Part shown: positions 1-64,000 of the stretch, one piece after another
Numbering within the stretch: the first letter of the stretch is position 1
How the letters are laid out: each line of letters opens with the position of its first letter
NCBI GenBank assembly: GCA_044226015.1
Contig: JBGAHS010000004.1
Coordinates: forward strand, 352,001-416,000
Length of the DNA: 64,000 nt
Source of the DNA: Candidatus Obscuribacteraceae bacterium
GTDB lineage: Bacteria; Cyanobacteriota; Vampirovibrionia; Obscuribacterales; Obscuribacteraceae
Direction of reading: 5' to 3'
The notes under the pieces: generated by a model
What the model saw: the letters and a program-made list of their open reading frames with translations, nothing else
Told to the model about the DNA's origin: nothing
Database searches by the model: none
Made by a program: the position numbers and the translations under genes

Positions 1-2
1 TC

Positions 3-854
3 AGTACCTATTTAGTTGCTAAATCTGGGCAAAACGAAATTTGGGACGAGATTGTCTCTACCAATGATCGCGCGATTGAACTTGCCTTGAATGGTGCAGA
101 GGAAGGGACGCTGGTTCTTGCTCGAAAGCAGACTGCTGGAAGAGGACGACAAGGGCGTACCTGGGTTTCGCCTCGCGATGCCGGCATCTTTATGAGCTTT
201 ATTTTTCGCCCAAAACTGGAAGCACAAATGCTTCCGCTTTTCAGTTTTGTTGCTGCAGTTGCAGCAGCGACTGCAATTGAAAATGTTACTGGAACCAAGA
301 TAGGATTGAAATGGGTCAATGACCTCGTATATGGTGGCAAGAAGTTGGGTGGTATTCTCGCTGAGATGCCAGGTTCTCAACGCTCTGTGGCCCGACCATC
401 GAGTGCAGAGGCTAATGAAGCCAGCTTGCGTGACGGAGCCCAAAGCCCCCATTGGTTATTGCCACCAGCTTTAATTCTTGGAATGGGAATGAATCTTTCT
501 CTTGAAGGCATAGAATTGCCTGCGGAATTGCAGGGCAAAGTTGAGTCGCTCGATAATATCTGTGGTGGCAAAGTTGATGCAAATCAAATTGTTGCTGAAC
601 TCTGTAATTCTCTTGAAGAGCAATACAATCATTTGCGGCATAGCACACCAGAATTGGTAATCGACGAGTGGAAGAAATACTCGCATACACTGGGCAAGAG
701 AATTCGGGCAAGTGTAGGAAATGAAGAACTCGAAGGCACCGCTAGTGATATCACCCCATCAGGAGCACTTGTGCTGACGCAAGATGATGGTTCTGTGCGT
801 ATACTGCATGCTGGCGAGATAAGCATCAGGATGCAGGACGGCACGTACAGTTGA
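3..854 (+). CDS. birA: Biotin--[acetyl-CoA-carboxylase] ligase (5' end lies outside the window)
   Basis: The frame is open from position 3 and contains STND, QTAGRGRQGRTW and KWVNDL...KKLGGIL, plus a C-terminal SH3-like domain (GALVL...AGEI). Confidence 0.95.
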   Translation, partial: STYLVAKSGQNEIWDEIVSTNDRAIELALNGAEEGTLVLARKQTAGRGRQGRTWVSPRDAGIFMSFIFRPKLEAQMLPLFSFVAAVAAATAIENVTGTKIGLKWVNDLVYGGKKLGGILAEMPGSQRSVARPSSAEANEASLRDGAQSPHWLLPPALILGMGMNLSLEGIELPAELQGKVESLDNICGGKVDANQIVAELCNSLEEQYNHLRHSTPELVIDEWKKYSHTLGKRIRASVGNEELEGTASDITPSGALVLTQDDGSVRILHAGEISIRMQDGTYS

Positions 855-952
855 CGAGTCTCCAGTCTGATCCTTTTTAGATTACGTCGAATTCTTTCGT
901 CGCTTCTTGCATCTAGAGAACCAAGTTCTAATAACAACCTTCCGAGAAGTGC

Positions 953-1861
953 TTAGGTTTGGCTCGCATCCGATGCTGATTCAGGAATTGAATGGTGTGT
1001 GTGCTCGAAGATTCCGAGTTTCTTAAACAGTAGGTATCCAATAAAGGCAGTAGAACAGAAGCCAAAGAATTCAAATTTTGCATCCGAATGAAGTATGGTG
1101 AAAACAGAGTTTGTCTCTAGAGTTCCTCCCTTATAGTTCACTACAGATGCTGTGAATACGTTCTGTGCAACGTGGCAACCTATTGATAGTTCCAGGCTTC
1201 TAGATTCAATTGTGATGAAGGTAAGAAAGAAGCCGATGCTGAAATAGGTTAAGAAGCCAAAGATAAGATCAGCGGAAATTTCCGGGTTCGCCATATGGGG
1301 CAAACCAAATAGAATTCCAATCAATGAAGAAAGAAGTATTGCATTCTTGCTGAAACGAGACAGCGCTTGCAGAATATATCCCCTAAAAAACAATTCCTCA
1401 GAACCTGCCTGCAAAAAAGTTAAAGGAACTATCAGCGGAAGTTGAGCAAGAATTTCTGGTTTAAAAGAAAATGCATACTCTGACGGTCGAAGCAGATAAC
1501 CGATAAGTTGAGCTACCCCATTTAGCATAAACCAGCATAAGGCGCCTATTCCCATTACTTTCCAGTTTATTATGGCAGACGGCGTAATTAGCGTCTTGCA
1601 TTTTCTACCGTGCAAAAATGCAGTACTCATAAACACAGAAATAGTTAGTGGCGAGAACGAGGCACAACTTGCAACGTATTCTCGAAACTCGTTTTTTGGG
1701 AACTTTGATGGGTAGATAATTGCTGGACAAATAAGAAATGCGAGTATGGAACCCAGAACAATCCAGCAAAACAAAATGATCGGAAGCGCGACAGCATAGC
1801 GCCACGCCGCCTGCTTTCCGGTGCTCGAAATGTCTAGAAATTCGTTTGTAGAGTTTGTCAT
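953..1861 (-). CDS. CPBP/Abi (CAAX protease-like) intramembrane glutamic endopeptidase
   Basis: Multi-TM protein with EELFFRG, FGLPH and HVAQN motifs. Confidence 0.9.
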   Translation of the reverse strand: MTNSTNEFLDISSTGKQAAWRYAVALPIILFCWIVLGSILAFLICPAIIYPSKFPKNEFREYVASCASFSPLTISVFMSTAFLHGRKCKTLITPSAIINWKVMGIGALCWFMLNGVAQLIGYLLRPSEYAFSFKPEILAQLPLIVPLTFLQAGSEELFFRGYILQALSRFSKNAILLSSLIGILFGLPHMANPEISADLIFGFLTYFSIGFFLTFITIESRSLELSIGCHVAQNVFTASVVNYKGGTLETNSVFTILHSDAKFEFFGFCSTAFIGYLLFKKLGIFEHTHHSIPESASDASQT

Positions 1862-2108
1862 CGTCTAGCCCGTATATGTGATAGCAGATTGAAGAGAATA
1901 GATATGCAAAATCGCAAGCATGCTTATCTTACAAGATCGAGATCGAGTGTTTTGGTGCGCTCTTCTATAAAATTGCCACAAGGAGGAAAGCTCACCGTTG
2001 TTGGGGGCTAATGGTTTGTCATTAGCAATTGCATTCTCAAATGCTCTTGCCGCTGGTGGTCAGGTTAATCTGATGGAATCTGAATTCATGTTCTCCCAAT
2101 GCTTTTCA

Positions 2109-2385
2109 TTCAAGCTTAATGTCTGAAAAGCATCGGTGCGTAACGAAAAAAAGAATGATTAAGGCTCGCTTATGATTAGCGGCTGTTATCAAGATCGTCT
2201 GTGTTATCCTCACATTCAAGTGTAAGAGCCAATCAGTCGGGAGCTCCAGCTTGAACGGAGTAAAAGAATGTTTCCCCTCTTTGATGACAACGACGATGGT
2301 TCGTCGTGGCATTGCTACTAATTTTTTGATTCTTTTGAATCTGATTTCCTTTGTGTTGCAAGCGATCGATCCATCTTGGACGTTG
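2109..2385 (+). pseudogene. Diverged copy of the rhomboid upstream region and 5' end (copy of ~12249-12526), frameshifted and truncated
   Basis: Shares aagagccaatcagtcggg...gaacggagtaaaagaatgtttcccctctttgatgacaacgacgatgg with the intact locus. It has a 2-nt deletion (tcgtcgtggc vs tcgtcgtgtggc). Confidence 0.9.
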
Positions 2386-2648
2386 TTGCGGAACTCTGTA
2401 ATTCTCTTGAAGAGCAATACAATCATTTGCGGCATGGCACACCAGAATTGGTAATTGACGAGTGGAAGGAATACTCGCATACACTGGGCAAGAGAATTCG
2501 GGCAAGTGTAGGAAATGAAGAACTCGAAGGCAACGCGAGTGATATCACCTCATCAGGAGCACTTGTGCTGACGCAAGATGATGGTTCTGTGCGTATACTG
2601 CATGCTGGCGAGATAAGCATCAGGATGCAGGACGGCACGTACAGTTAG
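2383..2648 (+). pseudogene. birA: Duplicated 3' fragment of birA (copy of ~589-854)
   Basis: Near-identical translation VAELCNSLEEQYNHLRH...RMQDGTYS with a few substitutions; stop is TAG instead of TGA; catalytic N-terminal part absent. Confidence 0.92.
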
Positions 2649-2845
2649 TAATTCTGCACGCTAATAACCACCAGCTAAACTGAATGAAATCGCCTCGCTG
2701 GAATGCTAAACAAGCAGGTCAACTAACAGTTGCGCTAAAGGCTACAGATAAAACCGTTGCGAACGTCAAAAAAAAGATGCTTTACTACCTGTAAATGTGC
2801 GAAAATAGATATAGACGTTAATGCTATTGCCTACAGATTGAAGCA

Positions 2846-5800
2846 ATGCGCAAATTTCATTTCGCATCACTATCTCTGCTCTCCTTTTTGAGCCTTTACT
2901 TCGGGCTGTATACAGCTGCACGAGCTGAAACTCCTTCTCCTCTCGATCGGACTGGCTTTCGACCGGGAGCGCAGGCTCCTCAAGCTGGTTCTAATTTGTA
3001 TCTTGGCGAACGCGCCATTCGGGTAGTAGATTTCAGCAAATCTCCGGTATTGGATATCAGAGGTAACCTTAATGTAAGTCGTGGCGCAATCCTCTACGCG
3101 GTTTCAACGAATCCGGCAATCGACACCGCAATAATCAGAGCCTACAGCATTTTCAACAGTGGATTGATTACTACTGTTCTTCCTCAAGGCGGAATTTCAG
3201 GATACTCAAATGCAATTCCGGGGCTAAATCTTTCTCTCATAGCGACTCACAAGTTGATTAATTCAGGACAAATCAGCAGTGCGGGAAACCTCAACCTTTG
3301 CGCTGGAGAATTGCTTAGCAATGGAAACAATTCCATTGTGCAAGCAATAAATAACCTGAATGTTTTCACTCCCGTTTTAGTCAATGCTGGAACAATGAGT
3401 GCGCAAAATTCCAACGTCACCATCAATAGTGCTTCATTGCTTTCGGCGACACTGAATAATTTGCCAAATTCTGCGGAACTAACCAACACCCTCAGCAATA
3501 GTTCGTTGAGCAACATATCGACGCAAATAACTAACAGCGGCTCGATACTAGCAGCTGCCGGAAACATCGATATCTCAGCAATAGCTGGCTCCGCACTAGC
3601 AATCGATAACAACCGTGGACTTATTAAATCCACCGGCGGCGACATTTCATTAGACGGCTCGTACGGCAAGAATGTTAGTTTGTTCGGTGGTACTATGCAA
3701 GGGGAAGCAGTCGCTGCCACTGCACCTGGTGCAAAGGTTGATCTCCATGCAGAAAGAATTGATGGAGCTGTTACTATCACTGGAGCCGTTGCCGCCGCAT
3801 CTGCTGAGCATGGCGACCTCAACATAGCTCAACTAAAACTTAGTGACGATCCTATCTTTGCGCTACGAGGGGGCGGCACTCTCACCATACAGGGGTTCTC
3901 CGCCGCATCTGCTAGTGACTTTGTGGCTTTGTCAGAGGGCGATATTGTCCTCTCTGGGACTGTCAATACCTCTGGTGGTTCGATAACTGCTGTGGCTGGG
4001 CACCTCTTCAAGGGTGAAAATGGTGACCCCTGTACGCACTGTTCCGGGAAATATTCAATACTAGGGTCGTCACCCAGTGGCGGTACCCTGACAATCAAAA
4101 CTGTGAATCTCGAGGCAGGTTCTAACAGCGTAACGCTTCAGGCAGATAAGCTCTACGTCGATTTCATACCAGGACCTGCTGCAAATGTCTATTCCCGGAT
4201 TCATGGAGGAAAAATCGTCATCAATGCGGATTCGATTGGTTTTGATAGCGTTCATCTCACTGTTTCTGCCGACGGTGCCACGGGGGGCACTGTTGATATT
4301 TCCACAACAAACACTCTAGCCATCGGAAATCGAATGGAGATTCATGCTGACGGAAGCAGTGGATCTGGCGGAAGAATCAGTATTAACTCAACTGCTGACA
4401 TTCTCTTGGTATCGCCGCAAGCGCTGACGGTAGACGCTTATGGTAGTGGCACTGGCGGTACTATTTCGTTAAGCAGCACCGATAGTATAGCCTTGTCTTC
4501 TTTAGCAATTAAGGCTGGTAACAACGGAGACGGAGGTAAGATAATCCTTTCTGGAGCAGATGTAGGCGCATTTGGCCATGCTGATTTGTCGGTAAACGGA
4601 AGTGGTGCTGGTTCTGGTGGGCAGATTTCGCTTCATGCAAAAGGTTCAGTGTTACTAGGTTCGAGTGAAGACCTGCAACTAGACTCACTTTCACTCTCGG
4701 CCACAGGCGGCTCCGCCAATTCATCTGCCGGTGACGGAGGTTCAATTCAAGTTAGCGCATTTGGTCTTGTCGTAGATCCTAACTCTTTGAATGTAAAAGC
4801 TCTGGGAAATCAGGGAAAAGGCGGCACGATAGACTTGTCGTCATCGTTTCGAGACCTCACTCTAAATGGCTCGATTGAAGCAAATGGACCTACGGGTGGT
4901 GGTAGCATAAAAATAAACACCGAAACACTCAAGCTTCCAACAGATCGCTCCGTATCGCTTACAGCATGCTCACTTGCAAGCGGGACCGGAGGCTCTATAT
5001 CCGTTACGAGCAGCATGAGCACGCAATATCTTTTGCTAGGACACGATAACGGTAATTTGAACATCAATACTGACGGATACAATGACGGAGGAACTGTTGC
5101 TGTCTCCGTTGCAAACTTGTCGATTGGAAGCGGCGGAATCTCAAGCCAGGGGCTTAATGGTGGAAGTGTTGATCTCAAAAGCGATGTAATTACGATAGGT
5201 TCAAACTCTATCAACTGCTCCGGATCGTCAGGTGTGGGTGGGCACATCACGATTAAGAGTAAGGATTTAACACTTGTCGATTCCAGTCTTGATGCTAGTG
5301 CATACAATGGCGGAATTATCGAAATAAGTTCTGACAAAATTACTGCTTACGGCAAAAACCTGATCAATGTTTCTGGCACCTTGCTGAGTAAGGGCGGACT
5401 AGTCTCTATTCAAACAAGTGGTTCACTAGCTCTGGGTGACCAATCAGGTCAGATAGAGTTATCTTCAATTGGTGGAGGCAATCAAGTCGTCGTGGATGCG
5501 AAAGAGGATCTTTCTCTTTTTGAAAATGCGTTTGATATAAGTCAAAGCAACAATCCCTTTGGTGGTGCAAGTATTACACTGAGTGCTGGTAAGACGTTGT
5601 CTCTATTTGATGGTATCAATGTATCTGGAACAGCAAATGGAAATGGTGGCATCATCACTATTTCAGCTAGCACATTGGCTTTGGCACAAGACAAAAATAT
5701 TCATCTGTCGGCGAATGCAGCGGGAATTGGTTCAGGCGGAACAGTAAAAATCACTACGGGGAACCCCCTTTCTATTTCTAATGCAGCAGGCAACTTATCT

Positions 5801-8800
5801 CTGTCTGCAACCGGTGGCTCTGAATTAGCAGCTTCGGGAAACGGAGGCTCGATTCAAATTTCATCGAGTGGGCCATTAGATTTATCGGCAGAAGCTATTA
5901 GCGTTGCTCCTTTAGGTCTTTCTGGGACAGGAGGAAATTATGATTTTAAAACAAGCGCCGATTTCATTTTGCATGGCTCGTTGAGTGCCGATGCAGCCGC
6001 TAACGGAGGAAATGGCGGAGTCATCAATATTTTTGCGGCTAAATCTTTTATTGCTGATAATGGAAGTGCAATTACGGCTCGGGCGTTTGGCGGAAATGGT
6101 AATGGCGGGAAAATTTCAGCCACATTTTTTACACAAACAATTCAGGGGACCTGCTTAAGCGGATTGCAGGTTATTGCTGATGCTAGTGGAAATGGTGCTG
6201 GGGGACAGATTTCACTTAGCACTGCGAGAATTCTTGGCTCCCCTGTAGTAGGTGGCGATATTTTGCTCGGAGAATCTGCGGGCGAAATCTCTCTGAGTGC
6301 AAGATCTTCCGGTTTGTCCACCGGTGGTTGTATCACTGTTCTTGCTCAAAATAATATAACGGTTAATCAGAATGCTATCGCGCTAAATGGACTTTCTCCA
6401 AGCGGTGGCTCGGGAAGATTGATTTTAGTTTCTTCTTACAATAATTACGGGGCGAATTTTGCTGGAAAGCTAACAGTGAATGGAAGTATTAGCATACTAA
6501 ATTCTTCCGGACTTCCAGCAGGAGAGATTTATCTCTCTGCAGGACGAAATGGAATTAGAGATACCACATTCGGTATCACAATCAATAGCGATCTCCAAGC
6601 CGGCTTGATCAGCGTAGTAAATTGGGGGGATAAAAACTCAACGACTGTCGTCCGGGGTGGCGTGTCGTTAACCGGAAACACGGTTGCCATAGCCACTCCG
6701 AGCTTAATCGTAGACGGTGATGATACAGCGAAGATTTCCATTAATGCTCAAAATCTTGCAATCGCTGTGCAAACCCCTGGAGCATCAAATAAATTGGTAT
6801 TAGGGCTCGCAACGACACCCGGTACCGTTTCAATCTTGTTGCCCGACGGTATGCAACAAAACGATCCGAATTTTGTTCTTCGCGCAGGTGTTTTATATCT
6901 CGGATCCAATGGAGAGATTCCGATCACAACCATAGATGACAGTCTGTATGGCTCGACAACAGAAAATTATAAGGTTAGTGGAACTGGCAGTTTTGGTTCA
7001 GCCATTGCTCCGCTGAAAATCGACACTGTTAATTTGGAAGTACATTCGGGGGGCGATGCCTATCTAGAGAATAAGTCTCAAAGCGCAGCAGCGACTATTT
7101 ATGTGAGTGGTGAAGCTCAGGGAAATCTTGATTTGACCACAGACGTCCCGCTGTTTGTGGGAAGTCAACAGCCGATCATTGCCTCGAAATTGTTTATTAA
7201 TGCCGGTGTCCAGGCAATTCTCCAGCTAGTTATTACTGATTACCTAAGTATCAAAAGTACCGGCTACGCAACTGCCTTAGTAAAAAAGAACTCTGCGCCA
7301 TTCATCGAAATAGGCGATAGTAGCGGTGCGCCCCTGTTAGTCACTAGTGATGATGCAATTTACGTAAACGGTAACCTGTCGGGAAGCGAAATTGTAGTTA
7401 ATAGCAAGAGCAGTTTGATAGTCAATGGAAATGCAGAGGCAAAACCCTCCGGACTGCAAAACGGACTTGTGGCATTTACTGGCAAGCTAGGACTGGAATT
7501 GAACGGCTCTATCGTTTCTGAAAATACAGAATTATCTACCAACGGACTAGCGAAGATTTCAGGTGACAATAGCTCGAAATCCTTATTCGTAACAAGCAAA
7601 GACTGCATTCAGCTTCCAAGTTCAAAGATTAGCACCGATTTCTTAGCAGCTTATTGTGGGTCTGTCGACCTTCAATCAAGCGACAACAGTATTTCACGTT
7701 TGATGCTGCAGTCCGCTGGAACTGGAAAGTTAAGCAGTACTATTCCCATTGAGATAATTCTGGATAAAACTTTGGTTTTTAACCCAGATCTAAACAAGAT
7801 GAATAGTGTTGCCGGCGATTTTGTAGTGAATGCTCCAGGGCTCATCTTTTCGGGACCGCTTGAAGTCGGAGCAAACCTCATTCTCCAATCAAATGCTGTG
7901 AATCATAGTTTCAGCGTTGGTTTGAATGAAGCTGGTTCTCTGAATGCCGTTGGAGCAATTCTAATCAATCAAGAAACATTCGGTCCTGTTTCAATCGGAA
8001 CGTTAACACCTGGTGGCTTGCAATTTGGAGGCAGTCATCTTTTGTCTTTTGCTGCTGGTGCCGCTGTTACTCCAAGCGTGGTTTCGTCCTCTGGTCCCAT
8101 CAAGTACACTCACGATGCAGCCGGTCAAATCCTCACAAGTGGCGGTTCGCTCGTTTTCTCAGGAAAAACATCTTTTGCAAGCACCACCGCAATTCAATCT
8201 GTGTTCGGCGCAAGTGAAGTTGAAGCCGCATCGAGCGTCGATGTCACAGGTGACTTAACTGTAAGAGCAAATGCAATCATCAATCCAAACGGGTTTAAAG
8301 CAAGCGGAATAATATATTTCGACCTTCAACTTGGTCGAACTATTACAAATCCTAATGGCGACATAGTTTTGACAAGCAACATGCTGATCAATAGTGGAGG
8401 ATCAAGTTTAACTCTTCTTGCAGCCGGTAACATTGTCGCAAATGGCGTTCCATCGATAAATCTAAGCACGGCGAAGGGGCTTGGTGGACAGCTGAACATC
8501 TTTGCTGGTTCTGCATTTGAGCAGGACCCGTTAGATCAAAGCAAATATCTGGTCACTGGCGCTTCCACCATGGGCGGTGACATATCACTTTCTAAGGTTT
8601 CTATAAATACCAGTTCAACAAGCAAATTATTTACAGCTGTAGATGGTGGAGATGTAAACCTTATCGCAAACCCCGGTACAGCTGCCCACGGCACTATCAG
8701 CGTGGGTGAGATAAACACTAGCTCGGCTTACGGAACCGCTGGTAATGTCAACATTATCGGTGCTGGTGGTATCACAGTGAGTGGTAGCATAAACACGACG

Positions 8801-11800
8801 GGGGCAGCGTCAGGAGCCAATGTTCTCTTAGCCGGATCTAGTGCCAAATATCCTATCGAGTTGAGCCATAGTCGAACCATTCAGGAGCACAGCATCTTCA
8901 GCACAGGCAGTGTCACAAGTGGCTCAGCGATTTTTGTTAGCGGTGGTATAAGTACTGGTTCAAGCCAGGGAAATGGAGGAGATATTTCAATTTATGCTGC
9001 CACAAAGATTCAAACCGGTTCCCTCACTAGTTCATCTGTACGACATAGCGGCAATATTGTAATCGGCTGTAATGATGGTTCCATATTCACAGGGGAGGTA
9101 AACACTAGCGCTTTGCCCTCTTCAGATAGTGCAGTCGCTGGCGCTGGTGGCAACTTTAAATTGCTCACTGGCGGTTCAGCCAAGATAAACGGCAGTGTGA
9201 TAACAACTGGAGGCATCCCTCTAGCTGCTGCGCATGCAATTTTAGGTGATGGTGGCAAAATTGAAATTTATGGCAAGAAAATCGGCAACGTCGGGTATGG
9301 AAGCGTTGTCATTAAAGGATACCTGGATTCTTCGGGTGGTTCATGTTCTGATTGCCCACTCTCCACTGGTGGCGCAGCTGGTGGCATATTAATTGATGTA
9401 GGCTCAATTCAAGTTGCCGGTGTGAAAGCTAATAAGACGGGGCCAGCTAGCATAATTGCATCGGGTGGCAGTTCACTGGCGCATAGCGGTAGCAATGGAA
9501 ACGTTCTAATCTCAACCTATGGTACGCAAGAGCTTCCTTCAAACTTGAATCTAGGATCGTCTCTCCTAACTGAATTTGCTTTACCAGGTGCCGCTTTCAC
9601 TGTGGGCAACCCGACGCTGGTTAATGGGACACGCGGTATAATTATCAGCGGTAGTTCTGTAGTTAAGAACAACACACCAGGGACTGGAGGAATAACTGCC
9701 AATTTTATCAGTGCCGATTCAACTCCTGGCGGATTCAAGGTTGGAAGCGTTAGTATCGTTCCCTCTGGTGGCAAAGAATCGATAAATCTTGGTGGCAACC
9801 TCGTTAATATCACTCAAGGTTCTACAAGCAGAACCAAGGTGACAGCAGCTGAGGCTCTTGTTCTTTATTTGCTTGTCCGAGGAGAATCTCAGTCAATTGG
9901 TCTGAATGGCAAAGGACAATTGACCGAATCCAATCCAGCAGGGGCAAGCAGTAATGTTGTAATTCATTCTGCTGATATTCCCCCTGCAATAACAGCTCTG
10001 AATCTTAAACCAATCGATTCTCAAAAGGGAATTGACTTTACTATTAACGGCGACTACCCGACTCTTACCCTGACTGGTACTGCCAGTAATATCAATGGCA
10101 ATCTCCTCTTCAACACCGGTGGAACCGTCGCCAGTGTTTTTTCAAGCATGCCACTGCGCGTAGCGGCTGCTGGCTCGATAACAAGCGATGCTGATTTATC
10201 TATTTCATCGACCGTAAGCAAAGGTGCTCTCTCGATTGTAAACAACGGAACTATTTCTGCCAAAAACATAATTCCAATCGCAGCATCTGCCGGAATTAGC
10301 ATTGAAAATAATTCTGGTGGTTCTTTAATCGCGAATTCAATTTTGATTCCCACGTCTTTTCTCCCAAACCGCATCACGGTTAACAGCCGCGGTGTATTTC
10401 AAAACGCGAAGCTAGTCTTCGACAATTCGACTTTTCCCCTGTCAATTACAGGGGGTAATTCTGCGAATTTAACCGGTGCGGGGAATTCCCCTTTGACGAT
10501 TAGGTTAGGCGTTAAGGGCGATGTCTCTTTAGCGGGAAATTTAGCTAGTTCTAGCTCGATAGACATTTCTGCAACAACCATCAATTCGCAGCCGACAAAT
10601 TTGACTGTGGAGAATGGTGCACAGATTAGTTCTCCAAAGCAAGTTTTGATTTCTGCCACAGGCAGTTTGAATATCAAAACTAATGCCACCATCAAGAGCG
10701 GAACCGACTTGAAACTCTCCGGACTCGGCATTTCTATTTTCCCCTCCGGAACTTTAGAAGCTGTGACAGGGCTGGCAATCGACGCAAAAGGAGGACCTTT
10801 AGATTTCGCGGGATCAGTCTCTAGCTCTCGTGGTGTCGTTAGTCTAAGTTCGTCTGCAGCAGTCTCGCTTGATGGAAAATTGGTCGCTGGAACGACCAAT
10901 GGAAACCTTCCATTTCAGCCCTTGCTCAACAAACTGGCAGCCTCTTCCATAAAAATTGTTGGCGCTTCCGTCGATCTAGGAACGCGGCAGAATACAGAAA
11001 TCACTGCATCCGGTGGGGATGTAAATATTGTTGCCAAAAGCGGTGATCTGATACTTGGGTCGGCAAGCGGCAAGAATTCAATGCAAGCATACGGCGGCAA
11101 TGTGATTCTGTTGGCTAAGGGGAATATCCTTGGTGCGTCGGGTAATGTGATCAAGGCTAGTTCGCAAGGTGGCAGCTCTGCCATTGGTGGTGGCATAGAG
11201 TTAGGAGCTGGTGTGACTAACAGCTCTATTTGGACGGCTAATTCACAGAAATCGGGAACTGTAAAAGGAGTTTTTGCAAGTGATTATGACCTGCGAAATC
11301 CAACCAGTGGCGCCAATACTAGTGGCGTTGTTTTGTCCACTTCCAATGGTAGTCCGGCGACAACAGCAAATATCAATCTAAGCAGCTCAGGTTCCCAGCA
11401 AGCAATTCTAGAGCTTCAAGGCGGAAAGCAAGTCTTTCACGCAACTGGGAGTGCTAACAAAATCAATCTGGATGGAGGCTCTTTCTCCGTAACTTCGTTA
11501 AAGCCAGTTTGTCTTAGATCAGAATCGGATATTCGTCTTCGCAATTTAGTCAGTGAGAATAATTTGAATGAAATGAAGGCTAGAACAATAGCGCATTTAA
11601 TAACAGAGGGAAGCGATGAGATTCTCGCATTGCAGGCTGAGGATGAACAAAATCATTTGAAAGCAGCACAATCAGAAATTGTGCTTCACAACGCCAATGT
11701 ATTTATACGACCGGTGGTGAAAACGATGCTTATATCTAAGTTTGGAACTATTGAATGCAGAAAAGGGGCGCAGCTTTACCTCGTTTGTGACGAAAGTAGC

Positions 11801-12178
11801 CTCCGAATAGTTAATTGCGGTAACTCCAAAGATGTGTGGATGCAGATTGGTGCCATGCGACTGCTCCTAGAGACAGGGCAGGAACTCATGGTGTCAAAGG
11901 CGTCAGAGCCATTGCTGTTTAACGACAGCATCGCACGTCGCAATCACCAGTCATTTGTACTGAGCGACTCTAACTTGCAAGGCACCGTATGTGATGCTTC
12001 CTTAGTTAGCATCCTGAGCAACGTCAAGCTTTTGAGCGTGTTGCGTCATCCTCGCAACAAAATTGAGCGAGAGTTATCAGCACGCCTCTGCAAAAATGCT
12101 ATGGCTCTTCAAACGGTCACAGGAAGGCGCGGAGCTTATCAGATAATGGGTACGACTAAGCCTCGCGTCAAAGCCTGA
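2846..12178 (+). CDS. Giant secreted filamentous haemagglutinin-like / beta-helical exoprotein (3110 aa) with a distinct C-terminal domain
   Basis: Signal peptide (MRKFHF...ARA), Gly/Ser/Asn-rich body with recurring GxGGxIxI units, and a compositionally different last ~200 aa. Confidence 0.8.
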   Translation: MRKFHFASLSLLSFLSLYFGLYTAARAETPSPLDRTGFRPGAQAPQAGSNLYLGERAIRVVDFSKSPVLDIRGNLNVSRGAILYAVSTNPAIDTAIIRAYSIFNSGLITTVLPQGGISGYSNAIPGLNLSLIATHKLINSGQISSAGNLNLCAGELLSNGNNSIVQAINNLNVFTPVLVNAGTMSAQNSNVTINSASLLSATLNNLPNSAELTNTLSNSSLSNISTQITNSGSILAAAGNIDISAIAGSALAIDNNRGLIKSTGGDISLDGSYGKNVSLFGGTMQGEAVAATAPGAKVDLHAERIDGAVTITGAVAAASAEHGDLNIAQLKLSDDPIFALRGGGTLTIQGFSAASASDFVALSEGDIVLSGTVNTSGGSITAVAGHLFKGENGDPCTHCSGKYSILGSSPSGGTLTIKTVNLEAGSNSVTLQADKLYVDFIPGPAANVYSRIHGGKIVINADSIGFDSVHLTVSADGATGGTVDISTTNTLAIGNRMEIHADGSSGSGGRISINSTADILLVSPQALTVDAYGSGTGGTISLSSTDSIALSSLAIKAGNNGDGGKIILSGADVGAFGHADLSVNGSGAGSGGQISLHAKGSVLLGSSEDLQLDSLSLSATGGSANSSAGDGGSIQVSAFGLVVDPNSLNVKALGNQGKGGTIDLSSSFRDLTLNGSIEANGPTGGGSIKINTETLKLPTDRSVSLTACSLASGTGGSISVTSSMSTQYLLLGHDNGNLNINTDGYNDGGTVAVSVANLSIGSGGISSQGLNGGSVDLKSDVITIGSNSINCSGSSGVGGHITIKSKDLTLVDSSLDASAYNGGIIEISSDKITAYGKNLINVSGTLLSKGGLVSIQTSGSLALGDQSGQIELSSIGGGNQVVVDAKEDLSLFENAFDISQSNNPFGGASITLSAGKTLSLFDGINVSGTANGNGGIITISASTLALAQDKNIHLSANAAGIGSGGTVKITTGNPLSISNAAGNLSLSATGGSELAASGNGGSIQISSSGPLDLSAEAISVAPLGLSGTGGNYDFKTSADFILHGSLSADAAANGGNGGVINIFAAKSFIADNGSAITARAFGGNGNGGKISATFFTQTIQGTCLSGLQVIADASGNGAGGQISLSTARILGSPVVGGDILLGESAGEISLSARSSGLSTGGCITVLAQNNITVNQNAIALNGLSPSGGSGRLILVSSYNNYGANFAGKLTVNGSISILNSSGLPAGEIYLSAGRNGIRDTTFGITINSDLQAGLISVVNWGDKNSTTVVRGGVSLTGNTVAIATPSLIVDGDDTAKISINAQNLAIAVQTPGASNKLVLGLATTPGTVSILLPDGMQQNDPNFVLRAGVLYLGSNGEIPITTIDDSLYGSTTENYKVSGTGSFGSAIAPLKIDTVNLEVHSGGDAYLENKSQSAAATIYVSGEAQGNLDLTTDVPLFVGSQQPIIASKLFINAGVQAILQLVITDYLSIKSTGYATALVKKNSAPFIEIGDSSGAPLLVTSDDAIYVNGNLSGSEIVVNSKSSLIVNGNAEAKPSGLQNGLVAFTGKLGLELNGSIVSENTELSTNGLAKISGDNSSKSLFVTSKDCIQLPSSKISTDFLAAYCGSVDLQSSDNSISRLMLQSAGTGKLSSTIPIEIILDKTLVFNPDLNKMNSVAGDFVVNAPGLIFSGPLEVGANLILQSNAVNHSFSVGLNEAGSLNAVGAILINQETFGPVSIGTLTPGGLQFGGSHLLSFAAGAAVTPSVVSSSGPIKYTHDAAGQILTSGGSLVFSGKTSFASTTAIQSVFGASEVEAASSVDVTGDLTVRANAIINPNGFKASGIIYFDLQLGRTITNPNGDIVLTSNMLINSGGSSLTLLAAGNIVANGVPSINLSTAKGLGGQLNIFAGSAFEQDPLDQSKYLVTGASTMGGDISLSKVSINTSSTSKLFTAVDGGDVNLIANPGTAAHGTISVGEINTSSAYGTAGNVNIIGAGGITVSGSINTTGAASGANVLLAGSSAKYPIELSHSRTIQEHSIFSTGSVTSGSAIFVSGGISTGSSQGNGGDISIYAATKIQTGSLTSSSVRHSGNIVIGCNDGSIFTGEVNTSALPSSDSAVAGAGGNFKLLTGGSAKINGSVITTGGIPLAAAHAILGDGGKIEIYGKKIGNVGYGSVVIKGYLDSSGGSCSDCPLSTGGAAGGILIDVGSIQVAGVKANKTGPASIIASGGSSLAHSGSNGNVLISTYGTQELPSNLNLGSSLLTEFALPGAAFTVGNPTLVNGTRGIIISGSSVVKNNTPGTGGITANFISADSTPGGFKVGSVSIVPSGGKESINLGGNLVNITQGSTSRTKVTAAEALVLYLLVRGESQSIGLNGKGQLTESNPAGASSNVVIHSADIPPAITALNLKPIDSQKGIDFTINGDYPTLTLTGTASNINGNLLFNTGGTVASVFSSMPLRVAAAGSITSDADLSISSTVSKGALSIVNNGTISAKNIIPIAASAGISIENNSGGSLIANSILIPTSFLPNRITVNSRGVFQNAKLVFDNSTFPLSITGGNSANLTGAGNSPLTIRLGVKGDVSLAGNLASSSSIDISATTINSQPTNLTVENGAQISSPKQVLISATGSLNIKTNATIKSGTDLKLSGLGISIFPSGTLEAVTGLAIDAKGGPLDFAGSVSSSRGVVSLSSSAAVSLDGKLVAGTTNGNLPFQPLLNKLAASSIKIVGASVDLGTRQNTEITASGGDVNIVAKSGDLILGSASGKNSMQAYGGNVILLAKGNILGASGNVIKASSQGGSSAIGGGIELGAGVTNSSIWTANSQKSGTVKGVFASDYDLRNPTSGANTSGVVLSTSNGSPATTANINLSSSGSQQAILELQGGKQVFHATGSANKINLDGGSFSVTSLKPVCLRSESDIRLRNLVSENNLNEMKARTIAHLITEGSDEILALQAEDEQNHLKAAQSEIVLHNANVFIRPVVKTMLISKFGTIECRKGAQLYLVCDESSLRIVNCGNSKDVWMQIGAMRLLLETGQELMVSKASEPLLFNDSIARRNHQSFVLSDSNLQGTVCDASLVSILSNVKLLSVLRHPRNKIERELSARLCKNAMALQTVTGRRGAYQIMGTTKPRVKA

Positions 12179-12202
12179 GTGTTATGCAATGACCAGGGTA
12201 TT

Positions 12203-12230
12203 TCGTCGCTCAAGACTCGTCGCTCAAGAC
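12203..12230. repeat. 14-bp perfect tandem duplication tcgtcgctcaagac x2
   Basis: Seen directly just downstream of the giant gene stop. Confidence 0.85.
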
Positions 12231-12407
12231 TGTTTATCTGGGACGATCTTCAGCTTTAACGTCCGAAAACTACTGCTACGTAAGAGAAAGCGGGATGATT
12301 AAGCTGCGCTTATGATCGGGCGGCGTTGTCAAGATTGTCTGTAATATCTTCACATTCAAGCGTAAGAGCCAATCAGTCGGGTGCTCTAGCCTGAACGGAG
12401 TAAAAGA

Positions 12408-13040
12408 ATGTTTCCCCTCTTTGATGACAACGACGATGGTTCGTCGTGTGGCATTGCTACTAATTTTTTGATTCTTTTGAATCTGATCTCCTTTGTGTTG
12501 CAAGCGATCGATCCATCTTGGACATTGAATCTAATCTTCACTCCGTACCTGGTGTTGACGCATCAGCAAAGTGTGACTACGCTTCTTTCGCATTGCTTCC
12601 TGCACGCTGACATTGTCCACCTGGTGTCAAACCTCTGGTATTTGTTTGTTTTTGGAGATAATGTCGAAGATGAGATGGGTTCATTCAACTTCTTTGTCTT
12701 CTTTTTATGCTGCGGAGTTCTTTCTGGTTTGACAGAACTCATGCTCTTCGCTCATCATCCGCATCAGTCTTTTCTTGGTGCGTCAGGGGCTATCAGCGGT
12801 GTCATGGCGGCGTATATGGTGCTTCATCCAGGCAATCGAATTCGATGTTTCGTCGGACTTCCCTACTTCTTTCCGAAACTTCCTTCATGGATATTGATTG
12901 GTTTCTTCATAGCGATGAACTCCTTGAGTTACATGGCTGACCCGGGAATGAGTGAAGGCGTTTCATACGTCGGGCATATTGGAGGCTTTATTGCAGGGCT
13001 GGTTTTAGTTCGCTTTGCGGGTGTAAAACAGCGATATTAA
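12408..13040 (+). CDS. Rhomboid family intramembrane serine protease
   Basis: FLHADIVHLVSN, FGDNVED, catalytic GASG and GHIGG motifs. Confidence 0.93.
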   Translation: MFPLFDDNDDGSSCGIATNFLILLNLISFVLQAIDPSWTLNLIFTPYLVLTHQQSVTTLLSHCFLHADIVHLVSNLWYLFVFGDNVEDEMGSFNFFVFFLCCGVLSGLTELMLFAHHPHQSFLGASGAISGVMAAYMVLHPGNRIRCFVGLPYFFPKLPSWILIGFFIAMNSLSYMADPGMSEGVSYVGHIGGFIAGLVLVRFAGVKQRY

Positions 13041-13045
13041 ACCGA

Positions 13046-14899
13046 TTGATTTCGCTCTGTGTGTGGAAAATTAAGACGAGACAGGTGGTGCCGATTGCTG
13101 TGGAACGTCCGTTTCGAGAACAGGTAAAAACCGCTGAGCTTGTCTCTGATGAGTCCAGCGACGTAGCTGCTCATCGTTCTCTGCCTAAGTCTTGCCCCTG
13201 TTGTCAGCGTTATTTCTCCTCTGAAAGTCCTGAGACGGTTTGCCCAGAAGATTCTAGCTTGCTGGTTCCTTTGAGTTCTCCCTTAACTGGAACAACAATT
13301 GATGGGAAATACAGGGTCGAACATCTTCTGGCTAGTGGGGCATGGAGCGAGGTCTTTCTAGCAAGCCACGATGAACTCGACAAAAAAGTGGCGATTAAAG
13401 TTTTACACCTGAATTTGGTTTCCGAGCCAGCAAGAGTCAGGCGCTTCGAAGAGGAAGCGCGAAATGTGAGTCGTCTCCATGACCCAGGAATTGTGAGTGT
13501 TCACGATTTTGGACTCACTGCTGATGGGCGTCCTTACATGGTTATGGATTACATCGAGGGCGTAAGCCTCAGTGAAGCAACCAAGCAGCGGCTGCTAGAC
13601 CCGCTTACGGCAACTCATTTGTGTATTCAACTCGCAAGTGCTTTGCAGACGGCTCACGAGCACGGAATCATACACAGAGATGTAAAACCTGCAAACGTCA
13701 TGCTTTCTGAAAACGAGGGAAAGGAATCTTGTTTTATTCTTGATTTTGGCGTTGCAAAAACCATCATGGGCGAGCAAAAATCTGATGTGACCAGAACTGG
13801 TGAAGTGCTCGGTACGCCTGCCTATATGAGTCCTGAACAGTGTCGCAGCCAGGCACTTGATGCGCGTTCAGATATTTATTCTCTGGGCTGTGTTTTTTAC
13901 GAGATGCTCACCGGCGAGCGACTCGTAAAAGGCGACAATTCATTCGTTTGCATGAAGTGGCACATGGAAGGCATGCCCCCCGAAATCACAGGGGAACATC
14001 CAATTTTCTACAGCCTCTCATCTATTGTTTTGAAGATGCTGGAGAAAAAGCCAGAGCATAGATATCAAAGCATGAGTGCCCTTGTCGCTGACCTGCAGGA
14101 TGCTTTAAGTGGTGCGGTGATTGTTCCGCCCGCCAGAAAGATGAAGATTGATAAGCGCTATTTGTTGATGTTGATTTTGCCGATTCTTGCTTGTCTGTTT
14201 TTTCTAATTCCGCGCGGAAGCGGACCTGTTTTGGTTCCAGAGCACCCTCCAAACGCCATCGAACGAAATGCGCTAAAGAAGGTCGCCGAGAAAACTCTGG
14301 CTGACAAGTTGGAAAACGGCTTCAGAGATTACATTCAGCAGCCGCACTTCAAAGAGAAAAAGAAATATTTTGAAGATTTATTTGCCAGAAGAACTCCTCT
14401 TCCAAAAACGGATGTTCCGCAAGAAATGATGGTCAGTGTTTTAGAGCCGATAACTACGAAGCTTCCCGTTATTCTTGGCGATGTTGATGTTGACGTCACT
14501 TACACTCAAGGACCAGTCTCATTAGTTTTGCATTCCCCATATCCTGTTAAATGGAAAGTGCACGCAGCAAGTGGTGTTAATCTCGTGAGAGTGGTGTTGG
14601 AAGGAGACGCGAAAAGTACTGTTCAAGATTTGCCGAGCGATATCGAAGTGATGGATCACAGCGGAGCCGACGCGCGTATCGCTAATAGCCCTTTAGAAAA
14701 TGGTCTTGCGAATCAATCGTTTTTGAGAAAAACTGGTGGTGGGGCAATATCGCGTTTTGGTATGACTTGGACTACCTTTCAAGTAAAACGTCTGGGTGAA
14801 GATATGAAATTTGAGGTTGGTCCCGGTGACAAAGAGTGGCTTTCCGAGTATATTCTGCGGCTTATGAAAGAAGACGAGGTTCTGGGTCCAGCATTTTAA
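13046..14899 (+). CDS. Hanks-type Ser/Thr protein kinase with N-terminal CPxC/CPxD motif, one TM and a C-terminal ectodomain (start uncertain, possibly GTG 13085)
   Basis: VAIK, HRDVKPAN, DFG, GTPAYMSPEQ and DIYSLG motifs; TM segment LLMLILPILACLFFLI. Confidence 0.93.
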   Translation: MISLCVWKIKTRQVVPIAVERPFREQVKTAELVSDESSDVAAHRSLPKSCPCCQRYFSSESPETVCPEDSSLLVPLSSPLTGTTIDGKYRVEHLLASGAWSEVFLASHDELDKKVAIKVLHLNLVSEPARVRRFEEEARNVSRLHDPGIVSVHDFGLTADGRPYMVMDYIEGVSLSEATKQRLLDPLTATHLCIQLASALQTAHEHGIIHRDVKPANVMLSENEGKESCFILDFGVAKTIMGEQKSDVTRTGEVLGTPAYMSPEQCRSQALDARSDIYSLGCVFYEMLTGERLVKGDNSFVCMKWHMEGMPPEITGEHPIFYSLSSIVLKMLEKKPEHRYQSMSALVADLQDALSGAVIVPPARKMKIDKRYLLMLILPILACLFFLIPRGSGPVLVPEHPPNAIERNALKKVAEKTLADKLENGFRDYIQQPHFKEKKKYFEDLFARRTPLPKTDVPQEMMVSVLEPITTKLPVILGDVDVDVTYTQGPVSLVLHSPYPVKWKVHAASGVNLVRVVLEGDAKSTVQDLPSDIEVMDHSGADARIANSPLENGLANQSFLRKTGGGAISRFGMTWTTFQVKRLGEDMKFEVGPGDKEWLSEYILRLMKEDEVLGPAF

Positions 14900-15432
14900 G
14901 CTTAGGGCACGTTGGCTTGCGGGAGTAGGTTTCCTTGTAGTGTAGGAGTATGTCGGGATCTCGATGTTGCAAGGAGCCTGGTAGTCCAAGGATTCCGATG
15001 TTGAAAGGAGTCTGATGGTCCAGGAGCTAGCATGGAGCCCGGTGGCGCTGGGGTCCTGGAGGATTGAGCGGATTAGGTGATCGTCGGGCACGTAATGCCT
15101 TGGGCCATCTATATTTACAGAGAATGCGTAGTCGAGGCAGAGTACATGTTTATGTATCGGGGTTGCGGAGGCACGCAGGAATTGGTGCAGTCCGACTGTC
15201 GGAATCAACAAGCATCTGTGTATTTTTGCACGTGTAAATCAGTCATACACATCGGCATAATCTTTAGTATATCGGTTAAGGATTTACTATCATGGTGTGG
15301 TTGAAGCTTGCTAATTCAAGAACTTATTTAGTTCGAACAAGTTCCGGACGAATAATTCGTATTTCGGGATTTCTCAAACTTATCTAGACTGACAATTTAG
15401 AGCAGCCAACAAAGACAAAATGTTCTCTGCTC

Positions 15433-17304
15433 TCAATTGTTCCATTTCATAGGGTTTTTCGCTAACAGTTTACCTGTTGAAAGCTCATAAACATAGACGG
15501 TGTAGTTCGTTGAACGAGCGTCTTCTGGCACAAAAATAATTGCCATTCCTTTACTAACAAAAAACTGATTGCCAGCCAGGGCTAAAGGCACCACTTTATC
15601 TAAGGGTATTGTGTCTATCTTTTGTCCGGCTGGCGTCAGTTCATAGATGCTAGTGCTGACGTCGTCTGGTTGTGCCAGTGCATACACCCGGTCTGTGTCA
15701 GCATCGTAGGAGATGCCTCTCAGTTCTCTATAAACATCGCTTCGCACTTTAGGTGGAGTAAATAGCATGGCCCAGTTTTGGTGCGAGCCATAAGCTGCGT
15801 GCGGGTTATACATGCTGAGGCAGTCATGGTCGCCTGGTCCGGCACCGAAAACAAAAAACTTCTGTCTTTTTGTGTCGTAGGCGATGCTCTCGATGCCATC
15901 AAGTTCAACTTCTCTTCGAGTCTTCAGAAATTCCGCTGCATTGGATCCGTCTTTCAAGCTGAACAGTTTGTCTTTCGTCGCGCAGTAAAAAGTGTTGAGT
16001 TCAGGCGCATAGGTGACGCTTACCGCTCCAGCTGGCAAAGGCATAACCCTACCGTGCGAAATTGGACCGAAGCCGTTGCTTTCCGCTAACATGGGGGTGC
16101 CGTCAGAGGCACCACCATTGGTGTGAAGGACGAGCCAAAATCTCAAATCTTTAAGTGTTCCAAATTGTGCCGTTGGCTGGGTTAGCTTATGAACTGTTAT
16201 CGGCTTGGGGACAAGGCTTTGCCAGTTAATTGCGAACAGCAGCAAAAGCAGTGCTGCGATAGCTCCTACAGTAGTAAGTTGCTTGTTCCAATTCTTGCGT
16301 GGCTTAGGTATGTGCAGCGGTATGCCCTGGCAAATTTTTTCAAGGTCTGAGCGCAGTTCAGCAACGGATGCATATCTTAAGTCTGCATCTTTATTGAGCA
16401 TTTTCTTCAGCACGAAATCCAGGTCTCTTGCTGCAGTTGTGGGAGATGTGTATGTGGGGACTTTCTTGCTGAGGTGCCAATCCATACAATCGAATGGGTT
16501 TTCTGCCTGCACCATCCGCTCGCCATTGAGCATTTCGTAAAACACACATCCAAGCGAGTAGATGTCTGAGCGTCCATCTACCTGCTGTCCCATACATTGT
16601 TCCGGGCTCATATAAGCTGGTGTTCCAAGCACTTCGCCCGTTCGCGTAACATCACTGCGCTGTTCGTCCACCATTGTTCTGGCAATGCCGAAGTCGACAA
16701 GTTTTGCAATCGTTTTCTGGCTGACGTTTTGCTCAAACATTATGTTGGCAGGCTTGATGTCGCGGTGAATAATATTTTGCTCGTGAGCCATTGTTAGCGC
16801 ATCACAAAGCTGTATCAGGTAGCCGCATGCTTCCTCTTCTTCCAGGCTAGATTTGCGCAACTTCTCTGTTAGTGACTCACCCTCCACATAATCCATAACC
16901 ATGTATGGGCGACCATTTTGAGTCAGTCCAAAATCGTGTACGCTGGCTATTGAACTATGTTTTAACTTTGTGACTGAGCGTGCCTCTTCCTGAAATCGCG
17001 CAACTTTATGCGGGTCTGATACCATAGTCAGATGCAAGACTTTTAGTGCGACGACTTTGTTCAAGCGCTTGTTGTGCGCTAGGAAAACCTCGCTGGAGGC
17101 TCCAGATCCTAGCAGCTTGATCACTTCATATCGTTCATCGATAGTCGTGTTGACCAGCGATTGCGAAACGGGTGCCAGCAACGATTTATCCATCGGACAG
17201 CAGTTTGATTCATAGTCTGCCGCGAAGTGAATGTTGCACTTCGGGCAAAGCTTTGCGAGTTTTATTTCTGCCTTTAACTCATCCGTGTTCATCTGATTCG
17301 TCAA
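15433..17304 (-). CDS. Hanks-type Ser/Thr protein kinase with CPxC/CPxD motif, one TM and a beta-rich (propeller-like) ectodomain
   Basis: VALK, HRDIKPAN, DFG and GTPAYMSPEQ motifs; TM segment VGAIAALLLLLFAI. Confidence 0.93.
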   Translation of the reverse strand: MTNQMNTDELKAEIKLAKLCPKCNIHFAADYESNCCPMDKSLLAPVSQSLVNTTIDERYEVIKLLGSGASSEVFLAHNKRLNKVVALKVLHLTMVSDPHKVARFQEEARSVTKLKHSSIASVHDFGLTQNGRPYMVMDYVEGESLTEKLRKSSLEEEEACGYLIQLCDALTMAHEQNIIHRDIKPANIMFEQNVSQKTIAKLVDFGIARTMVDEQRSDVTRTGEVLGTPAYMSPEQCMGQQVDGRSDIYSLGCVFYEMLNGERMVQAENPFDCMDWHLSKKVPTYTSPTTAARDLDFVLKKMLNKDADLRYASVAELRSDLEKICQGIPLHIPKPRKNWNKQLTTVGAIAALLLLLFAINWQSLVPKPITVHKLTQPTAQFGTLKDLRFWLVLHTNGGASDGTPMLAESNGFGPISHGRVMPLPAGAVSVTYAPELNTFYCATKDKLFSLKDGSNAAEFLKTRREVELDGIESIAYDTKRQKFFVFGAGPGDHDCLSMYNPHAAYGSHQNWAMLFTPPKVRSDVYRELRGISYDADTDRVYALAQPDDVSTSIYELTPAGQKIDTIPLDKVVPLALAGNQFFVSKGMAIIFVPEDARSTNYTVYVYELSTGKLLAKNPMKWNN

Positions 17305-17410
17305 CGATTTGTACTGGAGAAAGCATCAAGTTGTGTGTGAACCGCAAATCGGAATCGAGATTGCGCCCAATTGCTCTATACCCGTATGGACATTTTTATC
17401 ATTAGTTCTA

Positions 17411-19387
17411 TCATTGAGTCTTCTGCAAAAGCAATATTTCGCCGCTTCCCGCAGGCAGCCAGCGCTTGAAGGGAAAGGCTTTGAGGAGCTGATAGCCCTT
17501 AACTGGTGAAAGGGTTAGGGCGTAAGCATCTCCGTGCTTCATTGATGTGCTGAATACCAGACCTTTATCTTTATATCGGGGATCATATGAATACCAACCG
17601 TTGAACTCTAGTCCGCCATCAAGGTCTAGGGCTGAATGCTTCGGGTCTTGGAGGAAGTAGGAAACTGCCTGCCAGCGACTTCTGTTCCACTCAAGATAGT
17701 CATGCGTGGCTGCGATGGCGAAATAACTCAGCACCACAAGCAGTGGCACTCCTATCGCATAGCCTGGCATCCATTCTGGTTTGGCAGGTGCTTCCTTTGT
17801 CGTCGATACCACTTCACACTCGTTGGCGCTTGCAGCTGTCTCTGCCTCTTCGTGTTTCCCTGTCTCTTCGCGTTTCCCTGTCTCTTCGCGTTTCTCTTTG
17901 TCTTTCTCTTCGGTTTTGCTTATATCATTTGCTGGACCAATGGCATTAGCCGAAATTGCATAGCGCTGGATGCTCGAAGCAGAAACCATTAGAGGAATCA
18001 GGAGTAGGAATGGAAATAAGAGGTAGCGATCGAAAAATCCCCGGATGCAAATGATGAACATGTACAAAAACATTGTGTTCATGCAAACAGACAGCAGATT
18101 ATTGACTGGCGAGACATCAACCCAGTCTTGCTTTTTCAAGCGTCTGATGCCGTAACTGACTATCAAAGCCACAAGGTGGGCAGCGCCTACACAGCCAAGT
18201 ATCGTAATGGTCAACATCAACCATTTTGGCGCAGTCGGCCAGGCTGAAATGGCTTCGCTGCCTTCCAGCCCCAAGAGTAGAGGTCCTAATCCAAAGTTGT
18301 AGAAAATATTGTCTGCCAATGGCATTAGGGCACCCATGAACACCAGTCCAAGGCATAACAAAAGTCCTGATTCGACGCCGAGCCCAAGTGATAGCAAACG
18401 CTCTTTTCGGTTGAGTCGTGCAATGAAACCTGGCGCAGTTATTGGTATCAAAGGTAGTGCAAATATTCCAACATAGAGCAACGCTTTGATGATATTTCGA
18501 AAAGCTTCTCCTACGACAAAAACCGGACCCTTTGCGAATTGGGCAGCAAGATAAGCCTGTTCCATTCGGTAGGAATAGAGGCTTCCAGCTTCTTTGCCAA
18601 GCCAAAATTGAAAAATTGCGATTGCTATTACTGATACTGTCAGTGGTGCTAGCCCGACAACTATATTGCTAAGACCTGCTCGGGACCCTGCTCTAGCTTT
18701 GTTTTGACCAAGCTCGGTTTCCTGCTCTGGGAGCGTCTTTGCTGCACTGTTCATGCTGCTTTCATTGTGCTTGATTTGGCTTGAAATGTATGTTCCCGCA
18801 AAAGCAATCGCTAGAACCAGCCCTGTCTGGCGAAGTGTACATGCCGCAGTGGTGCTGACAATGGCGAAAAGCCACGCAGGAATAGTTGCTTTCTCTTCTT
18901 CCAGAAGTCTGGCATAGCTGAGCAGGCACAGCGTTGCCAGCGCAAGAAATGGCACATCTGTCATAAATGTAAGGGACAAATTGAAAAACAGAGGACTGCC
19001 GGCAACTGTTAGCGCAGACAGCAACGCTAATCGACGATTACCGCTGCAATGCAGGCTAAGCAGGTATGTTCCTGCTATGGCGATGAATGCAAGCACACAG
19101 GTCGAAAGGCGCAGGGTCTCAAAAGAGAAACCCGCAGGTGTACACAGCAAAGCGCCGCCAAAAATCTGCGGAATTGAAGCTGCCAGCGACCATTGCGTGA
19201 TTACAAGCTTGTGTTCTTCAAGCAGAGCTTTTACTGAACGGGCGTAATTCCAGTCATCATTTAATGGAAAGGCTCCTGATGGATTTGCGATCAGGACGTA
19301 GAGCAACCAAATCAAAGCAAGTAAGCCGAGAATCTTTCCTTGCTTGAGTAATACTTGCTTAAAGTCTGTGCCTGCTTTAGAAATCAA
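17411..19387 (-). CDS. GT-C fold membrane glycosyltransferase (ArnT/PMT_2-like)
   Basis: PLNDDWNY in the first loop, FMTDVPF, RQ and DRY motifs, many TM segments. Confidence 0.75.
   Translation of the reverse strand: MISKAGTDFKQVLLKQGKILGLLALIWLLYVLIANPSGAFPLNDDWNYARSVKALLEEHKLVITQWSLAASIPQIFGGALLCTPAGFSFETLRLSTCVLAFIAIAGTYLLSLHCSGNRRLALLSALTVAGSPLFFNLSLTFMTDVPFLALATLCLLSYARLLEEEKATIPAWLFAIVSTTAACTLRQTGLVLAIAFAGTYISSQIKHNESSMNSAAKTLPEQETELGQNKARAGSRAGLSNIVVGLAPLTVSVIAIAIFQFWLGKEAGSLYSYRMEQAYLAAQFAKGPVFVVGEAFRNIIKALLYVGIFALPLIPITAPGFIARLNRKERLLSLGLGVESGLLLCLGLVFMGALMPLADNIFYNFGLGPLLLGLEGSEAISAWPTAPKWLMLTITILGCVGAAHLVALIVSYGIRRLKKQDWVDVSPVNNLLSVCMNTMFLYMFIICIRGFFDRYLLFPFLLLIPLMVSASSIQRYAISANAIGPANDISKTEEKDKEKREETGKREETGKHEEAETAASANECEVVSTTKEAPAKPEWMPGYAIGVPLLVVLSYFAIAATHDYLEWNRSRWQAVSYFLQDPKHSALDLDGGLEFNGWYSYDPRYKDKGLVFSTSMKHGDAYALTLSPVKGYQLLKAFPFKRWLPAGSGEILLLQKTQ
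17846..17899. repeat. In-frame 18-bp tandem repeat (~3 copies) encoding KREETG/KHEE
   Basis: ctcttcg(c/t)gtttccctgt units. Confidence 0.75.
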
Positions 19388-19931
19388 TGATTGAGAAAAC
19401 TTCTACGCCCTCGGGCATCTTCTTGCGACCATCGAGGAAGCCGAGTTCAACCACGAAGCCAATGCAGGTTACATCTGCTCCTACTTTATTCAAAAGCTTG
19501 TATGCCGCCTGTGCTGTTCCACCGGTGGCTAGCAAATCATCTATCAAAATGACGCTGTCGCCCTTCGAAACGCAGTCTTCGTGCACTTCCAATGTGTCGG
19601 TGCCGTACTCTAATTGGTAAGATTCGCTCACCACTCGTGCCGGCAACTTGCCTGGCTTGCGCACCGGAATGAAGCCAACATTGAGTTTGTGGGCGATGGC
19701 TGGTCCAAGGATGAACCCACGGGCTTCAATACCCGCAATATATTGCGGTTTCATCGTCGAAAAATAATCAGCAAAAACATCGATGACATAACCGAACGCG
19801 TCTTTGTCACGAAGCAATGTGGTCAGGTCTTTGAATACGATTCCTGGCTTCGGGAAATCTGGAATGTCCCGAATTTTGCTCTTTAGCCAATTAGCCTTTT
19901 CTGAACTGACCGGATGTAGGGCTTCTGTCAT
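19377..19931 (-). CDS. apt: Adenine phosphoribosyltransferase
   Basis: IRDIPDFPKPGIVFKD, GIEARGF, RKPGKLP and IDDLLATGGT motifs. Start moved to ATG 19931 (MTEALHP). Confidence 0.96.
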   Translation of the reverse strand: MTEALHPVSSEKANWLKSKIRDIPDFPKPGIVFKDLTTLLRDKDAFGYVIDVFADYFSTMKPQYIAGIEARGFILGPAIAHKLNVGFIPVRKPGKLPARVVSESYQLEYGTDTLEVHEDCVSKGDSVILIDDLLATGGTAQAAYKLLNKVGADVTCIGFVVELGFLDGRKKMPEGVEVFSIIDF

Positions 19932-22900
19932 TGTAGTTTGCCTTTGGATAGATGTCGTGTTGCGGACCTTCTTGATTTGCCCCGGCACTTTCGGTGGAAA
20001 TGCGAATCGCATTTGGGACAAGCTCAGATTGTATCTCGTCAAGGGGCGCTTCGGCGCACCAGTTTCTAAATTCCGTAATCTCTTGCAGCGTATTTGCAAG
20101 CTGACGGTACTCAAGAAGGTTTTCCCAGCCGCCACCGGGTGCCCCAGAAATATCGAGGAAAATGACGGAATCTTCTGCGTACCAGTCAATAACGTCTGCT
20201 TTCTTCAGGAGCGTGAGCCCGAGTGCCAGGGACATCTTCGAAGTTGCCAGTCCGGCGCACAATTTATCTGACTGGGCCTGACCATCTCTCTGATTTACTG
20301 CAAAGCGGACCATAGCCAGCAATCGTTTTAAGAAGGAAGAGGCGTTGTACTGCTCGGCAGCGCCAGCCCCGCACAAATAAATGTTTGAAGCCTGGCTTTT
20401 GCCAATGATATTGCGGAATGCTTGCAGAGTTGGTGGGTACTGCCATACGACTAGATGCGGCGCCGAACTCAGCATGGTTCTATCTACCAGGCTGTGTCCT
20501 TCCAGTTTGCACGCCTCGGCGTAAATCTGTACTTGCGAGCCTAATTTTCTTGCTGCTGTTTCAGCAACAGTGGCTGGTGAAGTATGTTGTCTGAGGTCTT
20601 TCCAGCTGACCTGAATATTTACAGGTTGAGGTGTAATTACTGGGAAACTGTCTCTGACTACACCTGTATCTACTAGGGGTTCTGATTTGGCGGCTTTTTG
20701 CTTCAAGTAACTCTTTGGATAGAGTTCTTGTTCACTGATGCCTCCGCTCATAATTCCAGCTGAGAAATCATCGTCGTAAGTGAGAGAGTCGTCGAGAATG
20801 CTCTCTAGCTCGTTGACGCTTTCTGCCGTTATTCGCGTTCTTTCCGGACGCATGTCAATGCTAGAGCCGTCATTCAATTGTGTATCAGTAGAAACTAGTT
20901 GATCAACCACCACCGTTGAAGCCGTGTCGCCGTCATAATTGGTTTCAAGGTGAATGACTCGTTCAGTTGTTTTTCCGTCTGCATCAAGTTCATCTTCAAT
21001 TTCGCTCTGTGAAACTGAGTTTCCTGACCCAGGCGATTTCGTTTTTTCTGCTGGTGATGCTGCAACTACCGGTAATTCAAATGTACTTCCAGACTTTCTG
21101 CTGATGAAATCAGGCAATGTTGCTGTGCCGCCTTGAGAATTTTCTTGGGCTGACGCAGCAATCTCTCTGGTTGATGCTTCTTGTGATGCAGTTGACGCAT
21201 TCGATGTTGTTGAAGGACTGCTTAAAGCGTTTGTTTTGCTTGCAGCTGCGGGAGTACTGTTTGCTGCTTCTGCCACCAAGGGCGGTGTGAAGTCCAGTAT
21301 CTCTGGTTCTTCTTCTTCGACAAGTTCGCCACTTCGGCGCCAATCACATAATACGAGTTGAAGCCGCTCTGTCTTGTTGAACACGTTTACATCGGGGTTG
21401 AAAGCAAGATCGATTTCTTCTCCGTCAGCCGGAATTTCTCCACTGCGCCAGTAAACACACTCAAATTGAGTGGCATGATCTGCAGAGCGAAGCACAAGCC
21501 GATGATGTTTACCTTCCTTGCCCAACGGTCTTGTATTCAAAACTGTAAGAGACTGCATTGCCAGCACTGGCTTCTTATTCCACATGCCGAATGGTCCCAA
21601 TTTTCGAAGCGTTTTAGCCAGGGATAAATCAACGTCTTCTGTTTCCACATGCAAATCTATGTCGAGAACCGGACGCTTGCTTTGACCATTAAGTGCTCTG
21701 GTGCAAGTGTCAACCAGGGCACGGCACAATGCATCTGCATTTGTGGCTTCTGCGCTGAAGCCAGCTGCCATCTGGTGCCCACCCCATTTTGTCATGAGAT
21801 GTTCGTTGGCTTTGAGAATTTGATAAAGGTCGATTCCCGGAACTCCACGCGCGGAGCCCTTTAACTTTCCTTCTTCTTTTTCTAGCTCTGCAACGAAGAC
21901 AGGGCAGTGATATTTTTCGACAAGTCGTGATGCGACTATGCCAACAACTCCATGATGCCAACCTTCGGAATAAAGAGCGAGAGCCGCATCTTTTCCGTTT
22001 GCGAGTGCCTGTTTTGCCTTTTGATCGGCTTCAAAGAAAATCTGCTCACACAGTTCTTGCCTTCTAGCATTTTCATGTTCGAGCTGTTGAGCCAGCTCTT
22101 GAGCTTTTTGTTCGTCTTCAACAGTCATCAGCTCAACAGCCAAACCGGCATCTGCCAAACGCCCGACTGCGTTGATTCGTGGCGCCAGTCCGAATCCGAC
22201 GATGTCTGTACCATCGGTTTTCACTGTGTTCTCAAGCAATGCCTGGATGCCGGCGCGCTCAGATTTCACCAGAGCAGGAAGACCTATCTGAACAAGATAG
22301 CGATTTTCTTTTATGAGCGGAACCATATCTGCAATCATTCCCATCGTTAGAAAATCAAGGAGTTTTGGAATCTCCTCTTCCATTTGATTATCTACAAACA
22401 GTGCCTCTGCTAGCTTGTAGGCTACTCCGACACCGGGAAGATGGAATAGGGGATGGTCTTCCTCGAACTGTTTTGGGTGCAATATTGCAACGGCTGGAGG
22501 CAGCAAGTCTGGCATCGAATGGTGATCTGCGATGATCGTTTCTACGCCCAGTGATTTAGCGAGATTGATTTCGGCAAAGTTGGAAATTCCGCAATCGCAA
22601 GTGATGATGAGTTTTGTTCTATGCTTGCTTGCCAGAATGCTTACGGCTTTCAGATTGAGCCCATATCCCTCATTTGCTCTGTTAGGAATATAGAAATCAA
22701 CGTTTGCACCGAGTTTTCTCAGGGCTGTTAGCATGACGGATGTTGCTGTAACTCCATCTACGTCGTAGTCACCATATACGGTGATTTTTTCTTTTGTTGA
22801 AATTGCCTGTGTGATTCTGACGATTGCTTTGCCCATGTCAGCAAATGCCATCGGGCTTGTCGGCGTGTATTTTGATGGGTCAAGAAACGCCCCAGCGGTC

Positions 22901-23031
22901 TCCTCTGTGATGCCGCGTTGTAGCATGAGCTGAGCCAGGACCTCTGAGCCCTCAACTAGCTTTAAGAGCCCTTCTGAAGCTTGCAAAATCTCGGGAAACT
23001 TCCAGATTTTTTTCTTGACAGCGTTTGCCAT
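19891..23031 (-). CDS. recJ: Single-stranded-DNA exonuclease RecJ with a long low-complexity insert and a C-terminal domain
   Basis: YGDYDVDG, EGYG, DCG, DHH, PRINAVGR, WHHGVVGIVAS, GSAR and GGH motifs; recJ-apt synteny. Confidence 0.95.
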   Translation of the reverse strand: MANAVKKKIWKFPEILQASEGLLKLVEGSEVLAQLMLQRGITEETAGAFLDPSKYTPTSPMAFADMGKAIVRITQAISTKEKITVYGDYDVDGVTATSVMLTALRKLGANVDFYIPNRANEGYGLNLKAVSILASKHRTKLIITCDCGISNFAEINLAKSLGVETIIADHHSMPDLLPPAVAILHPKQFEEDHPLFHLPGVGVAYKLAEALFVDNQMEEEIPKLLDFLTMGMIADMVPLIKENRYLVQIGLPALVKSERAGIQALLENTVKTDGTDIVGFGLAPRINAVGRLADAGLAVELMTVEDEQKAQELAQQLEHENARRQELCEQIFFEADQKAKQALANGKDAALALYSEGWHHGVVGIVASRLVEKYHCPVFVAELEKEEGKLKGSARGVPGIDLYQILKANEHLMTKWGGHQMAAGFSAEATNADALCRALVDTCTRALNGQSKRPVLDIDLHVETEDVDLSLAKTLRKLGPFGMWNKKPVLAMQSLTVLNTRPLGKEGKHHRLVLRSADHATQFECVYWRSGEIPADGEEIDLAFNPDVNVFNKTERLQLVLCDWRRSGELVEEEEPEILDFTPPLVAEAANSTPAAASKTNALSSPSTTSNASTASQEASTREIAASAQENSQGGTATLPDFISRKSGSTFELPVVAASPAEKTKSPGSGNSVSQSEIEDELDADGKTTERVIHLETNYDGDTASTVVVDQLVSTDTQLNDGSSIDMRPERTRITAESVNELESILDDSLTYDDDFSAGIMSGGISEQELYPKSYLKQKAAKSEPLVDTGVVRDSFPVITPQPVNIQVSWKDLRQHTSPATVAETAARKLGSQVQIYAEACKLEGHSLVDRTMLSSAPHLVVWQYPPTLQAFRNIIGKSQASNIYLCGAGAAEQYNASSFLKRLLAMVRFAVNQRDGQAQSDKLCAGLATSKMSLALGLTLLKKADVIDWYAEDSVIFLDISGAPGGGWENLLEYRQLANTLQEITEFRNWCAEAPLDEIQSELVPNAIRISTESAGANQEGPQHDIYPKANYNDRSPTSGQFRKG

Positions 23032-23706
23032 TTTTTACACCCAATCCTGATTTTCGTGACCCAGCAGATCTGATGTATATAAAAATCGCCAATGCTGCAT
23101 ATAGAATCGCGCCACCAGTCGTGATACCGTCGACAAATTAGAACCACAGTTATTCTGCAGCTAGAATACTCGTTTTTCGTATCAAGCTCAACAAAATGAG
23201 AGCTTGCAAAGGCTTACGATTCGGCGTTCTTCGGAGGTCAAACGACATGTGCTTTGCTTATAAAAAGGCGAGTTTTTATTTCGAGTAGATCCCTTACAGA
23301 TATAGAGACGTTTGAATCAAGCCAAGAGTTCAAAAGAAAGTTCAGGATCTATTCTTTTAATCTAAACAAAGTTTCCTTCAGAAATATATGCGATGCCGCC
23401 TCTTAGAGATCTTCTCGGAGTGCCATCGCATTTAAATTTGACCACTGGGTGCCAGTTTTAGCGGTCATCAGAATTTCTGGGACACTCCGAGCAGTAGCCT
23501 GTACTCTGAGCCACCGACAGAGATTGAACTCTGGGCTCAAGCTTTTGGCGTGTCCGTTATGTCACGAGTTTACTTTGTGCAACTCTAGCGAACCTAAAAA
23601 TCAGGGATTTGAGGCTTTTCAAGAGAGCCGGGATTCCCGTTTTTGTCGCAGTTCCACGATTTGGAGTAAAATGGGCTTTCCATATATAGATTCAGAGGAG
23701 AGCACC

Positions 23707-25419
23707 GTGAGTTCGTCTGCGCCTGCACCTACAAAGTCTTCCGATTTCATTAGAGACATCATCAACGATGACCTTGAAGCAAAGCGTCATTCGAAGGTAA
23801 TTACGCGCTTTCCGCCAGAGCCTAATGGCTTTTTGCACATCGGTCACGCTAAGTCGATTTGCCTCAATTTCGGGCTTGCACTTGAATATCGTGAGAAGAT
23901 GCCTGACAGCGGAACACGTTGCCATTTACGCTTTGATGACACCGACCCGGTAAAAGAAGACACTTTGTTCGAGGAAGGCATCAAAGAAGACGTGCGCTGG
24001 TTGGGGTTCAACTGGGACGGGTTCTATCATGCCAGTGATTATTTTGAAAAGATGTTTGAATACGCGCAACATCTCATCAAGGAAGGCAAAGCTTATGTTT
24101 GCAGCTTGAAGGATGAAGAGATCAAAGCTTATCGAGGAAACGTCACAACTCCTGGTAAGCCGAGTCCCTATCGTGATCGCAGTGTCGAAGAAAATCTTGA
24201 CCTGTTTAATCGCATGCGTGCAGGTGAATTCAAAGATGGCGAGCATGTGCTTCGCGCGAAAATTGATATGGTCAATGCAAATATGAAGATGCGAGATCCG
24301 CTTCTTTACCGCATTCGGCACACCAAACACCACATGACGGGTGACAAATGGTGTATTTACCCGATGTACGATTATGCTCATCCTATCTCTGATGCAATCG
24401 AGGGAATCACGCACAGTATCTGCACTCTAGAGTTCGAGAATAATCGCGAGCTTTATGATTGGATGATTGATAATTTGATCGATTACGCAAAGTTTCCGAG
24501 CCGACCTCATCAATATGAATTTGCGAAACTCTCATTGAACTGGACAGTTATGAGCAAGCGCCGCTTGCTGGAACTTGTTGAAGGGAAGCACGTGAGTGGT
24601 TGGGACGACCCACGATTGCCTACCATCGCGGGAATGCGTCGCCGCGGTTTCACTCCGGAAGGCATTCGCAATTTCTGTGCAAGTGTCGGTGTAGCCAAGG
24701 CAAACAGCGTTGTCGATATGGCTCAGCTCGAATTCTTTATTCGTGATGACTTAAACCACAAGGCACCACGTGTGATGGCAGTTCTAAAGCCTCTTAAGAT
24801 GGTCATAGAAAACTATCCTGATACAGACGAGGAGTTAGATGCCTCGTACTGGCCGCACGATGTTCCAAAAGAGGGAACACGAAAAGTGCCATTCAGTAAG
24901 GAAATCTACATTGAACAAGACGATTTCATGCTCGACCCACCGAAGGATTATTACCGACTTGGACCTGGTAAGGAAGTTCGTTTGCGATACGCATATTGCG
25001 TGACCTGCACTGATGTGATTAAGGATGCAGATGGCAATGTGACTGAGATTCGTTGTACCTATGACCCGAAGACGCTTGGTGCAAATCCGGAAGGACGCAA
25101 GGTCAAAGGCACGATTCACTGGGTTAGTGCGAAGCATGCTATCAATGCTGAACTGCGCTTGTACGATCGAATTTTGGCAGTTGAGTCGCCACCGACAGGC
25201 AAAGACACAGAGTTTCTCAATGCAATAAATCCAAATGCTCTTCAGACCTTGAAAAATTGCAAGCTCGAACCAAGTTTGGCTTCGGTAAAGCCCGGCGAGC
25301 ATTTTCAATTTGAACGCCAAGGATATTTTGTTGCTGATATAAAGGATTGCAAACCTGAGTCTCTGGTCTTCAATCGAGTTGTTACTCTCAAAGACAGCTA
25401 CAATAAAGCGAAGAAGTAG
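23707..25419 (+). CDS. glnS: Glutamine--tRNA ligase
   Basis: [35 protein letters not shown] and FQFERQGYF motifs. GTG start preceded by GAGGAG. Confidence 0.96.
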
Positions 25420-25448
25420 TTTGAACGACCTTCACCATGGCCTATGAG

Positions 25449-26672
25449 CTAGTGGGAAATCGTCGAGAGGCTGTCTGAAACTTCAATTGCTTCAGCACTC
25501 AGGTATGTGCCTGGTCTGCGCTTGCTGTGTACTGGCTCGAGAGAATAGCTTGTTTCAGCTATGTAATCTGATGGTTCCTGGTGATAGAGTGCAAGTAGTG
25601 TGTTTACATCGCGTTCATTCAGTTTGGCTTCGTGGTCAGAACAGCCCTTCTCCGAGCAGCTGGTTTCGTGCATCAAATCTGGTTTGCTGCTGCTATGTCC
25701 GATGATGCCGAGGCAGTGTCCGATTTGATGAAGTGCAGATAGCTGTACGCGATTTGCTTGTTCAGCTGCGGACAAGTTTGCAGCCGGGGCTGCGATCTGC
25801 ATTGATGCGTGCGTGATGCAAGCTGCTCCTAAAGTGAGGCGGCTTCCGCCATTTTGTCCTTTGCTCTTCGCCGAAGAATCGAGTGCGATGGAGTTGGAAT
25901 TGCGTTCGTCGCTTTCGGCGCCGGCATTGCTGCTCAGGGCGCAGTCGATGTCAGCCATGCGAGGGTCATTGACGAAAACAAAGCTGACAAAACCTTTCGA
26001 GCTTTGTTGCCATTGCCAGAAGGCGCGACCCAGTTGTTCTTTGACGCCAGGTTGGGCAGCAGATTCATCAATAAAGACTCGTAGCGGCATTGCGGAAGAC
26101 TGCCAGCGTGACTTATCTTTGTCAGCGGTCTGTGATAAATAATTGGTGCCTGGTTCAAACCTTTGTTTGGCCAGAAAAGATTTCTTGTGGTGTTCAGCTT
26201 CTTCGACCTGGCAGCTCACCTGTTCACGGAAGCAGCCTCGCGGAAATGCCTTGAGATAGTCTTGACCCGAAGAGATCGCTTCGAAAGGCTTGTAAGCTCG
26301 GAAGTAGATTGAAGTTAAAGTGGCGCGTGCCTCTTCGTCGTTTCTGTTCAAGCGAATTGCTGCCTGGCAGTACTTGATTGCGTCATCCCATTTGCCGATA
26401 TCCATCAAGTTTTGCGCGATAACCATGAGTGGCTTGCTCCAGTTGGGGCAAAGCTTCGCGGCTTCGGTCGCGTGCTCGATAGCGCCATTCTTGTTACCTG
26501 ACTTGGTCATTTTCTGCGCAATCGCCATCTGTTTCATCGCTTGTTCGGCGGTGGGAGAGATTGCAGCGCTCGATGAGTTGGCGTCCATGTCTTGTGCCAT
26601 GACAGCACAGTTCAGCGAAGCCAAAAGAAGAGCGGAATTCAGTATTCGGGCGAATACGCGGTTTGAAAACAT
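25449..26672 (-). CDS. Secreted TPR + matrixin (M10-like) domain protein with degenerate catalytic Glu
   Basis: Signal peptide, TPR-like helices, RW...MPLRVFI, HQIGHCLGIIGHS, a DLM Met-turn and LNERDVNTL. Confidence 0.8.
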   Translation of the reverse strand: MFSNRVFARILNSALLLASLNCAVMAQDMDANSSSAAISPTAEQAMKQMAIAQKMTKSGNKNGAIEHATEAAKLCPNWSKPLMVIAQNLMDIGKWDDAIKYCQAAIRLNRNDEEARATLTSIYFRAYKPFEAISSGQDYLKAFPRGCFREQVSCQVEEAEHHKKSFLAKQRFEPGTNYLSQTADKDKSRWQSSAMPLRVFIDESAAQPGVKEQLGRAFWQWQQSSKGFVSFVFVNDPRMADIDCALSSNAGAESDERNSNSIALDSSAKSKGQNGGSRLTLGAACITHASMQIAAPAANLSAAEQANRVQLSALHQIGHCLGIIGHSSSKPDLMHETSCSEKGCSDHEAKLNERDVNTLLALYHQEPSDYIAETSYSLEPVHSKRRPGTYLSAEAIEVSDSLSTISH

Positions 26673-27036
26673 AACGACTGATCCTCTGCACGGAAAAAAG
26701 AATCTGCGTTCGAACTATTTAGTAAGTTCATTCATAATATGCCCAACTCCGTAACAAATTCGTGAAATTTTCAGGTCAAACCCAAGATCTTTTATGAAAT
26801 TTCCTTATCAGTCCTCGTTTTACGCGTTTTCGCGTATACCGATTTGTGGATTTTGTCAGGCTGGGAAAGCATTTCAAAATAGTGGACTCATCTAAATCTG
26901 AGGGGCGGCAAATTGGCATTTTGGGGTTGAAAAAGGCGCCGGATTATTCATTTCGATTTGTGCTCTTGAGGCGAAGCCAAGGGTTTTAGAACATGCGAAG
27001 TCGTGGAAAACTGGTGTTAACTATTGGGGGAATACC

Positions 27037-27651
27037 ATGTCTGCATTGATCAAGAAATCCGCTGTAATCCTTCTATCGCTGGCGTTTTCAGCTATTCCGG
27101 CTTTCGCCGATTCAGATGCGGCTGATAAACTCGACCAGCAAGTGAAGTCTGATGCAGCCGCGCTGAGCGACGAGCAGAAGCAGCTAGCTGATTACCAGGC
27201 ACAAGCCAAATGGTACGAAGATTTCGCTCAAAAGCGCCTTCAACACGCTGATGTTGAGCGAAAAGAAGTTGAATCGCGATTAAAGGTTGTTGAGGCAAAA
27301 TTGGCTCAGCACCCAGATAAAAACCCGAAAAGTCCAGCTAATGTTGAACTTGCAGCACTTAAGGGCTGGTTGGCAGACGAAGCCTCTAAGCGAAACCAGA
27401 TAGAGTCAACCAGAGCTAAATGGAAAGCGGCAGTTGAAGCTGAGCAAGCCAAAATTTCGCAAACAAAATACCAGAAAGATGTTGATACTGCTTCTTTGAA
27501 CTACCAGAAAGAGCAGGATAAGGAAAAGGATACAAGAGCCGCAGAGAATCCAAAGCCTGCGCCGCCAGAGGTGAAGCAGAACACGATTTTGCTGCCTGGA
27601 TACGAAACAGAGCAGGGTACAGTGCCGTCGCTTTTGGGTCCCCAACGCTAG
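27037..27651 (+). CDS. Secreted coiled-coil hypothetical protein
   Basis: GGGGGA RBS, signal peptide ending AFA, helical charged body. Confidence 0.8.
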   Translation: MSALIKKSAVILLSLAFSAIPAFADSDAADKLDQQVKSDAAALSDEQKQLADYQAQAKWYEDFAQKRLQHADVERKEVESRLKVVEAKLAQHPDKNPKSPANVELAALKGWLADEASKRNQIESTRAKWKAAVEAEQAKISQTKYQKDVDTASLNYQKEQDKEKDTRAAENPKPAPPEVKQNTILLPGYETEQGTVPSLLGPQR

Positions 27652-27674
27652 TTATATCTGTTGTATAGCTTTTG

Positions 27675-27703
27675 GAAAACTCCGGTCACAAGCCGGAGTT
27701 TTC
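27675..27703. terminator. Intrinsic terminator hairpin
   Basis: gaaaactccgg-tcacaag-ccggagttttc. Confidence 0.8.
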
Positions 27704-27807
27704 GCTTATGTCCATATAACGTCGAGATGAAGGATAGATCGTAAGATCTTTATAGAACTCGCTAGATGCTGGTTCTTATTAGGTCTACCCGACTCTGAGA
27801 GATACGA

Positions 27808-29967
27808 ATGAATACAAAAAGATGCGTTCAAGCTGCTGTTGCCGGTTTCCTTGCTGCTGCTACTGCACCGACCTTAATTCTAGAGTCTCTGGCTCAAGGA
27901 ACTACGGCTGGAAGCGGTGCGCCGCCTCAGGCACCTTCGTTTTTGAAGCAGGCTGGTCAAAAAATATTTGAAAATGCTCAGAAGAAAGTTTTGCATGGTT
28001 TGAACGAAAAATTGCAGACTCCACAAGGTCAAGCCGCCACGCCTCCGAATGGTATGCCACCTCTTGCGCCAGGCACTGCCGGCGGTGCTTCCGTTAGCCC
28101 CAGTGCAGCTGGCACCGCAGTTCCAGGTACGGCTGCCCCAGGTACATTGCAGGTTACAGCTCCAGGTACACTGCCAGGTCCAGCTCCAGCGGCAGTTCAG
28201 GGAACCTCTCCGGGCACAGCGACGACGGCTCCAGTTGCACCCGTGGGAGCTGGCAGCACCGTCACAACGACTGCTCCGGCTCGACAGCTAGCTCCATGCA
28301 GATCTTGGGTAGACCCTTCGGACAGGCCAATCGCTTGTTTGCTCTGTATTCATGGTTTGGGACTTCAAAGTAATTCTTACGAGTTTTTTGCTAAGGAGAC
28401 TTCTAAGAAGGGGCTTGCTGTCTACGCAATTGATGTGCGTGGATTTGGCACATGGATGAAATCTAACGGAAAAGGCAAAGTCAATTTTGATGATTGTTTG
28501 GCGGACATTAAGCAAACTCTGGAGTCCATCAAGTCTGCGAACCCAGGAGTTCCTGTGTACATACTCGGAGAATCCATGGGCGGGGCTATCGCACTGCGCG
28601 CTGCTTCCATGTATCCCGAGCTAATAGATGGTTTGATCTCTTCTGTTCCTGCTGGTGAGAGGTTTCAGCAAGAGAAAACGAGCGCTAAGGTGTTCTTGAA
28701 TTTGCTGTCTGGAATGAATCTCGCAGATGTGGGTGGTGACATAGTAAATCAAGCTACGAAGAATGCTAAGTTGGCCACCCAATGGAAGGATGATCCACTG
28801 GCGCGATTGAATTTGTCGCCACAGGAATTGATTCAGTTTCAGGATTTTATGAACTTCAATCATGAGGCTGCGAAGAAGGTTTCGCAAATGCCGGTACTCT
28901 TTGTCCAGGGCATTGGCGATCAGCTTGTTAAGCCGGAGGGCACCTGGCAATTGTTCAACTCAATTGCTTCGAAGGACAAATCATTCTTTGCCATGCCTGG
29001 GGAGCATTTGATTTTTGAGGAGGCCCAGACTCAGGATGCTGGACCTCGTGACCAGAACTTTCGAGTTATCTCCGCTTGGCTTACAAACAAGGTTGGCAGA
29101 AAACGGCGCTATTCCAATCAAACTGCTGGTACCAATGGCGGTGACAACTTCGGTTACGGTGGTGGTATTGGATACGGCGGCAACGGCGGTGGATACGGCG
29201 GCAATGGTGGCGGATACGGCGGCAATGGCGGTGGATATGGCGGCAATGGCGGTGGATATGGCGGCAATGGTGGCGGATACGGCGGCAACGGTGGTGGATA
29301 TGGCGGCAATGGTGGAGGATACGGCGGCAACGGTGGAGGATACGGCGGCAACCTCCTAAGTTTTCAGGGACTTGAAGGTCCGACTCGAATGATTGATTCG
29401 GGAAGATTCAGTGACGCTATTGCAGAGTTGGAGAAAATCAAGTCTCAACGCCCAGGAGACCCTCAAGTTCTAATGTTGCTTGGTAAGGCCTATTCAATGT
29501 CTGGAGATAGATTTCAGGCTGCGAGCTATTTCCGCTCAGCTATGCGATTGAATCGAGGCGGTGGTGACAGAGCTAAAGCGTTTAATTCCTATATGCTGGG
29601 GCTTGAGCCTTCTACTGGCAATGGTGGAAACAATGCGATGAGAGGTGGCTATGGGGCTAGTAGCGGACCTGTTGCATTCGGGCAAAAAGGCACCGTGTAC
29701 GCGTTTTATGCTAACTGGGCTGACCAATGCAAAAACATAAACGACCAGTTGAGGCAATTGACCGCTGCTTACGGTCAACGCATAAATGTTACTCCGGTGA
29801 ACATTGAAGATCGGGCATCTGATTCGTTAGTTGATAAATACAATATTGGCCCAATCCCAACGGTGGTTTTTGTCGATGGCAGCGGGCAAGTTAGCTCCAC
29901 AATCATCGGAGAATCAAGCCTTGCGAATTACGAAAAAGCTGTGAAAAATATCTTGAATATACGATAG
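27808..29967 (+). CDS. Secreted alpha/beta hydrolase (lysophospholipase-like) fused to a Gly-rich repeat, TPR and thioredoxin-like domain
   Basis: IHGLG, DVRGFG, GESMGG, GDQLV and GEH motifs; C-terminal FYANWADQC...IPTVVFVD. Confidence 0.85.
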   Translation: MNTKRCVQAAVAGFLAAATAPTLILESLAQGTTAGSGAPPQAPSFLKQAGQKIFENAQKKVLHGLNEKLQTPQGQAATPPNGMPPLAPGTAGGASVSPSAAGTAVPGTAAPGTLQVTAPGTLPGPAPAAVQGTSPGTATTAPVAPVGAGSTVTTTAPARQLAPCRSWVDPSDRPIACLLCIHGLGLQSNSYEFFAKETSKKGLAVYAIDVRGFGTWMKSNGKGKVNFDDCLADIKQTLESIKSANPGVPVYILGESMGGAIALRAASMYPELIDGLISSVPAGERFQQEKTSAKVFLNLLSGMNLADVGGDIVNQATKNAKLATQWKDDPLARLNLSPQELIQFQDFMNFNHEAAKKVSQMPVLFVQGIGDQLVKPEGTWQLFNSIASKDKSFFAMPGEHLIFEEAQTQDAGPRDQNFRVISAWLTNKVGRKRRYSNQTAGTNGGDNFGYGGGIGYGGNGGGYGGNGGGYGGNGGGYGGNGGGYGGNGGGYGGNGGGYGGNGGGYGGNGGGYGGNLLSFQGLEGPTRMIDSGRFSDAIAELEKIKSQRPGDPQVLMLLGKAYSMSGDRFQAASYFRSAMRLNRGGGDRAKAFNSYMLGLEPSTGNGGNNAMRGGYGASSGPVAFGQKGTVYAFYANWADQCKNINDQLRQLTAAYGQRINVTPVNIEDRASDSLVDKYNIGPIPTVVFVDGSGQVSSTIIGESSLANYEKAVKNILNIR
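29170..29352 (+). repeat. 21-bp coding tandem repeat, (GYGGNGG) x8 plus a partial ninth unit
   Basis: ggata(c/t)ggcggcaa(c/t)gg(c/t)ggN units with synonymous variation. Confidence 0.95.
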
Positions 29968-30064
29968 CTATCTCTCAAGCGTGGCAAAAGGTGTTGGTAT
30001 CGCGCGAGATACCAACACCTTTTGATTTTGCTTCGAATTCTCTTCCTTTTGTTATAATCGAAAT

Positions 30065-30646
30065 ATGTTTACTGACAAAATTCCTCGCAAGAAATCTGAG
30101 CAGGAAGAGTATTCTCGCAGCGATGAACTGCGCACAATTCAGCTTCCAGAAATTGAGCCGGTAAGGTCGCTGGCTCAATGTATAGAACTGGGACTTAGGG
30201 ATGAGGAGAAGAAGTCTGTCGAAAAAGCAGCGAATGGAATTGCGCGCGAATTTTGTTCATGTTTCGACATTCCTCTTTCTCCTGTAAGGGTGCTTGGCGT
30301 GCGTCCCCGAAAGGTGACTGAAACCTCAGTTTGGGAAACCTTTGGTGACTACGACACCGAGACTTTGAAGATTCGTTTGTGGATGCGTACCGCTGTCTTA
30401 CAAAAAACATCAGCCTATGGCACATTGCTGAGTACGCTCTGCCATGAGCTTTGCCACCACCTGGACTGCGCCTACTTAAATTTGCCAAACACTTTCCATA
30501 CACGTGGATTTTATGCCAGAGCTGGGCTTCTGTATCATCATATAAAGAACACCCCAATTCGAGAGTTGGTTTGGACCCGGCACTCCAATGGAACATACAG
30601 TATCAACTGGCCTGCAACTATGCGTGGTGCGCCGGGAAAACGATGA
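30065..30646 (+). CDS. Zincin-like (SprT/M48-like) HExxH protein
   Basis: TLCHELCHHLD followed by FHTRGFY. Confidence 0.7.
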   Translation: MFTDKIPRKKSEQEEYSRSDELRTIQLPEIEPVRSLAQCIELGLRDEEKKSVEKAANGIAREFCSCFDIPLSPVRVLGVRPRKVTETSVWETFGDYDTETLKIRLWMRTAVLQKTSAYGTLLSTLCHELCHHLDCAYLNLPNTFHTRGFYARAGLLYHHIKNTPIRELVWTRHSNGTYSINWPATMRGAPGKR

Positions 30647-30768
30647 TCGGGAGCATGAGGAGCCAAAACCACAGGCAGCAAAACAAAAGATGCCAAAACA
30701 AAAGGAGAAGAGCAACGCTGGCTCTTCTCCTTCTGGATGTATTTATTGTTCTGCGCTAGCAGAGTCAA

Positions 30769-31986
30769 TTATAGGCAAGCAGGGTCAACCGGTTCTTCGT
30801 ACTTGACGCCTTCTAGCCCAAACCCGAACAACTTCAAGAATTGTTCTTTATAGACGTTGAAGTGGCTGATTTCGTTCAGGTTTTCTGTTGTGACTTTGCC
30901 CCACAATTCACTAACAGCTTTTTGAATCTTCGGCTCCATCTCAAGGTCGTCGATTCTAATTCTTCCAGCTTCGTCTAGCTTGGGTGTGTTGCCGTTATAC
31001 AGTTGCGATGCAAACAGTCGGTAAATTTGTTCGATACAGCCTTCCAGCGTGCTTTGTTCTTTCAACACTTTGAAGAGAAGTGAAATGTAGAGTGGTACTA
31101 CCGGAATGGCTGAGCTTGCCTGAGTTACAACAGCTTGATTCACGGAAACATAAGCTTTACCGCTGAGCTTGCTGAGCATGGAATTGATTTTCTCAGTTGC
31201 TTTCTCCAGGTCTTGCTTGGCTCTACCGATGGTGCCATCCTTGTACACGGGCCAGGTAACTTCGGGTCCGATGTATGAGTATGCAACCGTCTTCACTCCA
31301 TCAGCCAGAACACCCGCTTTCTGAAGCTTTTCCATCCACATAATCCAGTCTTCTCCACCCATTACGGTGACTGTTTCATTGATGTCGTGCTCATTGGCTG
31401 GATCTATCGAAACGTCTTTAACAATGCCCTTATCGGTGTCGAGTGTTTTCGCTGTGAATGTTTGTCCGATAGGTTTCAATACTGAGTTGTGAACTGATTT
31501 GCTATCAGGGTGCGTTCTTCTTGGTGATGCAAGACTGTAAATTACGCAGTCGATTTTTCCAAGATCTTTCTTGATGAGTTCGATTGTCTGCTCTTTCAGT
31601 TCGTTGGAAAATGCATCTCCGTTGAGGTTCTCAGCATAGAGCCCTGCTTCTTTTGCAGCTTTTGTGAATGCTGAGGTGTTGTACCAGCCAGCGCTTGCGG
31701 GTTTTCCACCTTCACTGGGTTTTTCGAAGAACACCCCGATGGTGTCAGCCTGTCCTGCAAACGCGCTGACTATACGAGATGCCAATCCATAGCCAGTTGA
31801 TGACCCGATTACGAGGACCTTTTTCGGAGCTTCCTTTATAGAGCCTTGCTTCTTGACATAGTCTATTTGCTCCAGCACATTTTTTTGGCAGCCAAGAGGA
31901 TGTGCCGTTACGCAGATGAATCCTCTCACACGGGGGTTGATCGGCTTAAGTTCCGAAGTTGACATCTTTACCTCTGTAGTACTCAT
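30769..31986 (-). CDS. fabV: Enoyl-ACP reductase FabV / trans-2-enoyl-CoA reductase
   Basis: PRVRGFIC..AHP.GC, GSSTGYGLASRI, YSLASPRR, VMGGEDW, Y-x8-K and LFGF motifs. Start set at ATG 31986. Confidence 0.94.
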   Translation of the reverse strand: MSTTEVKMSTSELKPINPRVRGFICVTAHPLGCQKNVLEQIDYVKKQGSIKEAPKKVLVIGSSTGYGLASRIVSAFAGQADTIGVFFEKPSEGGKPASAGWYNTSAFTKAAKEAGLYAENLNGDAFSNELKEQTIELIKKDLGKIDCVIYSLASPRRTHPDSKSVHNSVLKPIGQTFTAKTLDTDKGIVKDVSIDPANEHDINETVTVMGGEDWIMWMEKLQKAGVLADGVKTVAYSYIGPEVTWPVYKDGTIGRAKQDLEKATEKINSMLSKLSGKAYVSVNQAVVTQASSAIPVVPLYISLLFKVLKEQSTLEGCIEQIYRLFASQLYNGNTPKLDEAGRIRIDDLEMEPKIQKAVSELWGKVTTENLNEISHFNVYKEQFLKLFGFGLEGVKYEEPVDPACL

Positions 31987-32190
31987 GCTTACCTCTGCAG
32001 TTGCGAAGTAAGCAGTATATATAAAGGGTGCGCTCCAGAACATGAACTGAGAAGCAGTTTTACGGGTTAGTAACGGGTCTGCAAGCTCATTTCCCTTTAA
32101 GCTTTGGGCTGATACGGGATTCCAAGGTGATATTCTTCTTGTGAAGCTGCTCTACGTCGGCCGCTTCATTTACTAACCAGGGTAAAAATA

Positions 32191-34023
32191 ATGAGATCAG
32201 CTTCTGATTGCCGCGCTCGCTTCTTCTCAGCGTCGCTCTTGGCTATGTTGGCATTTGCTACCGGCAGTAGCGCTTTCGCGCAGTACCAGCATCTGCCAAA
32301 GTTTGAGCAGTCTTTCCAGAACCTGCCTGGGCATCCAGACCCCAATTCTCAATTCGTCGTTCTGAACTCTGGTGTCGCATCGATTGCAGCCCAGAGATTT
32401 CCGCTGCCCAAAGACACGTTTACCTACAACTTAGCGGGAATGACAGTGTTTCCCTATTATCAGGCTTCGCCTGAACTTAAAGAGTTCTTGAATAATGCAA
32501 CTACATTTGGTGGCATGCCTTTAACGGCGTTTCCGACGCAGCCAAATTTACCTCAATTCACCTTGCCTCAGACTGATACCATCAGATTTAGCGTTCCGAT
32601 TCCAAAAATTCGAGAAAATCGCGCATCTGCTATGAAGATGGCAATGAAAGATAAGCGAATGAAGGACGAGATACCGTGGATGGTAGCTCACGAGGGTGGA
32701 CAAGCTTTTGGTTTGCCTGGTGATACTGAAGCTCTGGTTATTGTGAAGCAAGGTTCGATGTTCGGTGCCTGCGCATCGAGAACAATGGTATTGCGCTGCG
32801 GAACTATGTGGGTTATGACAGGTTCACGTCCAGCGGCAGTTATCACCAAATACGGTGCGGTTGGTGTTCGTCCAAATAGCATTGCAGCCATCGAGCAAAC
32901 CTGGTTCAACAAGGTAACTGCGGCAGATTTGTACGGTCAGCCGCTAGAGATTCAGCTAACTGCCGGAGACAAACCTGCGTTGAAGGAAATGGCTATTAGC
33001 AAACTGACAGTAGAGAAAGGAAAGGAATTGATCTTTTCGGATTCTGCAGTAGCAAGCTCAGGAACCTCAGATTTCGCTGATTCCGGGAATGCAGAAGTCA
33101 TCTCCGAACTTAAAGATGTGAACAAGGTTCTTCCTGATTTGAAGATTCTCAAGGCAAAAGTTGATGCTGATGCATCAGCATTTGTTTCTGAATTAAAGAC
33201 TATCAATCCGCCATTCTCGAATCTGAAAATGAGTACTGATTACTCAAAAATGTTCCAGGAATTCGGCATAACTGCCAAGATGCGTCGCGAGGAAATGAAG
33301 CGTCAAGACCTGATGAAGAGCAACATCGCAAGCAAGAATGCCGTATACAAAGTGTCTATGGATTCGAAATACTACGTGCCCGTGTATTCAAAAGCTCAGG
33401 AAAAAGGTCCACAAATTTTTCCGAATGTTGCTGAAGAGTTGAATACAGTGAAGCTAGCAAAAGGCATCGCTAAAATTCTCGGAACTTGTGACTTGAAAGC
33501 TGATGCAAATGGCAAGCCAATCATGACTACAGGTGAAGCCGTTGTTGCCGTTTCAGAGCCAGTTTTAATGGATCTGGCAGACTGCAGAGTCTGGATAAAT
33601 GGAGGCGCAGTTGCTCAGCTCGCAGCGAAAAATGACATTGTGATTATTCGCAATTTGAGTGAACAACGCGCAAACAGCGTTAAAGTGAAGGTTAAAGGGC
33701 GCAACATCGAACTACCAATTGGTTCTGAAATCGTAGTGGCTAAATCAGCCCCCGAACTTTTCACTGAGCTGAAAAATGATGGAGTCGAACGTCGCAACGT
33801 TCACAGCATCGAAATCTCTGATGGTTCGGCGATGATCAATAAGAGCGATGTTCGTCTTACCACTTTGATGCAATACAGCCCAATATTGCGCAAGCTTTAT
33901 AAGAGCCAAGACCTCAACGATAAGAAATTGGTTGCGCAGCTGATGAAGACAAACGTGGCACTAAATATGGTGGCGCCTGCTCAAAATTACAGACGTATGG
34001 CTGGCTTACCAGCTAGTAACTAG
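32191..34023 (+). CDS. Secreted hypothetical protein with two FecR-like beta segments and a C-terminal domain shared with the 3110-aa protein
   Basis: Signal peptide ending AFA; manual alignment of the C-termini. Confidence 0.75.
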   Translation: MRSASDCRARFFSASLLAMLAFATGSSAFAQYQHLPKFEQSFQNLPGHPDPNSQFVVLNSGVASIAAQRFPLPKDTFTYNLAGMTVFPYYQASPELKEFLNNATTFGGMPLTAFPTQPNLPQFTLPQTDTIRFSVPIPKIRENRASAMKMAMKDKRMKDEIPWMVAHEGGQAFGLPGDTEALVIVKQGSMFGACASRTMVLRCGTMWVMTGSRPAAVITKYGAVGVRPNSIAAIEQTWFNKVTAADLYGQPLEIQLTAGDKPALKEMAISKLTVEKGKELIFSDSAVASSGTSDFADSGNAEVISELKDVNKVLPDLKILKAKVDADASAFVSELKTINPPFSNLKMSTDYSKMFQEFGITAKMRREEMKRQDLMKSNIASKNAVYKVSMDSKYYVPVYSKAQEKGPQIFPNVAEELNTVKLAKGIAKILGTCDLKADANGKPIMTTGEAVVAVSEPVLMDLADCRVWINGGAVAQLAAKNDIVIIRNLSEQRANSVKVKVKGRNIELPIGSEIVVAKSAPELFTELKNDGVERRNVHSIEISDGSAMINKSDVRLTTLMQYSPILRKLYKSQDLNDKKLVAQLMKTNVALNMVAPAQNYRRMAGLPASN

Positions 34024-34073
34024 TCAGAGGCGGTAGAATTCAGAAATAGTTTGCTTAGAACTTTATAAGCAAA

Positions 34074-34400
34074 CTATTTTTTCTTGTTTGATTCAAAGAT
34101 GTCAGTTACATCTTTTGGCACTGGACCTTTCTCAAGAAAATTTGTAAGGTCATATTCAATTACGGTGATGATTTCGGGGGGTTTTGGCCAGGGCAGAGCC
34201 CAACCAATGAACCAGATCAACGGAAACGCCAGTATATGGGCGCTCAGGGCTACCGCAAATGCCTCAGCGAGTGTCGAATACTCTTCGAACCAGAAGCGAA
34301 ATTTCTTTGACAATATATGGCTAAGTGATTCCCGTTTGGCCGGAAATGTATGAGTCACTTGAGTCTCCGAAGGTTTCGCTGAATTACGATTGAAAAGCAC
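34074..34400 (-). CDS. Small single-TM hypothetical protein
   Basis: Hydrophobic segment followed by Pro-rich PWPKPP; fills the intergenic gap. Confidence 0.6.
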   Translation of the reverse strand: MLFNRNSAKPSETQVTHTFPAKRESLSHILSKKFRFWFEEYSTLAEAFAVALSAHILAFPLIWFIGWALPWPKPPEIITVIEYDLTNFLEKGPVPKDVTDIFESNKKK

Positions 34401-34458
34401 GCTGGTGATGAACCGTTCGCTGAAATGATAGTATTTGAGTCATATAGTTAAGAATACA

Positions 34459-35439
34459 ATGAACATGATTTCGTTGCGTTCTCTAGTTTTGATACCGCTT
34501 TCTCTCCTGTTGCTGACTGGTTCGGCGCCGGGCAGGGCTGCTGATGGCAATTTGAAAAGCTCTCAGGCTGATGCAGTCACGGAAGAATCGCCAGGGGCAG
34601 TTCCAGCGGACCCTTCTGCGCCGTCAGGCAAGGTTTTGGAAGGTCCTGGCAAGCTGACCGAAGAGGCGGCACCCGATCCTGTGGCAGAGGAAGACAAGCC
34701 GAAAAAGAAACGAGGACTCTTCGGTCCAAAGAGCAAAGAGTCCGAAGAGACGGCCGAAGAGAAAGAGGCTAAGCCAAAAAAGGGTGACCCTCCGCCTCCG
34801 ACGGCTGCAGAGATAGCCGCCGCCGAAGCTGCCGCTGAGCGCGCTAAGCTGCTCAAAGGCATGCGCACTCCCTTTAATACATCAAATAGCGAGTCAGCGG
34901 GCGATAATCCTGATTTCGGCGCAGTCTCTTTGCCTACGCGATCTCTGCGCTCGACGCTGTCGCAAAGGCTGGTTCCCAATCGGGTTTATTTGCCAGGCAA
35001 GATGATTATAGGAAAGCCCCATGAGTTCGTAGTAAAGGGGAAGCCTGGAAGTCAGGTCGCTGTGGCAATGGCAGATAAAGATGCCGGAGCTAAGCCCATT
35101 AAGGGGCGTGAAATTAGATTGGGGGCTGACCGTAAGCTTGTAGCTGCGGGAACCATTCCCGAGACGGGCATTTTGACGTTGATTGTCGATATGCCTATTC
35201 AAGGTGACTTGATCGGGTTACCAGTGTTTTTTGAGACTGTTATCTGGCAAAAACCTGATTTTTCGGACCTTGAAATCGCAAGCCCTGTAAAATCTGAAAC
35301 GGTAGCTGAGTTCGCTGACAAACCGAATGCTGTTGTTGTCGCAGGTGAAGCTGGTTCAAAAGGGCGTGCAATCAAGTTTGATACATCCATGCCGGCCTAT
35401 CAAAGAGGAAACCCAAACATCCAATCGGGGAGACTATAA
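34459..35439 (+). CDS. Secreted hypothetical protein with a low-complexity N-terminal half
   Basis: Signal peptide, long ORF ending 8 bp before the next gene. Start moved to ATG 34459. Confidence 0.7.
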   Translation: MNMISLRSLVLIPLSLLLLTGSAPGRAADGNLKSSQADAVTEESPGAVPADPSAPSGKVLEGPGKLTEEAAPDPVAEEDKPKKKRGLFGPKSKESEETAEEKEAKPKKGDPPPPTAAEIAAAEAAAERAKLLKGMRTPFNTSNSESAGDNPDFGAVSLPTRSLRSTLSQRLVPNRVYLPGKMIIGKPHEFVVKGKPGSQVAVAMADKDAGAKPIKGREIRLGADRKLVAAGTIPETGILTLIVDMPIQGDLIGLPVFFETVIWQKPDFSDLEIASPVKSETVAEFADKPNAVVVAGEAGSKGRAIKFDTSMPAYQRGNPNIQSGRL

Positions 35440-35447
35440 GGAATACA

Positions 35448-36935
35448 ATGCAATTTGTTCTGATACCACTAGACAATCGTCCCGTCACCTATCAGTTCCC
35501 TCAGATGATTTGCAAAGTCGCTGGAGTGCCAGCTCTTGTGCCGCCACTGGAGTTGGTTGGTTCCCTTACCGCGCCAAGTCGACCCGGTGGACTCAGCGAA
35601 TGGCTGAGTGAAATGGTGAAGAGTCGGCAACCTGACCGTCTTCTGGTTTGCCTTGATGGTGTCATATATGGTGGCTTGATTAATTCGAGAAGGGGTGAAG
35701 AGAGTGAATCTGAAATTCTGAATCGCCTCAAAGAAATTTCGGTTTGGAAGAAGCTCAGCACTAAGCCTATGTCAGTTTATGCGCAAGCAAGTATTATGCG
35801 CATCTCGGACAATTACGACAATACAGAAGAGAAGAAGTATTGGTCACGTTACGGTCGCGAGATTTTTCAATGGTCTGAACTCTTGCACCGAAACAGTATT
35901 GGTATGAAGGTGCCGCAAGGTAGCCTTGCACTTGCTGAATCAAGAATAGAGCCAGCTGTGCGCGATGATTATTTGAAAACAAGAAGACGCAACTTCAATG
36001 CCAACAAGCGATTATTAGACCATGTGGCAAAAGGCGAAATTGATTTCCTTGTATTTAGTCAAGACGACTCAGGCGAGTACGGATTGAACGTTCATGAGCA
36101 AGATAAGCTGCTCAAATCAGCAGCAAACCTCGGCATATCTCGCAAAGTTATGTCTTACCCTGGCTCGGACGAAACCCTGTTGACTTTGTTGGCACGAGCG
36201 ATACTGGAAACAAGTGGAAGAAAGCCTACCGTTTCATTGCAATTCTCATCGGAATATGGCTCGCGAACTCCCAGTAATTACGAGGGGCAGACTGTAGGTG
36301 AAACGGTAGAGCAGCAAACCCATGCGGTTGGCCTGGTTCTTACTAATGAAGATGACGCCAATGTTGATCTTCAATTAATTGTCCACTCACTGGAGCACAG
36401 GCAGGGCGACCACATTCAAGTATCCGGACAACACGCAGATTTGAGATTGTTGAACAGTGGGGAAGCTGTAAGACGCTGCATAGAACTGCTGGAGAAGGCA
36501 ACTAAACCGGTAATACTTTGCGATGTTGCTTACGCAAATGGAGCTGACCCTGCGTTGATTTCCGAGATTTTGAAGAGACCTGCGTTGCTGAAAAAACTCT
36601 GGTCTTTCGCTGGTTGGAACACCACAGGTAATACCGTTGGTTCTGCGCTTGCTTTGGGTGTAGCTCGCTGGTTTTCTGAAATTCAAGGGCATAATGATTT
36701 GCGAGAAAAAGCGTTTCAAGAAGCTATGTTTGTCAGATTTGCGGATGATTGGGCTTACCAGACTCAGGTTCGCTCTCAATTGAATGGACAAGCTGTGCCT
36801 GATGGGAAATTGGCAGAACTCATGCGACCTTATCTGGCTGAAATAGGCTCCGCAAGTGGTTGGCACATTCCTTCAGTGCACGTGTCTTTGCCGTGGCAAC
36901 GTACTTTTGAGATTGAAGTTGCCGTAAAAAACTAG
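35448..36935 (+). CDS. DUF4127 family protein
   Basis: IPLDNRP, YGGLINSR, QDDS, PGSDE, DVAYANGAD, AGWNTTGN, DDWAYQ and PWQRTFE motifs. Confidence 0.85.
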   Translation: MQFVLIPLDNRPVTYQFPQMICKVAGVPALVPPLELVGSLTAPSRPGGLSEWLSEMVKSRQPDRLLVCLDGVIYGGLINSRRGEESESEILNRLKEISVWKKLSTKPMSVYAQASIMRISDNYDNTEEKKYWSRYGREIFQWSELLHRNSIGMKVPQGSLALAESRIEPAVRDDYLKTRRRNFNANKRLLDHVAKGEIDFLVFSQDDSGEYGLNVHEQDKLLKSAANLGISRKVMSYPGSDETLLTLLARAILETSGRKPTVSLQFSSEYGSRTPSNYEGQTVGETVEQQTHAVGLVLTNEDDANVDLQLIVHSLEHRQGDHIQVSGQHADLRLLNSGEAVRRCIELLEKATKPVILCDVAYANGADPALISEILKRPALLKKLWSFAGWNTTGNTVGSALALGVARWFSEIQGHNDLREKAFQEAMFVRFADDWAYQTQVRSQLNGQAVPDGKLAELMRPYLAEIGSASGWHIPSVHVSLPWQRTFEIEVAVKN

Positions 36936-36950
36936 TTCGGGCTGCGAATT

Positions 36951-38264
36951 TCAAATAGGCTGCAAGAAATCGTGGAAGAGCATCTTGTTAACGAAGTCGA
37001 ACGATAGCAGCAATGTCAAAACCGCGCTCAAGATCAATAAAGGCGTCACTATTATTCCTATCTTGAAAAACTCTGCTGCACCGACGTTCTCTCCTTTTTT
37101 CCTGGCTGAGCTTATTACAAGCATAGTGGCTAATGAGCCAGCCACAGTAATATTCGGTCCGAGGTTGCACCCCAGGAGAGCTGCATACTGGTCTAGTGAT
37201 GAGGCTTGAGCCTTTCTTAAAATTGAAATTGCTAGAAGCGCCATTGGAATATTGTTGATGATGTTGCTACCAAATGCGGTGCCAGCGGTGAGAGAAAAGG
37301 TATGTGCGATGGGTTCTTTCCCCATGTTCTGCATGAGATTGGCAGCGAAATCGTTCAAACCCAAATTTTCTATTCCACGAATCACGACAAATAGTCCTGC
37401 TACAAATGGGAAGAGCGACCAGGCGATTTCTTTGCTTATCGATTTATCCAGGCGCTTCCTTGCCAGCCCCACGCCCAGCATGAGAAAGACGCCACCGAAC
37501 GCAATGACAAATGGCTCTATGTGCATCAATGAGCCGATGAAATAGCCGATAAGTACCAAAATCAATGTAATAATGCTGCAATTGAAAAACACCCTATCTC
37601 TAATGGCACTTGATGGCTCTGGAAGGTTCGTGGTATCAAACTCTGCAGGTAAGTCTGCCCGGAATATCCAGGTAAAGACTAGATAGTTAATAAGCAAAAC
37701 AGCTATTTGCGGAAGCAACATGGTCAGTGTGAATCTAGCAAAAGAGAAATGAAATGCACCCTGAAAAAGTAGGTTGGTAAGGTTGCTCACCGGCAAAAGA
37801 AGTGAGCCTGTGTTTGAAACAAAAGCACAAGAGACCAAGAATGGGTGCGCCTTTAGCTTGAGCTTCTGCACAAATGACACGACTATAGGCGTTAAAATCA
37901 CAGCTGTGGTATCCAGCGACAACAGCGAAGTGATCAAGCCGCCTAAAATGAATACATTGCGGAAAAGGCTGCGGGTGCTTCCTTTGGCAATCTTTGCTGA
38001 GTGAATCGCAGCCCATTCGAAAAATCCTGCTTTGTCTATTAAAGCCGAGAGCAAGAGCAGGGCGAAAAGAAAGAACATTACATTTGAGCCGGCGCGTACC
38101 TCTTGCAGCGCTTGAGAAATCGACACTAGCTGAAACAGAAGCATCAATGAGGCACCAATCACGGTAGCCCATGCTTCATGCAGTCCTTTTGGACGAGCCA
38201 AAACGAGAAACAATGTGATAACGAAAATTGCAAGAGTCAGTGGTATCGAATAGTTTGCTGTCAC
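36951..38264 (-). CDS. ArsB/NhaD (ion transporter superfamily) permease
   Basis: AGFFEWAA, SLDTTAVILTP, LLPVSNLTNL, INNIPM and GSLATML motifs. Confidence 0.85.
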   Translation of the reverse strand: MTANYSIPLTLAIFVITLFLVLARPKGLHEAWATVIGASLMLLFQLVSISQALQEVRAGSNVMFFLFALLLLSALIDKAGFFEWAAIHSAKIAKGSTRSLFRNVFILGGLITSLLSLDTTAVILTPIVVSFVQKLKLKAHPFLVSCAFVSNTGSLLLPVSNLTNLLFQGAFHFSFARFTLTMLLPQIAVLLINYLVFTWIFRADLPAEFDTTNLPEPSSAIRDRVFFNCSIITLILVLIGYFIGSLMHIEPFVIAFGGVFLMLGVGLARKRLDKSISKEIAWSLFPFVAGLFVVIRGIENLGLNDFAANLMQNMGKEPIAHTFSLTAGTAFGSNIINNIPMALLAISILRKAQASSLDQYAALLGCNLGPNITVAGSLATMLVISSARKKGENVGAAEFFKIGIIVTPLLILSAVLTLLLSFDFVNKMLFHDFLQPI

Positions 38265-38507
38265 TGCTCGTTCTCGTGTTACTTTCGAATTTTTTCTTGC
38301 CTTTAGTGCAAGTCAAACCATGTCGAAATGGATTATATCTGATTGGAACAGTCGTTTATCATGTGTCGGCGTCTTTTGGAATTTGCTGATGAAACATTGG
38401 TTCATTCACTATCGTCATCATTTTCGGTTGGCCGCTGTTTGAAAAGTTGCAGTGATGGCTATAATGGACTCAAGCGTTTAATCAGAGAGTTTTTGCCCTT
38501 GACGAAG

Positions 38508-39656
38508 ATGCGTAGTGACAAATACAGAAGAGCGATATCTCTTTTCGTCTCTATGCAGGCGCTTTTTTTTACTGCTGCACCTCTGGGGGCTAAAACCAAG
38601 CCAGTCCCCGCGCCTCCTGCTGCTCAGGAAGAGCGCGGCGAGTCCTGGGAAGTGTTGGATAAAAGGTTTAAAACTCAAGTCTATCAGCTGAATGTGGGTG
38701 TCAAAATTCATCTCAGAGGAGGTCTTTATGCGCACCTCGCTGATAAATCACCGAAATATGGTTTTGCCGTATTCTCTACATCTACCGACGATAAAGGCTT
38801 TCGGGTTGTGGGGTCGGGCTCTTCTTTTCCGATAAAAACTTCATTGAACGACCGTACCTATTTTCTGACAAATCGACATGTGGTCGACAGCAGCAGTGGG
38901 CTCGGTGGTGAGTGCGAGCGCTTCTTTGCTGCAATGCGATTGCATGCTCAGCAAACTGCTGGCTTCCAAGATCAAGAAAGTCGCTTCAAAGAACTATTGA
39001 ACATAGTCAATTTCTCACAAAAGAAAGAGCTGAATTTCGCTGAGCGAATTACGTACCAAACAACTGTCGATGCGATTTGGGATACTTATGAAAGCCATCT
39101 TTCTGTGAGAGTAGATCCTAATCGTCAGCAGTTCAGCAAGTATCTTGCTATGGCAGGTGTAGATGTGGAAAATGGTTATTTCCTCCACTCTGCTGGACCT
39201 GTTACACAGCAAGCATTGCAAGCGCAATTACTCAAGGTTGCTAAGTCTGAAGCTGAGCCTGATTTAGCAGTCCTCTGGGTTCCTAGTACAGCTCTTCCAA
39301 AGTTGGAATTCGAAACCTCTGAGCCATCTGAAGGGCAGGAAATTCAGGTAATCGGCTATCCGCTGGCTTCTGATCAAATTGATTTCGACTCCGGATCCTA
39401 TTACGCTCCTACTTTCAGTACTGGAAGAATCAGCCGTGTGGCGCCCAGGCTTTTGCAAGTGGATGCTCCTGTATCCGTGGGAAATAGTGGCGGTCCGGTG
39501 GTCAATCAGCGCGGAAAAGTCGTTGGTGTAATTGTTCGTCGCGCGAGCGTGCAACAGAAACTTGGTGGTTCTGTGATACAGACAGAGTTGCCAAACTTTG
39601 GTGGAGCCATAACTGTTTCCTCTGTAAAGAGTTTTGCGCCAGAGTTGTTTCGCTAA
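38508..39656 (+). CDS. Secreted trypsin-like (S1C) serine protease without PDZ
   Basis: GSGS, LTNRHVV, DLAVL, IGYP and GNSGGP motifs. Start moved to ATG 38508. Confidence 0.85.
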   Translation: MRSDKYRRAISLFVSMQALFFTAAPLGAKTKPVPAPPAAQEERGESWEVLDKRFKTQVYQLNVGVKIHLRGGLYAHLADKSPKYGFAVFSTSTDDKGFRVVGSGSSFPIKTSLNDRTYFLTNRHVVDSSSGLGGECERFFAAMRLHAQQTAGFQDQESRFKELLNIVNFSQKKELNFAERITYQTTVDAIWDTYESHLSVRVDPNRQQFSKYLAMAGVDVENGYFLHSAGPVTQQALQAQLLKVAKSEAEPDLAVLWVPSTALPKLEFETSEPSEGQEIQVIGYPLASDQIDFDSGSYYAPTFSTGRISRVAPRLLQVDAPVSVGNSGGPVVNQRGKVVGVIVRRASVQQKLGGSVIQTELPNFGGAITVSSVKSFAPELFR

Positions 39657-39743
39657 GCAGAATGTCAAGCTGTTCTTTTCCAGCTTCTCATCTAGAATAG
39701 GTCTTGTACAAAGATTGTTTCCAAGAGAAACGTAGGAAAGACT

Positions 39744-41699
39744 TTGACTAAGTTCCGAACCATTTTGCTCATTGGCGTTTTGGCCCTGATAGTGGCAGCT
39801 TGCAAGACTGCCACCGTAATTGATACCAAGAGCGTGAAATTGAATACGAGCACGTCAACTGATACTTCTGTCGAAGCCGAGTTAGTCCAAAAGGGGCAGC
39901 AAAATGTTTCGTGTTCGCAAGCACCTGGACCTTACGAGACCATTGAGAAGGACTCTGAGCAATGCAAACAAGGCCGTTTTCCGCCTGGAAGTCACGGCGG
40001 TAAGTTGGTAGTTGCCACCGTATCTGGTGAACCAAAAACTGTAAACCCCTGGGTGGCAGAAGATGCTTTGTCGCAAGAAATGAGCAATCTGATGTTTCGC
40101 GGGCTGGGTGATATCGATGAATTTACCGGTGAAATCATACCTGACTTAGCTGTTGAGATTAAAGAAGAGCCCGACCATCTCACCTATACTACTACGTTGC
40201 GCAAAGGGCTTCGTTGGTCTGATGGTGAGCCTATCAGCGCCGATGATGTCGCGTTCACTTGGAACACAATAGTAGCTCAAGGATTTGGCAATCCCAATAT
40301 ACGAGAGGCTGCTCTGGTTGATGGCAATTTGCCTGTTTGCACTGTCGAAGGTGAGTTAACAAATAAGTTCGTCTGTAGCAAACCGTCTTATCCTTTCAAG
40401 CGTGTTCTTGCCACAATTAGGATTGCTCCAAAGCACGTCATCGAGCCAGTTGTGAACTCCAGAGATTCGCGTGCCGACTTTCAAAAACTATGGGCGTTCG
40501 GGCAAGATCAAAGTCATATGGTGAGCAACGGACCGTTTTCGTTGGTTGATTTTGCCCCAGGCGAGCGCGTTGAATTCGCAAGAGCCAGTTCGTTTTACAT
40601 GATCGATAAAAACGGCAGTACACTGCCATATTTGGATCGTCTGGTTTATATCATTCAGCCCGAAGCCGGCTCTGTTGTTTTGAGTTTTGGTAAGAAGGAA
40701 GCTGACATCGCACAATTTAGACCTAAGGATAAATCTTGGATTGAATCTCAGCAGAAAGAGCAAAACTCTAAGGTATATGATCTAGGACCTGCCAGCGTTA
40801 CCACGTTTCTCGTGTTTAATATGAACCAGAGAACTGAAGCACACAAGAAGAAAAATCTTGTGGATTTGTCAAAGAAAGAATGGTTCAACGACCTGAACTT
40901 CAGGCAAGCGATAAATCATGTAATCGATAGAAAAGCTGTCATAGACAGTTTCTACAAAGGGGCTGCATCTCAAATTGTTAGCACCGAGCCTGCCTCATCT
41001 CCTTATTTCAACAAAGCACTTAAAGCAATTCCTGTAAATCTAAAAGAAGCCAGTGCACTGCTTTCCAAATCGGGGTTTGTACAGAAGGCTGATGCTTGCT
41101 ATGACAAAAATGGAAAAAAAGTTGAGTTCACCCTTTCCTATCTTAAAGCGAGTAAGTTCTACCAATCGATGGCTGAGCAGATCGTGAAAGATCTGAAAAC
41201 TCTGGGTATCACCGTCACTCTTGACCCCGTCGAGACAGCGGCTGCACAAGACCTATTGTTGGCCAGAAAAGCATGGGAAGCTCAGCTATGTATGTTCAGT
41301 GCAGACCCGTTAGAGCCGTCGTTAAGTTCAAATCTATACAAGTCTACTGGTCGCCTACACCTTTTCGACCAACGAGAAGCTGATTGGAAGGGCAATATCG
41401 TGGTTGATGATATTCGCCCGTGGGAAAAGCAAATCGATGACATTTACGATCAAGCCGCTTCAGAGTTTGACAAGGAAAAGCGCAAGGCATTGTTTTTTGA
41501 ATCGCAAAAGGTTATCTACGAGCAGGCGCCATTTATTTATTTGATTAGTCCAGATGTTGTCTTAGGTGCACGAAACACTGTTCGCAATTATTGTCCGACT
41601 CCTTTGGCGCAAGCATCATACGGCTTGCACAATGTAGAAGAGGTTTATATTGATTTGAGTCAACAGCCGCAAGAGAAGCCTGCGGAGAATAAGCAATGA
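39744..41699 (+). CDS. ABC transporter substrate-binding lipoprotein, family 5 (peptide/nickel)
   Basis: Lipobox IVAAC; PDLA, LRKGLRWSDGEPISADDVAFTW, GPF and FRQAI motifs. Confidence 0.92.
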   Translation: MTKFRTILLIGVLALIVAACKTATVIDTKSVKLNTSTSTDTSVEAELVQKGQQNVSCSQAPGPYETIEKDSEQCKQGRFPPGSHGGKLVVATVSGEPKTVNPWVAEDALSQEMSNLMFRGLGDIDEFTGEIIPDLAVEIKEEPDHLTYTTTLRKGLRWSDGEPISADDVAFTWNTIVAQGFGNPNIREAALVDGNLPVCTVEGELTNKFVCSKPSYPFKRVLATIRIAPKHVIEPVVNSRDSRADFQKLWAFGQDQSHMVSNGPFSLVDFAPGERVEFARASSFYMIDKNGSTLPYLDRLVYIIQPEAGSVVLSFGKKEADIAQFRPKDKSWIESQQKEQNSKVYDLGPASVTTFLVFNMNQRTEAHKKKNLVDLSKKEWFNDLNFRQAINHVIDRKAVIDSFYKGAASQIVSTEPASSPYFNKALKAIPVNLKEASALLSKSGFVQKADACYDKNGKKVEFTLSYLKASKFYQSMAEQIVKDLKTLGITVTLDPVETAAAQDLLLARKAWEAQLCMFSADPLEPSLSSNLYKSTGRLHLFDQREADWKGNIVVDDIRPWEKQIDDIYDQAASEFDKEKRKALFFESQKVIYEQAPFIYLISPDVVLGARNTVRNYCPTPLAQASYGLHNVEEVYIDLSQQPQEKPAENKQ

Positions 41700-41908
41700 A
41701 CAATGAAATGAACCTGGGATTTATTGTTCCTGCGGTCATCGCTGTTTGTGCCGCTGTTTGGACTGTGTTGATAGCTTTTCGGTGGAAAGGGGATAAGTTT
41801 CTCTGCGACACCTGTCGTTTTAACAACGAAGAGGATTGCAAGAAAACAGAACGTCCTCGGGCCGAAGTTTGTTATGCATATCGTGAAAAAACTGATATGT
41901 TGAAATGA
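41696..41908 (+). CDS. Small membrane-anchored four-Cys protein
   Basis: ATGA overlap with the upstream gene; TM segment then CDTC-x7-C-x10-C. Confidence 0.75.
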   Translation: MNNEMNLGFIVPAVIAVCAAVWTVLIAFRWKGDKFLCDTCRFNNEEDCKKTERPRAEVCYAYREKTDMLK

Positions 41909-41966
41909 AGCTGGCGGTAGCCAGCTTTTGGTGAACTTGAATAAAACACCCTCGCAACAACGAGGT

Positions 41967-43394
41967 TTAGTCGTCTTCTAATTCGTCTTTCGCTTTGATG
42001 CGTCCTGATTTAATAGCAGCCAACAAGAGTGCATGGTCTCGCTCAACCTGGTCCGCATAATTCAATGCAAAGTCTGTGACCGCAGCGTCAAAGCTTGCAT
42101 CTTCCAGTCCACCAAGATAACCACTGATGGTGGCGGCATCACCTGATCTTGCATGTGCTCTTGCAAGAACATAACCCATCACCTCTGCGATTTCGATAGT
42201 CTGTGGACCTTCCCAGAGTTCGGGATCGGGCTTCACTTTTGTATCGCGCAATTGTCTAATATAGAAGTGTTTGCCGTTGTCGAACTTTGTCCAACCTAAG
42301 AAAATGTCGCTGGCTGATTGAATAATTCTCTGCCCTTCTACGACTCGCTGACCTCTGTTTTCAAAACTGCTCTTACCTACGTAAGGCTGCAAGACTGATT
42401 CTCTTGCTTCTTTGATTTGCAGGAGGAGTGGCTCATTGTCTGGTGCGAGCATGAGTGCTACTGCGCAGAGCGTTCCTACGCTACCAATGCCAACAACTTT
42501 AATCGCTACGTCTTCGAGTCTGTATCGGTTAATCAGTCTTCTCTTATCTTCCTGAAGAGATTCCTTGTACAGATCGAACGCTTTCTCAATTTGCCCAGCG
42601 AAAATTTTTCCGTCTGCACCCTGCATGTGATACATGGTTGGTGGTGTGTCTTTGAAAACAAATCCACCGCCCGAGCGCTCTGCAAATTTTGGAAAGTAGT
42701 AATCCTGAATTGTGCGCTTTAGTTCCTTCTTCAGTCGGGCTTGTCGTTTTTTCTGCAAATCTTCATCTGAAGTTCTTTCTATGACGCTTTGCCAATCAAC
42801 TCTTTCATACCAAATATCGAGAATGCTCATTCGAGAGAATTGAGTGATCTTCTGTCGATAGGCACGAACAACTGCTTCTGCAGCCATTGCTTCGTATTTT
42901 GGTTTCAACCCGTTTTCTCTTGCAGACAGAACGAAACTTACGGCTAGCCGCTTCACGTCCCATTCCCATGGTGCAGGAAGCGTTTCATCAAAGTCGTTAA
43001 TGTCAAACATGATGTTTCGTTCTGGCGTCGCGAAGGCGCCAAAGTTCAGAAGGTGACAGTCTCCGCATGCTTGAACTGGAATGCTTGTGTTTGCAAATGA
43101 GCCGAGGTCCATTGCCATCAGTGCTGCAGCACCCCGATAAAAAGTGAAGGCAGACTGCATCATTCGTCCATAGCGCAGGGGAATTAGTTCCTCAAGCCTG
43201 CCTTCATTTGAAGCTTCTAGCACTGCTATTGGGTCTGGTCGATTGACCGGAACTCGCCAGCCAGCGTGTCCGCTGTGCGGCTTGGCGACCGCAATAGCCT
43301 TTCCTCGGGCGCGCCTGTCATCTCGTGGCGAGAGTGTGGCGTCATGGAGAAGTGCTTCTTCGTCCGTAAACTTGTGAGACTTATCGCTACTCAC
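41967..43394 (-). CDS. DUF2252 family protein
   Basis: RYGRM, FYRGAA, CGDCHLLNFG, FDINDFDE, PWEWDVKRL, KVVGIGSVG and LARAHARSGD motifs. Start set at GTG 43394. Confidence 0.92.
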   Translation of the reverse strand: MSSDKSHKFTDEEALLHDATLSPRDDRRARGKAIAVAKPHSGHAGWRVPVNRPDPIAVLEASNEGRLEELIPLRYGRMMQSAFTFYRGAAALMAMDLGSFANTSIPVQACGDCHLLNFGAFATPERNIMFDINDFDETLPAPWEWDVKRLAVSFVLSARENGLKPKYEAMAAEAVVRAYRQKITQFSRMSILDIWYERVDWQSVIERTSDEDLQKKRQARLKKELKRTIQDYYFPKFAERSGGGFVFKDTPPTMYHMQGADGKIFAGQIEKAFDLYKESLQEDKRRLINRYRLEDVAIKVVGIGSVGTLCAVALMLAPDNEPLLLQIKEARESVLQPYVGKSSFENRGQRVVEGQRIIQSASDIFLGWTKFDNGKHFYIRQLRDTKVKPDPELWEGPQTIEIAEVMGYVLARAHARSGDAATISGYLGGLEDASFDAAVTDFALNYADQVERDHALLLAAIKSGRIKAKDELEDD

Positions 43395-43639
43395 AGATTG
43401 TTCCTCTCTTCGTCGACTCCTACTAAGCTTATTCCAATTGCGGCAGCAAAAACAACGCTTGAGGAGTGTTCTGCAAACCCTTGAAATGTGCATTTTTAAT
43501 TTTGAGCTTTTAAGTCGGCTTTGAAACTGTCCTCCTACAAAGCTGCGGGCGGTTAAGTCCAAATGGAAGTCAAACTTTGTCAGAGCTAATAACAACTCTG
43601 TTAGTAACTTTTACTAGTGCCTTGTACCACCGCTGGAAA

Positions 43640-43828
43640 CTCTTGCAGGCTGCTTGCGTAACTCTTGCTGGATGGATACGAAGCTCTAGCAAGGTGGTTA
43701 GGTAACTCTTGATGGCTGAATGCTCTTGCAGGCTGGTTGCGTAACTCTTGCTGGTTGGATACGAAGCTCTTGCAAGCTGGTTACCGTTACTCTTGCTGGC
43801 CGGTTACGCTTGGATGTACTTTTGCTGG
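43640..43828. repeat. Array of 9 CTCTTGC(A/T)GG-like motifs with mostly 22-bp spacing
   Basis: Starts at 43640, 43662, 43684, 43706, 43723, 43745, 43767, 43790 and 43819; higher-order 83-bp duplication. Confidence 0.9.
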
Positions 43829-43866
43829 ATGCGGTTAGTGTCTTCTCCGGCGCTTAGCTGATCACA

Positions 43867-43947
43867 TTGAGTTCTCAGGAAAATTTAAATCGGTACCGTT
43901 TGAGTTCTCAGGAAAATCTATGCCGGTTGGGTTTTCAGGAAAATCTA
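43867..43947. repeat. Three direct repeats TTG(A/G)GTT(C/T)TCAGGAAAAT(C/T)TA
   Basis: Starts at 43867, 43900 and 43927. Confidence 0.9.
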
Positions 43948-44009
43948 CTTCGGGTAGGTTTTGTTTGAAACCTTATATATAGATGGTATCGCAGATGATG
44001 GCACGTTTA

Positions 44010-44180
44010 AAATGAAGCAAGCCTCCCTGCCGGTTCACCCACCGGACCCAAAGAGGCTTGATCCTATTACTTTGTGTTATCACCTAGATCGATAACGAAA
44101 GTTGACTGCCGCAGTTTGTTGAGATTTTCCGGGGAACACTTAGTGGGGTCCCCGCGTTCAGCGGTGTCATCAACCTCGTA
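44010..44180 (-). ncRNA. Candidate structured RNA, family unknown
   Basis: Three consecutive hairpins downstream of an extended -10-like TGcTATATT (44186-44194). Confidence 0.5.
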
Positions 44181-44340
44181 ATTTCAATATAGCAGCTTGT
44201 CAAGAATCCGTAAAGTGGTTTGGAGAAATTTCTTGAAAGCCTCATGAATGCCGGATTTGGTATATGCGAGGCATATCCGCATCGCTGAAAATTTTCTGGT
44301 CTCTGTCTGAAACGTAAGCGTCAAAAAAGTCGCTTGTTTA

Positions 44341-47300
44341 TCAAGCTTGCTTTCCTTCCTTATCTAATAAGGCAAGGAATAGTTTTACTATGCGGGGATC
44401 CCATTCTTTGCCAGCACCTTGCTGCAAAATCTGTACCGCCTGACTGGTGGGTAGCGCTGCCCTGTATGGGCGGTCGCTCGTCATTGCAACAAAGGCATCA
44501 ACGACCGAAATAATCCTTGATTCAAGAGGAATGTCATCGCCCTTTAATCCCCGTGGATAGCCCGAGCCGTCCCAGTGCTCATGGTAAGACTCGACTACGG
44601 TTGCCACTCTATGAAGGTGCTTGGCGGGTTCGAGAATTTTAGCCGCAGTAATTGGTGCTGTTTCGATCAATTTCCACTCGTCGGCAGTCAGTGGACCGCT
44701 CTTGCGCAGAACTTCTTCATCAACAATTACTTTACCAAGATTGTTCAAAACGGCAGCAAGTGAAATTACTGTAGTATGGTCTTTCGATAGGCGCAAAGCC
44801 TGTGCTATGCGGCTTGCATATTCTGCTGCTCTTGGTGAACGGTCGTCGTTGTAGCCATCTTTCGAGGAGACAGCTTTGATAACGTTGCCGAGCATACCCA
44901 GAATTCCGTGTTCTGCAATCATATGCAAATCGGTGATGGCCGACTCAATGCGTTGGGCGACTCCTGCGCCGTTCGGCTTCATTGATGGCATGGTTGGTGG
45001 CTGCGGTACTGCAGGTGGTGCAGGCTTCGCTGCTTCTTTCTTTGGTTCGTCGGTCGTGCCAGTGGCTCCGGCTCTCTTCGAATTGAAGACCTGATTTCTG
45101 CCATTGCCTTTGGCGAGGAAAAGGTATTTGTCAGCGAGTTCAAGTAAGCGCACTTTATCTTGAGCATCTGAAGGGAATGTCGCGACGCCAACTGATGCTG
45201 TGATTTTTCCCATACCAAGTCTGGCCGCTGTCGCGTGATTGATTTTTCCTTCTTCCAGTTTTGCTTGAATCTTCTCCTGGCAATCTGGTGATTTGAATTT
45301 CTCGATCGTGCTTTCTCTGATGCTCTGGCAGATTCGTTCTGCTACCACAAGCGCAGCATTCGAGTCGGTTTCTGGCAATAGAACAACAAACTCTTCACCG
45401 CCAAATCTACCCACAGTGTCAACGTCACGAACACACTTTTTGACAATGGCTGATGTATGTTTTAACGCCACGTCACCATTGAGGTGGTCGAGAGTATCAT
45501 TGACGCTCTTGAAGTGGTCGAGGTCGAGAATGATGAATGAGCAGGCGTGACCGAAGCGCTGGTGACGATCTAATTCCTTATTGAGCTGTTCTTCGAAGTA
45601 GCGCCTGTTGTAGAGTCCGGTAAGTGCGTCAGTGATAGCCTGGCGTTCTACCTTCTCGAAGAGTTCTTTGTGTTCGACTACTACCGCGACGCGATTTAGA
45701 AGGTCTTGAATCATACGCATATCAGGCAGTGATGGAGGTTTCTGCATGGATGACACCATGCATAGAGCACCTTTCAGGCTGCTTCCTTGTCTTAAAGGAA
45801 ACAGCATCGTGAGCTGCATTGACTCAGGGATTTCAACTTCGAGATCACCCATATTGTTTTTCAAGTCAGCCGCACTCAACATCAATGCTGGCATTGGCTG
45901 CGAGAGTAGATCTGGATGGCTCAATGCATCGTACTGTGCGGTGAAGAGATTACTCGCCATGTGTTGCAAGACAAGCGAATTCTCTTCGGTCGATAAGGTA
46001 CCTGCACATTGTGCTTCTGTGAACTTTTCTTCCAGTGAGTCCCACATTGCCACTGCCGCTAAACCTAACTCAAAATGCCGAGCCAGTTCGGAAACCAGGG
46101 TCTGCAAAATTGGATTTACTTCCTTCAATGACTGTTGAATCTGCTCAGATACAGTATTGATTAGAGTTTCTCTGCCCCATTGCTGACGAATTTGAGCGTT
46201 AGCTTGTTCAGCTCTGATAATTGAGGCAAGGTTACCCGCTACTGTTAGTGCAAGTTCTCTGTCCTGCGGGCGCAGCATTGGGCTGCCTTGTTTTCTTCGC
46301 CAGAGACCCATTACACCGAGCTTTTCGCCTTCCGATATAAGAGGAATGATCATGGCGGTGTCATGTCCAAAAAATGGATCGCCGCGCTTGCTGTATTCTA
46401 TATTTACTGTTTTCAGTTTTCCATTTTCAAAAACCTGTAAAAATGGATTTTGTTTATGAGCAAATGGAATATTTTCAGAATGCTCTTTCTCGGAAATTTG
46501 AGGAACAAGCATGTATTCCTCTTCGTTGAACAGATAGACCTGCGCAGAAGTGAAGTTGGTGTGGTCCGCGAATAACTTGATCGCTTCTTCAATTGTTTTC
46601 TGGGCGCGTTGACCCGCAGACTCTCGGAAAATCGTAGCGATTTCGTTAACGATTTTCATTTCGTTAGCGTCTTGTTCGATTCGCATCAAGTCGAAAGACT
46701 GCTGTACAACAAGAGACAGTACTTCAGAGACGCTTTGTAGAACTGCACCGTCCTGGTCTGTCCACTCTCTAGGTGTACCGCTTTGCTGTAACTCAATAAA
46801 ACCATGGAAGATACCACGGCTTCTAACCTGTGCTACCAGGCGTGCCCTTGCGTCTCCAAGTTCAATGAGTGCCGCTAGAGTAGGAGACATTCTTCTCAAC
46901 TTTTGATCTTGCAGCGTGTCTGGAATTCCGATAACACCAGCACCAGTTTCGTCAGGGAAGCGGGAGAGGAACTCAGAGACTATGGCGGTTGTCTCTTGTG
47001 CTCCGAGATTTGCGCCTTTGAAGCAATAGTGTCCATTCTGTGCAAACTCGTTTGTGACAACGAGTTGGTCGTCCACCACTTGCCAGATTAAACCGCGGTC
47101 TGAGCGACTGACTTTCGTCATTTCCTCAACTGCTAAATCCAAAATTGCTGGCAGGTCGCTGGAAATGCGCAGCTGTCCGATAATGTCTTTGATGATTTTT
47201 TGAGCATCAGGTGCAAAAACCGAACGCACTTCTTGCGTGATATTTGTCCATGCTTCGCGCAGCGATTGAATGTTTCGGTTGCTCTTTCTATCGGGTGGTG

Positions 47301-48483
47301 CAATTCCCGCGAGCTTCGCATCCATTGGGTCGGGACCCGCTGGAGGCTGTAAGGCACCGCTGGCGGTGATACTCTCGAAATTGAATTCTTCTTCAAGGAG
47401 GCTGGGGTCGCCGAAAACGTTTCCGCCCATGTCGGGATCATCTTCTGCCGCAATGGGTCCAGCCCCGGGCTTTCCATGATTGCCACCATTACCATTTCCG
47501 CCATTTCCTGTTCCTTCGCTAGTTGGTCCTGGTTTGCTGATAACAGTCTTGGAACTTGGTCCAACCAGGTCGTCGATGGCGCTGGAGTCTAGAAGTGATG
47601 ATGCCCCACGCTTAGGCACTTCGCCCGTGGGTGGATGTGTGCTTCGACCTGTCGGTCGAGGCTTTGCTGGCGGCGGCACCTGCCGTGGAATGGGCGGACC
47701 CGGCGGTGGCGGCGGTACGTTCGTAGGTCTCATCATCGAGACTTCGCCTGTGTCACCAGGCCTGACTACATGTTGAGGGTGTCGCAAGGAAGCGGCATTG
47801 TTCGAACCGATTGCCGCGCTTGGAGTCATCAAAGGGTCGGTATTAGCACCTGGTCGAGGAACTGTTTCGATGGCTCCTTCACCCCGGAAAGGCATACCAG
47901 GCAAGGGGGGCGGCGTAGACCCCGGCACTGCTCGTTGTTTGACCACGGGCCAGTCATTGCGTATGCCAGAAACGAAATGCGGCGCTGTAACTGGGTTTCC
48001 GACGTGCGCTTTTGAGTCATCGAGCCGATTTGACTCAGGAAGGTCGATGTACTGCCAGAGCGAGGTCATCGCCTGGTAGGCGCGCTTAACAATGTGCGGG
48101 TCTATCGAACCAACGCACTGGAAAACTCTTTCGGAGCCGCTCTCGTCTGAGCAATGTCCATAAACTACCATCGAAATGCCCTGGCTATGAACCAGAAAGC
48201 AGAATTCGTCTTGCTTATCGTGATTGTTTTCGGAAAATATCGATACGCGAACAGCGTCGCGAGTTAAGGTTCGAAACTGGTTTGCCTCTGGTATCAACCA
48301 TTTTGCGTCTCTGGTTGACCAATAGACGATTACTGGTGACAGTCCATGGAAAATGACGCTTTCTTCAATTCTGCGGAAGAATGGCAGAAATTCTTGTGCC
48401 ACGAGACTGCTGAGCGGCAGTGCACCAGGACCTGCCTGCTGCACGAGCATCATGAATAGCTGTGTTCTCGCCTGCTCTACCAT
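44341..48483 (-). CDS. Multidomain diguanylate cyclase: DICT-like, Pro-rich linker, ~3 GAF, GGDEF and degenerate HD-GYP
   Basis: DALTGLYNRR, DLDHFK, RDVD I-site, GGEEF and HEHWDGSGYP motifs. Start set at ATG 48483. Confidence 0.9.
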   Translation of the reverse strand: MVEQARTQLFMMLVQQAGPGALPLSSLVAQEFLPFFRRIEESVIFHGLSPVIVYWSTRDAKWLIPEANQFRTLTRDAVRVSIFSENNHDKQDEFCFLVHSQGISMVVYGHCSDESGSERVFQCVGSIDPHIVKRAYQAMTSLWQYIDLPESNRLDDSKAHVGNPVTAPHFVSGIRNDWPVVKQRAVPGSTPPPLPGMPFRGEGAIETVPRPGANTDPLMTPSAAIGSNNAASLRHPQHVVRPGDTGEVSMMRPTNVPPPPPGPPIPRQVPPPAKPRPTGRSTHPPTGEVPKRGASSLLDSSAIDDLVGPSSKTVISKPGPTSEGTGNGGNGNGGNHGKPGAGPIAAEDDPDMGGNVFGDPSLLEEEFNFESITASGALQPPAGPDPMDAKLAGIAPPDRKSNRNIQSLREAWTNITQEVRSVFAPDAQKIIKDIIGQLRISSDLPAILDLAVEEMTKVSRSDRGLIWQVVDDQLVVTNEFAQNGHYCFKGANLGAQETTAIVSEFLSRFPDETGAGVIGIPDTLQDQKLRRMSPTLAALIELGDARARLVAQVRSRGIFHGFIELQQSGTPREWTDQDGAVLQSVSEVLSLVVQQSFDLMRIEQDANEMKIVNEIATIFRESAGQRAQKTIEEAIKLFADHTNFTSAQVYLFNEEEYMLVPQISEKEHSENIPFAHKQNPFLQVFENGKLKTVNIEYSKRGDPFFGHDTAMIIPLISEGEKLGVMGLWRRKQGSPMLRPQDRELALTVAGNLASIIRAEQANAQIRQQWGRETLINTVSEQIQQSLKEVNPILQTLVSELARHFELGLAAVAMWDSLEEKFTEAQCAGTLSTEENSLVLQHMASNLFTAQYDALSHPDLLSQPMPALMLSAADLKNNMGDLEVEIPESMQLTMLFPLRQGSSLKGALCMVSSMQKPPSLPDMRMIQDLLNRVAVVVEHKELFEKVERQAITDALTGLYNRRYFEEQLNKELDRHQRFGHACSFIILDLDHFKSVNDTLDHLNGDVALKHTSAIVKKCVRDVDTVGRFGGEEFVVLLPETDSNAALVVAERICQSIRESTIEKFKSPDCQEKIQAKLEEGKINHATAARLGMGKITASVGVATFPSDAQDKVRLLELADKYLFLAKGNGRNQVFNSKRAGATGTTDEPKKEAAKPAPPAVPQPPTMPSMKPNGAGVAQRIESAITDLHMIAEHGILGMLGNVIKAVSSKDGYNDDRSPRAAEYASRIAQALRLSKDHTTVISLAAVLNNLGKVIVDEEVLRKSGPLTADEWKLIETAPITAAKILEPAKHLHRVATVVESYHEHWDGSGYPRGLKGDDIPLESRIISVVDAFVAMTSDRPYRAALPTSQAVQILQQGAGKEWDPRIVKLFLALLDKEGKQA

Positions 48484-48682
48484 GGCATCCAATCGCCAAG
48501 TACACGCCAACTGCCAATTGGGTTAGGGATTGCCACTTTCCCCCCCACACCCCTCGTACCCTGGATTCTTTACAGCTAATCACAATCAAGCCTTCTAGCT
48601 GCGTAGAACTTAACAGAAGCTGTCGAGCGCTTGTGAACATGGCTTACCTGGTAGACAATATGAACAAAGCAGGTGAGAGATA

Positions 48683-49339
48683 ATGACTGAGACTACTTTG
48701 AGCCCTTCGGTATACCAGGAAAACCTTGAGTTCTGGCAAAATGCCTGGAATATGGTGAAAACGCCGTACACTCAAATGCCGCCCTTAACCTACATTCCGA
48801 GAATTCCGGCTGCAATTGAGTCGAAAAAGTCTGAGCCCGTTTTAGACCTTGGTTGTGGAAGTGGCTGGTTGAGTGTTTATTTGTGCCGCAATGGTTTTGA
48901 CGTTCACGGAGTCGATGTTGCTGAACATGCTCTTGAACTCGGACGTATGTGGGCTGAAGAAGAGAAGTTGCCGATAAAGTTTAAGTGCCAGGATATTTCG
49001 TGTTTGAATTATCCGTCTAGTTTCTTTGGAAGCGTAGTTGCTAATTCGATTTTCGAGCATCTGACTTATTCTCTTGCCGAAGAAACAGTTCACGCTCTGC
49101 ACAAAGTTCTTCAGCAAAATGGGCTGCTTGTTGCCTGCTTTGACTGGGTTGGAACTGGTGCCGGTGAATTTTATGAACTGGAAGACGGCACTCATGTTTA
49201 CACCGATAAAGGACGCCGCGGCATGATGTTGCGTTCATTCTCAGACGCTGAAATTCGCGAGTTATTTTCAGCATTCAAAATCCACGTGCTCGAGCCAGTT
49301 AGCGAACTCACGCGAATTCTAGTCGCAGAGAAAATATAA
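48683..49339 (+). CDS. Class I SAM-dependent methyltransferase
   Basis: VLDLGCGSG, GVDVA and FEHL motifs. Confidence 0.9.
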   Translation: MTETTLSPSVYQENLEFWQNAWNMVKTPYTQMPPLTYIPRIPAAIESKKSEPVLDLGCGSGWLSVYLCRNGFDVHGVDVAEHALELGRMWAEEEKLPIKFKCQDISCLNYPSSFFGSVVANSIFEHLTYSLAEETVHALHKVLQQNGLLVACFDWVGTGAGEFYELEDGTHVYTDKGRRGMMLRSFSDAEIRELFSAFKIHVLEPVSELTRILVAEKI

Positions 49340-49354
49340 GCTGGTTCTAGCATT

Positions 49355-50392
49355 TCAGCTTTTCTGCGAAGACTTTTTCTGTGCCGTTTTGGGAGCTAAT
49401 TGATCGGCAAGCGTGTTTCGTTCCCAAAAAACTGAGTCTGCAAAACCCTGAATGCGTTTGTCCTTATCGGCTGCTAGAAGTCGCTTCTCTGCCAACAGGC
49501 AGTAAGTTTCATCTATGTCGCAGCCCAGATAATTTCGCCCCAGTTTTTTTGCCACCACAGATGATGTACCGCTTCCCAGAAACGGATCCAAGACAAAATC
49601 ACCAGGGTTTGAACTGGCAAGAATCAATTTTGCTATCAACTTTTCGCTCTTTTGTGTCGGATGATCAGTATTCTCGGGCATCGACCAGAATGGAATGCTG
49701 ATATCAGTCCAGATGTTAGAGGGAAACGTATCTCGGTATGAGCCGTCGCGTCCTTCGCTCCAATCTTTAGGCTTACCTTCTTCGTTTCGATAGGGAGCAA
49801 TAACTTTGCGGCGGAGTTTCACTTGCTCGACATTGAATGTATAGGTATCACCCATGGTGCAAAACCAAATGTCTTCGCTTGCATTTTTCCAGTTGGAACT
49901 TGCACCTCGACCCTTTTCTCTTTCCCAGCATATTCTATTGCGCACGATAAAGTGCTTTGAGGCTGCTGCATAAATGGAAACTGAACTGTACCACTCGCCA
50001 CAAATGTAAATGGTGGCAGTGCTTTTCAAACAATGCTTCAAAGACTCGAAGGTTTGCTCAAGATATTCCTCGTATGCTTCCACACTGCGTCGAGCGAACT
50101 TAAGACTTCGAAAGTCTTTTGTGAGGTTGTAGGGCGGGTCAAGAATAAGTAGATCAACGCATTGGTCGGGCAGATGTTTAGCAAGGTCAGAGAATGATCC
50201 ATTGAAGGTCTTATTTTGAATTTGCGAGAGTTTTGCAAACCCTTTGCCAAGCTTCAGGTTTGATGGTAAAAGCAAGCGTCCCTTGAGTCCGGGTATTTCC
50301 TCAGGACTTAGATTCAATGTCTTATTCTTTGGCGAGCGAGTCTTGCTTGCACTTGCAGTCGCTACCTTGGAACTCCCTTTAGCCTTTTTCAC
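49355..50392 (-). CDS. N4/N6 DNA methyltransferase (beta class), orphan
   Basis: DPPY precedes HPTQK and DPFLGSGT. Confidence 0.92.
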   Translation of the reverse strand: MKKAKGSSKVATASASKTRSPKNKTLNLSPEEIPGLKGRLLLPSNLKLGKGFAKLSQIQNKTFNGSFSDLAKHLPDQCVDLLILDPPYNLTKDFRSLKFARRSVEAYEEYLEQTFESLKHCLKSTATIYICGEWYSSVSIYAAASKHFIVRNRICWEREKGRGASSNWKNASEDIWFCTMGDTYTFNVEQVKLRRKVIAPYRNEEGKPKDWSEGRDGSYRDTFPSNIWTDISIPFWSMPENTDHPTQKSEKLIAKLILASSNPGDFVLDPFLGSGTSSVVAKKLGRNYLGCDIDETYCLLAEKRLLAADKDKRIQGFADSVFWERNTLADQLAPKTAQKKSSQKS

Positions 50393-50393
50393 T

Positions 50394-51497
50394 TCAGTCT
50401 GCCTGCTCAGGAATAAGTTGGGCTGCCTTCGCAGGTAGTATCAGAAACTTGTTTTGCCCAGTTGCGTGTGCGGCACCATCGTTTGTTAAAGATGCCTTCC
50501 AATGAACGTCGTCAGCGATCTTCAAATGATAATCGCAGGTGTCACCCTGAAAGCTCCTATGCAGTATTTCAACTGGAAAAACGTTAGTGAAATCATCGGC
50601 TTGCGAACGCTCATCAGAAAGAACGTAATTGTAGCTACGCATCCAGACCGTAACACGAGTTCCAAGCGCCAGGCGTTCGAAGTCGGACTGAGGTTGGCAC
50701 CATATATTCAAGCCGCGTGCAGTCTTAACCTTACAATACGGTGCCTTTAATTCTGAAATTTCGCCGTTGATGAGATTCGTCTGACCTATAAAGTCAGCTA
50801 CAAAGGGAGTCTTCGGACTTTCGAAAATCTTTTCTGGGCTGTCCAGTTGTTCGAGATTGCCCTGAGAGAGAACTGCTATTCGATCTGAGAGTGCAAACGC
50901 TTCATCTTGATCGTGAGTAACCATCACGAAAGTTGTATTTAGTTCTTTTTTGAACCTCGCCAATTCGGCATGCATCTCAACTCTTATTTTTGGGTCAAGG
51001 GCAGACAATGGTTCATCTAACAGCAGAACCTTAGGCTTATTCACGATGGCTCTAGCGAAGGCAACTCTCTGTTGTTGCCCACCGGAAAGCTCCTTTGGGA
51101 ACCGTTTGATGATATGAGGCAGGCGCACCAGACTTAGTGCCATCTCTACTCGGGCTGCAATTTCCGATTCCGGGCAGGCTTTTGACATTCGGAGTCCAAA
51201 AGCTATGTTGTCGAAAATGCTCAAATGGGGAAAGAGCGCATAACTTTGAAACACCATATTTACTGGTCGTTTGTGAGGCGGAACGTGGCTCACGTCCTGC
51301 CCCGCAATATGAATCGACCCGGAACTGGGAAACTCGAAACCGGCTATCATTCTCAGTAAGGTCGTCTTGCCACAACCTGATGGACCTAAAAGGCTGAAAA
51401 ACTCCCCTTCATAAATTTCCATGTTGACGTTATTTACAGCACGAGTTCCTTCGAACTCTTTGCAAACATTTTTCACTTCAACTATGGCTTTGCTCAT
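50394..51497 (-). CDS. potA: Polyamine-type ABC transporter ATP-binding protein (PotA-like)
   Basis: GPSGCGKT, VFQSYALFPH, LSGGQQQR, DEPLSALD and VADFIG motifs; TOBE-like C-terminus. Confidence 0.85.
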   Translation of the reverse strand: MSKAIVEVKNVCKEFEGTRAVNNVNMEIYEGEFFSLLGPSGCGKTTLLRMIAGFEFPSSGSIHIAGQDVSHVPPHKRPVNMVFQSYALFPHLSIFDNIAFGLRMSKACPESEIAARVEMALSLVRLPHIIKRFPKELSGGQQQRVAFARAIVNKPKVLLLDEPLSALDPKIRVEMHAELARFKKELNTTFVMVTHDQDEAFALSDRIAVLSQGNLEQLDSPEKIFESPKTPFVADFIGQTNLINGEISELKAPYCKVKTARGLNIWCQPQSDFERLALGTRVTVWMRSYNYVLSDERSQADDFTNVFPVEILHRSFQGDTCDYHLKIADDVHWKASLTNDGAAHATGQNKFLILPAKAAQLIPEQAD

Positions 51498-53113
51498 GTT
51501 TCAGATTTGCCTTTCATCTCGCGAATCTGAAATGCAATTTGAAGGTTCAAGAGTACCTCGGGGGAGTCGATATCGACTTTGAGCAACTCCGCTATTTGTT
51601 CAAGGCGATATCGCATCGTGTGACGGTGGATAAACAGCTCTTTTGCAGCAGAGTTCAAATTGTAAGCTTGTTCCAAATAGACTTTGAGCGTTTCTACCAA
51701 TTCCGTTTCCCATTCAGCGTCGTAGGACTCTAATGGTGCCAGATGCTCCTCATAATAACGGTCGAGTTCTGGGTGATCGAACATAAGATATAGAATTCGC
51801 TTCACACCCAGATCACCATAGCTGGTGACGAACTCTTTTTGACCGTGTGTCATGTCTCCAGTGATAAGAGCCTGGCGAGCCTCTTTGTATGCATCAGGAA
51901 TGTCCATGAGGGTCGGCGCCAGACGGCTTACGCCCATCTGTATTTTTACACCATCCACCTTCTCTTTGATGTTCTGCTTAAGCTCTTCTGCATAGTCTTG
52001 CCACTTCATGTCTTCTTTTTTCTCGACGGGCAAAACAAAAACGGTTACGTCTTCCATTTCGAGCATAGCCTGTCGCTCTTCGTTCCAAGACAGTTTCTCC
52101 ACCAGGTGGTCGGGAGTGATTCTTAGAGCCAAAACCAAACTACCATCGCATATATCTAGCCCAAAGTACTGTTCAAGCCGCTCCATATCGCTGCCAGCGA
52201 GTGGGTGGCCCAATAGCAAGTCTTTGAGCAGACTTCGATGAGTCAGAGTACTAACTGCAAATTGTCGGCGGCTCTGACCAAGATCTACCAATGCTGCTAG
52301 AACTGCTGGTCTTAGATACTCAGCTAACAATTCCTCATCGTCAGAGGGTCTCATCATGATCGAGAAGTAACCAACTACGGTGCCACCAAGAATGATTGGT
52401 GCCACAAGTCTGCGACCTACTCGAATTGCATCGAGTACCGACTCAGGGTCATCATACGAGCGCAATTCTCGGTTCAAAGCTTCGGCTAACTCTTCTGTCA
52501 GAGTCTTTTGTTGGTTTGGTGGAGTCGGACCCATGTTATTTGCGGCGAGAATCTTAAAATCTGCAGTTTCCACGCAACAGGGGCGTTCTAACTGTTCGGA
52601 CAGCGCATCGACAAGGTCATCCAGACCCTGCTCAATGACGACCCTAACGAAATATGACTGCAATCGAGCGCTCGCTTTTTTTACCTCATTCAAATAAGCC
52701 GAGCGAACTTCTTCAATCAACTCCATGCTGTCTTCCAGGCAGGTCAGCAGAATCAGCGGTGTGTTGATTGACTTGCAGTGTTCGATGACAGGTTCAATCT
52801 CAACGTCGAGTTCGGGAAGCACCTGATTTCGGTTGCCACTCCCTTTGGTGCTGGTGCTGCGACTAGAACTTACGGGTTGAATGACTATAAGTCCGCTCAT
52901 ACCCTTCAGAGATGGCAGTTCTTGAACAGAAAGGGTGCTTGCTTTGATCAAGCAGAGGCTGCCAACTTTCTGACCACCGTAGAGAGTCGCTACTACCTGT
53001 GTGATCGGCCTGTCAAGAAACTCTTTACCGCACAAAATTTTTGCTTCCGAGAGCGATTCAAGATCCAGAAGTCTCTTAAGTGTTGGTTGCAGCGGTATGC
53101 GATTTGAGCTCAT
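51494..53113 (-). CDS. PucR/CdaR family transcriptional regulator
   Basis: C-terminal ELVETLKVYL...AAKELFIHRHTMRYRLEQI HTH; PucR-like N-terminus. Confidence 0.9.
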   Translation of the reverse strand: MSSNRIPLQPTLKRLLDLESLSEAKILCGKEFLDRPITQVVATLYGGQKVGSLCLIKASTLSVQELPSLKGMSGLIVIQPVSSSRSTSTKGSGNRNQVLPELDVEIEPVIEHCKSINTPLILLTCLEDSMELIEEVRSAYLNEVKKASARLQSYFVRVVIEQGLDDLVDALSEQLERPCCVETADFKILAANNMGPTPPNQQKTLTEELAEALNRELRSYDDPESVLDAIRVGRRLVAPIILGGTVVGYFSIMMRPSDDEELLAEYLRPAVLAALVDLGQSRRQFAVSTLTHRSLLKDLLLGHPLAGSDMERLEQYFGLDICDGSLVLALRITPDHLVEKLSWNEERQAMLEMEDVTVFVLPVEKKEDMKWQDYAEELKQNIKEKVDGVKIQMGVSRLAPTLMDIPDAYKEARQALITGDMTHGQKEFVTSYGDLGVKRILYLMFDHPELDRYYEEHLAPLESYDAEWETELVETLKVYLEQAYNLNSAAKELFIHRHTMRYRLEQIAELLKVDIDSPEVLLNLQIAFQIREMKGKSET

Positions 53114-53209
53114 GAAGTAGCCCGTCCGAAGCTTATGATCTGAACCTATTTTACCTCTTTCGACGGATGTCCTCCACTTTGGAGTGATATCACCAGTGGA
53201 GGCAAAATT

Positions 53210-53233
53210 AAAATTTGAAAGAATTCAAATTTT
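53210..53233. promoter_or_regulatory. Palindromic operator-like site AAAATTTGAA-agaa-TTCAAATTTT
   Basis: Perfect 10-bp inverted repeat between divergent genes, ~20 bp upstream of TTGACA (53254). Confidence 0.5.
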
Positions 53234-53345
53234 TTTGCTCTAGGGTATTGAGCTTGACAAGTCTTTGAGACAAAATTAATTCATTCAACTTCCAACTCCT
53301 TTTCCCCCATCCGCGGACCTTCCGCGCGCTAGCAGGTATTTATTA

Positions 53346-53507
53346 ATGAGTCAACATGTAAAGAGCTTCGAGGACAGATTGGCTGGTTTGTTCGAGCGTA
53401 AGGCAGAAGAATTCTCTCGTTATTCTGCTGAACAATCCTCTGCAAACGTTGTTGCAAGACAGCTTGCGGATTTATATAAAGATCTAGCGAACATGATGCG
53501 TCGTTAG
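53346..53507 (+). CDS. Small 53-aa helical protein not in the ORF track (MSQHVKSFEDRLAGLFERKAEEFSRYSAEQSSANVVARQLADLYKDLANMMRR)
   Basis: ATG with AGGT RBS, promoter-like sequence upstream and terminator downstream. Confidence 0.7.
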   Translation: MSQHVKSFEDRLAGLFERKAEEFSRYSAEQSSANVVARQLADLYKDLANMMRR

Positions 53508-53551
53508 AAAACGAATACTTTTACTAGTTCCTAATCAACCTTTACCTTTTT

Positions 53552-53587
53552 CTCGATCCACACATCCGTGTGGGTCGAGTTCTTTTT
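53552..53587 (+). terminator. Intrinsic terminator
   Basis: ctcgatccacac-atcc-gtgtgggtcgag followed by ttcttttt. Confidence 0.85.
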
Positions 53588-53665
53588 GGGCTTGCGTATT
53601 TCCACCCTACCGATGGGCTGAGCTAAACGGTAGACTGTCCTTGACTACTTTCGGGATTTTAGTCG

Positions 53666-53917
53666 ATGCAAGAAGTGTTTTGCTACTTTATCGGGATATT
53701 GGTAGCTGCTGGTGTAACTCTGATGATTGCGTTTCCAGATTTCTTGACTCCTCCTTTGGAGAAAAAGAAAAAGCGGTTTACTGGAAGGCATTGGGGTGGT
53801 TATCACGATTCCAAATCGATAGAACATATCGACAAAAATGAAGGCGTTGAGGTCGGTCGACCAGCCAAGCCGTTGCGTTACACAGCTGGTGGAACCACCT
53901 ACGCCCGTGGCAAATAG
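53666..53917 (+). CDS. Small single-TM hypothetical protein
   Basis: N-terminal TM, then a KKKKR stop-transfer segment. Confidence 0.6.
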   Translation: MQEVFCYFIGILVAAGVTLMIAFPDFLTPPLEKKKKRFTGRHWGGYHDSKSIEHIDKNEGVEVGRPAKPLRYTAGGTTYARGK

Positions 53918-53986
53918 CCTTTTCCAATCCTTTGCCGTTAGCAAGCGCCTGCTCTCAGCCAGGTGCGCTTGGTTTTTCTTTTCAAT

Positions 53987-55687
53987 CTAGGGTGAAGGCT
54001 TAGGAAGCGAGTCTTCCGAAACGAGCCTGCCAGAACTTAATGTGTCCAGGCTGATGACCCCGATATCGCGCAGCAATTGTACTTGAGCTTGATTGAAAGT
54101 CAAAATTGCATCTGCGCGATTAATCAGTGATTGCGTCCATACCTGCTGAGCTTGCAGCACGTCAATGTTTGTACCAACTCCGTTAGCCAGACGAACACGA
54201 GCAAGACGCAGCTGCTCGCTGGAAGATGCCACCGCCCGTGTGGTCACATCTATTTGTTTCTCTGCTACCAGGCTGTTCAGATAGGATGTTCTGACCTGGG
54301 TCAAAACATTCATAAACTGCTGGTTTGCAGTCAGCATTGCAGCTCGGGCGAGGTGTTTTGAAGACTGCACATTACCTACGTTAGGAACGCCAAGGTTGAA
54401 ATAATTCCAGTCAACTTCGAAACCGATAACATAAGACTTACGCATCTGGCGCTTCACCTGTCTCGGTGGGTTGAACTGTCCTACCACTGGGAATTGTGTT
54501 GTTTGTCCAAATTGTGGTGGAGTGATTATGTCTCCAGAATTCACAGAACCTGGCACGATACTTGTGCTGCCTGGCTGTACCCTGTAGCCAGGGCCGAGTG
54601 TGGCACCACTGCCGGTGTAGCTGCCGAAAAATTGAATTGATGGATAGAGTGGTGCTGCAGCGACTTGAATTTGTCTGCGAGCGGCCAGTCTCAATTGTTC
54701 GTATTGTTTCAGTTCAGGACGATGTTTCACCGCCAATCTTAGCAAGCCGTTGATGTCCATTTTTGGCTCTATCAATCTAACTTTTCGAACCTTTGTGTCC
54801 ACGCTCATCAAATTGGCGCCGAGGTCCAGGTTGAGTGAATTTGCCAGATTGATGGCTGCTGTTCTGAAAGCTACTTCCTGATTTAGCAAGTTTTGTTCGT
54901 CTGTTGCTAATTGCGTGTCAGCCTGCAAGACACCGAAGTATGTTCCGGTTCCGGCGCGTTCCAGCTGTTGGTTCAGTACAAGCTGAGCGCGAGACGTTTC
55001 GACTGCTCTTACGCGAATTTCAAGGAATGCTTGAGCTCTAACAAGGTCATAATATTGCTTTGACACCGTATTTAGTGTGTCGTTGATACTTGCTCTGAAT
55101 TGAGATTTCGCTGCCAGATAATTATGCTTCTGCAACAAAGCACCAAAGACAACGGCGCCACCCTGAAACCCTGTGTAATTGAAGCCGGCGTTCGCTGTTA
55201 CGAACGGAGTAGCGAAACTTGATGGAATGATGCCACCAACTAGAGTCGAGCCTGCTTGAAACACACTTCTGTAACTCATCAGAGCATTGGGAAGGAACCT
55301 ACCTAACGCACCAATCAACAACCATTTTTGCGATTTCATTTGTTCGTTGCTAATGCCAATTGCAAGATTGTGCAGCACCGCAAAATTGATAACATCTTTT
55401 AGCGTGACTGGCTGGTTGTACACAGCTTCCAATCGAATTGTTGGCATGCCTTTCTTCAGAGGCATAAGTTCATTCAAAGCCGGAAGTTTGAGGTCGCTCT
55501 CTTCTTCCATTCTGGTGTCAGCCACATCTGGACCAACATTCCGTGGGAACGCCGGCTGAGGTGGTCCTTGTGGGTAGTCGCTAGCACCAGTCTGTGCCAC
55601 CGCTTTTGATGGCGATATCATGCACGTCAAGAGTAAGCTCAGCCCCAGATGGGACCATGTTAGACGTTTGATTGCGAGGACAGACAT
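53987..55687 (-). CDS. TolC family outer membrane protein
   Basis: Signal peptide and two OEP repeats (HRPELK, LYPSI, GVGTNIDVLQAQ). Confidence 0.9.
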   Translation of the reverse strand: MSVLAIKRLTWSHLGLSLLLTCMISPSKAVAQTGASDYPQGPPQPAFPRNVGPDVADTRMEEESDLKLPALNELMPLKKGMPTIRLEAVYNQPVTLKDVINFAVLHNLAIGISNEQMKSQKWLLIGALGRFLPNALMSYRSVFQAGSTLVGGIIPSSFATPFVTANAGFNYTGFQGGAVVFGALLQKHNYLAAKSQFRASINDTLNTVSKQYYDLVRAQAFLEIRVRAVETSRAQLVLNQQLERAGTGTYFGVLQADTQLATDEQNLLNQEVAFRTAAINLANSLNLDLGANLMSVDTKVRKVRLIEPKMDINGLLRLAVKHRPELKQYEQLRLAARRQIQVAAAPLYPSIQFFGSYTGSGATLGPGYRVQPGSTSIVPGSVNSGDIITPPQFGQTTQFPVVGQFNPPRQVKRQMRKSYVIGFEVDWNYFNLGVPNVGNVQSSKHLARAAMLTANQQFMNVLTQVRTSYLNSLVAEKQIDVTTRAVASSSEQLRLARVRLANGVGTNIDVLQAQQVWTQSLINRADAILTFNQAQVQLLRDIGVISLDTLSSGRLVSEDSLPKPSP

Positions 55688-55688
55688 C

Positions 55689-56243
55689 TTATTTCACGAG
55701 TCTCTGAACAGCCTTGAACTGTTCAGTACCTGATTCTCCGAGCATTTCGAAGAGCGCCATTTCTACACATGATGGTACTGCTCCAGACGAGATCATTTTT
55801 TCCCATCCCATGTCTTTGTTGCGCTGCGAACGGCTAGCAATTGCATCAGCAACTACGTGGACAGTGTAATCATTTGCCATCAACGAATGCGTTGTTTGAT
55901 TAACGCAAACGTGCGCTTCTATTCCGCAAATTATTACTTGATTGCGACCAATGCTTTCCATCATCTCGAGGAATCCCGGAGCATCGCCACAGCTGAAGGA
56001 AGTTTTTTCAAAATATTTGTGCTCACCCAAGCAAGCCGCGATTTCTGCAATCGTCTTTCCCAGCCCTTGTGGATATTGCTCAGTGAGAACAACCGGCACT
56101 TTCAATATCTTTGCAGCTTCTGCAAGAATTGTGATGTTTCGAGTAAGGTTGTCGAGATCTTTCAGCTGTTTTCGGAAACTCTCCTGAACATCAACGATCA
56201 AAAGCATTGCTTGCTTGCTGTCTAGAACTCGCGGATGGCGCAT
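55689..56243 (-). CDS. Isochorismatase family cysteine hydrolase
   Basis: IVDVQE, TEQYPQGLG, KTSFS and GIEAHVCV motifs. Confidence 0.92.
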   Translation of the reverse strand: MRHPRVLDSKQAMLLIVDVQESFRKQLKDLDNLTRNITILAEAAKILKVPVVLTEQYPQGLGKTIAEIAACLGEHKYFEKTSFSCGDAPGFLEMMESIGRNQVIICGIEAHVCVNQTTHSLMANDYTVHVVADAIASRSQRNKDMGWEKMISSGAVPSCVEMALFEMLGESGTEQFKAVQRLVK

Positions 56244-56471
56244 ATTTCAAGATTCCTACTGTAGACTTTTCTTAAACAAAAAAGTGGTCCTGGCAGCTTC
56301 AAAGCATAGCATTACGAGCCTATAAAAGACCCATTTTACGAACCTGTTAGTTTCGTTTCTCTGCGTAATGTGTGACAGTCTGCATGCCGCAAGGCTATGC
56401 GCCGGCTAAAGAAGATATTAGTGGTTAATGTCCAGTAACTTGGCCGTCTTTGTGGTATAAGTTCCTCTTGT

Positions 56472-56544
56472 GGGGCGTTAGCGCAGTTGGTAGCGCGCAT
56501 CAATGGCATTGATGAGGTCACCGGTTCGACCCCGGTACGCTCCA
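56472..56544 (+). tRNA. tRNA-Ala(GGC)
   Basis: Acceptor stem GGGGCGT/ACGCTCC with G3:U70, anticodon GGC, GGTTCGA T-loop; CCA not encoded; TGgTATAAG promoter element upstream. Confidence 0.97.
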
Positions 56545-56693
56545 AAACTTTTCGGGGCAATTTCAAGCAGGCACATCTCAAGGTGTGAGTTTTAGCGCGA
56601 ACTTTAGCGCGAGCTTTTTGTAGCTAATGGCAACTTGCCACAGTTCTTGTGTCCGGTTGTCTGCAGCAATAAATCTCTAACGCTCGTTGTTAG

Positions 56694-57509
56694 TTAATAA
56701 CCAGCTGACGATAGTTCCAAACCGCCAGCAACTTTGTCTGTTCTTGCAACACCTGACCTTACCGTTCCATCCGGGTCAAGCTCAAGCCAGCGGTAGCCAG
56801 GCGGAACAGCGTCCACTCCAAAATCGTCAGAGGCTGCTTTGAACTGCACGCAAGTCGAAGGCGTCGCCATCAACAGTTTCTGCTTATGTCGTCCATTGAA
56901 CTCCTGGTGAACGTGCCCCCAGAGCACTGCTTTGACATTCGAGTAGGCATCGAGTAATTCGAGAAACTCGCTACCGTTTTCCACACCAATTTGATCCAAC
57001 CATTTCGCTCCCATCGGAACGGGATGATGATGCATGCATACAAGCGCATGTAGGTCTGGTTGTTCGTCGAGGCAGCTTTGTAAGAAGTCAAGCTCACTTT
57101 GCTCAAGTCGCCCGCCAACCTCGCCTTCAACTTGCGAATCAAGCAGGATGATTTGCCAGTTGCCTTTGACCAGCTGACGGCTCGCGTCGAAGTGTGATTT
57201 TTCATGTATCAGCCCACGCGTCATTTCTTTGCGCTTGTCGTGGTTGCCAGGCAGAAAGTAGCAAGGCGCACCGGCATTCGAAAGAGCGACTGATAATCGA
57301 TGGTAGGACTCTTCCGTTTCATCCTGAGAGAGGTCGCCAGTAATGAGATAAAAGTCTGGAACCCCGCGATTTGCCAGAGCCAGCCTGTACACCTCAGAAA
57401 AACTCGCAAAGGTATCCACGCCAAGCAATTTGCCGGTCGCATCCTTAAAAATATGCGTGTCGGTAAATTGTAAGACTTTTAGGGTTTTATCCTTGCCTGA
57501 CAGGCTCAT
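56694..57509 (-). CDS. cpdA: 3',5'-cyclic AMP phosphodiesterase (class III metallophosphoesterase)
   Basis: DTH, TGDLSQD, PGNHD, HHHP, GHVHQ, PSTCVQF and PGYRWLEL motifs. Confidence 0.92.
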   Translation of the reverse strand: MSLSGKDKTLKVLQFTDTHIFKDATGKLLGVDTFASFSEVYRLALANRGVPDFYLITGDLSQDETEESYHRLSVALSNAGAPCYFLPGNHDKRKEMTRGLIHEKSHFDASRQLVKGNWQIILLDSQVEGEVGGRLEQSELDFLQSCLDEQPDLHALVCMHHHPVPMGAKWLDQIGVENGSEFLELLDAYSNVKAVLWGHVHQEFNGRHKQKLLMATPSTCVQFKAASDDFGVDAVPPGYRWLELDPDGTVRSGVARTDKVAGGLELSSAGY

Positions 57510-57602
57510 CCAGTCTCCCCCGAAAACTTTGACCCCTTCTTCGCCTTTTTCCCTGTTTTTACTATTTCTATGCGATTTCGACAGATTATCTAAGGATAAA
57601 AT

Positions 57603-58553
57603 GTGAGTGTGGTTAAGACTAGCAAGAAATTGAAACCCAGATTTATTATCATCATAGCCCTAATCTTGGGGCTGGTGTTGTGTTTTGGGAATTACTTGCA
57701 ATATTTGCCCGAGCAGCTGGCGCTTGTCTCCCTAGATGTAAGCAAACCCGACAGCTATGAGTTCAGGTCCTTTGACGAGTTGCTTCGCAGCCATGTGAAG
57801 TACGGGCTGATTGATTATCAGAAGCTCAAGTCCGACCCCAATTTTAAGCTTGCTATTGATGAGCTTGCTCGGACTAGCCCGGCTAAACTCACGGGACGGA
57901 TGGAGCAGCTCTGTTTCTGGATAAACGCCTACAATTTGGGGGAGATCAAGAGTATTGTCGATCATTACCCGAGTAAAGAGCAAAGTGGGCGCAATCTTGC
58001 ACATCTGACTGTGGGTGGAAGGATTTTTACGCTGGCCGAAATAAAAGAGGAAATGCTTGCTGAGAAAATCATTCTGGTTAATTGGAAGGCAATTTTTCTG
58101 CTTTGCAATGGTGACATAAGCTCACCCCGCATCAGTACTCACGCTTATCGACCCGGCACTCTAAATGAAGATGCTGAGCGGGCATACAAAATGTTCGTGT
58201 TGAGTCGACTGAATTATCATATCGATGAGAAAACAAAGACATTCTTCGTTTCGCCATTTTATTTGTGGAACAACAGATTTTTTCTGCACGACTTCTCCTC
58301 GGTTTTCGAAATGGTAAATAATTCTCTTCCGCCGCAGAAGCAGTTGGATCTCAATGCTGTTAGTAAGTCGTACATGTTGGCTTACGATCGCAGAATCAAC
58401 GACTTGCGCTATTACTATCTGGCAAAAAACGAGTTCGAAGCAAAGCTGAAAGCTGAGCAAAAGCTGGAAGAAGAGTTGAGTAAGCAAACGCAGGCGTCCA
58501 TAAGAGAGCAAATAAAGAAACTCGACATGAGAGATGTGCCTGCTCGTGATTAA
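57603..58553 (+). CDS. DUF547 domain protein
   Basis: GLIDY, FWINAYN and VSPFYLW motifs; N-terminal TM. Confidence 0.8.
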   Translation: MSVVKTSKKLKPRFIIIIALILGLVLCFGNYLQYLPEQLALVSLDVSKPDSYEFRSFDELLRSHVKYGLIDYQKLKSDPNFKLAIDELARTSPAKLTGRMEQLCFWINAYNLGEIKSIVDHYPSKEQSGRNLAHLTVGGRIFTLAEIKEEMLAEKIILVNWKAIFLLCNGDISSPRISTHAYRPGTLNEDAERAYKMFVLSRLNYHIDEKTKTFFVSPFYLWNNRFFLHDFSSVFEMVNNSLPPQKQLDLNAVSKSYMLAYDRRINDLRYYYLAKNEFEAKLKAEQKLEEELSKQTQASIREQIKKLDMRDVPARD

Positions 58554-58592
58554 CGCTATTATTGTCGGATTTCTAGAGAAAAGGACTGCGGA

Positions 58593-60590
58593 ATGAAAAT
58601 ACGGGTCAAGTCGGCACTATCATTTTTTCTTTCGACCAGTTTCTTTATGACGGCGATTAGTGCTTGCGCGCAGTTAAGTCCAAAAACGGCAAATCAGGCT
58701 CAAAGAGCTTCTTCAAGTCTAGAGTCTACAAAAAAAATTGCGCTGGCTGATCCCGTTCCGTCCGAACCGATTGGCAAATTAAAAGATGGTATTTTGCTTG
58801 TCTATCCACGTGGTGAAAACAATAACAAGATTGACGCGAGCAGCACATTTCTGGTGGGAACACTGAAAGACGGGCGTGCGCTCACCTGCAATGGGCAAGC
58901 TGTAACGGTAAACGCCGATGGTTATTTTGCGCATGTTGTAAAACTGAACTATGGAACTAACGATTTTACGCTTGCAATTCCGGGAAAAGAAGCATTGGGG
59001 CTCAAAATTACGGTGGAAAGACCCGCACCGGCAGCGCCTCTCACTGAGTCTACTTTTAACATCTTGCCAGAGTCTCTTGAACCGAAGGAAAATATTGGTG
59101 TCAGCACAGGTGACATCTTGCAGTTTGCTGCCAGAGCAACACCGGGTTCTCAGATGTCTGTTCTTTTCGGACCCCATGCTATAGCAATGCATCCGGCGCT
59201 AACAAAGCAAGGAAAACATCCCGCTGTCAATCTGGGACTAGACACTGCATTCGGTGTCAGCTTTCAGCGCTCTCCAGCTGCCGTGAAAGACCTTTATCTG
59301 GGCTTTTATAAAGTTCAAGCCAGCGATGATTGGAGCAGAGTTTCGCCTACCTTCGTTTTGAAAAGCGGACCGAAGCAAATCAAGGCTAAAGCTAAAGGTA
59401 CGCTTAGTACTGTAAAACAACCACAGCTTATGCAAACAGCTCATTCAAATTGCATTGTGCGCCTCGGACCTGGGGCCGCTAGAACTACTCCACTTCCAGA
59501 AAATGTTCGCATGGTGGCCGACGGGTTCAAGGGGGACTGGTGGCGGTTTGAACTCTCTTCGGGTAAGCACTGTTGGATCAATAAGGAAGACGTGGTGGCT
59601 GATGATGACAGCACTGCTTTTCCTCAGTCACGCGTCAGTACCATAAATATGGGCACTGATGATTATGGTGCCACCATTTCTGTTCCTCTTACGCAGAGGT
59701 TGCCCTTTCAAATTGAGCAAGATTTGCGAGGGAAAAAACTCTTGTTGCATATTTTTGGTGCTACAGCTGATACCGATTTTGTCACCAGCGATTTAGCTAA
59801 GCCGTCAGATTCTGCTGTGGCAAAACTCATCGATTTCCTTTCGTTCAAGCAGAAGGGTGATAATCACTACGAACTATCCGTGCAACTGCTGAACAGTCAT
59901 CAATGGGGATTCTGGGCTGATTACAAAGATAACACTCTCGTATTACATGTAAAAAATGCTCCGGCGGTCGACCCCGATTCCGGAACAATGAAAGGCTGCG
60001 TCATTTGTGTTGACCCCGGTCATGGTGGCAAAGAAATTGGATCAATTGGTTGCTCTGGCGTCAAAGAAGCAACAGTGAATTTTCAAATCGCTGATAAGCT
60101 GCGTCAGGCACTCGAGTCAATGGGCGCCAAAGTGCTCATGACGAGAAAGGGAGATGATTTTGTCTCTCTTCAAGATCGAGTTGATATGGCTATCGCAGCT
60201 AAGGCAGATTTGTTGATCTCTGTGCACAATAATGCATTGCCTGATGGACGTGACCCATTGACTGAGCACGGCACCTCTGATTACTGGTATCATCCACAGT
60301 CTGTAGAGTTCGCGAGGCTGGCGCAGAAGCAGTTAGTACAAGCCAGTGGTTTTAAGGACTTTGGTAGTCGCTTTCAAAATCTAGCACTCTGTCGGCCAAC
60401 TCAAATGCCTGCCGCACTAATGGAAATTGGGTTTATGATTAACCCCGATGAGCTTTCGAAATTGCAAGATTCGCAGTTTCAGACGACCATTGCTCGTTCG
60501 ATTGCAAATTCCGCCAGGAAGTATGTTTTCGACAAAGTGAAAGAGCAGCAAAAATTGGAAGCTGCAAACAACAATACTGATTCTCAATAA
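58593..60590 (+). CDS. N-acetylmuramoyl-L-alanine amidase (Amidase_3)
   Basis: VDPGHGG, KEATVN, SVHNNA and LMEIGF motifs; signal peptide. Confidence 0.92.
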   Translation: MKIRVKSALSFFLSTSFFMTAISACAQLSPKTANQAQRASSSLESTKKIALADPVPSEPIGKLKDGILLVYPRGENNNKIDASSTFLVGTLKDGRALTCNGQAVTVNADGYFAHVVKLNYGTNDFTLAIPGKEALGLKITVERPAPAAPLTESTFNILPESLEPKENIGVSTGDILQFAARATPGSQMSVLFGPHAIAMHPALTKQGKHPAVNLGLDTAFGVSFQRSPAAVKDLYLGFYKVQASDDWSRVSPTFVLKSGPKQIKAKAKGTLSTVKQPQLMQTAHSNCIVRLGPGAARTTPLPENVRMVADGFKGDWWRFELSSGKHCWINKEDVVADDDSTAFPQSRVSTINMGTDDYGATISVPLTQRLPFQIEQDLRGKKLLLHIFGATADTDFVTSDLAKPSDSAVAKLIDFLSFKQKGDNHYELSVQLLNSHQWGFWADYKDNTLVLHVKNAPAVDPDSGTMKGCVICVDPGHGGKEIGSIGCSGVKEATVNFQIADKLRQALESMGAKVLMTRKGDDFVSLQDRVDMAIAAKADLLISVHNNALPDGRDPLTEHGTSDYWYHPQSVEFARLAQKQLVQASGFKDFGSRFQNLALCRPTQMPAALMEIGFMINPDELSKLQDSQFQTTIARSIANSARKYVFDKVKEQQKLEAANNNTDSQ

Positions 60591-60629
60591 AAATAGCTCG
60601 CCGGGCAGCATGGCGAGCTATTTTTATTG
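60585..60629. terminator. Bidirectional intrinsic terminator
   Basis: caataaaaatagctcgcc...ggcgagctatttttattg between convergent genes. Confidence 0.9.
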
Positions 60630-60648
60630 AGAATTTCAGAATTACTGA

Positions 60649-60837
60649 TTAATCATGTTGCGACGGAGGCAGAGGACCCAATGGGTCCATCTTGAAGCAG
60701 CGTTCTAATTCGATGCGATATTCAAGATTGGTTAGTGCTTCGTCTGAGTAAAACTCGTCTTCCCAATAGCTTTTCTCCCGTCCCCAGAGTTCTTCAATGC
60801 GCTTGGACAGATGGGATGGCAAACTATTATTATTCAT
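60649..60837 (-). CDS. Small acidic hypothetical protein (62 aa)
   Basis: AGAGGA RBS before ATG; ends at the bidirectional terminator. Confidence 0.65.
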   Translation of the reverse strand: MNNNSLPSHLSKRIEELWGREKSYWEDEFYSDEALTNLEYRIELERCFKMDPLGPLPPSQHD

Positions 60838-61130
60838 AATCCTCTAATTTCTAGGTTGGCTGGCAGGGACAACTAAAAATGATGTACAAGTTCGATTGTA
60901 TTCAGATATTACTAAATCGCAATCCTTGACTATCTTATAAACCATTATCCCACCTACGTTTGCAGGATCAATTATGCTTAGAAGAAGAATACGATCGGTT
61001 GCATATGCTCATTTCATATCAGCCATATCGTAAGAGTGAGTGATCGACTTCTATGAGAAAAATTACTGGAAGCAGTGTTAGAATCAAAAGATATCAAGAA
61101 AATTGACAGCAATATCGTGAGACCGGAGAA

Positions 61131-61433
61131 ATGATGAATCTCAAGCTCAGGCTAGAAAGACTTTGTGAGCAACGGAGTTGGTCCCGATTGCACTTTACCG
61201 ACGGAAGCTTTGTCACCGGTCGCATGCTGCGTCTCGGGCATGATTATGTCGAGCTTGAGACTTATGGTGACGACGATAAGCCAGGCGACAGAAACTACTC
61301 CAAACACTTGATTCCCATTGGCTTGATTAAAATGGTGACAGTCGAGTCTTCTGCTTTTGGCGAAATGGAGCGGCGCCGACTCTCCTTTCTTGCACAAATG
61401 GAAACTCAAGAAAGTACTTCCGAATTTGATTAA
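61131..61433 (+). CDS. Small Sm/LSm-like or SH3-like barrel protein
   Basis: GGAG RBS; helix followed by LHFTDGSFVTGRMLRLGHDYVEL...HLIPIGLIKMV. Confidence 0.6.
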   Translation: MMNLKLRLERLCEQRSWSRLHFTDGSFVTGRMLRLGHDYVELETYGDDDKPGDRNYSKHLIPIGLIKMVTVESSAFGEMERRRLSFLAQMETQESTSEFD

Positions 61434-61482
61434 GTCGGTTTAGAAGCTTAGTGAACAGAGCATCTTAAGAAGCTGAATCTAA

Positions 61483-62949
61483 TCAGTCTTTTTTGATGTC
61501 TTCTGGTCGTATAGCTGGAAATCGAGATGTTGCTTCTATGTTTCTGTTCTTTTTGTCAGCAACATAGCCTTCTATATTCCTTTGTTGTGGGCGTGCCACG
61601 CACAGTGCCCCATCAGGAACAGGTTTTGTGACAACGGTTCCTGCTGCAACCATAGCCTCTTCGCCAACAAACACCGGAGCGACGAGAACTGCGTTGCAAC
61701 CAGTGCTTGAGTTGTTTCCAATCACAGTTTTTGATTTCTTACCGCTCAGCCTGTCGTAGTTGGCCGTGAGAGTTCCTGCGCCTATATTTACGTGATGTCC
61801 GAGGGATGCATCTCCGATATAACTAAGGTGAGAAACGTTGGTGTTGTTTGAGATTTGGCTCTTTTTGATTTCCACAAAATTGCCTATTCTGCAGTGCTCA
61901 GACACCAGAGCTTGCTCTCTCAAATGTGCAAAGGGTCCGACTTTGCAGTGAGAAGCTATTTCCGAGTTAATAACTACACTGTGCATCACATGTGTGTGCG
62001 AGCCAATTTTGGCTGGTCCAGTTATTTGAGTATTTGGTCCAATCACGCAGGATTCACCGATTTCAACTTTTCCAGTTATGTAGCACCCTGGTAAAACTGT
62101 GCTTTCCTGTCCGATTGTGACTTCAGGAGCAATCCAAGTGCTGCTTGGGTCAACGATAGTGACACCAGAGTCCAGCAGTAGTTTTTCAATTACCTGGTCA
62201 TGCATATGTTGATTGCATTCCATCAGGTCTTTTCTGGAGTTGATTCCCGCAACTTCGCGCCAGTTAGATGGTGCATCTGAAATCTTGAATTGCTTTTCGC
62301 GAGACCAGGCGAGCAAATCGGTCAAATAGTACTCTTTTTGCTGATTGTCGTTTTTGAGAGCGTAGAGACCTTCTTTGAGTGTCGGCCACTCAAGGCAATA
62401 AATTGCCGGGTTGATTTCTTTGATGCGCTTTTGCTCTTCGGTGGCATCTTTGTGTTCAACAATGGCGGCAACAACTCCGTCGCTGTCTCTGACAATTCGT
62501 CCGTAACTCTTCGCGTCATCCACTACTGTTGTGAGCAGGCTGAAGGCTGCCTCATTGTTGAGGTGGGCGTAAATCAAACCAGCTAGCGTTGTGTCGCTTA
62601 GCAGAGGGCAGTCAGCAACACTCACTAAAAGTGCACCTTCAAAACTTTCCAGAGAGGGAGCCACCTGCATCAGCGCATGACCCGTACCCAATTGTGGACT
62701 CTGTAAATGAGTGCTCCACGGGGTCTTTGGTGGGTTCTTCTTCAGATAGTCCTCTACCTGATCTGCTGCATGTCCAATCACTATATGAACGTGCTCAAGG
62801 TCTAACGAATCAATCGCTGCCAGCAATCGTCCTAAAATCGGAATTCCAAGAACAGGATGAAGTACCTTTGAGAGATTTGACTTCATCCGCTTCCCTTGTC
62901 CGGCGGCTAAAAGAACGGCTCTGACTGGCTTCTTATATCTATTGCTCAT
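61483..62949 (-). CDS. glmU: Bifunctional UDP-GlcNAc pyrophosphorylase / GlcN-1-P acetyltransferase
   Basis: LAAGQGKRMKS, QLGTGHA, YGRIVR, EYYLTD, GNFVEIK and HLSYIGDA motifs; hexapeptide repeats. Confidence 0.96.
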   Translation of the reverse strand: MSNRYKKPVRAVLLAAGQGKRMKSNLSKVLHPVLGIPILGRLLAAIDSLDLEHVHIVIGHAADQVEDYLKKNPPKTPWSTHLQSPQLGTGHALMQVAPSLESFEGALLVSVADCPLLSDTTLAGLIYAHLNNEAAFSLLTTVVDDAKSYGRIVRDSDGVVAAIVEHKDATEEQKRIKEINPAIYCLEWPTLKEGLYALKNDNQQKEYYLTDLLAWSREKQFKISDAPSNWREVAGINSRKDLMECNQHMHDQVIEKLLLDSGVTIVDPSSTWIAPEVTIGQESTVLPGCYITGKVEIGESCVIGPNTQITGPAKIGSHTHVMHSVVINSEIASHCKVGPFAHLREQALVSEHCRIGNFVEIKKSQISNNTNVSHLSYIGDASLGHHVNIGAGTLTANYDRLSGKKSKTVIGNNSSTGCNAVLVAPVFVGEEAMVAAGTVVTKPVPDGALCVARPQQRNIEGYVADKKNRNIEATSRFPAIRPEDIKKD

Positions 62950-63047
62950 ATGATCGATGTTTGTTGGGGATGCACTAATTCAGCCACCTATCGTACAGGA
63001 CTGCCAATCTCAAAAGAGACTCTTTTAGTTTTCCCTCAGTAATTTTC

Positions 63048-63092
63048 AATAAAAGGAAAGAGGTTTGACCAGTGGTCAAACCTCTTTCCTTT
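63048..63092 (-). terminator. Strong intrinsic terminator (19-bp stem)
   Basis: aaaggaaagaggtttgacc-agt-ggtcaaacctctttccttt; U-tract on the minus strand. Confidence 0.85.
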
Positions 63093-63096
63093 ACTA

Positions 63097-63163
63097 TGGC
63101 CGCAGCGTCGGTGCTGCCCCGACGGGCTCGATCCCTCAAACCCCTCGCCTGGAGATACTGCGG
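63097..63163 (-). ncRNA. Non-canonical tRNA-like RNA ending in CCA
   Basis: Hand-folded cloverleaf; see findings. Confidence 0.6.
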
Positions 63164-63276
63164 ATGTGTGCAATCGAAATCGCGATTACTCTTATAGTTT
63201 TACCTCATTTCCAGGAATATTGTCGCTTCTAAGCCTTCCGTTAATATTTGTGTAAACGAATGTATTGTTGGACTGA

Positions 63277-63813
63277 TCAAATGTACTGAATGAGTGAGAG
63301 TAAGAATGTCGATAAGCCAGCTAGACCAAGTAGATTCAAGATTGTAATAGCAAGCTCATCTGAGCTTTCGGAAGAATCTAGATTTAGAATTCCGTCCAAT
63401 TTCCACTTAGAGGCAGATAGACGTTGCAGCTGTTCTTCGAGTTCCTGAATTTTTTCTTTTGAACGTTCATTTTCAATTCTGAGTGTTATTGCCTGCGCTG
63501 CAGTGAAGCGTAGGTCAGGTAGCACTTTAAGCTGTTGGTCGCGCTCATGAACCATTCCATTTAAATATCCAATGAATAACATGGCTCGCTGTAATTTGGA
63601 GTTCGTCACATCGTTACGCAACTCAAGTAAGTCAATTTTCGCTTGCAGCTCTTCCTTTATTATGTCGAATTTTTCGGAGTCGGAAATTATCTCGACCCAT
63701 GGAATTGTCTTTTGCTTCGGCTTGCTGCCAGAACCAAACAAATATTCGAGGGAATCTAAATCGACATCATCAGCAGCTGGAAGGTGAGAAAGGTGCGCTT
63801 GCGTAGTAATCAT
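63277..63813 (-). CDS. Coiled-coil hypothetical protein with C-terminal TM anchor
   Basis: Heptad-rich middle region and hydrophobic C-terminus. Confidence 0.7.
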   Translation of the reverse strand: MITTQAHLSHLPAADDVDLDSLEYLFGSGSKPKQKTIPWVEIISDSEKFDIIKEELQAKIDLLELRNDVTNSKLQRAMLFIGYLNGMVHERDQQLKVLPDLRFTAAQAITLRIENERSKEKIQELEEQLQRLSASKWKLDGILNLDSSESSDELAITILNLLGLAGLSTFLLSLIQYI

Positions 63814-64000
63814 CTTTTAACTCTCGATGTGGTTTGGCCATATTATGGGTCGCACGATCGATATTGTCCAGAACATTTTATCTGTTGCTGGACATTCTCG
63901 GGAACTCTCTGTGTTGGTGGCTGCGCTGTAAATGCTTATGTGTCAGGCGATTTGAAGATCTCACCTTCTATCCCTATTAGCATGAGAAGCCAAAAAGTTT

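Follow-up and report, generated by a model that had tools for sequence, protein, structure and literature searches.

The giant 3110-aa protein and the 610-aa protein encoded in the window (the whole stretch of 64,000 nucleotides that was analysed) end in a common domain of about 170 aa, which is by itself a new FecR-fold family. Together with a predicted outer-membrane barrel found in the same genomes, this domain points to an undescribed export and anchoring of very large surface proteins.

The common C-terminal domain had been proposed in a first-pass annotation of this DNA and was confirmed here. BLASTP aligned the last 200–210 residues of the two proteins over 131 aa at 25% identity (E 9e-10), and the Smith–Waterman score of tail against tail (99) was reached by 0 of 2000 shuffles (mean 32.8, maximum 74); chance similarity was thus ruled out by the shuffles and by the family HMM matches. 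The motifs quoted at the time are present in both tails, but the family consensus differs from them, 'DxxL' normally reading SEFSxxS and 'LxKxxxAL' normally LKxAA. The span 33520–34023, given for the 610-aa protein, was corrected to an ORF of 32191–34023, the shorter span holding the tail only. The description of this protein as unrelated was corrected: no foreign passenger was found in it, and residues 195–301 are a degenerate second copy of the domain. A paralogue encoded elsewhere in this genome (C8:138883-140691) also contains an internal copy (E 5e-7). Signal peptides were called by inspection and by a crude hydrophobicity and AxA rule, and by these means the Sec signals claimed for both window proteins are likely. 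For the 3110-aa giant, no match was found in Pfam, NCBIfam or PDB sequences; from the composition of its body (G 14%, S 14.5%) we infer a beta-helical fibre. The features and their coordinates are listed in Table 1.

Table 1. Features of the two domain-bearing proteins of the window, with positions counted from its first nucleotide.
Feature	Position	Strand	Basis or remarks
Giant 3110-aa protein	2846..12178	+	Gly/Ser/Thr/Asn-rich; in 46-gene paralogous family of this genome
Likely Sec signal peptide of the 3110-aa giant, residues 1-27 (ARA/E)	2846..2926	+	Sequence, heuristic
N-terminal region common to the giant paralogues	2978..3835 (limits approximate)	+	Without PF05860 TPS match
Linker motif, consensus kPiaf, joining repeat body and terminal domain	11498..11515	+	Alignment
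C-terminal domain of the 3110-aa giant, residues 2940-3102	11663..12151	+	E 5e-38, family HMM
Predicted FecR juxtamembrane-like beta subdomain of the giant's terminal domain	11660..12043	+	VIA, Foldseek, hhalign
Predicted family-specific C-terminal helix with invariant Lys (LKxAA)	12059..12118	+	AF2 model, alignment
G-x-Y motif 3' of the LKxAA helix	~12131-12139	+	
610-aa protein	32191..34023	+	Likely signal peptide, low-complexity N-part, degenerate copy, complete terminal copy
Degenerate internal copy of the domain's beta part in the 610-aa protein, residues 195-301	32773..33093	+	E 1.4e-4
Complete C-terminal domain of the 610-aa protein, residues 438-604	33502..34002	+	E 1.6e-40

The family HMM was iterated from the two window tails over 16,661 ORFs until convergence and gave 71 matches in 64 proteins of this genome, the domain lying at most 40 aa from the C-terminus in 62 of them. 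The organism is taken as Ca. Obscuribacterales, since its GlnRS has 79–85% identity to those of 15 records, mostly of Obscuribacterales or Melainabacteria, and no more than 62% to the others listed; the window is C7:352001-416000 of its genome. The domain was found in 46 of the 65 proteins of at least 2000 aa (up to 14,391 aa); together the 64 genes take up 612 kb, 7.5% of the 8.19 Mb of genome DNA. Several proteins carry tandem copies. Around the 64 genes, the only neighbours conserved within this genome were common kinases and regulators. Among 1.84 billion representatives 2,729 clusters were matched, and in the best 150 of these the domain ends at most 29 aa from the C-terminus (150/150). 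Within the order Obscuribacterales 74 of 81 genomes have the domain; outside it, 0 of 9 other members of the class and 0 of 150 further genomes of the phylum do, which bears out its earlier description as lineage-specific; one relative has an open frame of 25,007 aa bearing it.

Forty-two of the 64 domain sequences were aligned, with a mean column identity of 28%. Conserved positions are K149 (42/42, the sole invariant Lys of this alignment), R98 (41/42), G77 (39/42) and Y164 (34/42). Pfam and NCBIfam gave no consistent family for the 42 copies, each match coming from a single member, by which an already catalogued family was ruled out. PDB sequences gave de novo proteins only (E ≥ 0.004), and the ESM Atlas no usable match. 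No account of the domain, the barrel or the Obscuribacterales giants was obtained by a literature search with most subscription papers beyond its scope, and the main-text passages of two giant-protein preprints contain 0 mentions of FecR or Obscuribacter. Looked at for what could have spoken against the earlier proposal, the family is uncatalogued, its founding alignment is significant and its C-terminal bias is strong.

An AlphaFold2 model of the giant's terminal domain (pLDDT 92.5, pTM 0.87) contains eleven strands followed by three helices. FecR-family anti-sigma domains stood at the top of the Foldseek results (4m0n, 4m0h and 6ovk; E 0.003–0.04), and VIA-align over 48,161 chains gave Z 8.9 to 4m0h and 8.2 to 6ovm, with the next match at 3.4; model residues 5–132 were matched with an rmsd of 2.5–2.8 Å over 97–98 residues. 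The FecR-like beta region suggested in the first-pass annotation was recovered by both programs from this model, and the domain is predicted to combine the FecR juxtamembrane beta-domain fold with a C-terminal helix of its own. Likeness to FecR/PupR (PF04773; 4m0h, 4m0n, 6ovk, 6ovm) lies in the periplasmic juxtamembrane subdomain fold of this predicted model. Identity, in contrast, is only 6–17%; the FecR match stops before the long final LKxAA helix, which is the domain family's own; and the domain proteins have no cytoplasmic anti-sigma domain and no membrane anchor, with a kinase as the one exception among 64 for the anchor. PF04773 exceeded its cut-off on 0 of 42 domain copies and on a partial N-terminal copy in P0009 (1 of 55 representatives), and reached E 0.013 on one internal copy of this genome. 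Comparison of the domain with this genome's own FecR proteins by hhalign gave a probability of 58.

Gly-Thr self-cleavage is described for FecR and FoxR in passages of PMC9249621. In the present family, the residue after the Gly aligned to RGT of ordinary FecRs is Ser in 28 cases, Ala in 25, Thr in 7 and another residue in 2 (n=62), and both window proteins have Gly-Ala at the site aligned to FecR Gly-Thr. Because Thr occurs in only 7 of 62, such cleavage is not a family property; autoproteolysis of the terminal domain was ruled out, the Gly-Thr motif not being conserved.

A T9SS-CTD-like tag on diverse cargo, as first envisaged, was not borne out, since one paralogous family, no enzymes, and passenger-less and kinase-borne copies were found. 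The long members have an N-terminal region in common too and are therefore paralogues rather than diverse cargo. No enzyme domain was detected by Pfam in 15 giants (one DUF4097 solenoid match), in 55 shorter representatives or in 15 of 16 small and medium members of this genome, the exception being a hybrid histidine kinase. About 14 members of at most 610 aa, including the 610-aa protein of the window, consist of a signal-like peptide and one or two domain copies. Signal-like N-termini were counted in 49 of the 64 family members and in 2175 of 5453 other ORFs. In two giants the common N-terminal region is retained, and the chain ends just past the linker, without the domain. The HMM search that had been recommended thus gave many C-terminal matches, but the passengers are not diverse. 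A general sorting tag of the T9SS-CTD or T11SS kind, itself exported, perhaps cleaved and borne by diverse cargo, is highly improbable: it would explain the strict terminal position and perhaps a swapping of tails, but neither diverse nor enzymatic passengers were seen, the passenger-less and kinase-borne copies do not fit it, and inspection of the aligned linkers brought out no conserved cleavage motif. The swapping of tails among paralogues may be considered because among the 46 giants N-terminal similarity does not clearly go with C-terminal similarity (rho 0.16; highest value in 500 permutations 0.22).

Known export systems were searched for in the genome, which is 92% complete. The autotransporter family PF03797 gave no match in it, and the positive controls matched; the same result was obtained with the LapG protease (PF06035), by which LapG-controlled release was ruled out. 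No match in the genome was found for ShlB-type TpsB or for SlipAM (PF04575/DUF560), with the positive controls silent in both cases, nor for PF05860 TPS at E ≤ 1, with no positive control matched. Searching 16 giants directly with Pfam likewise gave no match to the PF05860 TPS domain; a divergent N-terminal cap is conserved among the giants. The earlier remark that neither an autotransporter barrel nor an adjacent TpsB gene was visible agrees with these searches of the 92%-complete genome, in which, of the autotransporter, TpsB and TPS families, controls matched only for the first. One Omp85 is encoded in this genome, beside skp (BamA-skp context). Weak ShlB matches occurred in 10 of the 81 genomes of the order, and the three that were inspected for a hidden TpsB were all BamA. 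Two secretins and several TolC-like proteins are other possible exits; one secretin gene has a single giant gene at a distance of ~1.7 kb, the genes in between being unrelated.

The candidate partner is an unannotated family found in 8 of 25 domain-centred loci of relatives (6 genomes), its gene lying 3 nt downstream of a giant gene in two loci. Three such genes are present in this genome (C11:696040, C8:340215 and C9:602851). The family has no Pfam, NCBIfam or PDB sequence match and is named only as hypothetical. Its model (pLDDT 83) has 12 strands, a helix ahead of strand 1 and a helix past strand 12, and the partner is accordingly described here as a predicted 12-stranded outer-membrane barrel. 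The nearest folds are 12-stranded channels, namely COG4313 (Z 16.3), GalP/KdgM/NanC (15.5–16.2), FapF (14.9) and autotransporters (13.6–14.6), with small-molecule porins among them. In ESM features the barrel resembles unannotated, Slam and BBP2 barrel clusters; one Slam-annotated cluster (0.94) among its ESM Atlas look-alikes counts in favour of the sorting tag, and 0 of 10 barrel proteins match PF04575. The members of the family end in long disordered tails, for which reason they are not prominent in a crude barrel scan of the proteome.

In this genome no barrel gene adjoins a giant gene; a stand-alone domain gene lies two genes away from one of the three. Barrel-centred loci numbered 40, and in 18 of them a domain gene or a giant gene was present. 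For the subfamily most like the seeds the count was 14 of 20 (about 1.5 expected) in a set chosen by similarity to seeds that had themselves been chosen for adjacency; for the insert-bearing subfamily, to which the C11 and C8 genes of this genome belong, it was 4 of 20 (about 2.2 expected). Stand-alone domain copies lie directly upstream of barrel genes in loci L178, L179 and L222, TPR genes often flank the barrel gene, and a TPR-CHAT gene was seen between a barrel gene and a stand-alone domain copy.

Phylogenetic profiling, suggested in the first-pass annotation as a way to a translocon, showed that the barrel shares the range of the domain: among the 81 genomes of the order both were found in 72, the domain only in 2, the barrel only in 0 and neither in 7, and the barrel was found in 0 of 150 genomes of the phylum outside the order. 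BamA is still found in 5 of the 7 genomes lacking both. Joint losses were counted in 4 genera, only two of them in genomes more than 90% complete. Domain and barrel match counts gave a Spearman coefficient of 0.78, in which kin are not independent, the top domain counts are at least ~43 and the barrel counts are inflated by split matches; because the genomes are related, the co-occurrence statistics overstate. An extra OmpH/Skp-like paralogue is encoded directly upstream of the barrel gene C8:340215 and also between two giants on C12. With a single-protein query it was detected in 48 of the 52 genomes whose domain matches were strong, in 9 of the 22 with weak ones and in 0 of the 7 with none.

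The outer-membrane export or anchoring claimed at first has thus gained a co-occurring candidate translocon; the export itself we infer. Co-loss and synteny would fit equally well if the domain bound a barrel that is only an anchor or receptor, with the giants crossing the outer membrane via BamA or a secretin. BamA and two secretins are available in the genome, and autotransporter passengers need BamA. This arrangement is nevertheless unlikely: no dedicated connection with the giants was seen around either secretin gene, and the extra Skp-like holdase tracks the system, which would suit unfolded passage through a narrow pore, as for Slam (PMC9090332).

Kinase-borne copies of the domain were found in six genomes (this one and 5 of 7 others of the genus). 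In the hybrid histidine kinase the domain is followed by a Pro-rich linker and a single transmembrane helix; a transmembrane helix beyond the signal region occurs in this 1 of 64 members and is placed after the domain. The copy is predicted to lie on the periplasmic side of a membrane-anchored protein and, since it precedes the transmembrane helix, is no export tag there. Two genomes, one of them closed, have only stand-alone copies of 310–350 aa and keep a barrel gene; the closed chromosome has three such copies. The kinase fusion, the genomes with only stand-alone copies beside a barrel, the TPR-CHAT gene and the FecR fold itself would all agree with a periplasmic sensing or signalling module of the FecR tradition, reporting on the barrel or the envelope and recruited secondarily by the giants. 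Such a role is judged unlikely, in that a transmembrane helix or cytoplasmic output is confined to the one member, no linkage to ECF sigma factors or TonB receptors was noticed (neighbours clustered by BLAST, part of them annotated), the FecR match stops ahead of the C-terminal helix and the domain's strictly terminal place in 46 giants would be left unexplained.

A complex of the window giant's tail with the C11 barrel, a pair not known to be cognate, was predicted with a score of 0.37, against 0.01 for the best control; at least 67% of contacts were in common between runs, with a partner pLDDT of at least 68. Among 157 solved pairs 116 came up to the mark used, as did 2 of 215 mismatched ones; of these, only 18 solved pairs and both mismatches did so at scores of at most 0.60. 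The C11 barrel belongs to the subfamily without clear synteny. The prediction gives weak support to a tail–barrel contact. The low score would also agree with a structural end-cap, an oligomerisation domain or a folding-initiation domain that makes no contact with the barrel, both families simply belonging to one envelope module; a beta-solenoid-like fold ending a repeat protein and the tandem copies in several proteins are in keeping with this. We regard it as quite unlikely, since the domain occurs without a fibre in about 14 proteins here and in genomes without giants, and stand-alone copies are encoded directly upstream of barrel genes (L178, L179, L222).

That the barrel is the conduit and the tail domain a periplasmic docking and retention module is put at about an even chance. 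Sec would export the giant to the periplasm, as the signal-like N-termini suggest, where the extra Skp/OmpH-like chaperone would hold the chain unfolded, judging by its linkage and by analogy with Slam, for which the abstract of PMC9090332 describes Skp as a holdase. The folded tail would then bind the barrel, a step suggested by co-loss, synteny and the weak complex prediction, and the chain would thread the pore and fold outside while the tail domain stays behind. A folded domain of ~170 aa is too large for a 12-stranded pore, judging by barrels of autotransporter or FapF size, and would therefore remain as a stopper; its size likewise tells against an exported sorting tag. Overall, the arrangement would resemble an autotransporter split into two genes, and the stand-alone and kinase-borne copies might, more speculatively, plug, regulate or sense the same barrel. 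The two giants without the domain, the other exits (secretins, TolC-like proteins) and the porin-like nearest folds are points against a conduit.

Known systems were compared part by part. Two-partner secretion (Vb; FhaB/FhaC, HMW1, CdrA) shares the signal-bearing, very long G/S/T/N-rich exoprotein and a partner barrel gene that is often adjacent, and some TpsA proteins are known to be retained by their C-terminal part. PF05860 gave no match on the giants, nor on any positive control in the genome search. In contrast, no Omp85-family TpsB with POTRA domains was found, and the partner here is 12-stranded and without POTRA, with the proposed recognition module at the C-terminus. The Slam barrel has 14 strands, whereas the candidate translocon has 12 predicted strands and no PF04575 match, and its cargo would measure 2,000–25,000 aa; the cargo domain, moreover, is FecR-like plus helices in the model and not an 8-stranded barrel of the TbpB type. 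Likeness to this type XI (Slam/DUF560) route lies in Sec-type cargo with a C-terminal domain, a nearby barrel, Skp and the TPR genes flanking the barrel; Sec-dependent cargo unified by a C-terminal domain, with the cognate barrel encoded nearby, is described for type XI in passages of 10.1101/2024.09.26.615229. Autotransporters (Va) and FapF share a 12-stranded barrel preceded by a helix (BrkA, AIDA-I, NalP, FapF; Z 13.6–14.9), a comparison in which porins match the barrel model as well or better. Barrel and passenger are separate genes here, however, PF03797 gave no match, the barrel is without a PDB sequence match, and the tail, which ends in a helix, is of the soluble type. The T9SS CTD and LapA likewise use a module at one end of large surface proteins to direct them to the outer membrane or keep them there. 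The T9SS CTD is an Ig-like sandwich, which the tail fold is not, its cargo is diverse and that of the tail is not, and T9SS CTD models in Pfam and NCBIfam matched none of the 42 domain copies. The retention module of LapA, a T1SS protein, is N-terminal and on Sec-independent cargo, whereas the module here is C-terminal and no LapG protease was found in the genome.

The system is set apart from FecR regulators and from types Vb, XI and Va because features that define membership in each of them were not found here. It may, with a likelihood a little short of even, be a new secretion type, in which a free-standing 12-stranded barrel, related to neither Omp85 nor Slam, and a dedicated Skp would serve cargo as long as 25,000 aa, recognised and retained by a repurposed FecR-fold C-terminal domain and monitored by the kinase and the stand-alone copies. 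The whole would be categorically new if export were confirmed. Were the barrel the conduit, this would be a new two-component outer-membrane route, with parts that do not come from the Omp85, Slam, secretin or TolC families, and a FecR-fold domain would act in docking instead of iron signalling; the surface display of very large proteins would be a possible use. The system also gives an approach to the way of life of this uncultured order, a relative of the cyanobacteria. Genes ending in the domain, for which no known export route was detected, take up 7.5% of the genome DNA here and include frames of up to 25,007 aa in relatives.

Genes for a rhomboid protease and a Ser/Thr kinase follow the window's giant gene on the same strand. 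When neighbours were compared, this rhomboid pairing was not repeated among the other 63 tail-domain genes of the source genome (G000). The largest domain-bearing open frame, 25,007 aa, lies in a relative's genome (G040). In a hybrid histidine kinase (locus L054), the domain is carried by a long Pro-rich linker in the part predicted to be periplasmic; the kinase is kept in six genomes of the genus (L054; relatives L239–L243) and is possibly a sensor reaching the outer membrane. The ordinary FecR-domain proteins of L064 and L066 are distinct from the tail-domain family; in L064 they lie beside a CHASE2 histidine kinase, and L066 has a homologous gene.

Two neighbouring giants of the tail family lack the domain and end past the kPiaf linker motif with an acidic tail instead; these are possibly released forms. 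A second set of giants, up to 7753 aa, has acidic and charged N-termini, and neither a signal-like peptide nor the tail domain.

One barrel gene is clustered with a TPR-CHAT protease-like gene and a stand-alone domain gene (L167); gene order in L161 is similar, and TPR genes are also found beside many other barrel genes. Another barrel paralogue, preceded by a Skp-like gene, has a Pro/Ala/Lys-rich C-terminal extension of ∼700 aa, possibly a periplasm-spanning tether. A further predicted outer-membrane barrel (single-copy, 433 aa, C-terminal Phe) shares an operon with genes that look glycosylation- or polysaccharide-like.

Locations of the features (contigs of G000 unless indicated)
Feature	Location
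Rhomboid protease, Ser/Thr kinase genes	window 12408-13040 and 13046-14899
Largest domain-bearing frame	G040:C3:174652
Domain-bearing kinase	C6:296935-300378
L064	C7:686000-696000
Domain-less tail-family giants	C10:420504-429701; C10:433155-442265
Second-set giants (among others)	C12:364671-387932; C9:323696-341266; C11:406378-421575; C3:280331-294004; C3:294415-305280
Barrel cluster	C9:602851-608472
Extended barrel paralogue	C8:340215-343508
Further barrel	C3:324866-326167

Follow-up and report, generated by a model that had tools for sequence, protein, structure and literature searches.

A tRNA-shaped, probably non-decoding small RNA retained across the Obscuribacterales

Results

An RNA gene between a 178-aa reading frame and glmU

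The window, that is, the whole stretch of 64,000 nucleotides analysed here (positions 352,001 to 416,000 of the forward strand of contig JBGAHS010000004.1, assembly GCA_044226015.1, Candidatus Obscuribacteraceae bacterium), carries on its minus strand a short RNA gene upstream of glmU. Its parts, in the direction of transcription and with the flanking genes, are as follows.

63277..63813, minus strand: context, upstream 178-aa open reading frame of no known family, a neighbour in 11 of 83 loci
63229..63244, minus strand: upstream promoter box, consensus TRAACGAAWNGTTAA, recognized by sequence conservation, probable activator site
63197..63202, minus strand: putative -10 element, TAAAAC (GG-TACAAA in the family), at the position that the box alignment marks as conserved
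63191-63196, minus strand: TATAAG, alternative -10
63170..63189, minus strand: leader hairpin, predicted by folding, without family conservation, as leaders differ in length and sequence
63097..63163, minus strand: tRNA-shaped RNA core, 67 nt, mature 5' end at 63162 or 63163
63158..63162, minus strand: acceptor-like stem, 5' strand CGCAG (CGCAG in 117, CGCGG in 3 and TGCAG in 3 of 123 sequences, the parsing pattern having admitted only these three)
63144..63154, minus strand: D-like arm, 3-bp stem CUC/GAG defined by covariation, loop CAGGC with a conserved AG
63124..63143, minus strand: 8-bp arm replacing the anticodon arm (covariation, RNAalifold)
63132-63135, minus strand: GGGA (GNRA) tetraloop closed by A-U (GGGA in 121 and GUGA in 2 of 123)
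63107..63123, minus strand: T-like arm, 5-bp covarying stem, loop GGCAGCA
63106, minus strand: single free nucleotide before CUGCG
63101..63105, minus strand: acceptor-like stem, 3' strand CUGCG (family alignment)
63097..63100, minus strand: 3' tail R-N-C-A (tail counts from 123 sequences), GCCA in the window copy
63048..63092, minus strand: intrinsic terminator, 19-bp stem spanning 63052-63092, A-rich 5' side, U tail
61483..62949, minus strand: context, downstream neighbour glmU, with NTP transferase and hexapeptide domains

A preliminary description, made from the letters of this DNA alone, had already given the 67-nt sequence with its position, the leader hairpin and the 19-bp terminator stem, all of which we find as it had them; the TATAAG that it named survives as an alternative -10 only, as the conserved -10 position falls on the adjacent TAAAAC. 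Elsewhere in the window lie an ordinary tRNA-Ala(GGC) gene (56471-56545) and, after an amidase gene, a long hairpin (60574-60642) that is probably a two-way terminator.

Fold and covariation

The cloverleaf of the window copy is its minimum-energy fold, at -32.5 kcal/mol (z -2.41; 4 of 200 shuffled sequences fold as well). Across 66 distinct family sequences, 93.7% of the cells are paired and 11 of 22 pairs show compensatory change; none of 500 shuffles is as high, and slid controls stay at or below 45%, so the family places the cloverleaf well above chance. RNAalifold reproduces the covariation-based fold, tetraloop included.

Read from its 5' end, the family fold consists of CGCAG paired with CUGCG (5 bp), a linker of about 3 unpaired bases (3 nt separate CGCAG from the D stem in 107 of 123 sequences), a 3-bp D stem whose middle pair covaries UA/AU/CG, a D loop of 4-7 nt containing AG, an 8-bp arm with the GGGA tetraloop, no variable loop, a 5-bp T stem with a 7-nt loop, and one free base between the T stem and CUGCG. 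In a wider set of 58 sequences the long arm shows double-sided changes in 7 of its 8 pairs, and its closing A-U is present in all 58. Since two of our scan patterns fixed AGGGAT, the constancy of this motif is partly circular; in the searches that did not require it, 55 of 58 rows have AGGGAT, the other three being two with AGUGAU and one shortened. Pair 1:72 is unpaired in 27 of 58 and pair 7:66 in 29 of 58 sequences (37 of 66 in the other alignment); neither is conserved, and the conserved acceptor stem is therefore 5 bp, not 7. The acceptor stem and the tip are invariant in sequence, and the stems between them covary freely.

This fold changes much of the earlier arm-by-arm reading. The T stem of 5 bp and its 7-nt loop were right and the D stem, given as 4 bp, has 3 bp by covariation; the 6-bp anticodon-like stem with a 6-nt loop gives way to 8 bp and a 4-nt loop, the 1-nt variable region has no counterpart in the family fold, and the 7-bp acceptor stem loses its two end pairs. 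The likeness to tRNA-Pyl geometry, also suggested then, finds no support in the corrected fold; the absence of a CUA anticodon and of G3:U70 is confirmed by the sequence.

Range, copies and novelty of the family

By a covariance model, 103 of 107 Obscuribacterales genomes carry the RNA, at 1-6 copies per genome, among them 38 of the 39 genomes of good quality; a BLAST-type search returns homologues throughout the window's family. The first covariance model found none in 118 genomes of the other families of the class, and 150 further genomes sampled across the phylum gave none. As related genomes are not independent, these counts speak for retention rather than for many origins. Two of the four order genomes without the RNA also have no glmU match and a third has glmU at a contig end; the fourth, 71% complete, has glmU with no copy of the RNA nearby. 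A pattern scan over all GTDB species genomes yielded 104 stretches, the true ones being from Obscuribacterales/Melainabacteria or from loosely named MAGs; three filed under other names (L083, L093, L122) are identical to loci of window-family genomes. Pattern matches in Streptomyces, Lachnospiraceae, Leptospira and others are due to chance, none of the 10 genome loci and 15 viral loci scoring above 22 bits, and the viral contigs, phage records and plasmids searched held no family member.

The window's own genome has three copies in all, the two additional ones at C3:34092-34157 and C10:137468-137533. Three subtypes can be told apart: the main one (GGCAGCA), B (UGCAACA, CGCAACA, AGCAUCA) and C, which has a bulged base in the T stem and whose pattern occurs in 53 of 107 order genomes. 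Where copies stand in tandem (L111, L072, L007, L156, L228), 200-700 nt separate them and every copy has an upstream region and a terminator to itself. In one copy (L329:1501-1554, genome G005) the D arm is missing, as is part of the long arm; this is either a decayed gene or an assembly collapse.

Rfam assigns the RNA to no family: its matches are weak ones to hairpins, the best of them (E 0.029) on the terminator, and eight further family loci yield nothing at E up to 1; ARAGORN does not call it, even at a relaxed score. A full-text literature search, in which subscription journals were thinly covered, found no description. The preliminary description had left room for a known family or for a sequence without conserved relatives; with no Rfam or ARAGORN match, and covariation across the genomes of the order, the family is real and apparently undescribed, belonging to none of those tested.

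The 3' tail and the 5' end

In 123 distinct sequences, parsed with the tail positions left free (one further locus could not be parsed), the tail has a purine at its first position in 122 and CA at its end in 123; the base between is A in 68, C in 26, G in 15 and U in 14. The encoded CCA, regarded at first as a feature of the RNA, is thus an accident of the window's genus. CCA is encoded by 23 of the 72 host tRNA genes, and CA at 74-75 or a non-C NCA is present in none of them, so the conserved CA is not a trailer habit of this genome.

With CGCAG as its 5' end, the RNA would have a tRNA-like 4-nt overhang as its tail, with position 74 free, and acceptor and T arm together would make 11 steps. 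The leader then ends in a Y-R-U pattern (pyrimidine in 104, purine in 110 and U in 71 of 126) that agrees with host tRNA leaders (49, 47 and 41 of 71). A start one base earlier would bring the arm to 12 steps, but places A at -1 in 88 of 126 sequences vs 7 of 71 host tRNAs. The GGU motif in L15 of RNase P RNA reads RCC; the host RNase P RNA (G000:C6:773337-773681, L331) has CCG in place of this consensus GGU, so that a free base 74 would not block RNase P. The host has two CCA-type nucleotidyltransferases (open frames of 874 and 496 aa), which we take to be a split pair of CC- and A-adding enzymes. Rebuilding of the CCA end would relax the encoded CA; its invariance argues against such rebuilding.

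The elbow and the phage tRNAs that share it

D-loop nucleotides 2-3 are AG in 121 of the 124 sequences (out of 127) that could be parsed. The T-loop positions 54/58 are G.G in 111, C.A in 5, U.A in 4 and A.U in 3, with one misparsed (n=124), the kind of covariation that the trans pair of a T-loop should show. In one copy a D-loop GG occurs together with T-loop U55, i.e. the canonical G18.U55; a second copy with D-loop GG retains G55, against canonical pairing. We suggest that the RNA would form its elbow through A18.G55 and G19-C56.

Judged by sequence, the D-loop/T-loop elbow appears to be present as an AG/GGCAGCA variant that is common to phage tRNAs. In a comparison of 27 viral loci, chosen by T arm, the D-loop GG is missing in 21 of 31 tRNAs with GGCAGYA loops vs 1 of 76 with canonical loops. 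Because AG with GGCAGCA works as an elbow in real tRNAs, the RNA may fairly be expected to take an L shape. Phage and array tRNAs of the GGCAGYA type, represented by the IMG/VR loci L032, L044 and L343 and by the host array on C10, have the AG D loop, some with the same CUC-CAG(U/C)-GAG D arm, and two of them (L032, L343) have a nearly letter-identical D arm and anticodon stems of 8-9 bp, which suggests that the RNA may have descended from such a tRNA. Unlike the RNA, these tRNAs retain an anticodon loop of 7 nt and an acceptor stem of 7 bp, and most of them have CCA; they score at most 26 bits on the family model vs 43-92 for members.

The closest architectural relatives of the RNA are compact phage tRNAs with Thr and CAU anticodons (L032:1456-1528, L042, L044, L056, L036, L343), which have a 4-nt CAGC or CAGU D loop, little or no linker and anticodon stems of 8-9 bp. 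The GGCAGYA tRNAs at the pattern matches of viral loci L031-L057 are mostly uncalled by ARAGORN. The window's own genome holds a long tRNA array (C10:356333-358660, L174), in which ARAGORN missed three more tRNA-like genes with GGCAGYA loops (near 357987, 358065 and 358637). In Anabaena, 23 of 26 array tRNAs are charged, according to PMC8421152.

Promoter, terminators and genomic neighbourhood

In the main subtype, 71 of 87 copies are preceded by the box TRAACGAAWNGTTAA, with a constant spacing of about 28 nt to the -10-like element. The window's box and -10 have the top score genome-wide, 27.1, and the next is 16.3; the box does not mark a wide regulon in this genome. Its 11-bp TWAA repeat is reminiscent of OmpR/PhoB-type sites. 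The TrcR box (PMC10272220) differs from it in sequence. A terminator-like hairpin is present in the trailers of 115 of 146 family copies and in 10 of 146 shuffled ones; a simple terminator scan did not list the 19-bp stem of the window.

The commonest neighbour is glmU, which in 47 of 83 loci is one of the first two genes downstream, and the commonest upstream gene is matrixin-like, divergent, and first or second neighbour in 47 of 83 loci (downstream in 1). Nine loci face a convergent kinase gene, and other copies are in tandem or at unrelated loci. Subtype C often lies between a MerR-like HTH gene and an uncharacterized 285-aa HD-domain gene (L223, L224, L225, L227, L230, L232, L234, L235), the latter, which has no solved relative, often 340-800 nt downstream of the RNA. 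The 178-aa frame upstream of the window copy has no similarity to the MerR-like neighbour. In two loci argS lies upstream, and in one a convergent class I synthetase of the I/L/M/V group (L070, L096, L180). Conserved promoter, terminators and varied neighbours together indicate an independent gene rather than an attenuator of glmU.

Twenty-four sequencing runs contain a fraction of 0.13-0.16 of the words; in the four of them that were aligned, contigs cover 63086/63090-63166 and extend at least 68 nt into the upstream DNA of relatives, thus passing the predicted start, so that they may be DNA. In a crude search for antisense targets, 12-mers taken from the core had between 1 and 7 exact occurrences in the genome, none prominent.

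Comparison with known RNAs and candidate partners

In a canonical tRNA the anticodon loop is 7 nt long, includes U33 and R37 and sits on a 5-bp stem, where the RNA has an 8-bp stem and a GGGA/GUGA tetraloop; a canonical tRNA also has a 7-bp acceptor stem as against 5 conserved pairs, and a 3' CCA, which is encoded in 26 of 123 RNA sequences. The RNA shares with tmRNA, no-CDS forms included, a codon-blind tRNA-like domain, and a T loop of the GGCAGUA type probably occurs in alphaproteobacterial tmRNA. It differs from tmRNA in having no G3.U70 (the stem being CGCAG/CUGCG), a D stem and no tag frame: the interval between promoter and terminator holds the 67 nt and no tag reading frame, and the host has a separate full tmRNA (C11:389582-389962). 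The mascRNA and menRNA and the organellar t-elements are compact non-decoding cloverleaves of about 60-70 nt cut from longer eukaryotic transcripts; the RNA, in contrast, is a bacterial gene with its own predicted promoter and terminator. With YrlA, the bacterial Y RNA, it has in common that it is non-decoding and carries a tRNA-type D-loop/T-loop elbow; unlike YrlA it has no Rfam match, no Ro-binding domain and an open acceptor end. No likeness to 16S helix 45 was found, the host helix being of different sequence.

Several published relatives of tRNA can be set beside it. Y RNA is among the elbow-type motifs listed in 10.1101/2022.11.01.514747, and PMC11915505 treats the forms of tmRNA. According to PMC7609411, tRNA-Pyl and mammalian mt-tRNA-Ser(UCN) resemble the RNA in the small D loop, the lengthened anticodon-side stem and the lack of G18G19; unlike them, it has no anticodon, U33 or A37, an 8-bp arm and no variable arm. 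The CUA anticodon, 6-bp stem, 0-1 nt linker and 3-nt variable arm of tRNA-Pyl are all absent from it, and PylRS was found above the cut-off in none of 5 genomes. The allo-tRNA and selC-type tRNAs have, by that same source, an 8/4 or 9/3 acceptor domain and a long variable arm; the RNA has a 5-bp T stem and no variable arm.

Candidate protein partners were compared with the presence of the RNA, most of them on 5 genomes only. Ro60/TROVE proteins are in none of 5 genomes, three of them carriers, and RtcB is patchy, occurring in one of three carriers tested. The HD-domain gene is in 63 of 107 genomes and absent from the window's own genome with its three RNA copies, and is a lead only. A class IIa synthetase fares no better as a partner, with two SerRS-like genes in the own genome and in G011 and one in the carrier G037; judged by size, the own genome has two SerRS-sized and two ProRS-sized class IIa synthetases (C11:677361, C8:645179, C1:704758, C6:416266).

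CsrA recognizes the pattern ANGGAN in a hairpin loop. AGGGAU fits it, as in RNAs of the CsrB/RsmZ type, at a single site and with a freely varying pair below; CsrA is absent from the own genome and present in 2 of 36 family genomes, and the RNA is thus not a CsrA sponge.

Discussion

That this is a real, selected, non-decoding tRNA-shaped RNA we regard as very probable. A mimic that does not decode had been proposed from the window alone, and it is borne out by the covarying cloverleaf, the tRNA-type elbow, the GNRA tetraloop in place of the anticodon loop, and the lack of a match in Rfam or ARAGORN. As to what it does, our tentative first choice is an uncharged, codon-blind tRNA mimic that targets the translation machinery in trans; the E site of the ribosome is the candidate we would name first. 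In the E site the L1 stalk reads the elbow and a pocket holds A76, and neither C74 pairing nor a codon is needed. Elbow, 5-bp stem, CA, GNRA tip and arm lengths are fixed in the family, and base 74, junction pairs and arm sequence are free, a pattern that argues against decoding, P-site use and CCA rebuilding; the E site ranks first because it needs the elbow and A76 and does not need C74 pairing or a codon. The RNA would be the product of a stand-alone small-RNA gene fixed across the Obscuribacterales, transcribed from its own, probably activator-dependent promoter; its leader and trailer may be trimmed by tRNA-processing nucleases and its encoded tail kept, not rebuilt to CCA. The product, predicted to be compact, L-shaped and codon-blind, might then park in the E site of idle or stalled ribosomes, which is the most speculative step. 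Four observations speak against the E site: a fixed acceptor stem and tip suit a sequence-reading protein better than a shape-reading ribosome, the acceptor and T arm make 11 steps from CGCAG, one fewer than in tRNA, the family occurs in a single order whereas ribosomes are universal, and one of the two copies with D-loop GG retains G55.

These same features lend themselves to other readings. Somewhat more doubtful is a protein-free, codon-blind factor in a ribosomal tRNA site, either an uncharged E-site ligand for hibernation or quality control or a charged, puromycin-like A-site acceptor; if charged on its N-C-A end, it could enter the A site and release stalled peptides, as P-site pairing is impossible. 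Only slightly behind the E site, and held with similar reserve, stands an uncharged decoy or scaffold for a dedicated non-ribosomal protein (a tRNA nuclease, a processing or modifying enzyme, or a regulator), which would recognize the A-GGGA-U tip, the terminal CA and the CGCAG/CUGCG stem: invariance of acceptor stem and tip alongside free covariation in the stems that lie between them, the restriction to one order, the promoter box that is nearly unique in the genome and the HD-domain gene 340-800 nt downstream of one subtype favour it, but none of CsrA, Ro60, RtcB and the HD protein tracks the RNA. In a variant of this proposal the tip would hold molecules together, since by the GNRA receptor rule a GNGA loop docks on a CU:AG step, here supplied by another molecule's acceptor stem, so that dimers would form.

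We think it unlikely that, after trimming, the split CC- and A-adding enzymes restore the CCA end and that the RNA, once charged, donates its amino acid outside the ribosome, to cell wall, lipid or peptide synthesis. The fixed acceptor sequence does resemble identity elements, the host has the two nucleotidyltransferases, glmU is the commonest neighbour, and FemAB-like and aminoacyl-PG synthase genes are present in the own genome; against this, the encoded CA is invariant though rebuilding would lift selection on it, the acceptor arm is irregular at 7:66, FemAB-like genes and aminoacyl-PG synthase are each in 2 of 4 carriers tested, with neither in G037, and no extra synthetase is common to all carriers, one synthetase family having been tested. 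A cis element, attenuating or providing a processing signal for glmU or the upstream gene, is very improbable, and with it the attenuation of glmU that was among the early proposals: although glmU follows in 47 of 83 loci and a terminator separates it from the RNA in the window, many copies face convergent genes, stand in tandem with their own promoter and terminator, or are unlinked, and the commonest upstream gene is divergent. Least credible of all is that the RNA is a decayed tRNA or an oddly shaped one that decodes. The D arm, the T loop and the lengthened anticodon stem do recur in phage tRNAs whose anticodon loops are real, but the tetraloop and its invariant closing A-U leave no anticodon, the host tRNA set of 72 genes is complete, and decay is excluded by strong covariation and retention in 103 of 107 genomes.

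The alternative elbow (A18.G55, G54.G58) is common in phage tRNAs and missed by standard finders, and supplements on array tRNAs could describe the GGCAGYA form. Stand-alone tRNA mimics are rare in bacteria, and here is an RNA held by nearly every genome of one order, in which the anticodon loop and C74, thought basic to tRNA, have been dropped and the elbow, the 5-bp stem and the last CA kept fixed. This pattern of conservation amounts to a natural mutational scan that points at the partner of the RNA.
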